A stretch of 54,509 nt of DNA, counting the filler, from Sphacelaria rigidula (taxonomy: Eukaryota): assembly GCA_964200075.2 (NCBI GenBank). It is 3 parts of 3 records of this genome, joined end to end, with 100 filler letters (N's around TTAATTAATTAA, not from the genome) between each part and the next. Parts side by side here need not be neighbours in the genome. Positions count along the whole stretch, not along the records: positions 36,410 to 54,509 come from CAXNAA020000918.1; 2 more parts are not named here. One strand, given 5' to 3'. Below are positions 1 through 54,509 of this stretch, piece after piece; the stretch's first letter is position 1; every line of letters begins with the position of its first letter. The notes under the pieces are model-generated. The model was not told where the DNA came from and made no database searches. It worked only from the letters and a program-made list of their open reading frames with translations. The position numbers were made by a program, and so were the translations under genes.

Positions 1-50
1 ATGGTCAAACGACTAAGGCAAGCAACAAATGAGTACCCCCCCCCCCCCCC
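1..50 (+). repeat. Dispersed short intronic repeat, copy 1 (TGGTCAAACGACTAAGGCAAGCAACAAATGAGTAC + poly-C)
   Basis: Near-identical copies at 36214-36290 (-), 47590-47645 (+) and 51372-51436 (-). Confidence 0.9.
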
Positions 51-413
51 TTCCCTCCTACTTTGACTTCTAGTAGTTAACAGTCTGAACATGAGCCGAA
101 AGTCACCATGGACGTAGTGTGAAAGCCTCTGCAAGCAGCTGACTTAGCTCCAAGAATAACCCACCGTGCATCAGTTTGTTCCCACGTCCTCTTCATCGAG
201 GGCGTCGTATCCTCCGCGCAACCCCTAAACTTAGCCTATGCACTGGGGTCTGTTTGCTCCCCACATCAGTCTAAATTTTGGGGCTTGCCATCACGTCGTC
301 TCAACCCCTCGGGAATAAGTGTACATGTCTTTTCCAAGTCCAGTATTATACTCTCAACAATACATGAACCACCTTCAGTTCGAGAGGTCTGGCTACGCCT
401 GACAGCCTAATCG

Positions 414-483
<70 letters not shown>

Positions 484-762
484 ACCAGTGTGGCCGGGGG
501 CATCATCAACNNNNNNNNNNTTCGAGAGGTCCGGCTCCGCCTGCCAGCCTAACCCCCCCCCCCCCCTTCCCCCCCCTTCCCCCCCCCGCGCGCGCCCCCA
601 TCAAATTTGAGTTGGAGTAAAGAATTGGGGTGTGCTACAACATCTTACTCGTGTCTCACCCCCTGGTGGCTACAAGAAACGTGATGGTGAAGTATTATTA
701 CGCGTCTTGCCGATCCCAACTTGACGCTAAGAAGGGGGGAAATTGGCGTGGGCCGAATCTAC

Positions 763-3700
763 CTTCACGTCGGCGTTCTTGATGAAGCTGAAGTTCAGTT
801 TGATCGGGAACAGCTGCATAGCCGCTATGTACACGTGCGGCTCCTCTTGCAGCAGGTGACCTCCGCCACTGGTGCGCACAGCGTTCCCCTCCTTGTTGCG
901 TTGCGTACCTCGCTGAGAGCTCCCTTCGGCAGCGGAACAGTCACAAGCAGGATCGAGGCAATGCCGACGGCGAAAATTTCGTCAGTGAACGGGATCAAGA
1001 GCTTAGCCTGGAACAAGCGGCGGCTGCGGTATTTAATAACCGGCGGCCGCAAGATGCCCCGTGAGGGAAAACCAATCGGACTTCAACTTCAGGACTACAA
1101 AAACGAAAGAGGACCTTTGATCTTGCACGTACATAAACCCCGGCATTGCCCAAATGGTTCGAAACAGAAAGAGCAGTCGTTCCGCTGACGCTGGGCGCTA
1201 GAGCCAAATCAATTAAAAGCCAATCAAGTAAACCTTTGAATGTGTGAATGAATCTCTTCACAGGGGACGACACTGTGCTAAAATCGTTTACTCATCAACA
1301 ACCAACTCGAGGCCTCCCCGTGCCGAGGGAATAGCACTGTTTGTCCCCACGAGAGATGCGAAGAAAGGGAGAGGGGATGCCTATACGCAGCAGAGCTTGA
1401 TTGAACTGGTGCCGAGGATGCAAGATGACGACGTATCTACCCCAGCAGAGAAGAACTGACCAACAAGTAGGCTTCAAGCCGTGCCCAGCAATTGCACAAG
1501 GGTAGGAGACGCAAACAAACGGTAACCACACCTCTCCTGCTTCCGTCGCCTACATCCTCGCCCGCCGCACCACTTTCATTGGTTCCCTTGTTCCCGGGAG
1601 CAGGAGCCTTCGGCGCCGACGCCGACGCCGACGCCATGGATTGGGGCCGCAAAGTGAGAAGGCCGACAGCGTTGCGATTGTACACGTCGTACGAGGCCCG
1701 CTGGTAGTCTAATCGATCCACCACAAACTGATCATTCGACACCAAGTGAAACGACCAAAACGAGGGAAAATGATGAGTGGGACGAGCGTTCGATAGATGC
1801 TACGTTATCGAGGTGTCGATCCGAACAGCTGTTCGAACTACAATGAAATTTCAAACAATTTCAAGTATATGTTTTCGCAGCTGAAAAAATCGTTTTTGCG
1901 GGTGATCGCCAGTGAAGGATGTTGCAGGTGACGATATATTCTCTCGTCGATCAAGTTAGACAAGAGACCGAACAAAGCGTGCTCGCTGCGGCAAAGTAAG
2001 AGCCCTACATCGCAGCAACCAGTCAAGATTCCGGATGCCAAACCGTGAACCCAGATGATGGAATCAAAGATCTGGTTCTTAAATATCGCCCACAAACAAC
2101 CAGTCAAGTCTTTGATGTCAAGAAAATAATACACGTGTAACCGAACAAAGCTTCTGTATCAACCGACGGATACTATCAACCAACAGCACCATCGACGGCA
2201 TGTCGCCAGCGTTACCTGAACGAGATCGGTCAGTATCGCCTGCTCCAACCTCACATCCAGCTCTTGGAGCATCACGGCAACGTACTGCTTGACCCCAGCA
2301 AATTTTCACCAGCATCGTTGAGGGCACAAGGGTATCAAAGGCAACGACGGCAAACGTAGCGTGAGAGCGTCATCCCAGTTGGGGTTTCTCGTGTCGAATT
2401 ACTGAGGTCATCAGTTAAGTTTGAAGATGCCGTCAACACTCGGCCGAACACAACAGGCCGAGGTCGTATCACGCTACACCGACACAGTATACCGCAAATC
2501 AGTGCACTAAAGCCACGAGCTCACCGTGATGGAGTTGACTGCGCGAGCACCGAGTGACATGGGGAAAGCGCTAGAATACGGGACACGAAGAGGGCCCTGC
2601 TCACCTCGAAGTGGTTCAGGCGGCTGTGGCTCTTGGCATTGTTGCGGATAAGGCTCATCTGCAAGGTTGCCTGTGGATTTTCCACCATAGTGGGCGCGAC
2701 CACAACCGGGGCTACGGGGTCCTGAGTTTGGTTGTCTAGCTGCACCCAACCCACGACGCCGCTGCACCTTGTGAAATCCTGTAGGCACCAACGATACGTT
2801 AGGGCACGACGATTATTCTTATTGCCGCTCGGATAAGTTTCGGTGCGTCCTTTCGAGGTGGGTCTAGTTCGGTTTCACATCAGCGGGAACTCACAACACA
2901 AGTGTCTGATATTCCTTCCGACCACGGCACCTACCAGAACGGTACACTTCCGGCGAACAAAACACTACGAACCTACGCGCCTGTCGTAGTATCGAAAGTC
3001 TTCACAACTGCTGTGATATACCCCAACAAAAATGAAAAACGCAAGGAAAGTATCGACACTTTCTACGATCGCCCCCCCCAAAACCAGCCCAAAAGTGTCA
3101 CAAAAAAAAATGGCCATACAGCGCCTGATGCTTGGGTTCAGTCCGCATGAAGCGCCTCATATTGGCAATATTGGCTAAAACGAACCCAAGCGTGAGAATT
3201 CCCAGCTGCTCGTTGTGCTCGGCGTTTTGAATTTCGATTTATGCGAAGATTTTGCCTGCCAGAACCATGCACTTTTTTGGGGGGAGGGGGGCTATCGTAG
3301 AAAGTGTCTATCGTGCGACCAACACCGGATGAACTAAAGAACCTGTCGTAACGAGCATGCTTCTCTACATCCTGGGTGCATGCATAAGAGTAGAAGCTAC
3401 CTGTGACTCAATGTAACGTCCGTCCACCCCCTTCACGGACAGGTGCAGGAGTTCCTTAGCGCGCTGGTTGTCGACAAGGGACATGGAAACCTCGCCCAGG
3501 AGTACGCTCACGTAGGAGCGGCTGGGCTCACGCGTATCCAGGCCTCCTTGCATGTCCGCACTCCAGCTAGCCGCAAGCTTCCCCGCGTCAGAAAAAAAAA
3601 AAAGCCAAAACCCCGTAGCACATGTGGGGTGGATGCCGTTGGATACAAACGTGTCGGGTCGACGGGAAACCAAGTGTAGACAGAAGGGGTAAGACTTCGG

Positions 3701-6700
3701 AGTGAACGGCACGTAATTACGCAAGCAAGTAAAAATCTTCGTTTTGTATAACAGGCTACACGCGTACACAATGACCTACCCATGTACACCAAAAGCTACG
3801 CGAAGCCGTGGTCTCGCATCGTCTCCTCAAGTGCGGTGTTCCGCCACAGGATCAAAACGCTCCCCGCAAGTCCGACCCGCTATCGTATTTTCAAGCGGAT
3901 CCAGTGCGCGCGCGCAGGCGCGGGGGGCGGAGGGCGGAGGGGTCCCACAAGAGTGGGTCCAGCCGATATGACGACCAACCCACCCACAGCATCGTGGAAC
4001 AACTGACTGTACCTGGATAATCGGGTTGTAGTGCGCAAAGTCGGCCGCTCGCCGCTGCTCCGTCGCGTTCGCGTGCAGACCAACACCTCCTCCGACAGCC
4101 ACCCCCGCCGCACCACCAACACCAGCCCAGCCCTCCCCGCCGAGGAGAGGGTCCTCCGCCCGTAGTGTCGGGGGTGACAACGGGAACCAACGCTGAGAAT
4201 AGGGCAGGGAGAGATAATAGAAACGTGGAGGCGGGGGAGGGTTGACAAATGATGACTGAAACTGTGGGACAAAATCGTTCCCGAAAAGGTTGTAAATAAT
4301 GCACATCTTCGCCATTTTCTCTAACGCCTGTGTTGCTGACAACAGTTCGTCTCGACACATGGGAGGGGGGGTGGGGGGGTAATCAACGAACCATGAGACG
4401 TATGCGGTCACTCTGACAATACTCTTGTGAGCGTTAGATCGTCATGAACTAGGAAGCTGGCAACTGTCATGACTCAAATCAGCACGTTGCACAACTGTTT
4501 TATACTGTTAGAATGGTCCATTTGGCGTGTCGGCAAGCCGCAAAGCGTCTTGACTACCGGTTTCGAGCACCATGGTTTGTTCTCACGTGGCATAACCCAG
4601 CTTCACCCAATCATTTGCATATCATATTTAGAATGGTCCATTTGGCGTGTCGGCAAGCCGCAAAGCGTCTTGACTACCGGTTTCAAGCACCATGGTTTGT
4701 TCTCACGTGGCATAACCCAGCTTCACCTAATCACTTGCATATAATATTTCAAAGAACATGGAATCCCCTTGATTGTGTCGCTCAACACTGCGGGGGGGGG
4801 CTCTGGTTGTGCCAGTCTACAGGCACCTTATACAAGTCTCCTTGATGCTGTTACTGAACACTATTATAGGGGAAGTTCTGGCTGTGCCAGTCTACAGGCA
4901 CCTTATACAAATCTCTTTGACGCTGTTACTAAACACATGTGGGGTAGATTCTGGCTGTGCCAGTCTACAGGCACCTTGTACAGGTATAATGAGTTGCATT
5001 ATCGCAACGGATTTCCGACGCGCTCTGCTAAACACGAGGCACGTCATGAAACGAGTCTACAGTCAGGAAATTTCTGTTCGTAACAAGCTATATTTCACCG
5101 TTAGCCGAAATCCCTCCCGATACTGCGACGCTGGAGGTTGTACGGCATACAGCAAAAATAAAATGCGAACGAGTTATTGCTGTTCTCACTATTATAAGCA
5201 CTCCCACCAAAAGGTTCGCCTATTCCAGCAGCATCGTTTTTTCCCGTTACTATACAAACTCAAGTGTGACCATATAATGCGACGAGAGGCCGACGGGTTC
5301 TGCCACGAATTTTGACTTTGTCAAGGTTGTGCCATGACACACCACGAGGCAAATGTCATAACGCGACGAAGCTAATAACACTGCACGCGATGGACGGTAT
5401 AGAGTGCACCGCGCCCACGGGTGTGACACTAGCGAGGATTCTTGCCAGGAGCGCTGCGTGTTCTGAAACCCGTCGTTACTCGGCCCCACTCCTGTTTCAG
5501 GAGAATGTCAGGTGTCTGATGGGAGTCCGCGATGGCAGCCAGTACAATGCAGTACAACGTGTTGCAGGCTGAGTGATCATGCGTGCCTTCCCAAAAGTTG
5601 GGGAGATGAAGACAGGAGCAATCGTAAGCGAGCTGCGCATGCCAAGGGCAACGAGATTACGCTTCAGTCATCCCGGCAAGGTTCGCCCCGCCACTTGTGT
5701 ACCGGTAAGTTTCACAGCATACAGCACACATGTCACAAACAGAGTAAACCTGTGCTGCTGCTCATGAGGCACATGACATGCACGTAATGAAGGGCTGACA
5801 AGGTGAAAGTCCAGTCAGCTGGCAAGCTGCTGGCCCTCTCGTTGGCTAGTTTCCATTCCGGAGCCGAGTGGTCGCAATGCTGCATGAAATGATTGTGCGA
5901 AACGTGAAAGCGGATTGGTCATGCCAACTGTAGCCTGATCGTCTCATCTGAAGCGTCTACGCCCCTGGTACAGTGGTCAAACTTCAAACAAAATATTTTC
6001 GATTGAAATCGTTTCCTTCAGGTTTTTCGAATACAGTACAACGAATCATCACAATATCTGTCTCATCCCAAACTTTGGGACTCGAAATGCATAAATATCC
6101 GACACAATTTTCGACGAAAAAATACGATCAAAACTTAACGAGATACGGGGTCACGAATATTTTGGAGACCTGCGAGTAGACAGCCCCCGTTTTTTGTTCG
6201 TTCATATCTTTGCTTAACCGAACCGATCTTGATGGTTATAATGAAAATTCGATGCGTTCAATTTTTCTGCTTTCTCGATATCCATTGCGCTACGACAAAA
6301 CAAAACGTATTTTTGAGCCATATGCGCTCAATAACACTCCCTCGATAAACGAGGTTTTACTCCGTATCGTTCCGATAACACGTAAGATTGGGAAATGCGG
6401 TCTGAGGACGACCTGCTTCTTCATCTCACGCCTACCGAATTTCGAACTCTCCCGCAGAGCTAACAAATCGACTGTGAACAAATTCCGATCGGGCGAATAC
6501 CATATTTCAAGTTTGACTCCTGTTGAGCACCCGCGGACTCTGTTGGTCTGGGACGACGGTGCGCGTATACTCGCGATCGCCGTCAGTACTTAAGTACAAG
6601 CGATCTTGGCCGGAGGTTTTGAAGAGGATTTGAAAATAAACGAGCAACTGCACAAGGATATCACGCAGTGCACGGCATTCTGTACGATGTGACAAGTCAG

Positions 6701-9700
6701 TTTATTCGCGGGTGGGTCGCTTGCCTGATACTCTGCTCGTCCTCGGAAGGAGCAACAGTCGATGAGATCCCCCAGCTGCAAGTCCAGGCGACCCAGTTCG
6801 ACGTCTGACCTCAGATCAGCTACACTGCCCTCGGCAAAGACGCTGAGACTGCGATTTATTAAAGGAAATAACGGCAGCAAAAAGATAGATTGCACACTAC
6901 ATTTATGGTGACGCAAAAGCAGCAAACGTTAGATTTCAAAACTACATTGATGATGGACAGCAACAGAGGTTCAATCCACTCGCGTGCCTGGTGTACTTTC
7001 TGTATGTAACAACGTCGTGCAGGAATACCATACATGGTCACAAATGTTCCAGCGCTGCCGATGTATTCGCGTTACTCAACGTTGTCATTCTCTAGGTTAT
7101 GCGTTGGCTGGCCAGTACAACGATGCATCAGCGATCACATCGCGCGGTGGCTATCTCTCGTTGTTCCTTCTCAGTGGTATGCAGTAGCAGTCTGGTACTG
7201 TGCTGCCGTAGGCCTTACAGGTCAGCACTCATGCCGAAACAAAATGGTTGGAAATAGCTGAGCCAACGATCTGCTCCCACGGCATCTTGTTTCACGTACG
7301 GGCGCACATGTTTGTGTTTTTTCACACCAGGCCATTTTTCCTAGTTTTTGCCCCTCTCCTTTACCTGCTTGTTTTCATTTTTGCATTGTGCTGTTCGCTG
7401 TTTCTTTGTTCTTTAGTATACCCCCGTCTGTCCTACCTTGTTACCTTTATCTTTTTCATTTTTTTAGCAAGCGCTTCCGCTTTTCTTTCATGATGGACAC
7501 GTCAATCTTGTGATAATCGCTGGGTCCGTCGGAGATCAGTTGATGTCTGACAATCGATCAAATAAAAAAATGGCGGCGAAGCCACGAAGGCGAAGTCGCA
7601 AAGGCGGGGCCTCAAAGGCGAGTGCCGCACGCAAGAGCCGCGCGGGTGCAAGCATTTGCCAATGTCACCACCATCGGCTAGTGACCTAGTCCCGCTGGGC
7701 ACAGACTACACTCTCTTCTTTGCCGTCGGCTGAGGTAAGCAGTATATGCGTCGCGAGAAATGAAATACTGCCACGAGTGTAAGCGATGCCTGTAAGCCAT
7801 GGTATCCACCTTGGCGCACGTCGCTGCCGCAGGCACTACCTCGTGGGTGATACTACAGCTGAATAAATGAGGATGACATACGACATTGAAAAGTTGTCAT
7901 GGCATATGCATATTCAGTCAAAAATAACTACATCATGAATGGTAGAAAAAAACTTGGCAAATCGGTGTGGCTGATGATCGACGTCAATATTTGATTTTGA
8001 GCATTGATTGATATTGACCGATGTGTACTGGTCGCGATGCACAGTCCCATATTTCTCCCACCTGAGGGTGCCCGAAGCCTCGAGAGCTTCCACCTTGAAC
8101 TCGCATGCACGCTGACTCCTCTCCCACCTTGGAGAGGCTGACGCGGTTGCTTTGTCACTGTGCCACACAAACTTCCCGCGTTGGAGATGCGTTTGAACCA
8201 CGACGTACACCCGGCGCTGAGTGTCCGCTAAGTGTAGGCCCTGGAGAAAAGCGGTGACCAAGTTACGAAAGTGCGCTATTGTGAGAATATTTCCCAACAC
8301 TATTGCATTTGGGTTGACTAAGGAGCACTGTTTCGCCCACCTATGCTCGACCCAGTCGTACAGAATACGCCGCTCTGCATCCAAGCACTCATCTTGTTAC
8401 GTGTGTAGGAATTCAATTCAATATTCACGGTGACTATTTGGCAAGTACGTTGGCTGGCTGCAGAAGACGTGAATGGATGACAGCGTAGGACATTGGCTAT
8501 GTACTGTGTAGATTGCTTTACATCCACATGATTGACTGCAGTCACTGCTTGTGGTAAACCAGCGCGACTAAATAGTAGAGCCCTGAACCGGTTCCTTGCC
8601 TCGTCTTTCCGTCCCAATATCAAGCCCTGCAGTGTCCAAATGTACGGCATCGGATTTTGAACCAAAAGCTTCACAGGGCTCTCTCATAAACAGCGAGACA
8701 CCCGAGCATACCATGTACCTGTAACGGTTGGATGCGAAGCACACCCCCGTCCCTCATCACGCGCTGGTGGCTGAGCTGCATCTCCGACAGGACGGCTTCC
8801 CTGGTTTGACGAAGCAGCTCTTTCAAGCTCGGCCGGCGCATGAGCGGCAGCATTGAAGCCTACAGATACATGAGCAGCAACAATAGGGGAGGCGCCGGTA
8901 TGAGGCGGAAGACCACGGGCACACACGTGCTAATGCATATCTCAAGGAAAATTATACTTCCAGTAGCATGAACCTGTGAGGGAATGGGAGGTCAACATCG
9001 TGAAACAAAATCACCACGGTTGATCAAATTGCAGAGGGGAGCGACGTTCCCCGGCGTTGTTCTTGACGCAGCGCAAGGCAGTGCAGGAGAACGCGGCAGC
9101 TAAGCGAGAGGAACGACACATGGGCTACAAGTACATGCGATCACAAGTAGACGTACCGATCAAGATTGGTAGCAAGTGACGTCTCCCCGACGCAGTTTCG
9201 CCAGGAAAAAAACTCAATGAAAACCCACCATATCACCGAAACCCGACATGTGTAGCAACACGTGCGCGGGCAAACGTCATGACCTCAAGGACCGACAAGA
9301 AAGCATCGCTCACTAGCGAAATCTACCGCAGGACTTTCCTGACGTCAACCAGGCGAAGTTTTGTTACTCAATGCGTTACGACGGCAGCGAGAACGAAAAA
9401 AAGCAACCTTCAAGCCGTGAGCCGCGTCGCCCCGTCTTGCCAAATCACCTTCTCTCTGAACTGCCACAGCGAATCTTGCTGTTGTGCCTGCTCTGTCATC
9501 CTAGCCGCGGCAGCAGTCGCCGCGGCGTCAGCTACCGCCTCGTGTAACAGCGCTTTCGTTCCATCGATAATCCGCACGCCGCCCCTCCACGCCTCCTGAC
9601 CACCTTTCGGATCCCCTTCGGGTCCACCTCTCACCCCACTGCTGTGCGAGCTCAACGCTCGCCCTGCCGTCGACGTCGACGAGTGTCGCCGAGTGGGAAT

Positions 9701-12700
9701 GGCCTTACCGCCACCGCCGTCCAACGTGGTAGTATGTGTTCGCATTAGTTCGCGATCCGCGGCGGCGATTATCTGCGAGCGGTCGGCGTCGGCCGTAGTG
9801 CCGTCTACGACAGCCTCGGGATTCAGAGCTGCGGCGCCCACGGCCGTGGCGGCCGTAGCTGCTCCAGCATTGTTTGCACTTTCAGCCGCAGATACTGTCG
9901 CGATCAAGTCGATTGCGCTGGGGGTCAGCGTACGGGACCCTCGCAACGCGTTCACCCGCACCTATTCGTTTTTCGTAATTGCAGTCGAAGTATCGAGAAA
10001 GGACGGCGACAAACGAGGGTGATGGAAAAAGCGTATTTTACGGCCGGGGGCAGAAAAGAACAGACCAAGTACAAGTTCGAGAACTATGTATGAGAGTGTG
10101 CTGGAACGCAGCAGCAACACAAATGATGGCTACATATACTGCAATGTGCGAAGTTTCCACCATGACGTTTTGACGTATGAAGCGTACGGTGTTGCAAGCC
10201 AAGTGCTGGGTGCAATGATTTTTCGGTCACCCAGTTCAATCCGCCGAACTCAGTGGTCACTTGTATTGTGTCCTGTCCCTATGGCATGGCCCCTCCTTTG
10301 CAATCAAGTACGAATCGACGAAAATACGGCGGCCGTGGGAAGATTTTCCACTCGCGGGAATAGGAGAAACGAAAAGATTTCCCGCACCTGCACAGCATCC
10401 AAGTGATCAGTGGTTTCGGAAGAACACAACTGTTTTGCATGACATGCGTGGTAAGGGCCAGACTATCATACCCTACAATGACAATAATGTACCCTTTCAC
10501 TAACAAATGTACCTGAATGTTTGCTTGCGCTTGTCGATGGTGAAAGCTCAATCGTCGCGTCAACCTCCTAAAGCCCCTAGTCTGCGAAGACGTGGATCCG
10601 TCACCGCTTCGCACGGGAGAAACATTGACCATACTGTTCCGCTCCTGTTGGCGATATCCCCCTCCCCCGCCACGTCTGCTGCGCTCACCACCGTCATTCT
10701 CCTCCAGGTCCCCCACACCGCCGTCACGGCGCGATGCCGGGGACGGCGTGCGCGAGTATGAACGCGATCGCGAACGCGCGCCCACACGAGAGGAGCAACG
10801 TTCTGCGGTTCGATCATTCGATGGAGGAACGGATACTGAGGCCGACCGATTGTGCACAGCCAGCACATCCGGAGACAACATGGTTGTTTCTCCCCCAGTT
10901 CGTCGCCGTGACCCACTAGTGGCTGCCATCTGTTCGCGCGCGTCGTCTCCGTCTGCCACAGTAGTGGCGTTCACCGGCACGCCGCCTTGAATATAGCGAT
11001 CGAGGGCAGGCAATAGCAAGGGAAAGTAGGATATTTGCAATACATGGAACGTACATGAAGATCGTGCACCAGCATTCAATATATAGGTTTTGAAGGGCTT
11101 GCATTACGCCCGGGTAAACTTGCAGCTGAAAACGTACTGCGGCTTACAGGAGCTCAACATCACCCTGAGGGGGAGAGGAAGAGGGGGAGAAGTTGGTGCT
11201 ATTCCTACCACCGCGAGTCCGGAAAGCACGCGACGAACTAGCCTTTCGTTGCACGATACCAAGGTTTCGTTCTGTTGAGTACGATTGTTGGTATACCCAG
11301 TGTAGCTGCCCGGGTATTACTCGTACCCGACAGTTCTGTGAGCTATGGAACCTTCCCATACTGTTACCCGACAGTTGTGCAAGCTCTACAAGCCTCCAAT
11401 ACCCGTACCCGGGGCACGAGTATACCCTTGCGAAATACCCGGGTGAGGGTACGGTTTTCTGTATAGCATCCATACCCGCACCGGACAGTTCTATAAGATC
11501 TGCACAAAATGCTTACCCGTACCCGGATTTAGGGTTAACCCCTGTGGTACTACCCGGGTGAAGGTGCGGGTTTCTGTACAACATCGATACCGTAACCGAC
11601 TGCTTCTGTACGTTTCCAGAGACTTCATACCGGTACCCGACAGTTCGCCAAGACCGATAAGCCTCCAATGCCCGAGTGAGGGTACGGCTTTCCGTACAGC
11701 ATGTATGCTATACCCCGAGATTTATGTGAGTTCTGTAAGCTCCCCATATCCGTACCCGACAGTTGTGTTACTTCTGAACAATATTTTCACCCTTGCCCTG
11801 AGTTAGGGTTTCTGCCTGTAGAAATACATGGGTTGCGGGCGCGAGTTTGTGTGCAGCATCCATACTCCACCTGACAGGGTTTTTCAGCCATCTATTTTTT
11901 CATTTCGGTACCCAGCAGTTCCGCAAGTTACGTAATACTCCCATACCCGTACCCGACAGTTGCGTAAGGCGTGTAACTTGTCCAACCTTACCCTCGGTGT
12001 GAGTGTACTTGAAGAAATACATACCCGGGTGCGCGTACGAGTTTCTGTACAACATCCACACCCTATCCGACAGGTTTTTTCAGTTCTGTAAAACGTTCAC
12101 GCCAGTACCCCGAGGGTTGCGCAAGTTTTGTAACGAATCCCATACCCTACTGAGCGTACCCGTACCCTATAGAACAAGACCTTGCACGATACCAACCTTG
12201 CTGCTGCCCGCTGAACCTCAGCTTCCACACTGAACGTTTTCGCCCACCCGGGGCCACTGTCAACTGGTTTCCCTCGGGACTGGACGGAGGTACCGAAGTC
12301 GCACTCCTGCTCTCTGGCAAGTCGCCGCGTCCGCTGCCATCAAAAAAAGCGTTGCTCTTGCCCTTGCCTAAACCTCGGCTGGAGGACGGGCTGGAGGAAG
12401 GGCTGAACCGCGCGGCGATACCTACACTCCGTCTGCGTTGATTGGGCGAAAAGCGGTCGCCGCCGGGCACGACAGCTGGGTCGACAGTCGGTACGAGCGA
12501 GTCAGTGTTCAAAAGATCGCGGTTATTTTTGTCATGTTCCGCTCCTCGTTGATCGTCGGTCGCTATGGCCTGGTTGTGTGATCTCGAACTTGTCCCGCCA
12601 CGAAAGCTGTCTCTGTTGCTATCCACGAGGCCCTTGAGCCCGAACTTCTCGAAGTGTCTCTTGAGGCGCGCCATTTTAGAGCTAAGCTTGCGGCCGCCGA

Positions 12701-15700
12701 CCTGCGAAGGAGCCGCATCCGAGACACACCGACCAGGCGTTCGGGGGGAATATTTAGGCAAACTTTGGTGACGATTATTGTGCCAAAATTGCCGCTCTTG
12801 AGTCATTGGTGGGGGAACAACACGTGGTATGCTCACTCACCAAGAACCACGGGTCCCATGAGAGACGCCGAGCGAACTCAGAGCAACGAGAGAAGCGCTC
12901 GTTTCCAGGAGAGAGCTACTCGTCGAGGGCAACACCGGTAACACTGAAACCATGACGTTCGTTTTGGAGAACTTTCATTGGCGAACAGCATTGAGCTCGT
13001 CTGGTATGCTCGCTTTTTTGGCATATATTGATCCCACAGCGTCAAAAGCTGGCGTCCCTCATACACTCTAGAGACAATGATTGATTGATGATCGATTATC
13101 GCACTTGACCTGACCCCCCAGGGATCAGGTAATGATCACGTGATGGACGTCCCCAAGACAAAACAAGACTGAAACACTTGCTGAAGAAAAAGAAGGGACA
13201 TAAAAAATCGAACACAACACCCTATTGATGGTAGACTAAGACGGGAAAAAAAAACGAATAAAAAGTCAAGAAAAGTAAAGCACGGAAATAAATGTCTACA
13301 AAAAAAGGTTGCTGTAAAATGCTCCGTAGGACACGCTAACATTTCATGCAGTAGTACATCGGGAGGTTTCGCACCGGTTCGTCGATGTTAGGAAATCGAG
13401 TGACTCGCCACCATAGCAACACTCACGCTTCCCACACAATCAGCGAGCCGCATCAACGTGTCAACAATGAGGGTCTCATGGGATAATTTTGCCGTTCCAC
13501 GCTCCAGTGCCCTATTGAGGCCAAGAATACCTGCATGCCAACTTGAGACTTGTTCCTTTCCTTCGACTCCTCCTTCCGCAGTCGCTCGACCAGCCATTGT
13601 GATCGCTCTAGCTTGGCTTCCAACCTCGTTGTCAGCGACTATCGATTTTTTTCGTTGGATTTTGTCACGCAATGGTACAGACACACGGAGGCGGAAACGC
13701 TGGCGGTGCGGGTATGGAATACAACGCCGCGTAAACGACAGAAACGCGCAAGTGTGAACCTACGTCAACTACTCCAACACCTTCTGTACGCACATGGCTG
13801 GTTTCACGTCCGCCTCAGCTACTACTGTAGATTCCACGCACAAAGCACTCGGCATTCCTTCACGACGCCTCTTATGTTTGGGATCGAGAGTGCATTACAC
13901 AGAGGTACCTTTCGGACGCTTCAGTGATTGCAAAGCATTAACATGTCGAGGATGATGCATATCAACCCACACGGCGCTGTGGCGATGCCGGGGGTCACGT
14001 TTGGTAGGAGAACAGGTAGGCAGTCGTGCAAAGCGCACGTCGGCACTCTGCGCAAGCGGCCGCACTGGTATATATCAGCTGAATGTCCTCGCGGTAGGAT
14101 TCATTCATCCCGTAACAGCTTGCGGATCGCACATACCTGCAGTCCCTCGATGCGGCAGTGCAAAAACGCGTCGATGGAATGGACCCATCGCACCCGTAGC
14201 TGTACCGACCCCGTTATCTTATCTCCAGCTGCAAGGTGCATAAGGCGCGAGCTCCTGCGGTTGAGTGGAAACCATCCCAAACGCTCGCGTTGGTCCTACG
14301 TCAATACAGCAGAGCAATAAGGAGAGCGAAGCGATGTCATGAAAAGCCCTGTACAACTCGGCCCCATATCTCAGGTTGAAAACACACAGCAAAGCCGGTC
14401 GGTGGCTGCATCATGCGACAGGGCCATTTGATGGGCCAGAAAACATACCGTGCATTGAATTCCGCGAAACAATGAAGCTATGACACTCGCTGTGAGCTTC
14501 AGCGGGGTGCCGTGGGATACGAGCGGCGAGTTATGGACCACGGTTGGTAAAGCAGCAACGTTCCAGACATAACCAGAAGGGTGGGCGTACGGCACGGCGT
14601 CATGTTTCAAGACACGGACTGTAATTTTGACTAATACAATGAACGCGTCGAAATTCCGTCGCGTCAGTTGGTACATGCTACCGTGGTCCTCGTTCGAACT
14701 CCTGAGCTTCATCATACACGGGCAGCACTGAACCATCTTCCAACACAGATGGCACAGTGCATAGGCTACAACTGTGGAGTACGAGCGATGGGTATATTCC
14801 ATCCAGGCGGTTCATTGCATTATGCATTTAGGGCAAGTAAACACTGCGAAGTTTGCTCGAAATGCTGCCTGCGTACGTCCGACGTTGGTCTCTTGCGATT
14901 TACCCTATACCTAATGATGCAATATGTCAAGTCACCACATCCAGGCGGTTCATTGCATTATGCATTTAGGGCAAGTAAACACTGCGAAGTTGGCTCGAAA
15001 TGCTGCCTGCGTACGTCCAACGTTGGTCTCTTGCGATTCATTCTATACCAAATGATGCAATCTGTCAAGTCGTCGCAGCAGTGTCTGCGTCCGATAAAAA
15101 AACAAAACACTACTGGTCAGTGATGACGTGCAGACATGCGAAATTTGGTCACGCAGTATCCCACTGGCGTTGCGGTGACTGCATGCTAGCCCATACACTG
15201 ACGTCCCGCATCACAAAGCAACGTCGAGGTATGTACGCGACAATAGGCCACCTGCAGCAGCGAGAGCGGCACATCCGCTTGTCCCAAGAAGTCGTTCGCC
15301 CGCACAAGATTCCGAGACAGAATGAGGATCCGAATGCTGTAGCCCCGCTTCTGCTGAGCGGCCTTCAGAGGTACCTGTTAGGCGCCGGAATTTCCAACAT
15401 TCACGAGCCGTGTATTTCCCACAGGATCATCATCAGATGACAGGGAACACATGAACTCTGAAGAAAAGGTTACAACTCCGATCACGTAGCGTATCAGTAC
15501 TTGTGGCACAAGTTGTGGACGATGAAGCCTCAGACGCCGCGTAAGTCGGGCGAAATGACAGCTAATTCAACCTTTACATGAGTCGATAGTGCACGCAGGA
15601 GTATTCTAGCCACAGAAGTATTTCATCGCCCACTTAATGATACACAAAAAGTAGAGGACTTCATCCTCAACTGCAAAACCACAAAAAGTGCGACCCCTTC

Positions 15701-16827
15701 ATTCCGCTTCGTGTTTTGCCCCTAAACCATGATGTCCGGCCCAAAACCTCCTGAATTGCCTCATTTTTTTTTCCCTTTTCGGCACGAGTCCATGGTCTCA
15801 AGGAATCAACACATATCTCTTCCGGTACATGCCACGCATTTTGGTACGTGAAGTGAATCAGCATTCCCACACCGCGTCGACACTCGTCAAACAAACTTGG
15901 GTCAATCGAGCCATCTCTGCTACTCACGTGCCCACGCGTTCAACGACGGAATTCAAATACATCGCGGAAAATATCCGATATAAGTCATCCTATGATGAGG
16001 GGGTGGGGGGGGGGGGGGGGGGGGGGGGGGCATTTCTTGCACGAACTTCCAAGTCAAACTGTCGTTGAAAGCAGCAATGGTTGTTAGAACGAGCTTACTA
16101 CAGATAAATATCGCTCACCTATACTGCTTGACACCGGTTTAACCAAATACAAGCGCACCGTGAGTGTGGCAGGTCGTCTGACGCACCTATGAGCTTCTTT
16201 TTTCGTGCAATCAAATGCCCCCCCCCCCCATCGTAGGATGACTAACGAATGCACCTGGTTGGATGTGAATCCACGTTACTTTCGACCGTAAGGTATCAGT
16301 TGTACCATTAGACCACCCGGTCAAGGCGGATCGAATATACCAGAACGTAGCGGGGCCAATTTGGATCAGTAGTACCGGGGAGGGATGATGGTATGATCCC
16401 TTGAGACCACGGACTCGTCCCGAGGGAGGGGAGGGGTTCAAAGTGCGGCAGAAAAAAAAGAGCGCAAGCGGAACTGGATCCTACCGAAACGTTCGATCCC
16501 GCCTTATTCCGGTTCACGGCGGCTATTTGGAACTACTGTGGCAGGGTGGAGGTGTGCGCGGCGATTTTTTGTCCCCACTTGAATGGTCTACGCGCAAATA
16601 TTGGTCGCACTGTTGCGGGACCCCCATTTTACCTTGAACAAGAAGCGTTGTCCGCTCCACTTTGGGTTCAGTGTTTTCTCGACGAAGTAGGTTTCCCCCC
16701 GCTGGCCACGGTAGAGGTCGTCATCTGAAGACTCCGTCTCGCTGTCGGGTATCTTGAGATAGCACACGCAGTAGGGGTCCGACAACCCCTGCAGGCCGGT
16801 TGGGCGTAAACTCGTGGCCGATAAGAT
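763..16827 (-). CDS. VPS13: VPS13-family (bridge-like lipid transfer) protein with two C2 domains; partial at both ends, 16 exons visible
   Basis: Hand-spliced exons (minus): 16827-16633, 15374-15252, 14295-14137, 13638-13531, 12701-12197, 10985-10513, 9961-9449, 8859-8719, 8240-8062, 6848-6725, 4192-4013, 3577-3401, 2778-2605, 2284-2216, 1727-1532, 923-763. All have AG acceptors, GT donors (one GC) and matching phases; total 3477 nt = 1159 aa without a stop. C2 no.1: ILSATSLRPTGLQGLSDPYCVCYL..KTLNPKW..DFLGQADVPL..WFPL..GSVQLRVRW. C2 no.2: GVLRIQPLQGLHL..YVVV..SPRW..LSLSVF..ELGRLDLQL..RWFPL..IQLAASW. VPS13 C-terminal motifs: VSMSLVDNQRAKELLHLSVKGV, VQLDNQ..PVVVAP, YVAVMLQELDVRLEQ, VYIAAMQLFPIKLNFSF. 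Acceptors at 12701 and 923 are the least certain. Confidence 0.85.
3055..3308. mobile_element. Small non-autonomous TIR element (MITE), about 254 bp, intronic
   Basis: Left end GACACTTTCTACGATCGCCCCCCC pairs with right end GGGGGCTATCGTAGAAAGTGTC; no coding capacity. Confidence 0.7.
4508..4749. repeat. Tandem duplication, 2 x 120 bp
   Basis: TTAGAATGGTCCATTTGGCGTGTCGG... starts at 4508 and 4628 with few mismatches. Confidence 0.95.
4802..4984. repeat. Tandem repeat, about 2.5 x 73-75 bp
   Basis: TCTGG(C/T)TGTGCCAGTCTACAGGCACCTT at about 4802, 4877 and 4950. Confidence 0.9.
5971..6522. mobile_element. Degenerate MITE (Tc1/mariner-like ends), about 550 bp, intronic
   Basis: TA|CAGTGGTCAAACTTCAAA at left versus TTTCAAGTTTGACTCCTG at right; AT-rich interior; right TA not intact. 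Confidence 0.55.
11290..12170. repeat. Degenerate TACCCG/CGGGTA-rich repeat array, probably transposon-derived, intronic
   Basis: Many copies of (G)TACCCGACAGTT and TACCCGGG variants filling most of the intron between exons 12197 and 10985. Confidence 0.75.
14800..15071. repeat. Tandem duplication, 2 x 138 bp
   Basis: CATCCAGGCGGTTCATTGCATTATGC... starts at 14800 and 14938. Confidence 0.95.
16372..16445 (+). repeat. Dispersed intronic repeat (second family), copy 1
   Basis: GTACCGGGG...GATCCCTTGA(G/C)ACCACGGAC(T/C)CGTCCCGAGG...AAGTG shared with 50482-50553. Confidence 0.8.
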
Positions 16828-17511
16828 CTTGGGTGAAAAGAGAAACGGGGGGGGGGGGGGGGGGGGAGGGGGGGGGGGGGGGGCTGTCAACGAACGTTGA
16901 AGAAGAAAGAAAGCGGGNNNNNNNNNNAGGGCAATGGCCACTGAGCGCAGTCCGCAGTTGTTCGAGCGCTCTTGCTGCCGATGACGACGGGGCCGTATGT
17001 CCAATGACGTTGCAATATCAAAATGGTGCGGATTAAGAGGAGAACCCGGGAACTTACCCGAGGGGGGGAGCGCATGCGGGCAATGGCCAAGAGCGCGGAC
17101 AGGATTTGGCAATGAGAGTGAGGACGCTTATTCATAGGAGCAGCTGGCCATGCCAGGAGGTACAGTAGCTGGTGGGCTATACGGCGACTCGAGTATTCAG
17201 CTATCGAGAGAACCAGAGTCAAGGCATTTGCTGCATGTGGTGCTTTGACCGCTACATGCACCGCAGGCCATAAGTCAAGAACCAATATGTAAAGCGAAGC
17301 TACAGGCTGGGCCGCCCAAGACGCAGACAGGGATGTGAACACGCGATTTAGCAGCTCAATTTTGGTTTGTTTCCTATAAAATTTTGACACAATGTACAGG
17401 GCGTATGTACGAAGACTCCATAATCTCTTCCCTACATTTTTTGGGGGGGAGGTGGGGAGTTATTTACGGTTTTGTTCCGAAATAAAATGTTCTGAAATGT
17501 TTTATCGCCGA

Positions 17512-17992
17512 TAACTCACGGAGAAAAATAAATAAATGTAGGGGGTAGATGGTGGAGTCTTCGCACATACATCCTGTACGTCGTGTCAAAATTTCATAGA
17601 AAACGACCCGAAATTGAGCTGCTAAATCGCGTGTTCGTGTCGAAGACTGGTTCTTATGTGGAGATGGACCAGCCACGAAAAACTGAAACGCGGTTAATGC
17701 TGCTCAATTTCACGTATTTTTCCACAACATTTTGACGCGATGCGCATGAGGGACGTTGTGAAGTTCTAATTGTGCCCCCCCATTGGCATTTTTTTTAATG
17801 AGTGATCGACGCTTTTGTATCAGGAAAAAACTGTTCCGAAATCTAGATCACCAAGAACTCACGAGGAAAAACAAAAAGAGGGGCAAACGGTAGGGACTTC
17901 ACCTATACCTCATGTATATCGTGTCAAACTTTCGTGGAAAACGACTCGAAATTGAGCAGTGAAATCGCGTTTTTTTGTCGAGAACTGGTTCA
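17512..17992. repeat. Degenerate direct repeat of about 140 bp (17512-17652 vs 17856-17992)
   Basis: TCGTGTCAAA..GAAAACGAC(C/T)CGAAATTGAGC..AAATCGCGT..CTGGTTC occurs twice, about 340 nt apart. Confidence 0.7.
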
Positions 17993-18107
17993 CTTGCTTC
18001 TAGAGTCCAATAACCTCAGCGGGAACTTTGACGTCTTCTACAAGCGCGACGCCTTGGCGCGCTGGAGGTCTCGTCTGTGTGCCATCTCAGCCACTGCGCG
18101 CCTACAG

Positions 18108-18207
18108 NNNNNNNNNNNNNNNNNNNNNNNNNNNNNNNNNNNNNNNNNNNNTTAATTAATTAANNNNNNNNNNNNNNNNNNNNNNNNNNNNNNNNNNNNN
18201 NNNNNNN
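18108..18207. other. Artificial contig-joining linker
   Basis: 44 N + TTAATTAATTAA (stop codons in all six frames, 18152-18163) + 44 N. Confidence 0.97.
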
Positions 18208-18700
18208 CAACGACGATCTGACTCCAACTTTCAAGCAACAAATGGCCCAAAATACCCCCCCCCCCCTATCGTAGGATGACTCAATCGATACCCTTACCTT
18301 CACCTAATCGTTGTCTATCTCGAGATACGGCGCACATGAGATTCGATACTAAAATCGATATAATACGAGCAGACGCACCAAATGCATCGAATCTTGATGT
18401 CTCGTCTCAGTTTTTGAGAACATGCTTTGAAATTTCTCATGGAGAATCACCAAGGTATAATAAAAAACCCGGTTTTTGAGATGTTTTCACAAAAAAATGC
18501 TTTTGAGGGCGTTTTGAGGAAAATAAACATTGTTCTTTGCCCTTTTCTCAGTTTTTCAGCTCAATTTTAGAATTGTGATTTGAAACTTAGAATGGAGAAT
18601 AGTAAAGGCATGCTGAAATTAAAAAAGTGAGCCTTCATTTTTTTTGTAGAGCTAAGGTGCGTTCTCGTTATAAAATGGTCTTTACTGTACTAAAACGTCC

Positions 18701-18806
18701 TTAACCCTTCGACCGCGAGGGTAGCCCATCTGGATCGTGCATACATTTTTCACGTAAAATTGATACCGATTCAACAGATGACCTACTGTCGCCGTCTACG
18801 GGTTAA
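18701..18806 (+). mobile_element. piggyBac-like mini-MITE, about 106 bp, copy 1
   Basis: TTAA|CCCTTCGACCGC...GCCGTCTACGGG|TTAA; interior alignable with copies at 19083-19192 (inverted) and 42458-42566. Confidence 0.75.
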
Positions 18807-19082
18807 TTCATGAAAAAGATGGAGAAAATCAACCTGTCCCATTTTCTTGGTTCATTACAGTATGTCCTAGAGAGGTCCCCCACAAAACTTCAAAACATGA
18901 GTATAATAGCAAATCTGGGCCGCGAAGTGGCTTGGAAAATACTGTTCTGAACTTCCACCGGCCCGGTTTCTAAAGCGCCCCGTTTCATCTCAATTTTGAG
19001 AGTTGGACTTTCACATGTGGTACGGAGAATGAGTAGTGCATAGTAAAAAAGGAATGCGAAAGACCGAGTTTTTTTTAATGGG

Positions 19083-19192
19083 TTAACCCTATGACCGCAA
19101 GGATAGGTCACCTGCTGAATTGGCATCAGTATTTACTTGAAAAAAGTATGCGTGATTTAGATGGACTACCCGCACCGCGGTCTAAGGGTTAG
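19083..19192 (-). mobile_element. piggyBac-like mini-MITE, copy 2 (inverted)
   Basis: TTAA|CCCTATGACCGC...GCGGTCTAAGGG|TTAG; its reverse complement aligns with copies 1 and 3. Confidence 0.75.
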
Positions 19193-19198
19193 GGGCAA

Positions 19199-20311
19199 TA
19201 GAGAGTTTCGGAAAACTTTTTTTCAAATCTTAGAGTCAGAGTGGAAGGAAAAATAGCCGGTAAAGGTGCACTTTCCGCAATGAAGTATTCTTTAGAGCGA
19301 TTTTTCAGAGTCAGAGTGCCGTTTGCACCACTTCACTCTGAAAACCGTTGTTCCTTTTCAGAGTTCATAGCGGGATGAAAAAGAACCACGCCCACCTTCA
19401 CCATGGTCACGTCCAGTCCAAAGTCAATACACCCTACCAAGCAAAGTGAGACATTCATCATCCACCAAAACTGCCATACTCGTCACAATGGGCCATTCAC
19501 GAAGTAGAAAAGCTTGGCATCGCGATCAGAAGATCTCCCCGACGCCGCCATGATATCAGCATTCGCTTGATTGTGTTGCGTGAAAATTGAAATGCTCGAC
19601 GGGTACACGTTTCTTTGGGTGCAGTTCCCCACTCTTGCCAGCTGCAGCTGGAGAAATATGACGGTGGGGGCGATTCGTAGTGTACGCAGCGCACAAGCAG
19701 TACTACACCTGGCTGCATTCCCATCCCGTGAGAGATCATGACGCCTTGCACCACCGTTATGGGTGGTATGCGGGAAAATCATCGCAATGCGGCCGAGGTC
19801 TGCTGTTTGAAAGTGCTGCGCACCGTACTGTCTGTACTACTGTTTGTGCAACTGACTCTCTGTACGGTATCGCTGTACAGTAGTGGTAGTTCACTGCATC
19901 GCAATGCACTGACAGTTGTAGGATTATGTCTTGCACTTTCTGTCCTGCACTGTACTCCATGCTGCATAGCACTACGGCACTGCAGCACTGCAATCTTCTG
20001 TAGTGCGCCGTGGTGGATTGCAGTACTGCAGGCACAATGAAAAAGCGTAGTGTACGGTGCGTAGGATGCCGCAGAGTATATGGTACAGTCAGTGTTGTGC
20101 CGGCCTACGCACTTTCAAACTGGACCTTGGTCGATCGTACATTCGGTGGGGCAACCTGCGGCCAATCACTGCGACAAAAAAATATCACGTCAGCCACGTC
20201 ACATCAGCTTCCGCTATGAACTTTTTAACGTCCACTACAGTATGAAGTTTCGAAGCTTCCACTTTGGACTCTGACTCTATGATGAAAAAAAACATCTTCC
20301 GAAACTCTCTA
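19199..20311. mobile_element. Non-autonomous TIR element, about 1.1 kb
   Basis: Left TAGAGAGTTTCGGAA..TAGAGTCAGAGT..GGAAG versus right CTTCC..ACTCTGACTCTA..TTCCGAAACTCTCTA (about 50-bp imperfect TIR). No transposase ORF; no 8-bp TSD recognisable. Confidence 0.7.
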
Positions 20312-23068
20312 GTGACGATGATCAAACGCCTTTAACTAATGAAAACAAAAGCTCAGTGTCCTGCAACTTTTTTATTGCCTCTAAGACCGGCTTTTACGAG
20401 AACGAATCTCGATTCTGTGGAAACCCCAATTTTTTCAAAATTGGGCTGACTCATATTTGGCACAGGGCCGACAGATAGGGGCAAGAAATATGAGTGGCAA
20501 GCTTTTTTGACCCATCAGAGGCTTTAAATTACTGTGAAATGTTAATTATTATATATAAGTACAAGGTTCCCCTCCGGGTGGTTGGTACGGGCCTTCCGGG
20601 GGTGACGCAAATAAAAAATATATGGGTAAGAGAGGCTGTTGTATCTCAATGTACAGTAGTGATCATGGCTGTACACAATGTCGCGTGTGTTATCGGATGC
20701 CGTTCGGAAATATGGGAATCCGGAAGCAGGGCGATTGTTTTTGCAGCAAAATATGCCTGTGCTGCCGTGCTGCTGTGCCTTGTTCAACTCGCCAACGGCC
20801 CATTCCACGGTCTTGTGTTTGCTGCTGACTGAGGCCAAGGCGATGTTCGATTGTTTTCAACAGCTTTGCTCTCATGTTCTCGGGACATTGGCGGTATAAC
20901 CGGTGTGTTCGTGCTCCCAAATGAAGGAGAACGCGACAAAGAGAAATACGGGGGAAAAATACTCCGCCAAAAGTAATCCGGTTTGAAGATTTCCATGATG
21001 GTCAACAAGGACCACACCATCAATCGCTTGGGATACAGCAGCACCGTGCTGGCTCAGTTTGTTCGCCCCAACTTGCACGCACCAGCCTTGCGTGTCTTCT
21101 CCGATCACAGCACTCAATTACAACTGAAGTCCAAGAGAAGACGCAACAGACAGCTACACAGCCTTCACGAAATCGTTCCAACTTTGAGTAAACAGAACTC
21201 TGATCCCACCCCAATTATGTGCAAACCGAAACACGACATGCAGCAGTACAAATGTTCAGGCGCTCTCCACCGCATATTACACCATGTTTGTCGTAAGAGT
21301 GTTCAAGTGCACAACAGCACAACAGTACCAACTACAGCAGAAATAATGGGTGAGAGAAGCGCCTTTTTCGTCCCACGGAAGACGGAACTGTCAGCACACT
21401 GTGAAGGTTTCAACAGTGTATAGACAGCACTGCGTACCCACTAGCATTATTTTTCTCCTATTTTCTGTAAATATGAACGCAGTGACAGTAAGGCAACTCA
21501 AGCAGTCCCGGCGGAGACCAAACCGGCTTCGCAAAGGTCTGAACACACCACAGCGCAGTGGCAGCTACAGCACATGAGAGAGAACGTGAGTATGTTTATG
21601 CTGCAGCACAGTGAGACAGGACATGTTCCATGTAATGGTTCGTTCCCTGATTCCAGACGGGTCCTCAATTTTCGCCGAGTGGCGACTTTGTAGCGCTCGG
21701 CCATAATCGCGCTTCGAGCGAAAATTTTTGTCAACACTGAGTTACCCCTATCTGTGAGAGGTGAGCCTCATATTTGCGAAACTCCAATCCGTGGGAGCCG
21801 TTTTATAGTCTCACAGAGCTGTGAAATAGTTGTGTACACGGGCAGTCATTTTCTGCATGAGTGTGGTATCGCGCACTCGTGCACCCGAAGAGCAGGCAAG
21901 CGGTGAATAATCGTTCGAGTTCAGTGTCGTACCGTGGTACCCTGGGGTAATACAGTGCAGGACACTCCATCATTACAGTACATGATAGTGCCGTGTGGTA
22001 ATACATGATGGCGCAGTCGGTATTGCGAGAACAGTGAACAGTGTGCAAGAAGAGTTCAGCAGTGCAGTGCATACATCACCCTCCAAGTACAACGATAGCA
22101 GACTAGGATACTGTAGTGCAGTACCGTTCGTAAATAGTGATACATATGGCAGCGCAGTGCAGTATATAACATTACCATCGCCTCAGGGTACGGCGTCAAC
22201 ACTTATTATCCGCTTGCCAGACCCCGTGCGAAGCTGCTTCAGCAGCTGGCGCGGGCAGGCATGCCCTGCGCTGTCACGAGACTGTTCTGCTGCGGTTGCA
22301 AAACTGTCAAACGCCTCTTACCCTATCATCATACGTCAATGTACGTACGTCACCTCCCTCAAACGGGGGGCACCTCAGCGTTCCCCAGATCGGAACGATC
22401 ATTCTCAAATCATGACACCCCGATTTTCTCTTCCCCAATTTGGCCCAGATCGGGGTCCATAAAATGCGTTTCCCGATTTTTGGTCCCCCGATCTGCGTAC
22501 AAATCGAGATTAGTGACTGCCATAAAAGTCCGTCAAGTCCATGGAAAAAGAAAATCCAGTGTCGCGCATTGTAAAGGGAATATTATGCCCCATTCATTTT
22601 CCGCATCGAATTTGAAAGTCCAACTCTCAAAATTGAGGTAAGGCGGGGCCTGCAAACTACAAGTTCGCGCCCAGGCTGGACCAAGTCGTACAAGAGGGGT
22701 ATGTACAGGTATCTGGATCTTTGTGTACATTCGATGCAGCGCCGTACACATGCGTCCACTCTACACAAGATGCATCGCCCGAGCCACAATTTTTGGCTTC
22801 CTCACACGAGAGAGTGCCCAAGATGGCGTGTTGCCTGCCGTTGCCTGCGATTTTTTTGCGCCGACTCGCGAACTGATACGGTCGTCAGCCTTGAAAAATG
22901 CTGCAAAATCATCAACTGGCGTGTCGCGCAGAGAGTCAGTGCTTGACGTCGCAATTTCGTGGCGGTTTCGTGGTGTGCGGTATGGCCGCGGTTTGCCCAG
23001 TGTCGGCATCATAGGCCGTACTGTCTGTACATTAAGCAGCAGGGAGTGTTCCGAGTGGGTCGTGCACT

Positions 23069-23824
23069 AAGGCCCGTTACTATCGACACTGTTTTTTCGG
23101 AGATCTCCGATTTTTTCGAGAATGGCAAGGTGTCTGACGACTCTCAAATACTTGCGAGCGCTGCGGCGTACTCACAGGGCAGCTCTCTGACGTGCCGCGT
23201 CGCGGTCCGAATTTTCCTGACTACTCCAAAAATGAAGCTTCGGAGAAAAATCAAGCCGCTTCGTTTCCGGAGAAGTCTGAAGACAATTCTTATGGGCTGG
23301 GGAAAAAATCCTGATCAAAACTGCCCTTCGGCCATTCTCCGTCGTTTTACGCTGGAAAAGAGGGCTCGGCGGATGGCGACACCTTGGAATGACTTGTTCT
23401 ACTCATTGAGACCGGTCAAGGACAACTTTGCGTTTCCCGCTGGCTACAGTTTTATTTTTGGCCAAACTTCCATTTTCAAAAACAAATGGTGAAGTGATAA
23501 AAACAACTGGCATGCTCCCCCTTTTTTTTTTCATCAATTCGCCGTTCGTTGTTGAAGATGCAAATTCGGCCAAAAATAAAACTGCGGCCAGCGCAGGAAA
23601 AGCAAAGTCGCCCTGGAATAGTCTTAACGAGCAGAGCAAGTCATTCCAAGGTGTCAGCATCCGCCTAGCCCTCTTTACGAGCGTAAATATCGGAGAAGGG
23701 CCCGAAAGCAGTTTTCAATAGAATTGTTTTCCCTTGCCCATGAGAGTTGGTCTGAACGCAGAGTATGAAAAGCCCGAAATTTTTTGAGATCCCCGAAAAA
23801 ACAGTTTCGATAATAATGAGCCCA
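23069..23824. mobile_element. Foldback-type MITE with about 50-bp TIRs and an internal about 400-bp palindrome
   Basis: GGCCCGTTACTATCGACACTGTTTTTTCGGAGATCTC pairs with GAGATCCCCGAAAAAACAGTTTCGATAATAATGAGCC. Inner arms about 23317-23503 and 23522-23716 are reverse-complementary (both read ACACCTTGGAATGACTTG). GG start and TAA flank are compatible with PIF/Harbinger. Confidence 0.8.
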
Positions 23825-24567
23825 AGAATGTGTCTTGTTCCTGAACGCTGGGGTCGATCGTGCAATTTTCCACTCGTGTTTCGCGGAAAATGGAATAACA
23901 GCAGTGCAGTTTGATGATGGTCAGCCGTTCCGGAAGTACAGTAGCCCCTCCCACAGCTACGGCAGGACAGATGATGTAGTTGGCTCCAATCAAAAGCTGT
24001 CAAGGTCACGTCCGCTAGTACCTTGACGTCACTCCCTTGCCTCTGCCTGGCTGTGTGCATCAGTGCTAATCTTACGGGTGCGCTTCCATTACTGGCGATA
24101 CTCGAGGTCACTATGAATCCACGCAGCGAACCAGGTCCAGCGAAACCGTCCACTTGATTTCGAAAGGCTGATCGTGCTGTGGGACACTCGCAAAAACCCA
24201 GGAACACCAGAGACGAAGACTGCTCTGAACTACATTCTCATGCGATCATTCCCCATCAATTGTGAATACCGCGCCAAAACCTTTGTCTCTACCGCAGTCA
24301 AGAGTTTTTTTCAATGAAACTGAAGCACGTTATTCGACACGTGGCTGTCGAGTGTTGGCTGCTCTAACTGAAGTCCTGTATTTGCAATCAGGTATGTGGA
24401 ACCAGACTTCCCCACACTGCCTGCGCACGTGATACCCCGTACTTGGCTTGAGAATATTTACATTGGCTACTTAAAGGAGCGTGGACAGTCGAAATCCGCA
24501 GCACAGCGCTCGCACATTACCTCCTTGTCTGGAAGCGTAGCATATCTTTGAAATATTGAAAAATATA

Positions 24568-25139
24568 CTTCCTCTGTTCGGAAATATACTGTAGGCTCTC
24601 TCAGAGAAAAAAAGGCATCACTTTGGCGCAAATGCGATTTTTTTGTGTTTTGTGTTTTGTTTTGTTTTCGTAACGACCTGAAGAACACCCCGAAACCGAG
24701 GTCTTTGGTCAGTCCACAGTACAACACCACCTATACCCTCGGTGACCACAGAGTCCCTGGCCGAAGAGAGGGAAAACCACCGGTTGAAGGCCTTCCCCCT
24801 AGATTTTTTTCAATCGCCTTATTCGGCGGAATTCGTGCCGATTCGGCGGAGCTCGTAGAACCACTGTTTTTTGTGGTCCGACCAAACAACAGCACACGAG
24901 CAACGCCGGCAACCAGCTCAGTCTGGGGGGGGGTGTTATCTCGCGTGGGGGTGTTTTTTTTTTTCCGGGGGCAATATCACGTCATCCCCTGCTTTTTTAT
25001 TTTTTGCACATGGTACAAATGATGTGCGGAACACATACCAGTGGTGGCCTGATCAAGAACCGCGTTATTCGCACACTTCCCGAAGCGAGCGTATATTTCC
25101 GATATTTCCGAGAGAGCCTATATTTCCGAACAGAGGAAG
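24568..25139. mobile_element. Stowaway-like (Tc1/mariner) MITE, 572 bp
   Basis: TA|CTTCCTCTGTTCGGAAATATA ... TATATTTCCGAACAGAGGAAG|TA: perfect 21-bp TIR with TA on both sides. Confidence 0.85.
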
Positions 25140-25991
25140 TATATCGTAGCGACCAACATGCATCAGCGCTGAGCCTTGTGCACTACACGGCAAAGACAGC
25201 TGCAGGGCTACGGATTGGCTACGGAATTTTTAGCGTACAGCATGCAGCGAACCACATGTACGGTGCGACTATAAACTGCCGTGAACTGCAAAACATCAGG
25301 TACATCGGTCGTGCAGGATACAGTGCGCAGTATGCTCTTGCGCCAAATGGCGCATGATTTGCCCACATTTTGTCCACGAGTAGGACAATACCAAGCATGA
25401 TTCACACCTTTCTGGACATGTTTTGAGAAACGTCACGCGCTCACGTTCAAGCAACGCTATGCTCATACGCTGTAGAGGTATACCCCACGCGTCAGAGGGC
25501 CAGACGCCTCATCATCTCACGAACCGAGGAGACAAATAAAAACAAGTGGTGACAAGACAGGCTGAGCGCACCCATGTTTGCATGAAAAGACAAAAGACAC
25601 CATCTGCAAGCACGTGGGATGCACTTTCATTTCGACCCGGTTTCCACTCCTTTCCCACACACCTCAGGCCTCGTCCGCGAACAACGTTCTCTCTAAAACT
25701 GGTTCCTTGCCTACCGTCGTTGGGGCCCCTCGCTTCGGCGGCCATGGTCGCCGCAATTCACGAAAAACATAATGTCGGGGTTTCTTCTCGCTCGGGGCAA
25801 TAGACTCTCCGTAGCCCACCATCGTGTACCACCCTAAATTCGTGTGTCCCAAGATCGTTTCACATGATTTTACCTAGATCGTTTCACATGATTTTCCCGG
25901 TCAAGCCACCAAATACCGCATCGTGTCGTACTTCCCCTGTGCGCCTGTTCTTGTCACGCGACCCTTACTGTCGGGTTTGAGGGGGGAGAAG

Positions 25992-28900
25992 AGGGTTTCC
26001 AGCGTACTGCGCGGATCTAACACGACTGGGGTGGATCATCGGCCTGCTACCTTCGGCGCTTTCGCTGGAGTACATCACTGGTAATCTTGACCCGGCCAAA
26101 ACTCTCAGGGCAAGTCGGGTCGCGCTTGTGCGGAGGGCACAGGATGCTTTTTATCTATGTTCAAAGTAGGAAACACTCATTACTCCCTGCGCTTTGTATG
26201 ATGCGTGAGATGAGAGTTTTAAATCGCCTTCCTGTGTCGCCAAAATGAGAACGCTATGCTCCCACGGACGGCTGGCTACCGCGGCGGTTGTATCCGCCCG
26301 CGCCGTTCTGGTTCTCAAGTCTCGAGATCATTGATGTTCGGTAGGATGGATGGAGCACACCCAGACAGGTTACTTGGTGTACAGGATCCGTCTTCGGTGG
26401 GGACGAAGTTAGTCAGCGAGCTGCCTGAGGAGTGGCGGGAAAACCCTCTTTTAGCCCAAATTATCAAGAGGGGTCGAGATTTTGAGTAATCCTAAGAATG
26501 TTCGGGACATGCTCTCCACAACAGCTTGAAGAAGAGATCGGAATGTCAGACTAAGAGCGTTTGTGCGTGCATTCGTTTCTGACGGCATTGGCTTAGCGTC
26601 GGTCTTCGTGCCCCGGAATGAGAATGGGCTTTTGCGAAGCGCACAACTGTACTGCACGGTTGGTGTGACACAGAGCACTTCCTATGCTGACTCCGTGGAG
26701 ACAGATGGCACGAGTCCAATGGACGGCATATGTTGACCGTGCTGAACCACATAACTTGTACCTACCGACGCAATTTGTGCTAGGGGCAGTTTTAGATAAT
26801 TCACTCGCACACGAGGCAAAGCGTGGGACATTGCCCGCAACCACCCGTGACGAAACAATGCCGTCATACCTGGAAAAAAACGATCTGTCACAGGTGCATT
26901 GGAGGTCTCCCACAATTCGGCGGAATGCCAGTGGTGACGTCCCGCCCTATACTTGTAGAGTGCAATACCTTGGAAATAGTCTAGCGTATGGGGACTTGTG
27001 ACATACGGTTTTGGCCGCAATACAAAGGGGGGTACCGCGGTTTTTGTGGAAAGTGCTAGATCAGGTCCTGTGTTGAAACTTTCAGGTGCTGTGGTTTTCA
27101 CTCAGATCTAGTCCAGCATGCCGTCCACATGACGCGTACCGTTTGGTTTTTTCCCACTGTCCAACTGTGTGTGTTGTATTTCCCAGTTCAGCAGTGATCG
27201 TCCGGTTCGGCTGGCTAAATTATATGCTTCCGTTTTCATGTTATTTTTTGTGCTTATCTCATTCAAGTGTTGTTTGTATCCATAGTTTCGTGTCGCGAAG
27301 TCTTCATGCGTCGCGAGTTACTTACTCCCGTTGTTCTCGGTTCGTGCTGCGATTTTTCTTTTGGTTTTCTCCATGTTTTATTCGTACTGCAGTTTTACTA
27401 CGAAGCCATCGACAAAGCTCTGGAAGAAGTAAAAGCTAATCATCCTGGGGAAGGGGTGCACCTCATTGGCCACTCAATCGGAGGTGCGTTTGCTCCTCGA
27501 AGTGGTACGTATATTAGCTGCGGTGCGGTCGTGAGATGTGGGTACAGGAGAATTTGACTTCCAGTCGAAGTGAAGAGCCGGGAAAAAAACGGCAGCGACA
27601 CAGTTGCCTGCTGTGCTGCTACGAGTGTACCCCGCCCCACCGTCTGCACGGGAGGTATTGTCTACAGCTCGTGGTGTAATGGGTGTATGTGCGCACGCAA
27701 CTGACCGTTGATTCCCAGTGGGGAGGAGAGAGGAGGAACGAAGAAAAGGGAAGGACTAAAGTAAACTAAATTAAACCAAACATTCCGTTCAATAAAGCTG
27801 AAACCAAGGGGAAAACATGTCGTCAAAACTGAATGTATTTAATATACTGTTCGTTAAAAGTACGCCACTCAGCCAGTGCCGACCCACTGGCGATCGGATG
27901 GTGAAGCGCCGCCGACGAACAACGAAAGTACTTGCGCACTCGTAAGCTCTCCGGCCGCGACGCTCAGGCTCATCGCCCCTTACCAGCGCGGTTGACGCGT
28001 TCCCTCCGGACTGAACCAACTGACGTATTCACTTACCATCTCCCGGAAAACCTCGTCCGGGCCGAGGGAGGAATTTTAGCAAGCAATCGAGAAATCGACG
28101 TCTTCACCAGCTGAGGATTTCAAAATCGTCTGATACTCGACCAAGTCTATCGATACACGTTGAAGAAACATTTCCACAGGTATATGGTCTGTGGGAAGTT
28201 TTAGACGATTGTGGGCCGTTTTCCGCCTTTGACAGGCTTGGCAGTCTCGACACCAATTTCGCACGTCTCGACTTACTGTTTGCCATCAGTACTTCTGTCT
28301 GATTTTTTCGTAAGTCGGTTTGAATGCGAGGTGGCCTCCGGATTACGCATGGTCGTGATACGAGTGTAGTACGAACCCTATCAGAGCTGTAGGTAACACT
28401 AGTTGATCACGAAAGGTGCCTCTTTTTCGGAGGTTTCCTGGCAAATACGATCTGTACAAAATATTGTCTTGATTGAGTAGTACGATATGGATGACAACGA
28501 TTCTTTTGATTGGTGCACTATTCATCAGTCAAATACTGAATGTATGCGCCATGTTCTTTTGCCTGTTCTGGTTGCATTCTTGGCTTGTCTACAGACGTGA
28601 AGGCATTGGTTGCGCTGTTGTAGACGAACTTGACTGTAAACAGCTCTCTGTCGCTTTGTACTGGTTATAGATTATCCGGTTTGTCCGCCGAGAATTGAAA
28701 TGGCTGGTACGGTTTTTCGGTGTGTAATTCGGTCTCCTCCTGCACATTACGACAAATCGGAGCGAGTAGTGGCTTGACTTCGTCTTCCTGTTGTTGCTCG
28801 AATTTAAAGAGTCGTGATCGAGTGTCGAGTATGATATTTAGTTTTCCCTGCTTATGCTGCACCGTGAAGCCATACGACTGCAAAGCAATTGCCCATCTGG

Positions 28901-31900
28901 TGAGCATGTTGCTTATATCTTGCATCGCATACAGATATTGCAGCGCCGCATGGTCCGTCACGTAAGTGAAATGTCTGCCCCATAAGAAAGGCCTCCAATG
29001 TTGGATTGCCAAAATAACGGCGTAACATCCCTTGAGGGGAGCAGAATAGTGCCTTCGGGCATGGTTGAAACGTTGACCGAAGTAAGCTATGATCGCTTGG
29101 TCATCGCCTTTCTGCTGCCATAGGTGGGCCTCCACTCATTGATTGCTGGTTTTGATTCGGACCACCAATTCTTGAGAGAAATCATGTAAGTCTAAAACTG
29201 GGGCAGTAGCCAAAAGTCGTTTCACTTCTGCGAAAGATTCGTCATGTTCTGCCTCCCAACGTTTTGCTACTTTTTTCACCGCTTCTTTCTCTGTGAGATC
29301 AACCAAGGGTGCAGTGACCTCGGTCCGGTTTGGGATGAGCTTTCTCACAAAATTGATCATGCCGAGCAATGAGCGCAACTGCTTGATGCTTGTCGGTTTC
29401 GAAAAGTTCAGTATTTCTTTTATACGGTCGTCGCCTATTTTTATACCGTCCGCTGACAGAGTGTGTCCTTGGTATTTAACTTCCTTTAGTCCAAACTGTA
29501 CTGTTGACGGTTTCAGGGTGAGACCTGCTGCTTGCAGCGCCTTGAACATGTCCTCAAATATAGTCAGGTGGCTTTCCCAAGAAGAACACGCGATTATTTC
29601 GTCCATGCACACCAGGAGGCCGCTATTCGGTCCAAAGTGGGAAAATGTAGAGCCATTATCCGTGTGAAAGTAAATGGGGAGGACGCTAATTCCAATAGGA
29701 GGCGATTAAATACCCAATTACCCTTTGCTCGTGACGGAGGTTGCTTCCTCCTTTTCTTCCTCCGCTATAGGGATTTGGTGGAATGCACTCTGCACGTCAA
29801 AGACCGAAACGTGTTTTGCTCCCGCCACTATGTCACCGTGAAATTCCACGTGAGGCATGGGCCATGACTTACGAAGCGGACTTTTGTGGAGTGTAGACCT
29901 ATATTCTACGCAAAATCGAGCCGTACCGTCGCTTTTAGCGACGATAGTCACCGCAGAGCCCCAAAGGCTAGCTCTTTGCTCAGTGATGCCGTCTCTTTTC
30001 ATTTCGTGTGCATACTTGTCGACGATTTCTTGTACTCTTGAGTTGGCCTGCATAGTCGTCTGTCGACTGGTTGTGTACCTGGTTGGAGTGGAAGTGTAGC
30101 TTCACCTATCGTGCAGCATTCCGACTCCTGTGGTGAAAGCGAAAAGACTGTCCTGCATTTAGTGCACAGATCGAAGACTTGGTCTCTCTTTTCTTGCGAA
30201 AATGTGGTGGTTGTGACAGCATTTTTGAACACCTTTCCCAACTCTTGACGGGTGTAGTAGCTTTTTGTTTGTTTTCGGCGACTTCACTGCTTGTGTTGGT
30301 CGTTTTTACTGCCAGGACTTCCGATGCAGGTGTAATGTATCCTAACACAGTGTTCCGCTCAACACAGACGTGCCTGCTGGATGGGTTGGCCACCTGAACC
30401 ATAGCTGCATTATTCACCGCGGACCATGTACAAACCGTTCGTGCCACGATCAAGCGGCTGAAAGCGCTGGTATATCCAACGATCGAACGTCCTGTTCTGC
30501 AACGATGCGCGGCTGAATCATCCCAGTGGTTGTCACTTCAGGAGGTTCATCAGACTCGACATGAAGGGCCACCTCTTTTGTGAAAGAACGACACACTTTT
30601 TTCCCGAGATATACTGGGGCAAGTCACTGGGGCAAGTTGCGCCGCAGTTTCTACTGACAACGGAACACATGTCATATCCTCCGCGTGTAGAGTTATTTTT
30701 CTCGTTCCGTCTATTGTGTGTAGCTTTGTTTTGACATCGAAATTTAAGAGCGATAATGTCTCAGCCTCCCAGTCTAAAATGCCTCCAAACGCTCCCATCA
30801 ATGCATTATCGATCAGCATGCGGTCTGGATCCAAATCACGCAAAACAAACGCTTCAACGGGCAAGTTTTTTCTCCCTAACGTGCAGTCGAACCGAACGAA
30901 GCCGACTACTTTGATGCGTGAATTGTCCGCGCTTCTAAGATCCAAAGATCCGCTTGGGACTGGTTTGATGCCCGCCGTCTTCAGAGTAGGGTGCGAATGC
31001 ATGGACTCCAGGCTGATGACAGGCAGGTCGGCTGCTGAATCTATAGCCATGGCCTCAACGGCGCTATCATTCACTCTCGCTGGTACTTGGACTCTTACTC
31101 AAGCTGGATGTATCGTTGCAGGTCTCCTTGGGTACCGTGCCAGGGACATGTGGAAAGCTTCGAACTCGTGAGAGTCAGGAGTCGGAAATTTCGATCGGTG
31201 TTTTGCATTGATACTACATGACGGTTGTGCCATGAAAGCTGCTTGCGGAGCACTCTCCAACTACGAAGGCTGGCTACAGGGCACCTCTTTTCGACTTGTG
31301 TTGCTCACTCTGAGCTTCTGCTTGACTTCAGCATGTACTTTCGCCGCCTCTTTGTGGGACTTCGCACTCGATCCCGTTGAAGGGGCTACTGCACTTCCGG
31401 AAAATTGCATGCTTTTCCCGATCTTTTCAACCAGAGGGCTTTCCCTCGGGTTATTACTACTAAAGGTCATGCGTGCTACCTGCTTCGTCTTGAACGTTGA
31501 CTGCTACGGTAGTTGCCCTTTTTGCTAAATGTACCTTACACTGCCCGGACGAGGGATCCCGTGCTGGGCACCTTCAACATCCAAGGGCGGTCGATTCCCC
31601 CCTCTGTCTCTTGGCTTGTTGGCAGTTTTCTATCGTATGAGTTTTTGTATACTCACACAAACGTTCACGAGCAAGACTGTTGAACTTCTTTACCCGTGGA
31701 GGGTCTCATCCTAACGGGGGTTTTGCTACTAGATCCTCCCCTGGGCTCAAACCGTACACGTTTCGCGCCATCTTTCGATCCAGCTGCTTGCCCTTGCAGC
31801 TCTGCCGAGGTTGATGTGCGTTTGTGCCGTCTGCCTCGTTCTGAACTGCGGTCTCTCTCCTCGAGGAGTTTGTCCAACTTTCCGTCCAGATCAGCCACGG

Positions 31901-34900
31901 TTTCCGCGAGCTGTGCAGTTGGGTTTTTTGCAACAGAGGAGATGTGGGGAGCGGAGATCAAGTTTTGAGGTACTGGATCGCGCAAGTTGTTTGTTTCGTG
32001 TTCCTTTGCTCTTGCTCGCGCTATCTGAAAACTGCGGGTGGGGTCTTTCTACTCCGATGTGGGGCGGTAAACCTGCTTCAAAAGCTTCTGTCTGACTAAC
32101 CTCTCGGGCGAAGCTGAACGGGTCTCCGCCTTTTGGTGTCACCCGGGAAGCTTCGGCATGGAAACGAGAGTGTGCCTTGGCTACCTCGAGTGCATACGCG
32201 TCGGCGGCTTGACCATCGTTGTACTTGAATTGAGCGATAGCTCTCGCTAGAATGGCTATACGGTTTGGGGGCGAGTACAGGTTGGTGTATGCGTCTACCC
32301 ACTCGTTCCAAGATGTTGGGGTTCAAGTCTGTACGTCTCTGCCTTGCGCTCGAAGCTGTTCGAGCTGTGCTTCTGTGTGCCATTCTAGTGTGCCACTTGC
32401 TAGATTGGAGTACGCGTCAAGGGCTGTCCCGCGGGGTAGTAGCTGGAGGTGCTTGGTGCATCTACGGTCGATTACCTCTGAACTGCACTGACCCTGAGAG
32501 TTAATTTGCACTCTTGATCTGTGCTCGCGCATGATGTATGGTATATCTTCTGTCGCAAATCCGTGTAAAGCCATGTTCGTACCTAGGTCAGACTGCTTTA
32601 GGTTGAATCGTGTCGCTTGCTCGGCATATATTTCCCCTCTTCTCGAATGAGTACCCCCCCCCCCTTCTCGAATGTACGAGTAGTAGACGGTCATTGGAGA
32701 CGTCTGTTCGGGTGTTTATCGGATTGTTCGTTTCTGGTTGGATCTCAGCATGTGGGCAGTTACTGCGAATGGCATACCTGGAGACTACCCGTTGGGGACT
32801 CTTCATCTTATCTACTGGAGGCGCAGTCGTGCTTCTCGTCTCGTTACTTAGACTAACTGGGGGTGTGCTGTTTACTGCACTGCCAACTCGCTGGCCGAAC
32901 GTTCAACCAGGCACTACCTCGTTACTCAGTGGTTACTCAGTTGGTTACTCGTACTACTCTGCGTCACCTATGCAACCTGACGGAGAGCGTCCTCCGATGG
33001 TGAGGTCAAACCTAACGCCGAAAGGACCCGCGCCGTGGGGTTAGACCCGTCCCGAGCGTGACTTTCGAGGATGTTTAGAGCGACCCGCAAACCCGCCGCC
33101 TTCGCCTCCTCGACGTTGGATACTGGGGAGTAGTAGCACTCGCCCTCCTGGTCTGACTCGCTGTCTTCATCGCTGTCGCCGCCTGGAGCCAAGCGGTGAA
33201 ACCTACTTCTGTCGCTGTTACTATCACTACCACCACCTCCAACTTCTGCTGCCCCTCTGTTTTCTCCTCTGTATCGGGCTGTTGGTTTGGTTGATTCCCG
33301 CCTTTTTTTCACCTTGATATTTTGCTCTGGTGGGGGGCGTAGCCCATGTCGCAGGGCTGGTGTCCTCCGCTTCAACGGCCATGACCGCCTCCGCGGGGTC
33401 GGAGTTCGATCCCGCTCGCCTGTCTTGGCGTCAGCTTTGGCGGATGTCGGCGTGACCGTTGGTGGCAAAGCGTTGCTGGTGTTCTTGGCCGGCATGTTTG
33501 TGGTGGTGCCGTCTAAAATAACTACTGCTCTTTTGCAAACTTGCGCTGAATCACCGTTTCGCGTGAGTTTGTTCCGGATGGTGTCGCCACCGTAAACTAG
33601 ACTTCGCTGGGGGCGAGGCAGTGGCGCTACGTGTCTTGATGGAGAATGTTGTCGTGCCCTGCTGCCCAAAGATCTCCAAAGCGAGGCGTAATTTTCTCCC
33701 TTGTTGTGTGGGTCGAAGATCTAGCCGTGAGCCGGTGGTGGGCAAAAAGAGTGACCGGGCTTGCGCTGAGGTACAGCAAACGGTCAACCAGGGCTCTTAC
33801 GGTGGCTCTTGTTGTACCATGCTCCTTCTACTAAGGACACTGTTGCCTAGTTTGCCAAAGCTCCTGCTACACAGGTTTGAACATTTTGCGTCCGGTCGTG
33901 TATGTCACTGGAGGACCCCGTTCCTGTGACTGTTTCTCCGGTTCACATGTGTACTCTGGTGTTCATTGCGCTCAATACAAATATGGTTTCCACATTTTTA
34001 CTTCTTTCCGCTTCTTTGCAAACATCCACTCCCTTGTCTTCTCGACCTTCGCTATGTACGCAGTCTCGGTGGTCGATAGAGTTAGGCGGTGTTGAGTACG
34101 ACTATAAATAGTGGCAGATCTCGGTGAACCCCCATACATGACCACCCTCCCCAAAACCTAATGTCAATATGTATCCTTCTTGCCGTAACCCCTAGTAGCA
34201 TTATCTGAAAGCACATCCTTTCAACGTGTAAAAGTAGTCACGTGCTAATCTAAAATGGCGCGCCATTGCTCGAACTGCGTTGTTGGCTACATCTGGTCAT
34301 GTCGCCCCTGTCAACGACATAGCACCTCGTACCGTATTACAGGATGGGCGGTCTACGATAGTGTAGTCACCCGTTGTCGGTCCTAAACTCTCCGCAGCAG
34401 TCGAGGTAGGCGTGTCAGAGTAACTCTTCACTCACGCCAAAATGCTTCAATAGGGTGTCGACCGAGAACGTGGTTTGCGCCATGAAACCCGTGGCCTTAT
34501 CCCCATCTCGATCTATTGCACAACATATGTACCAGTTGACTGCAAGATATTAGGTACTAAGACATACTGTTGTTTTTCATGAGGACCGCCAGGGGGTGAG
34601 CGCCTTGGCTGAGAACCCCTCTATTCTTGTCACGGCAAGCACATAGATGTGAGGTGGCGTCTTTCATTGGGGATTCGGTAAGAACGGAAGAGGTGAGACA
34701 TCGTGCATTGGATGTTCGTGTGTTGCAGTATGCTGGTGTCCTGACCAAACCTCTCCCTATGCTGCTACTTCAGGGGCATCGACGCGCCTTGATGAACTTG
34801 GGGGATGACAAGTCGACGCGTGTGATGTATGCAATGTTCTTTATATCTATATGTTGCATCTATCGTAGGTGTTTGAGATCATGTTTACGTGATACATTTG

Positions 34901-35902
34901 TGCATATGTACGGCTAAGCCACTCGCGCTACTCTGAGGGGCACGGGTTTTGGTAAGGGGTTCCCGGCACGACGTGCATTCGCCTTGGCCAGCGTCTATGA
35001 GAAGGGCTGCTGTAGTTTAGCGCACGCCTTGAAATTTGAGCTTCGTCGGCTCAAATTTTAATGATGAGAGGAGGGGGGCTTTCTCGGAAGGCCGGGCTTT
35101 CCCCTCAAGTATTGGAGAGTTTGTGTCATGATGTCCCAGACCAGGCGGGTGTTTGTGTTAACATACATGGTCAATGACATCTTCGTCGTTGAAGGGGTAT
35201 TGGACTGACAAACGGGTCTTCGGAGTAGTGTGTGGGTAAAATCAGGCTGTGATGTCTGCCGCTGTTTGGATAACCAACCCACCTTCATCACTCGTCTTTG
35301 GCTCTTCAGCCCTGATATCCAGCTCTACCTGAGCGCTCAAGAACAATGATACGGCCGTCTTCTCCGTCAGGGGCCATCGAATATGTACCACCTACTCACT
35401 CCGGCGACAAAAGCCACATCAACCCCAAGAATGACGAGCAACATCTATCCCGGAGGATCTTTCCGGGGTAGGTGCTGGGGAAACAGACAATCGTTCCCGG
35501 GTCCGTGCGGAGAAAACAATACCCCAACGCGCGTGTGTGGGCGCGTGTTGGGATATGAGTATTGATCTAAATATATGTATATAGCCTGGTACTCGAGAAA
35601 GCCCTCTTGTTTTTCACCCCCTGTGTGTGCGCGCGTTTGTTTTCACCGTCTATCGCCCTCTGCAGGATGGATCACGCGGGCGTGGCTCGCAGAGGAATGC
35701 TCAGACGCCGACCGGGGAAACACGCTAAGTCTCACGATGCTAGGCACCCCCAACAACAACCCTCCGAAGGAAAATCCCGTAGGGGGGGATTGGACCGCGC
35801 TAGACCAGACGAGAGGCCTCTTGAGAAACATCAATGAGAGATTCCCAGGGGCATACGTGGACAGTGTGCAATACACCAGCGTTTGCGGGACGGCTTTGCA
35901 AG
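25992..35902 (+). CDS. Alpha/beta-hydrolase (lipase/PGAP1-like, GHSxGG nucleophile elbow); partial, 3 exons resolved
   Basis: Exons about 25992-26109 (GFPAYCADLTRLGWIIGLLPSALSLEYITGNLDPAKTLR; GC donor), 27393-27483 (FYYEAIDKALEEVKANHPGEGVHLIGHSIG) and 35666-35902 (GWITRAWLAEE..LSLTMLGTPN..LDQTRGLLRNINERFPGAY..YTSVCG). Phases match. The motif series LIGHSxGGW / LGTP / DQTRGLL is recalled from a plant-algal-cyanobacterial hydrolase family. First exon(s) not found; the 3' part runs off the contig. Confidence 0.85.
28076..34140 (-). mobile_element. Decayed Ty3/Gypsy LTR retrotransposon inside the hydrolase intron, 3'-truncated in the integrase
   Basis: Minus-strand order: gag-like fragments (about 33670-31200), protease (AIDSAAD, 31074-30550), RT (ASLWGSAVTIVAKSDGTARFCVEYR..FDVQSAFHQIPI, degenerate CMDEII; 30053-29136), RNase H (YAVILAIQHWRPFLWGRHFTYVTDHAAL..RWAIALQSY; 29135-28665), integrase zinc finger H..GGH..CRDCQAC and start of core VSIDL (about 28370-28110). 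PR-RT-RH-INT order is Gypsy. Many stops and frameshifts; no matching LTR pair found. Confidence 0.93.
34118..34134 (-). promoter_or_regulatory. Candidate primer-binding site of the Gypsy element (tRNA-Pro-like)
   Basis: Minus strand TGGGGGTTCACCGAGAT, 4 nt after a CA, upstream of the gag region; resembles the tRNA-Pro PBS TGGGGGCTCGTCCGGGAT. Confidence 0.4.
34565..34810 (+). mobile_element. Ty1/Copia RNase H C-terminal fragment (pseudogenised)
   Basis: Across frameshifts it reads VFHEDRQGVSALAENP..KHIDVR..FIGDSV..QYAGVLTKPL..HRRALMNL, matching the Copia pattern EDNQGAIALAENP..KHIDVR.HFIRD..Q.AD.LTKPL. Confidence 0.8.
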
Positions 35903-36213
35903 GTTCGTAGAAATTGAACAGGAAACAATGGGATGAGATGAGATGGGGGAAAGGGGGAGGGAGTGCCTGCAACACGGGGAGTAAAGACTACTATCTCTTT
36001 GATTTTCTCGATAAGGTACGTGATCCGGGTACAGAGACAAGTGTCCCATAAGCATGAACGAGCGAGCTTACGAGCGAGCTTAGAAGTGAAGTGCCACGTG
36101 TAGTAGGGAGCGTTGTACCATACCACAAAGTCCAAAAGAGGCTGACCGAAAAATGAAGAAAATATTCTGGGTGACTCGCATATGCCATTTGTTTTCATTT
36201 CCTCGGAGAAAGA

Positions 36214-36290
36214 AGGGGGGGGGGGGGGGGTACTCATTTGTTGCTTGCCTTAGTCGTTTGACCATTGACCGCGCATCCCTTTCGAGCGGG
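36214..36290 (-). repeat. Dispersed short intronic repeat, copy 2
   Basis: poly-G + TACTCATTTGTTGCTTGCCTTAGTCGTTTGACCAT is the reverse complement of 1-50. Confidence 0.9.
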
Positions 36291-36309
36291 AGCACCGTTC
36301 CTCCTCCTA

Positions 36310-36409
36310 NNNNNNNNNNNNNNNNNNNNNNNNNNNNNNNNNNNNNNNNNNNNTTAATTAATTAANNNNNNNNNNNNNNNNNNNNNNNNNNNNNNNNNNN
36401 NNNNNNNNN
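36310..36409. other. Artificial contig-joining linker
   Basis: 44 N + TTAATTAATTAA (36354-36365) + 44 N. Confidence 0.97.
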
Positions 36410-37055
36410 TCTTTTTTTCTTCCCCCCCCCCCGCCCCCCCCCCCCCCCCCCCCCCCCCCGATGACCCGCTCCCTTTTGTGGACGAGTCTGAAGTCTCAAG
36501 GGATGAGCCCATGCCTACCCCAGTACATACGCTGCGATCGATAATATAGAACTGGACCAGCACTTCTACACCCTATCCACTTTCATTGACTTTCGCGTCG
36601 AACCTCACGCTTTCATGTTTTTCATGAAAACCAGTGAAGTAAACAATAAGTAGTAACCGTCGGGATCCGAACGCACTACTGCTACTCCGCCCAAGCTAGC
36701 CGATGATGCACAAGTTGGACCATCGGGGCGCGGCGGCTTCAAAACTATTCCCGAATTGTGCGGTCCGCGGAATGGAAATCACGATTCGAAGACTTACCGC
36801 GCACCGCAATACTGCGGGAAACGCACGATCGCGGGTGAAAATATATTCTTGAAAATTACGATCCACGTAAAGATTCTCCATTTACATGATGACATGTAAC
36901 ATTTACTGGCATCGCTCGCTCACTCCGGGAATTCCGGCATGGTATGCTCTTCGTTATTTCGTTCGGTGTCGACACAACGAACTAAACACACCGGTCGCTC
37001 CCCTTGTCATACCTTCTGGCGCGCAAACATACAATAACAACAACGGACAGACACA

Positions 37056-37895
37056 CTACCAGGCAACGCAACTACACGGCGGCCCATAATCATCATCTAG
37101 CAAACTGCCCGTAGCTCTTTCCCCCGACTCGGGTTCCTTTTCAGGCGGCAACGCAATCCCGAGTGTCGTCTTGTCCCTCAAAAACACGGCGGTCGCCGGC
37201 GCCAACGGCACGGTCTTGCCCCTCTTGCCGTCATCATCCAACATCCACCGCAATCGCCCCTTCGACTGCGCGTTCCTCAGCGCTCTCAAATTAGTCACCG
37301 CTCGCCTGACGAACGCCGCGGGGGGGCGAACATGATGACTCTCAACGTAGTGTGCAAACCCCTCGGGCCACACGTACACGCCATCAGTCAGCGTGCAACA
37401 TCCCATGGCGATGTTGTCCTCAACCACCACCGTCTCCATTTCTACTTCTCCCCGGCTGGTGCCGGCACATCCCGCAGGAATCGGCGTGACAACGTATCTC
37501 GGGCCAGATTCTCCGCAACCATCTCCAATCCGGCAAAACGAGTACCCCAGCTCGAAGGATTCAAGGTACCCGGATCGCAGGTACAGAGCGACCGCACGAG
37601 CCGTGACCGTCGCGCCCCACTCTTTGTCGACAAGCTGAGAGGGGTGAGGACGAGGATCCTGGGGGTCTCGTGGATCTGCCCAGAATCCTACGTCGATGAG
37701 GGAAAATGGCTCCCGTTGGTGGGGATCACGGTTGTTGTTGCTCTTGTGCCTTGTTTGTCGAGGAGAGAGCGAAGAAAAAAATACGGGGGTCGTGAAGAGG
37801 GACGGCGAACGGATTCTTGGGAACACGGAAAGGTCCTGTCGGCGGAGCGGTGTTTCGCTCTTGGTGTTCTCCTCCGTGACGAACGATGACGTCAT
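37056..37895 (-). CDS. Uncharacterised 279-aa protein, apparently intronless, with GFW..P.P..LVD..W..YLRSG..GYSFCR..LTDGVYVWPEGFAHYVESH motif
   Basis: Open from ATG 37895 to TAG 37056, globular-looking core. The LTDG.YVWPEG..HYV..H motif is recalled from bacterial hypothetical proteins (unverified). The first about 48 aa are less certain because of an acceptor-like tract near 37750. Confidence 0.75.
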   Translation of the reverse strand: MTSSFVTEENTKSETPLRRQDLSVFPRIRSPSLFTTPVFFSSLSPRQTRHKSNNNRDPHQREPFSLIDVGFWADPRDPQDPRPHPSQLVDKEWGATVTARAVALYLRSGYLESFELGYSFCRIGDGCGESGPRYVVTPIPAGCAGTSRGEVEMETVVVEDNIAMGCCTLTDGVYVWPEGFAHYVESHHVRPPAAFVRRAVTNLRALRNAQSKGRLRWMLDDDGKRGKTVPLAPATAVFLRDKTTLGIALPPEKEPESGERATGSLLDDDYGPPCSCVAW

Positions 37896-38219
37896 CTTGA
37901 CCGTGTGAAGGCCAAAACACACAGCACACAACAGCGGCGGGGTGATCGTTTTACGCTCCCTGATGGAAGTCGACGGTAACTACGGCGAAATGGGCCAGGG
38001 AAGAGGACAACGAGGAGGTTTACCACCCGGCGACGAGAACAACCCGTGTTGTATCCCCCGCGCGCGACGTCCTCCGTATGCCGTAGAGCAAAAATATGTT
38101 TGGTCTCTCGTCGGCTCCTCTGCAGATACGCGCACACGCGTCAAAGAACAAGGTCTGCGCCAATCAATCGCGGGGCAACTCACCAACCGCGGGACAATCA
38201 AATCTGCCCCACGCACCCC

Positions 38220-38504
38220 TCAGAGCCCCATCCGCGCGTGCCTCTTATCCTTCCGACGCTGAGCCGCCTCGCGCGCGCGAGCAGCCTTGGCTTCTTCGGA
38301 GTTGAAGTCTGCCTCGAACTCGTCGCCGCCGCCTTTGCCACCGGCGCTTCTTCTTCGATCGCCCCCCGAAGCGCCGCTGCCGAGGCGCTTCTTGCGCTCC
38401 AAATCCTCCAACCGTTTTTTCTCCTCGGCCTGTCTTTTCAGTGCCTCGTACTCTTGAACGTCGTCCGGGGTAAGCTCTACGAGGGTGGGTTTTCGGCGGA
38501 TCAT
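38220..38504 (-). CDS. CDC26: Anaphase-promoting complex subunit CDC26/APC12, 94 aa
   Basis: MIRRKPTLVELTPDDVQEYEALKRQ matches the CDC26 N-terminal signature MLRRKPTRLEL..DDIEEF; charged linker; C-terminal ARMGL resembles DRIGY. An acceptor (TTTCATTTTCAG, 38516-38517) 11 nt upstream of the ATG implies a 5'UTR intron. Confidence 0.92.
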   Translation of the reverse strand: MIRRKPTLVELTPDDVQEYEALKRQAEEKKRLEDLERKKRLGSGASGGDRRRSAGGKGGGDEFEADFNSEEAKAARAREAAQRRKDKRHARMGL

Positions 38505-40321
38505 AGTAAGTCTGCCTGAAAATGAAAAAAGTAAGTATCGCGGGGCGGACCGGGGCGGACCGGACCGGGTCAGGGTACACACGGGAAATTTCATGGTCCA
38601 AGATCATTTCAATATGCAGAAAACCCGCTTGATTCGCTTGATCGGGCACATGATCTCCATGCAGACAAAACAACCCCGTAGAACATGAAATTTCGAATAA
38701 ACAAGCTCCGAGGAACAATTTGCGGTATGTTGGAAGGTCAACGGAGACCTTGATTTCTGAGCGACTCGCTCCAACATAATCGGCCCGAAAAAATGCCACG
38801 CGACGATGGGAGAGGGCTCTGTGTGAGCTAATGGGGCTGTGAACAAAAAGGACGCTGAAGCCAGCAATGTTGTGTCGAGAGAGCTGTGGTAGAGGGTAGT
38901 CTAGGATCCACACCCTGGACAACAGATTACACCATCAAAAGGTGTACTGCATCCAGTATGGAATCTCTTGTATATTGCAATGGACGCAACAGTCGATACT
39001 GTACGCAGTACATTTTTCGACACATATCTCGCTCAGGGTATGCTAGGATCGGAGGCGAGCGGGCAGTGAGGAGGGCGATACCCACCCACACACGGAATAC
39101 GGTACCCTCCTGCCAGAACACATGATTAAACCCGCCACCCTCACGCTACGGTTGCCGGTAGTGATAGGGACAGAAATGCGCGCGCGGTATCCTTTCATGG
39201 CCTGTACAAGCATGGTTGCGAGGGAACAGCATCAAGACACGCTTCGAGTACTCTTTCTGGATGCTGCCTGTATGTACACCTGTACATACGAAGGATATCT
39301 TTAGTACTCCAGGGGTGACGAGTAGAACCATCAACATTCCAGCCAATTTCGGTTTCATTATACCCAAATGTTGCCGATAAGAAACTCTGGTGGCCAAGAA
39401 GCCAGCCGAGTGCGACGTACGCCATTTGGGAAGAGCTTGTTCGAGGTATATCCAATGGAAGGGATCCTCATAAAGCGCAAAACGGATGTATTGGGATTGC
39501 AGGATCTGGGTCTGCCATTCCGAGGCAGCATAGGATGAACTTGAAACTCGGCGCTTCATAACCCGTCGCCTACGGCACAGCTGATGACTTTATTTTTCTA
39601 TCGAGTAGGTCTGGCAAAAATGATCCATGTAACGACATAGCTTGAGGCTTGGTGCATGTGATGCCCTAGCTTAGCACCGAGAAGAGGGGCTCTCTCTCTA
39701 AACGGTGTACAGTAACGCCTGTGCGATTGCAGGAGCCGCTGTCGCTTGCAGCGATCGCTGTTCACGGTCGCCCAATTGATCGTACGATCGCCGGTCATGA
39801 CCAAGCCTCGAGTGTGATCGAAAATGGCGAAACTATGATTTGCCTCATGATACCAAAAACGGGCAAAGAAGATCAAAGATCGTTAGAAGACACGTAGCTT
39901 TTGCTCATCTCCAGACCCATGGTATCACGGAGAGCAACGAAGACACTCAATTCACATCATCACACTGAGCGGCTCTGTAACCCTTTGAGGTTCCCAGAAG
40001 TTGGGACGTGGCGTACAGGGTCTGTACGGGTACTGACGGCACTGACATTACGATGGCCTTCATCGAGGATCCAGGATATGGCCAGCCTGGCCGATCAGGG
40101 TACCGTTGAAGCGTCTACGAGCTGGGCCAGCAGTGAATTCCGCACTCACTTTCCACACCACAACTTCTCAAGTTTCCCAAATTCAGCGCGACTTGAGCAT
40201 ATCGCTGTGAGCTGCAGACCAACCTCGTACCGCACGGCACCGCCACTGAATGAATAAAAAAATCGAAAAACTAGTGTACTGCATAACACATGACCTTGAC
40301 GACAGACGAAACAAAAGAGAA

Positions 40322-40405
40322 TCTATTGGGATTCGAACTCATGACCTCCATAACTGGAGTCTCCTGTATCACTTGGATTGAAGGGGCGCGACCGTGTCAC
40401 ACGCG
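40322..40405 (-). repeat. tRNA-derived (SINE-like) fragment
   Basis: Minus strand GGAGGTCATGAGTTCGAATCCCA resembles a variable loop plus T-arm/B box; no convincing A box or cloverleaf. Confidence 0.35.
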
Positions 40406-40994
40406 AAGTGCGATGCGGCGTCCAATTTGAGGTATTTTTGACCGAAACGTTACCATGATGTCCTGGACGCGGGTGCCCACAACAATGTTTGGAGTGCAGC
40501 CGATTTTATCCATTTTTCACGGAGGTATCGCGTTTTCGCTGTTTTGCTCCAACTTCAACTCGCTCCAACTTCTTTTTTTTTTCCTTCTTTTCCTCTGCAC
40601 CCCCAATAGGGTTGCGCGTGTTGATGATAAAAAATGTTGTGTCAAAATTTCAGCGCCCAACTCTTCGAATTACCAATCGCATCGCCATTTTTGATTCAAA
40701 AATCCTTGTCAGCTGGCCCAGCTCGTACGGAGACGGGGAGTTTTTGTGAGGCGATTTTCCTCGTACGATCTTTCAAAACAACGAACCACGTTTCCGCGAT
40801 ATGTTGCCGGCATTCAGCACAATCCCAACGACGAAAGTTCAACATATGCCCACATCAATACTGGTTGCCGGCCATGTACTGGGATCATTTTGCTTTGGAT
40901 GATGCTCCTGTCGATCACAACCGCGTCCTGGCTATCTATCGTGACTGGCAAGAGCGGTGTATCTTTTCCGTACGCCCCGCACCCCAAGATAAGA

Positions 40995-40997
<3 letters not shown>

Positions 40998-41027
<30 letters not shown>
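40998..41027. repeat. (GA)n microsatellite
   Basis: About 15 AG units. Confidence 0.95.
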
Positions 41028-41031
<4 letters not shown>

Positions 41032-42457
41032 GATACAAAAGCGCGAGCAGCCGAACCCAACTACACGGTGTTCTCTCTAGTACGGCCTCATGTGACCGTT
41101 ACCCAATTCGTCTCTAGGTGTATACCGAGCACTCCCAGCTGACGGCATACATGTGCATCAGCGTTGTTACTCCTGACAAGGATATAATCGTACTGCCTGT
41201 GCTAGTCGTACCCTACATATTTAGTGCCTTTTTGCAGCTCCGCTACTGCATTGCGCAGCAACAACCCGAGGAGCACATAGCCTCGGCGACAAGCCAAAAC
41301 ATTGAAATGGTGTTGAGCGCTCCACGGTAAGTCAAGTTTGAGCTACACGCGATATGAAGATGGCTGGATTTAGTGAGATATTCTCAGAGCGACCTGTACC
41401 CATAATTTTGGAGCAGAAGTAAACGGTGCAGCCTGGTGCAGATGATCGAGTAGTACGACTGAACACGCCTTTGCTGACGGGTGTGAACCACAATTGTGTA
41501 ACCTTTTTCTGTGCTGCGGTCAATGTCCTATGCCGTGGAGAGAGGACGCCTCTCTCATGCAATCATTCCAATACAGCATCTATACATATTCGAAAATCGC
41601 TCAAGAGAAAGGAAACCGCGCAAAACGCTCATGACACACCGAAAAATACAGATGACGAGGTATCCGTCAAATCTACATGATCGTAAGGGAGCCATTTACT
41701 TGTAATCAGAGTGACCACAGACGGACCTCTCGTGCCACCACAGGGTTCAAGCAAAGGTCTGTAACGTACGCCCAACACTATATTTGCCCAGTATCTCGGC
41801 GCAGCAGCTGGTTTGTGGTGCATGACCTTGTCCGCACTTTTTACAGCTTAGACGAGAGCACTATAATAGAGATTGGGCAACAGTGCAATGCAAACAGTAG
41901 TTTGACGTGTGGGGTGGGCCGGTGGCTGATACAAGACAGTACAGCCCAACGCTCGTGCTGTACGTCGACTGACTTGCACGTGATTGACTGACATATCTTC
42001 TCGCTCTTTTCACAACCAATCCAAGACACCTCGACAGAAGCGAAAAAGTCACCCAACCGTCCACGGCGTGCAGTGGATACCTTCCACCAACGGAGACATG
42101 CCAACAAGGGCGGAACAACTCCAGTCACATCGTTATTTTCCTCAAGTAGCATGTTCCATAAAACGATCATTTCTCCTTCATAAAAGTTTATATCCGACGT
42201 GGTGGCAAAGAGATGTGAGGCATTTTGCGCTGAAAGGGTTGACCCCTTGAGCGCCTATTCGAATTGTTCCGAGTATCCAGTACAAAATATAAGCTTTTCC
42301 TTCTTATGCTTTCATATGATTCGTGTAGGTTATGCGTTCTTGTTTTTGGTCTTGCACACTGAACTCATGTAATTGTAACGCCTCGGTGGGGTTTCCGCTT
42401 TGAAATGATCCCCTCATGAACAAGACGCGTAAGAAGCAAGAGCCTAACAGAAGGCTG

Positions 42458-42566
42458 TTAACCCCTAGACCGCCATGCGGGTAGTCAATCTGGATCGAAC
42501 ATACTTTTTCCAAGTGAAATTGATGCCGATTCAGCAAGTGACGAACCCTCGCGGTCAAAGGATTAA
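42458..42566 (+). mobile_element. piggyBac-like mini-MITE, copy 3
   Basis: TTAA|CCCCTAGACCGC...GCGGTCAAAGGA|TTAA; interior aligns with 18701-18806. Confidence 0.75.
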
Positions 42567-43556
42567 AGCACACAAGGAGAAGTACTGTCGCAAAGTAATC
42601 GCCACCTGTCTCCTCTTGGTCGCCAAAATAAGTGCACCCCCCCAAAAAAAGCAGAAGGCCCAATCGTGCTCCTCGCTGGACAGCGATCGCGGTGGAAGAG
42701 TACTGTCTGTAACAGACAACAGAGAGAGAGAGCGAAACTACTGATCCGAAACGAGGCCTCGGGCAGTACATACAAAGAGCGATCCAGGAGATATTGACGG
42801 AGTGATTGGATTGTGAACGCGTCAACACCCCGACAGGAAAACACTGAGCGACAGGCACTAAGTCGCTTTACGGGTTCGGTGCTATTGGAAGCCTGTTTTC
42901 CAGTCCATGGGTAACTCTTCATCCGCAAGTACATTCATACTTCAGCCATCGCGCAGAAGACACCGTGGAGGCAGCGCCTCAACACTCACTTGGGGGTCAA
43001 GTTGCTCAGTACAGTGTAGTACCGAACCGTACAACAGTACTGAACGTTTTATGTCGTGTACATCACTGAAATCCGATGAAGTATCCATTCTTTGTAGACT
43101 TGTCTCAAGCACAACATTAAAACTGACCTTCCACCTCACTCAGTGTAGAGCAAGCACCTCATGCACAGCACACACCTTAGCCAGCAGCACACCGGTCTGG
43201 ACTTTGGTTTCCTTGCCGCAGTGAAACACGTACATTTCACGTCATTATAAAATTCATCCGCAGGAGATTATGCCGTTTTCCAAAATAGATATACCTGATC
43301 TCCGGGGGGTGTCGCCGGCGCACACCGCCCCTCTAGTTCATTCGTGTCGCCCTCAGCGTGTGTAGCACCGTAGATTTTTATCGATTGACCCTAACTCTGT
43401 TGGATGGGTTGCCCACCCAAAGTTGCATGCTGTAGCACAGGCATCGCAAGCCACGGTTGCGTCGTGTGACTACTGCACAGCCTACGGAACTACTATACAA
43501 CAGCTGTCTTCGCAAATCGAAGCGCGCGAATCTTGGTGCTGTGCCTGTGGGGCAAA

Positions 43557-46500
43557 ATGGGCTCCAGTCGCTCGCCCGGGCGGAGACGGTATCCCAGCAA
43601 CATTGTGCGTCTTCAGAGGCGCTGGAAGAACAAAAACGATTTGCATCGAGTATACAACCGAAGAACCGAAAGGAGTGCATGTTTCTGGTGCATTACGCTG
43701 CTTCTGGTGGTTGTAGTCGCGGTCATAATCTGCGCGCCGTATCTCGTCCTCGGGCCACACGTGGTTATCTCGGTGAGAGTGCGATCTAGTACTGCGTGCA
43801 CAGAAGGATTGGAGGCGGTGTGTGCACTTTGGGAGAGGTACCACTGACTGATGTCGCGATAGCCCCTCCCAGACAAATGGCTGGTTTGAGGAGGCAGCAT
43901 CTACATGTGAATCAAAATGAAAAAAACGAGCACACCGAGCAGCTGGCGGGAACTCCCACGCTTGCTTGCGTCGGATCGTTTTCGCCGATCAATGTCGCCC
44001 GTAGAAGGAGCTTCATTCAGTCTGAACCCAGTGGTCATGCGCGCGATTGTGGAACATATTTTTTTGCGACGGCTTTGGGGCTGGTTTGTGGGGGGGCTAT
44101 CGCGGCATTGCTCCACTGTAGGGATTTTTGCTCGGGTTTGAATAGGAGCCCTTTAAGTCATACAAAAATACGACTTCTGAAATATTCTCCGTATTATGTA
44201 TAATATTATGTGGAAGCACGCCACGATTAGTATCACCAATTATGTGCTATTTCGGGGATATTTTGAATTAACTCTCAAATGACAATGTCGTTGACCATTC
44301 TTGTTCATAACTGTAGGATCCGTTAGATGAGAAACATCTACCCAGATGATGCCATGGTAGGGTTGCACTTCTAGGCCGAATGTTGCCCAAGGTTGCACCC
44401 GTGGGCCAAGATGTTTCTCATTGAAGCACCCCGGAAGTTAGGAGACTGAGACCCTAGCGTGGCACCACCACTCTAGCTCCAAATGTGTGCAACCCCTACC
44501 GCGGCAAGTCTTGTTTGTTCTGCAGTTTATGTGCATTCATTGCTGCTGCTGCTGCTGCCGCCGCTGCTGCTGTTGTTGCTGCTGCCCATTACATTTTGCG
44601 GTTTATGTCCGTATCATTCCAAGTATGTGTACGTACTAAGGCACACATCGCATTAATAACAAAGTACAGTAGTAGTAGTATCCCAAGTTAGCGCATCATA
44701 ATACGATACCCAAGATGCTCACGGCACGTGTATGACTGGCCGGTGGTTTGTGCTGAATCGTTGGGTAACCAACTGCGACTTACTCGACTTAGTGGCTAGA
44801 ATGGGACCGTCCACTTTTGCACTGACCAGAGAGAGTATGTATAATGCGGAATGGCGTAGTGCCCCTGCCTGGCAGATTCAGAACGACGATTCAAGCTTCC
44901 GCCGAAATGCCAACAAATAAAAAACAGTAAATAATCATGAGTTAATTCTCAATACTGCCCGAGTCGGGTTTTTTTTTCGCGAATGACTATCGATTACCCT
45001 TTAAAAAGCATGTGTACAGGTAAGTAAGTGGGTCCAGGTCAACATTATCGACGTTGGTGAATTGATGAAGGCTATAGGCTGTTTTCATCCGCGCGCAGCG
45101 AAATGCTGCAAGTACCCGCCGTAGAGTTGTACGAAATTGCTTTGTTGCTGTCACATACACACACATTAACACACTCAAAACAAGCTAATCAATTCTCAGG
45201 TTGACATCTCTAGGAGACAAGGGCCAGGTACGACAGTGGGTGCCGCTCCCTCCGCATCTCCTAGTAAAGTTGGTGCAAGCTCTGCTGCCCCTCGCAACAT
45301 TGACAAGAACGTCGGCCGTAACATTCTTCAGCCGAAGCTGGGGATTCTAGACCAACTCTTCTCGCGCATCGGCGCCATGCACTCTCAGTCCACCGACGCA
45401 CCTCCCAAACACGAACCGTTATCAGGTGAAGAACACGTAATGCTGGTTGGTGAGTCGTAGGCAAACACAAACACACTACATGCTTCCAGCGCAGCTAGGA
45501 AGTCATCCCACCGTATGGGTTGCATCATTGGGCCCAGGTGTTTCTTTTTGAGGAGCTACACAACAGTATGGGTCAGGACATTCCCGTTGCAATATTCGTT
45601 CGGGATATCTCTCGCCCGTTGGAATGCTAATCGTGGCATGCTCTCACTTGTTTCATAGGGTATTTTTCGGATTGAACACTCCTAACAAATCAAATATATA
45701 TGATAAATACTTTGTGCACCCCTACCATGGTACCACTGGAGGCTAGTTTTATATTCGTATGCATCTTGTGACCACGGCTAGATCCCTGGGGTCAGTTAAT
45801 GTGCGGGAACTAATCGATTGATGAATCAAACGCATATGTCGCTTCAGGGAGGTGTAATTATTCATCTTCCTCTCAAAAACAACCTTCAGGAGCTGCGGCG
45901 GTGAATCAACCACCACCAGAAGGTGTTGTTGTCGCAGAGAGAGCAACAGGTCTCGATCAACGAGGTGAAGATTATGGAGGTGAATCGCTCAGCAGCAACA
46001 GAGGGAGGGTGCACTCATGTTTGCATGCGCATGTTCTGTTTCTTTCATTGCCATATCTGCCGAAGGACCAGGATTGTTTCCTCAGTACGGGGATCATCGC
46101 CGGCCCACAGCTCATTCGCACTTTACCGATCGTATCTTGTTAGTTTTGATTATCTTATCTACAGTTGGAGCTACACGGGGGTGAAACGGACATTTTTTTC
46201 ATTGGAATGTGCACCCGAGAATGGTGCTCTGTAAATATCCCCCGTGCGACTCGAAGCTTTTAAGTATCCTACAGCGTTGTTCTGCTACAAAGCAACACCG
46301 GATAGCGTAGGTAGGTGCGGAGTGATGACAGCATTGGTGTTCTCTGGGATAGAGGGAAGACAGTCGTACACGAGGAAGAAATCATACAACTGAAAGAACA
46401 ACCTGGATGGCCGCTTCATCACCGCACTGTGTCGCTAAACGAACTCAGGCATTCAAGAACAGAGTGATAGTCTACCTCCGGTCGGCATGCGCGACCTATG

Positions 46501-49500
46501 CCTTGGCACCGCTGTGGGTGTCACCGACGTCCAACTGGTGACGTTCGCTGCTTCCTTCCGAGAGGTCGCACCCACGGCGGATTTGGTGCTGTTTGTGGAT
46601 GGTCGGGATGATGGAGGAGGGCGGCGTAATGATATCATCCAAAAGTAAGTCTTGAGACTGCAAGGAATTGAACGAACAGGAACTTCAAGCCTGTACAAAG
46701 TCACACTACACCGCGCACCATCCGCACTCGCAATTTGACGCCCGAGGCCCCCTGGGGTAAACACGTGCCTCTTTAGTTGCTGACCCTTTGATTTCACAGT
46801 CCTCTTCTTTGGTGAGGTATACAGTACATGCTTCACCTCCTTCGCGTTGAGTCCACTGCCTTGTGATCCCGAGGTCCGAGCAAGGTTTATTCTCATCAAA
46901 GTCTCCCGTGTTTTTTTCTGGGGGAGACAGGTATGGCATAGTGGCTCTAAAGCTCCACACCGACGAGTTAATCCCAGATGTGCTACGACGCTACCACCCG
47001 TCCTCCTGCCGATGGGTTTTTGCTCAGCGCTTCCTGGACGCGCGAGGCTCCGACTACGCTCGCGTAATTATGGTCGACGTTGGCGACACCTTGTTCCAGG
47101 CAAATCCGTACGACATTGTGGGCGATCCAGGTGGACAATAACACTCACTGAACCGTTCATATATACGCTTGTCGCTCTTTTACCCCCCTCCCCCCCCTCC
47201 ACAGGACCGGGATAAGATATGTGAAATGTTTTTTGTGTAATGCATGGAGGAAACGGAGTGAGCGCCGGAATGTTGAAGGTGGCTCTACTAGGAGCAGGAA
47301 TGGTGCTCCGTATCGAAAGGGATGCGTGGTGTGACGAAAATACGCCATTACTTTGAGTTGGTAATGATGATGTGGATAATGACTAGGGGCACGGGGACTC
47401 TCGAGGGTTCTGGATAATGACCAGGGACACAGAGATGGTGCTGCGAGTCTAGAAAAGCTGGTGCCTTGGAAAGTCACCGCATGATCATGAAATGTTGTGA
47501 AGGCTGACAACTGAAACTGGGGCCAGTAATACTGAGGAGTCCCTTAACAGCAGTGATCCACCAGTCCTTCTTCTGGCTGGCGTCACAGTGGTCAGTGGTC
47601 AAACGACTAAGGCAAGCAACAAATGAGTACGCCCCCCTCCCCCCTCCTCTTCCCGCCACGCAAGTCCTTAGTCTAAAGGAAATTAGCCGTGTTCCCCCTG
47701 GTTGTCTTGGATGATGGAGGAATAGGCCAGCGCTCCCGCAGTCCATCAATTTTCGTCGAATTCAAGTGTTCATCTTTGCGCGATAAACCGCGAACGGGGT
47801 CCTGTCTCCGTTGGCAGAAGAGTATCACTGCGTTGGATAAGCTGTGAAACCGGCTGTGTAAGGTAACGTCAAGACTCGGCTAGGAGTTAAGTGGAAGTCT
47901 TGATGCTTCCGACGACACAGCTTGACAAAGGCTCTTGAGAATTTACGCCGATGATCGTACCAGCTTCCACACGTGCTTGATGCAGCGCTGTTCTAAGCCT
48001 AACATTGGCAATGCTTCTGTTTATGGCGAAACATTGCACAGGTTTATTCGGTAATAATAGCAGAAGACCCGATCTTTTTTGGCTTTGCCCTGAAGGGTAT
48101 ATGGGCGCGATATGCGGAAAATTTGAGCTACCACCGAACGGTACATCCGAGTTTACTTTTTACCACTGCGAGGGTGTGAGCTATCGCGGTACCCAAACTT
48201 TGTACCGTGAGAGATTACCGCGAAGAGCAGCCAGGGAGCAGCAGACAAATCATCCTCAATTTCTGTAGAAAAAATATCGAAATGATCAAGAAAAGTTTCC
48301 AGAAGTCTAACAACGATCAAACTGTTTTCCCACGAGCCGCATTTTTTTTCGTCGTTGTCAAGACGCCAACAGCCAACAACAGCCCCCCCCTCCCCTCCCC
48401 AAATACCATTCGTCGACACACTGCGAACGAACAGGACTGTACGCCTTTGTCGGAGAACAGTCCTTAGGACAGTCCCCGCTCATTTCCGCTGTCATCAACG
48501 ACTGCCTCGGTGGGCCCTCGGTCGTGTCACAAATGTCCGAACTTCCCAACACGTTCTCTGGGGTAACCATTGCCACCATTGCCCAAGCGACAACCTACGC
48601 CCGAGAAATGTCAACGGCCTTGCTCTCTGCAGCGTTTCAGAAATGCGAGAGAGGGGGGGTCGATCAGGGTCTGCACAACTATCTGCTCCACTCGGGTGTG
48701 GTGGGAGACGTGCTGAGATTTGATCTAACGTCTGGACCGCTTGTAGATATGCAGGTGAGATCTAAAACTCGGGGCGCGGAGAGGTAGGTGAAGCGAGGCG
48801 GAGGGAGGGGCAGGGGCGGGGAAGGTTGAAAGCAACTGGCAAAGGGTCGAGCGGATGTCTCGAGGAGTTAACCACATTACACACGGATGTGACAGAATGT
48901 GCGGGGTTTATTTTCGTCATGCTGGTGAATGCATTCATAATCACTTGCTCTCTCTTGCCGTACCCGGGGGTACCGGAGACCTGACGTTGTAGGGTAAGAC
49001 GACTTGGTATTAACTAATGCTGGCGCGTAGCTCGGAAAATAGGATGTCTGAATACGTGGTCCACTTCCACGTACGCTGCTGTCTGTGGTTGTTGTTGTTG
49101 GAAAGGTCACAGCAGTGCAGCGGTGTGACCGTACGTGAGATGGTAAACAATCAGTTTCTTCCATATCTACCTTCGGTCTTGTTAGTCTCCGGGTTGACAA
49201 ACTCCGAGATTTCAATACCTGGACATGCAATGCCTGCCTTTTGCGGTATTGTGGCGGTAGATGCAACGTTTCCGCTCTAGGGTCAAGATGTGCAGCACCT
49301 ATCGTAGCATGCGCAGCACCTATCGTAGCATGAATTTCCGCCAGCAGTTGTACCGCGTATAATTCCCCTTCCCCCTGAATAACCGGTTCCGATTCGGCGT
49401 GAAAATTGAGTCACAAGACGCTCGCCGAAAGGTGAGATGTGAACTTCCCCTGTAGTCCACATAGGGGCGGCACGGTCTCGTGTCCCGGCGGCAAAAAATG

Positions 49501-52500
49501 ACCATACGATTGGGAGTTAATTTGGTCTGATCGAGGATACACCGTCTATATAAGGAAATGGAGGGTTCCTTTTGGCAGTGTCATGTATGTGAGATACACA
49601 AACGGGATTTCCCCGAAAAAACATCGAATGATGAAAAAACAGCAAAAAATGCGCATGTGAAGAGACAGAAGCATTTCCGAAACTGCCTGTTTTTTTTTTC
49701 CCTTTGGCTGCAAAGTGTGTGGTAATCAAGGTTATTGCAGACATTCGTTTACTCGGGTCGTTGCAAACATTCGTTTACTCGAGTCACTGCAAACGTTCGT
49801 TTACTTGAGTCGTTACAAACATTCGTTTGCTTGATTTTTTGTGTGATTTAACAATCGCAACCGCAATTAAAAGGTCCCAAACGCTTCTTTTGCTCTCCCC
49901 TTCGTGTATCTCTCGTGAAGCAGTTTGGCAAGTATAAGCTATCCGGGCAGCGCGTGGAGAATCTTGACGGTAGGGAAGTGCCGATTGTGCGCTCCGTGGG
50001 GCTAGCAGATAGCGCAGCGTCGAAGATTATGGAGTCTGTCTCGAAGAGGTAACGAGCAAGGCCACGGTAGGGGATATGATGCTGCACACTAACGCCCAGA
50101 CATTCATTGAGAGGCTCCTACAACAAAAAGCCCCAGAAAGAAATAATACACCCCTACCGTGGCGTTGCTCTAACAGACTAGATGGAGCATGACTTTTATG
50201 TATATATGTATATTTGTTCGCAATCGATATTCCGTAGCGGCCCGATGGTGTAACGGTACGCGTAACCCCTCTCGGCTGGGGAAACGCAGGTTCGACTCCC
50301 GCCACTTGCGTCTACTTTTACTTTTACTCACGAGTGCTGTATCCGTCGTTGAAAGCGTGAGGACATGAAATGCGGACAATAGTCTGATTGGCTGAGTTTG
50401 TTATGTCATACGACAGTCGACGCGGCCCAAGAGTGCTGATAATAGTCATGATCCATTCGGGAATACCACAATGTAAGGCGTGTACCGGGGGAGAGAAGGG
50501 TCGATCCCTTGACACCACGGACCCGTCCCGAGGAAGAGGAGGCGTTTGAAGTGAGAAGGGGGGAAACGTGTTTTAATTGGACTAACCTGGGAGCTGGGGT
50601 CATGGTCTAGCAGTAAAGATGCGAACGCGCGTGGTTTTGCGGGTTTGCCGAAAAAGTGATCTGAAATTTCACTAGTGCGAGTTGAGACAGGGAAGTATAC
50701 ATGAACGGCAACAAGCGAAAAACGTAGAAGTTACGCAATGAATGGATGGAGGATACTGTGTCTGCCTGTGACATGCTGCTTTCCCCTGTGTCTTGTCAAA
50801 ATATCACTACATATGCTAATTTACAAACAATATGCAACGACACCGTTCAGTTACCGCCTCTGAGAACACCGACGCATAGAACTGCCAGGTCAACAGTTAC
50901 CAGTGCCTGTATTCTCTGCGTTCGATATTACCGTGACTTCCGCCCAATGCGTTACCTTCATGCCCAGCTCCGAGTCTTCGTACGGGGCAGTACACGGAGC
51001 AGCATTGCTGTGTCATACAACGCCATGAAAAACAATAATGTCGTATGCATCGTGTGGGTGGTCAGGTTCGTGTATTGGGAAGAAGACAGACCACCTCAGC
51101 ACACGCTGTCGATTATCACCAACCCTGAGCCTAGCCAGGTCAGCAACCCCGCTTTGCGCGGCGCAAGGGACAAGGCCTCTCCTCCGGTCGCCGGCGGCAC
51201 CGACACTGGGGGCGTTGAGAAAGGGTCGGTCAATCCGGGCCCGTGCCGGAAGTACAACGTACGAGAGGGCGTGGACATGTTTAAGGGGGTATGCGACCTG
51301 GATTCCGTGGGGTAAGGAGAAGCCGAGAACAATACTGTATGAACGTGGAGTCGTGCACCGATACAGGCAGCGGGGGCGTACTCTTCTGTTGCTTGCCTTA
51401 GTCGTTTTGACCATTGACCACTCATCCCTTTCGAGATGGAGCAATGGGGAGGGAGGGGGTTGCCATGGTAGGACCAATGATCCCGTTTCGATTCATTGAA
51501 TAAACGCACCTCCGAAGAATCTGTTTTGATTACTTGACTGAAAACAGCTGCATAGATAAGTGTAGACGGCAAAGTCACTTCGGAGAATCGGTCTTGCTGG
51601 GTGCAGTAGTATGGCCATGTCCGGTAGATGAGAGTTCAACAGTACCTTCGCCCTCTAGGGAGAATACAATTTCACAATGCTCATGCCCCCCCTCTCACTG
51701 CGGGTCTGATACATTTCGATATTTCACTGCCCCCTCCCCTCCCTCAATATTTGCACAACTTGCACTGTGGAGTACATCTTACTGTATCACACGGCAGCGT
51801 TCCTTTAGGACTCCACATCATCCTGAAGTCAGCAAACTGCAAAGGTTGTAGGTTTGATCACACTTGCCTGGTTTCTAGTATACACACGCGACCATTTGTC
51901 TACACCCCAAAATGCCTCCGGAGGGATGCGCGGCCCTCCAGGGGAAAAACAAGCCTTCGGAGGCCTTCAATCCCTCTGGAGGAAACCAAACTCTACCGAC
52001 CCGGAGGGCCACGCATCCCTCCGGAGGAATTTGGGGATATGCGCGGCCCTCCAGAGGCAAAAATAAGCCTCCGGACGTGTTTAATCCCTCTGGAGGAAAC
52101 AAAAAAATCCCCTCCGGAGGGCCGCGCATCCCTCCGGAGGCGTTTAATCCCTCTGGAGGCTCGAGAAGTTTACCCACCTGGCGGAATTTCGGAGGTAGCC
52201 AAATGGCCGCGTGTGTAACGTTGGGTTGGAATCCTCGCTCACGTTTGTCATCATTTTCTCGGGACTTTTTTTTTTTTAATTTCGCGGAAGTGTCGTCGGA
52301 GCATGCGTGCCCAACAATACCCCTTCGCCCGGCGGTCAGAGTGAGAAACGCCTCATTTGGCATCTCCCTCACATGGCTATCCTAGCCAAAGATAGTGCCC
52401 ATCTAGCGGTAAGATTCGCACTGCATCCGTCCTGCGTGTAGTTTGCGGAGTGATCTTGGTCCCGTAACCCGTCTGTATTTTTGCTGGGGTCAGGAAGAAG

Positions 52501-54205
52501 GACTAGTAAACCCTTGGCTGATGCCGAAGGTGTCCTTTTTGTGCCCGTCTATGTCATTGCGCACTTCATTTGAGCTACCTTTTTATGTACCAATCAATAA
52601 CCCTGCAGTAGTAGCAAGCAAGGCATTCAAAGATATCGCGGCCAGAGGGTCTAAAATAGGGAAGGGGAAGACGTGCACCAGGGTACACATGCACATTGTG
52701 TGTCTATTGGAGGTCATGTTCCTCACCAGTCGTCCTCATCGAGAAGAAATTAGGAGACTTGGCAAAATCTTTCAAGTAACGAGTGATGCTACGGTAGGGG
52801 TGCATACATATTTTCCGAGGTTAGAATTGTTAGGAGCTCTTGATCTCATGCAAAACACTACTTATGAAACGATGTAAAAGTACGCCAGGATTACTACTCC
52901 AATGTGATGGGGATATCCCGAATGAATCTGCAAGCGGGGATGACCTGACCCATATTCTTGCGCATCTAGAATCTTTACGAGCCCCTGAGCTAGACAATAT
53001 TTCGCGAAAAACGTGTACCCCTACCATAGCATTGCTCTAACGCAATATTTTGCTGAATTTGTTTTGCTTTAAAATGTTATCCCACAATCTTTTTCAACAG
53101 TTGGAGCTATTGTCTCGATAAAAACTTTCGTATATATATATATAGATATAGATACTACAAAATTTCACAAAATCGGTCTGCCACCCGAAGCCGACGCATG
53201 GTGCGAAAAATATATCTTTCGGATTTTCACGAATTTCCGTCAAGAAGCAGTGACTCTGCTACAATATAAACGAACCTCATGCTCTCTTGCAAAAAGCTGT
53301 GGGTATTAGCGATATGGTGCACATTCATGTTTGAGTCATGCCGCGATAGCCCCCCCCCCCTCACGAAATGACGAAAATAAGATTACGAAGAAACGGCAAT
53401 ACGGCGCATCGAGATAATGGCCGGTTTCAGAAACTAGGTCTTGAGATTTATTATGAATACTGCAGTGTCGATAGCTGGTTTTCCAAAATCAGCTCTCGAA
53501 ATTCATTTTGAAGAACGCATACATAGTTGGTTTCAGAAACCAGGTCTAAACACCTCACATTCAAATTTTGCCTCGATCCCCGTTGCACTTTTCTTAGCGG
53601 CGCTGGCGCGGCATCGCCCAGTTACCCTCCTCCTCCGAATGAGTAGGAAATATGTTGACACATATCCGTCCCCGATCGCGGTGTCCAGAGCTGCAATAGT
53701 ACCGTCCTCTGGATCAACAGATGAATACTCTGTTGCCCGTTACCCGGACATCAAAGATCCGTTGGCAACTGATCGCACATACCCAACGCAATGGTAAAAT
53801 AAGACAAATAATAAAATAATGGCACGGGTAACGTCTTCAAAATATCATCATCCGGCATGGTGTCTCTGCACTTATGCCATGTACCTCACTCGGCCTGCAT
53901 TTCCCCCATGAGTCGCAGGTTGCTTGTCCATGGCAGGTATAGCCCCCCCCCCCCCCCCCCACCCTTCCGGTCCTCGATAGGTGTACCAATCCTTTCTTAC
54001 TTGATCCCTCCTCCGCTCGACCACGTACTGATTTCATAGCGCGCACGGCCTGGACGAGTGCTGTGGTGCATGCGAGCGGGTGGCAGCCTGCCAAGCGTTT
54101 TCCTTCGATACAGGGGCTGGTTTGTGCTACACCAAGAACTGCAATCGGCCGACGCACTTCGGGACCAACATCCGAGGAGTGGTTTCTGGCTTCAAGTCTT
54201 CTTGA
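43557..54205 (+). CDS. Type II membrane protein with GT-A glycosyltransferase-like domain and C-terminal PAN/Apple domain, about 597-602 aa, 9 exons
   Basis: Exons 43557-43772, 45200-45449, 45890-45964 (or -45979), 46449-46644, 46931-47130, 48435-48754, 49924-50048, 51066-51311, 54040-54205; all GT-AG with matching phases, ATG to TGA. Basic N-tail, one TM helix (FWCITLLLVVVVAVIICAPYLVL), S/P/A-rich stem, then FAASFREV..ADLVLFV, RVIMVDVGDTLFQANPY, FSGVTIA, GVDQGLHNYLLH. C-terminus GVDMFKGVCDL..ECCGAC..CQAFSF..CYTK..VVSG fits PAN/Apple cysteine spacing. Confidence 0.85.
44540..44586. repeat. (GCT)n imperfect microsatellite, intronic
   Basis: Run of GCT/GCC/GTT triplets. Confidence 0.9.
45511..45727 (-). 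mobile_element. Degenerate copy of the about 235-bp MITE at 52792-53026, opposite orientation
   Basis: TATGGGTCAGG..TTCGGGATATC..TTGGA..GTTTCATA..CTCCTAACAA..TGCACCCCTACC is collinear with the reverse complement of 52792-53026. Confidence 0.7.
47590..47645 (+). repeat. Dispersed short intronic repeat, copy 3
   Basis: GGTCAGTGGTCAAACGACTAAGGCAAGCAACAAATGAGTAC + C-rich tract. Confidence 0.9.
49737..49833. repeat. Minisatellite, about 4 x 26 bp
   Basis: GCAAACATTCGTTTACTCGAGTCGTT-type unit. Confidence 0.9.
50237..50310 (+). repeat. tRNA-derived SINE head or tRNA pseudogene, intronic
   Basis: A box TGGTGTAACGG and B box GGTTCGACTCC at tRNA-like spacing; the T-arm pairs but the acceptor stem does not. 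Confidence 0.6.
50482..50553 (+). repeat. Dispersed intronic repeat (second family), copy 2
   Basis: Matches 16372-16445. Confidence 0.8.
51372..51436 (-). repeat. Dispersed short intronic repeat, copy 4
   Basis: GTACTCTTCTGTTGCTTGCCTTAGTCGTTTTGACCATTGACC..CATCCCTTTCGAG, collinear with copy 2. Confidence 0.88.
51915..52200. repeat. Array of palindromic CCTC(C/T)GGAGG motifs in both orientations
   Basis: More than 10 variants of CCTCCGGAGG / AATCCCTCTGGAGG with higher-order units. Confidence 0.85.
52792..53026 (+). mobile_element. Tc1/mariner-type MITE, 235 bp, TA flanks
   Basis: TA|CGGTAGGGGTGCA ... TGTACCCCTACCA|TA. Confidence 0.8.
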
Positions 54206-54509
54206 CGCGTTTGATCCCTCACAGTGTCCGCTCAGCGCGGAGGAGAACAAGCAATAACAGATGATCCGCAGTGTAGGAAGATCTTCAGTCGGTATCGAAA
54301 TATTTGCACGTAACAGCCCGTGTTTCTTAGAATATATGGTTGTATCGTTGTATTGCGAGCGTTGAACGATCGACTACGTAAAAAAATAACCAACTCCGGA
54401 GTGATGCCGGGATTCCCCCCCTCCCCCCCAAAGACTGGTGACGCACCCATGAGGCAGTGTATAGGCTGTGGCTGTCTCGGGAAGTGGCGATACCAGATAA
54501 TAAAGCAAC

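Follow-up and report, generated by a model that had tools for sequence, protein, structure and literature searches.

In land plants and green algae the gene for CDC26, a small subunit of the APC/C, forms a bicistronic locus with TTM3 (Lorenzo-Orts et al. 2019, as described in PMC11892635 and PMC6973038), and the bicistronic genes of green algae are translated by leaky scanning, according to Duenas et al. 2025 (PMC11892635). The locus described here lies on the minus strand of a 54,509-nucleotide stretch of DNA, filler included, from the brown alga Sphacelaria rigidula (the window). It resembles the plant locus in that CDC26 is a small 5′ ORF (ORF1) followed on its strand by a longer ORF of unrelated function (ORF2). 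It differs in the partner, which is not TTM3 and has no CYTH/TTM domain, but is a DUF7919-like protein with a putative CaaX-type tail. A literature search found no report of a mature nuclear bicistronic mRNA for brown algae or other stramenopiles.

Results

Organization of the locus

The coordinates of the features are collected in Table 1. The sequence bears out the initial annotation of this DNA on the same-strand distance of 324 nt between the CDC26 stop (38220) and the ORF2 ATG (37895), on the lack of any ATG in the spacer (none counted in 38219-37896), on the single internal ATG of CDC26 (just one in any frame, at 38231, codon 92 of 94), and on the presence of a consensus donor motif, TTG/GTGAGT, with its G at 38183. 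The two start codons are 609 nt apart (3 x 203), which places CDC26 and ORF2 in one common frame, and this frame is closed within the spacer by a TAG at 37982-37980. The GC content of the spacer, 0.56-0.59, is exon-like. Both starts have A at -3 (CTTACT-ATG-AT for CDC26 and GTCAAG-ATG-AC for ORF2); a Kozak consensus for brown algae was not evident from the titles and abstracts of the Ectocarpus papers listed. The leader, as measured on contigs, has at least 83 nt (72 + 11), and in the spliced model of exon 1 and exon 2 the stop of the mini-uORF is found 19 nt upstream of the CDC26 ATG. No Pfam family was detected at E <= 0.01 (0 of 9) in the plus-strand antisense ORFs (37101-37889 and 37980-38519) or in seven neighbouring ORFs.

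Table 1. Features of the CDC26-ORF2 locus, in positions of the window.
Feature	Position	Strand	Remarks
ORF1, CDC26 (small APC/C subunit)	38220..38504	(-)	94 aa; ATG 38504, TGA 38222-38220
ORF2, DUF7919-like protein	37056..37895	(-)	279 aa; ATG 37895, stop 37058-37056
Inter-ORF spacer	37896..38219	(-)	324 nt, 0 ATG
Sole further ATG between both starts	38229..38231	(-)	in-frame Met92, C at -3; would yield a 3-residue peptide
Donor-like TTG/GTGAGT, G at 38183	38178..38186	(-)	read in the sequence; unused in contigs
5′ exon, non-coding leader	43128..43199	(-)	ends of RNA-like contigs; 43199 reached by the longest RNA contig (X1) alone
Mini-uORF in the leader, 8 codons	43136..43162	(-)	ATG with T at -3; scripted on the exon 1 + exon 2 model
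5′UTR intron, 4612 nt, GT..AG	38516..43127	(-)	donor AAG/GTCAGT, acceptor TTTTCAG/GCAG; high-copy repeats inside
Long last exon: CDC26, spacer, ORF2 and at least 536 nt of 3′UTR	36520..38515	(-)	colinear RNA-like contigs
C-terminal CaaX-type box C-V-A-W of ORF2	37059..37070	(-)	second Cys precedes (CxC)

ATG depletion between the CDC26 and ORF2 starts exceeds chance. The spacer has no ATG against a mean of 3.8 in dinucleotide-preserving shuffles, 0.4% of 3000 of which had none (P = 0.004), and the 606 nt between both starts contain one against a mean of 5.0, with one or none in 1.6% of shuffles (P = 0.016). On the minus strand of the window just 8 of 869 ATG-to-ATG gaps reach 324 nt or more, and stretches of 606 nt with at most one ATG make up 0.2% of all, every one of them at the CDC26-ORF2 locus. 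The depletion may be partly regional or compositional, since the 5′ part of ORF2 is also ATG-poor, the ATG-free stretch covering its first 373 nt. A codon shuffle on CDC26 alone gave no significant deficit of out-of-frame ATG (0 against 1.5 expected, P = 0.12). IRES-like structure in the spacer was considered and rejected, its minimum free energy being nothing unusual (-116.1 against a shuffle mean of -118.8 kcal/mol, z = +0.52).

RNA-like contigs

The locus is covered by contigs from three RNA-like runs of a single study (X1, X2 and X3) and from a DNA-like run (X6). The label 'RNA?' on X1-X4 is a guess, none of these runs being on record as RNA. X1-X3 behave as RNA, since their depth in the intron is near zero (0 at 38524-38857 and 0-1.5 at 39025-40026) where X6 has 62-70; repeats aside, RNA-like cover of the 5′UTR intron is nil or trace. 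In each of the three runs one contig (2148 nt in X1, 2066 nt in X2 and 1936 nt in X3, with depths of 387-448) spans CDC26, the spacer, ORF2 and the 3′UTR, and is colinear with the genome on 36520/36610-38517, with no gaps and no other letters. The X1 and X2 contigs extend 80 and 47 nt past 36520, into a poly-G run and an assembly gap. At 38517 the contigs have loose ends of 70 (X1), 21 (X2) and 28 nt (X3), whose sequence has a unique match in the window at 43130-43150 (no matches in 100 shuffles), 30 of 30 letters fitting 43130-43159. In X1-X3, a splice at 38516/38515 joins the long exon to the 5′ exon at 43128-43199 over the 4612-nt GT..AG intron; the X6 contig crosses 38517 colinearly, on to 38938. 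The mini-uORF is covered by one of the three RNA-like contigs (X1).

Within 37896-38219 no splice junction is listed in the four runs examined, and the three RNA-like runs have no loose end or contig break in the spacer. An intron starting at the donor at 38183, as the initial annotation had suggested, finds no junction in the contigs of the four runs; because contigs drop rare forms, this speaks for the dominant form, in which the donor is unused. A contig over two ORFs is not by itself proof of single molecules, and transcripts that start or end inside the spacer and overlap by at least 31 nt would build an identical contig.

The two proteins

ORF1 matches the CDC26 family PF10471 of Pfam with 38.2 bits (cutoff 24.5, E 2.6e-9, residues 1-45), its residues 1-38 align with residues 1-39 of human CDC26 chains (4ui9_W and others, E 1.3e-4), and its neighbours in the atlas are CDC26 clusters. 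The N-terminal M-[LI]-R-R-K-P-T, the part seen in APC/C structures, is invariant in an alignment of four CDC26 sequences, and a C-terminal R-[IM]-G-[LY] motif is also conserved and is kept by free-standing CDC26 ORFs. An internal Met is absent from 10 of 11 CDC26 sequences. Not one of the 11 brown-algal CDC26 matches comes from an annotated proteome, whereas at least eight ORF2 homologs do, which is the pattern expected from one-CDS-per-transcript annotation.

The ORF2 protein is conserved in brown algae, and its sequence predicts a DUF7919-like core and a CaaX-type tail. Its homologs number 40 at E <= 1e-3, 34 of them brown-algal and forming the closest group, and a wider search recovered 1273 representatives at E <= 1e-3. 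A Pfam scan at E <= 1 found no CYTH/TTM domain; the sole match was DUF7919 (PF25535), with 25.3 bits, just below the cutoff of 27. Bacterial relatives score 23.6-26 bits against the same family, precomputed PF25535.2 is assigned to 16 of the 34 brown-algal homologs, and the ORF2 homologs are all DUF7919-like. The putative core would comprise residues 65-230 approximately, with AlphaFold pLDDT of 86-97 and a disordered N-terminus. Foldseek against PDB gave a best E of 4.7, a wide VIA-align search a best Z of 2.6 (Z >= 5 in none of 48161 chains), and no NCBIfam family was found for the protein. At the other end of the sequence, a Cys at -4 is present in 30 of the 34 brown-algal homologs, and CxC in 22; the four homologs lacking that Cys are one partial model and three with other ends. 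The final W of C-V-A-W is unusual, the majority of homologs ending in S.

Among the best 80 of 368 metagenome relatives, all with at most 40% identity and bacterial-like, there was no brown-algal contig. Three long metagenome loci of bacterial relatives, drawn from the same best 80 of 368, have mutually unrelated neighbours. These neighbours are an RNA ligase, a NUDIX protein, DUF6348 and an ABC transporter.

Linkage in other brown algae

The linkage of CDC26 and ORF2 is conserved among several brown-algal lineages. For 8 of 11 brown-algal CDC26 ORFs, the longest contig is equal in nucleotides to that of an ORF2 homolog (2573, 3661, 13636, 13358, 6788, 2309, 6803 and 8080 nt). Gene models of Nemacystus decipiens and Cladosiphon okamuranus fuse the N-terminus of CDC26 to an ORF2 homolog, with the order kept, and the linked or fused cases belong to at least four separate clades of the ORF2 tree. 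The three unpaired CDC26 contigs have 565, 5545 and 1579 nt, the shortest of them being too short for both genes. Order and strand are read directly in the window and in the two fused models, and the other linkage consists of equal contig sizes.

Discussion

Our results are best explained by a conserved bicistronic mRNA in which ORF2 is reached by scanning past CDC26, a reading that we consider about 60% probable. Within the reach of our tools, the proposal of the initial annotation that a bicistronic mRNA has CDC26 as its upstream ORF is supported by RNA-like contigs that bridge both ORFs and carry a spliced 5′ leader. Its description of the partner as unrelated agrees with a conserved ORF2 devoid of a CYTH/TTM domain, and its suggestion of an origin independent from the plant locus is backed, again as far as our tools reach, by that unrelated partner and by the recurring brown-algal linkage.

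A single transcription unit, with its start near 43200, would give rise to one mature mRNA composed of a short 5′ exon with the mini-uORF and a long last exon with both ORFs, after removal of the 4.6-kb 5′UTR intron, and we infer that this mRNA is the source of both proteins. Ribosomal subunits initiating at the CDC26 AUG would produce CDC26, and those passing it would scan around 610 nt that are nearly AUG-free and start at the ORF2 AUG (CAAG-AUG, with A at -3). Passage could result from leaky scanning over the CDC26 AUG or, for subunits that have translated the mini-uORF and terminated 19 nt upstream, from their not yet being ready to restart. As there is no exon junction 3′ of the CDC26 stop, termination at that codon should not trigger junction-dependent mRNA decay. 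ORF2 output would, in this manner, be tied to the output of an APC/C subunit. Counting against this reading are the A at -3 of the CDC26 AUG, whose context is not obviously weak, a spacer longer than is typical of green-algal bicistrons, the extension of the ATG-poor zone into ORF2, the cover of the mini-uORF by one RNA-like contig of three, and the origin of all the RNA-like evidence in one study.

The same contigs could have been generated by two abutting or overlapping transcription units, with the CDC26 mRNA ending in or after the spacer and ORF2 transcribed from its own promoter within the spacer or the CDC26 3′UTR, in which case the RNA contig would be an assembly merge of overlapping transcripts or of minor read-through. 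A contig over two genes shows, indeed, no single transcript, a compact promoter could fit in 324 nt, and the CDC26 AUG does not stand in an evidently weak context. However, separate units would not readily account for a spacer that is ATG-free beyond chance, with exon-like GC, and that has no loose end or contig break in three RNA-like runs. Neither would they fit well with same-order linkage across distant brown algae, with gene predictors that merge both genes, or with the lack of a separately annotated CDC26 in all 11 matches, and we regard this explanation as rather unlikely. Another possibility is that one bicistronic mRNA exists and that ORF2 is translated by reinitiation after full translation of CDC26, and not by bypass of its AUG. 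Subunits crossing the 324-nt ATG-free spacer would have time to acquire a new initiator tRNA, a purine stands at -3 of the CDC26 AUG, and the green-algal study appears to have left reinitiation not fully excluded (PMC11892635). Yet the efficiency of reinitiation drops with uORF length and is best at few codons, according to work cited in PMC11892635, and CDC26 has 94 codons; furthermore, the scarcity of ATG inside ORF1 and the Met-free interior of 10 of 11 relatives are needed only if subunits scan through ORF1. Reinitiation as the main route to ORF2 therefore seems quite improbable to us.

The common frame of the two ORFs, with starts 609 nt apart, and the two annotated models that are fusions (Nemacystus and Cladosiphon) also bring to mind a CDC26-ORF2 fusion protein, made by splicing out the CDC26 stop or by stop-codon readthrough. 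Two in-frame stops intervene, however (TGA 38222-38220 and TAG 37982-37980), and the RNA contigs have no junction there. In addition, CDC26 is truncated in the merged models ahead of its R-[IM]-G-[LY] motif, as though a gene predictor had been forced to join the two, and a fusion product must be considered very improbable indeed.

A broader interpretation could be that brown algae independently evolved a CDC26-led bicistron and have kept it since their early radiation, with an ORF2 that would be a bacterial-type DUF7919 protein with a CaaX-type tail. We propose this tentatively, and hold it to be slightly short of an even chance. In that case, expression of this very small APC/C subunit would repeatedly have worked best from the first position in a two-gene message, possibly because the mRNA is protected or recruited through translation of a second ORF downstream. 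The mini-uORF would apportion ribosomes between CDC26 and the ORF2 protein, and stramenopiles would have their first described natural nuclear bicistron. If confirmed, CDC26 would head bicistronic messages in two very distant eukaryotic lineages with unrelated second genes, a convergence that would point to something in the way CDC26 itself is expressed rather than to a functional tie with the partner, and mature nuclear bicistronic mRNAs would extend to brown algae. The lack of CDC26 matches from annotated proteomes (0 of 11), together with the two fused models, suggests that CDC26 is probably missed or mis-modelled across brown-algal genomes. The locus would also offer a starting point for understanding a conserved DUF7919 protein that has a predicted CaaX-type tail.

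Leaders that work by delayed reinitiation include those of yeast GCN4 and mammalian ATF4. As in these, a very short uORF ends here at a short distance (19 nt) from the next AUG, which resuming subunits could skip. In contrast to them, the skipped ORF would encode functional CDC26 and would not be an inhibitory uORF, and the mini-uORF of the brown-algal leader is covered by one of three RNA-like contigs. In comparison with the values given for green-algal bicistronic genes in PMC11892635, ORF1 measures 285 nt against medians of 291-357 nt, the 5′UTR has at least 83 nt against a median of 83 nt for C. reinhardtii bicistronic genes, the observed/expected ratio of AUG before ORF2 is 0.2, below medians of ~0.49, and the two ORFs lie 324 nt apart, further than in the green-algal genes (medians of 40 and 183 nt). 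ORF order is kept between species in the green-algal bicistrons, from what that study reports, as it is at the brown-algal locus. Unlike those genes as described there, the brown-algal leader bears a mini-uORF and a 4.6-kb intron and the ORF1 AUG has A at -3. For CDC26-TTM3, the available accounts describe single-molecule mRNA and translation of both ORFs in plants, whereas the present locus is known from contigs. As in CDC26-TTM3, linkage is kept across a whole lineage. With a stramenopile as host, the simplest reading is an independent origin: the brown-algal arrangement appears to have arisen independently of the CDC26-TTM3 bicistron of plants and green algae.

Results

Sequencing runs were compared over 36520-41500, using a large DNA-like run, X6, and three small runs, X1, X2 and X3 (four small runs from one study, X1-X4, are guessed to be RNA, none being recorded as such). 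One contig in each of X1-X3 (2148, 2066 and 1936 nt; word depth 387-448) is colinear with the window from 36520 or 36610 to 38517, with no gaps and no differing letters, and then goes on with 70, 21 and 28 letters, respectively, that do not fit the stretch there. These extra letters match the window once, from 43130 onward, across a GT..AG intron of 4612 nt with donor AAG/GTCAGT at 43128/43127 and acceptor TTTTCAG/G at 38516/38515 (minus strand; two letters common to both ends were placed canonically). The X6 contig passes the acceptor unbroken, to 38938. X1-X3 show a depth of 0 over 38524-38857 and of no more than 1.5 over 39025-40026, against 62-70 in X6 over both intervals. Given the splice and the near-zero intron depth, X1-X3 behave as spliced RNA, and the canonical splice assigns the transcript to the minus strand. 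Very high-copy repeats occupy 38858-39024 and 40027-40694 within this 5'UTR intron (summed word depth 37,000-89,000 in the DNA-like run, against ~62 for unique sequence); their many loose ends and short junctions mark them as dispersed repeat families.

Features of the CDC26-ORF2 locus
Feature	Position	Strand	Content or basis
Exon 1	43128 to at least 43199, 5' end open	minus	X1-X3 contig extensions
Mini-uORF, 8 codons	43136-43162, ATG 43162	minus	exon 1; T at -3; X1 contig only
Exon 2	38515 to at least ~36440	minus	11-nt leader, CDC26, spacer, ORF2, at least 536 nt of 3'UTR
CDC26 ORF (ORF1), 94 codons	ATG 38504, TGA 38222-38220	minus	Pfam PF10471
Partner ORF (ORF2), 279 codons	ATG 37895, end 37056	minus	40 homologs at E <= 1e-3

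In the spliced model the mini-uORF stops 19 nt upstream of the CDC26 ATG, and no intron lies 3' of the CDC26 stop. A TATAAT motif is found at 43249-43244, ~45 nt upstream of where the furthest-reaching RNA contig stops. At the other extremity the contigs run out in poly-G sequence adjoining an assembly gap; at 36330-36470 the 3'UTR enters this long tract, followed by two N gaps flanking the TTAATTAATTAA spacer of an assembly join, so the transcript's actual 3' end is not readable from the window.

The ORF1 product begins M-I-R-R-K-P-T and matches CDC26 in Pfam at 38.2 bits (gathering score 24.5); human CDC26 chains from solved APC/C structures align with residues 1-38 (E 1.3e-4), and the closest Atlas clusters, which serve as leads only, are CDC26 families (scores 0.85-0.86). 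The initial annotation had described a CDC26 ORF with a single internal ATG near its end, followed by 324 nt free of ATG, and both descriptions hold. The sole further ATG of CDC26 in any frame is in-frame codon 92 (38231), and the ORF2 ATG is the first after the CDC26 stop. Among 11 CDC26 sequences, 10 lack any internal Met. Across 3000 dinucleotide-preserving shuffles the spacer would carry 3.8 ATGs on average, and only 0.4% of shuffles had none; over the 606 nt from start to start, one ATG is observed against 5.0 expected (at most one in 1.6% of shuffles), a depletion beyond chance. On the minus strand of the window, 8 of 869 ATG-to-ATG gaps reach 324 nt, and 606-nt windows with at most one ATG are confined to this locus. 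Counting against a spacer-specific depletion, ORF2 is likewise ATG-free over its first 373 nt, and codon shuffling of CDC26 alone gave no significant deficit (0 out-of-frame ATGs against 1.5 expected, P = 0.12). By contrast, 13 of the 14 ATGs in ORF2 fall within its last 467 nt, the other being the start codon, and ATG density in the 3'UTR is 24 per kb. GC content of the spacer is exon-like (0.56-0.59; flanks ~0.50), and its RNA is predicted to fold no more strongly than shuffles (z = +0.52). ORF1 and ORF2 are in frame with each other, their starts 609 nt apart, with the CDC26 TGA and a TAG at 37982-37980 between them. The proposed spacer intron fared less well: the donor-like TTG/GTGAGT is present at 38183 (minus strand), and no junction within the spacer is listed in X1, X2, X3 or X6, so that splicing there is not the dominant form.

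The closest 34 ORF2 homologs are brown-algal or brown-alga-like, with named matches in Ectocarpus, Ascophyllum, Undaria, Scytosiphon, Hapterophycus, Discosporangium, Nemacystus and Cladosiphon; those beyond are distant, some with fused ankyrin repeats. A public contig encodes the window ORF2 minus one Asp codon in the D-D-D run close to the C-terminus (278 against 279 aa), an allele or strain difference. Invariant Cys, His, Trp, Pro, Glu and Gly positions mark the core (~residues 65-230), which AlphaFold models at pLDDT 86-97, with both ends of the protein disordered; no clear match to the fold was found in the PDB. ORF2 scores 25.3 bits with DUF7919, for which the cutoff is slightly higher (27), and has 1273 representatives at E <= 1e-3. 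Metagenomes yielded 368 relatives, the best 80 of them all at 40% identity or less. The nearest relatives outside brown algae (P0035-P0040 and metagenome loci L001-L080) are bacterial-like DUF7919 proteins, and no other eukaryotic group appears among the named matches, so that the brown-algal lineage may have acquired the gene by an old transfer from bacteria. The loci of three bacterial relatives have no common neighbour theme. A CaaX-type box (C-V-A-W at 37059-37070 in the window, minus strand) is conserved in the family, usually as C-S-C-x-x-S: Cys stands at -4 from the C-terminus in 30 of the 34 brown-algal homologs, 22 of those having CxC. ORF2 is thus a likely candidate for a prenylated, membrane-anchored protein, and its family is possibly palmitoylated as well.

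Elsewhere, successive long ORFs at 29700-33700 (minus strand) encode basic, low-complexity products and may be the remains of a mobile element; four scanned ORFs had no Pfam match at E <= 0.01.

Gene models of Nemacystus decipiens (284 aa) and Cladosiphon okamuranus (321 aa) consist of a CDC26 N-terminus and then an ORF2 homolog, the latter model translating 29 spacer codons before the partner's own Met. Since both stop CDC26 short of the C-terminal motif retained by free-standing CDC26 ORFs, we take them for two neighbouring same-strand ORFs forcibly joined by a gene predictor. Of 11 CDC26 ORFs from a profile search, eight have a longest contig identical in size to that of an ORF2 homolog (2573, 3661, 13636, 13358, 6788, 2309, 6803 and 8080 nt, two of these being just 2309 and 2573 nt); the other three (565, 5545 and 1579 nt) have no such match. 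On the ORF2 tree, linkage or fusion occurs in at least four separate clades (the window's own, one related to Ascophyllum, one related to Ectocarpus, and that of Cladosiphon/Nemacystus), the remaining homologs being without linkage data. On this indirect evidence the adjacency appears to be conserved. None of 11 CDC26 matches came from annotated proteomes, and ORF2 is annotated in at least eight species, as expected if a bicistron is annotated with one CDS per transcript.

Discussion

The contigs through both ORFs, the spliced 5' exon and the linkage support the CDC26-led bicistronic mRNA that had been proposed from the window, here read as a conserved one, to which we assign a probability of about 0.6. 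The main rival, two overlapping transcription units, draws on the fact that a contig spanning both ORFs is no proof of their lying on one molecule, and X1-X3 come from one study; we consider it rather unlikely. On the bicistronic reading, a single mRNA would supply both proteins: 40S subunits passing over the CDC26 AUG without initiating would scan 610 nt, almost AUG-free, before initiating at the ORF2 AUG (A at -3). A second, speculative route, resting on one contig, is suggested by the mini-uORF, whose end lies 19 nt upstream of the CDC26 AUG: subunits resuming after it could bypass CDC26 and start at ORF2. With no exon junction downstream, the mRNA should escape junction-dependent decay after CDC26 termination.

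Literature found on CDC26 bicistrons concerned plants, green algae or unrelated topics; of the papers listed for bicistronic or polycistronic mRNA in brown algae none was relevant, none of those listed for stramenopiles mentioned CDC26, and no paper combined CDC26 with Ectocarpus. For bicistronic or polycistronic mRNA in other stramenopiles the literature found was organellar or engineering work only, and a prior mention is possible, supplements and subscription journals lying largely outside the search.

Green-algal leaky-scanning bicistrons have first ORFs with medians of 291-357 nt, an AUG observed/expected ratio of ~0.49 before ORF2 and, in C. reinhardtii, a median 5'UTR of 83 nt, and the features of our locus would fit this class, although its 324-nt spacer is longer than the median inter-ORF distances in that class (40 and 183 nt; PMC11892635). 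At -3 the CDC26 AUG carries a purine, and no brown-algal consensus against which to grade this context was found. The nearest known case, the CDC26-TTM3 bicistron found in land plants and green algae, shares the CDC26-first layout (PMC11892635, PMC6973038). Since the partner here is not TTM3 and the host is a stramenopile, we would file the locus as an independent variant of that bicistron with an unrelated partner, as first suggested, rather than as a member of it.
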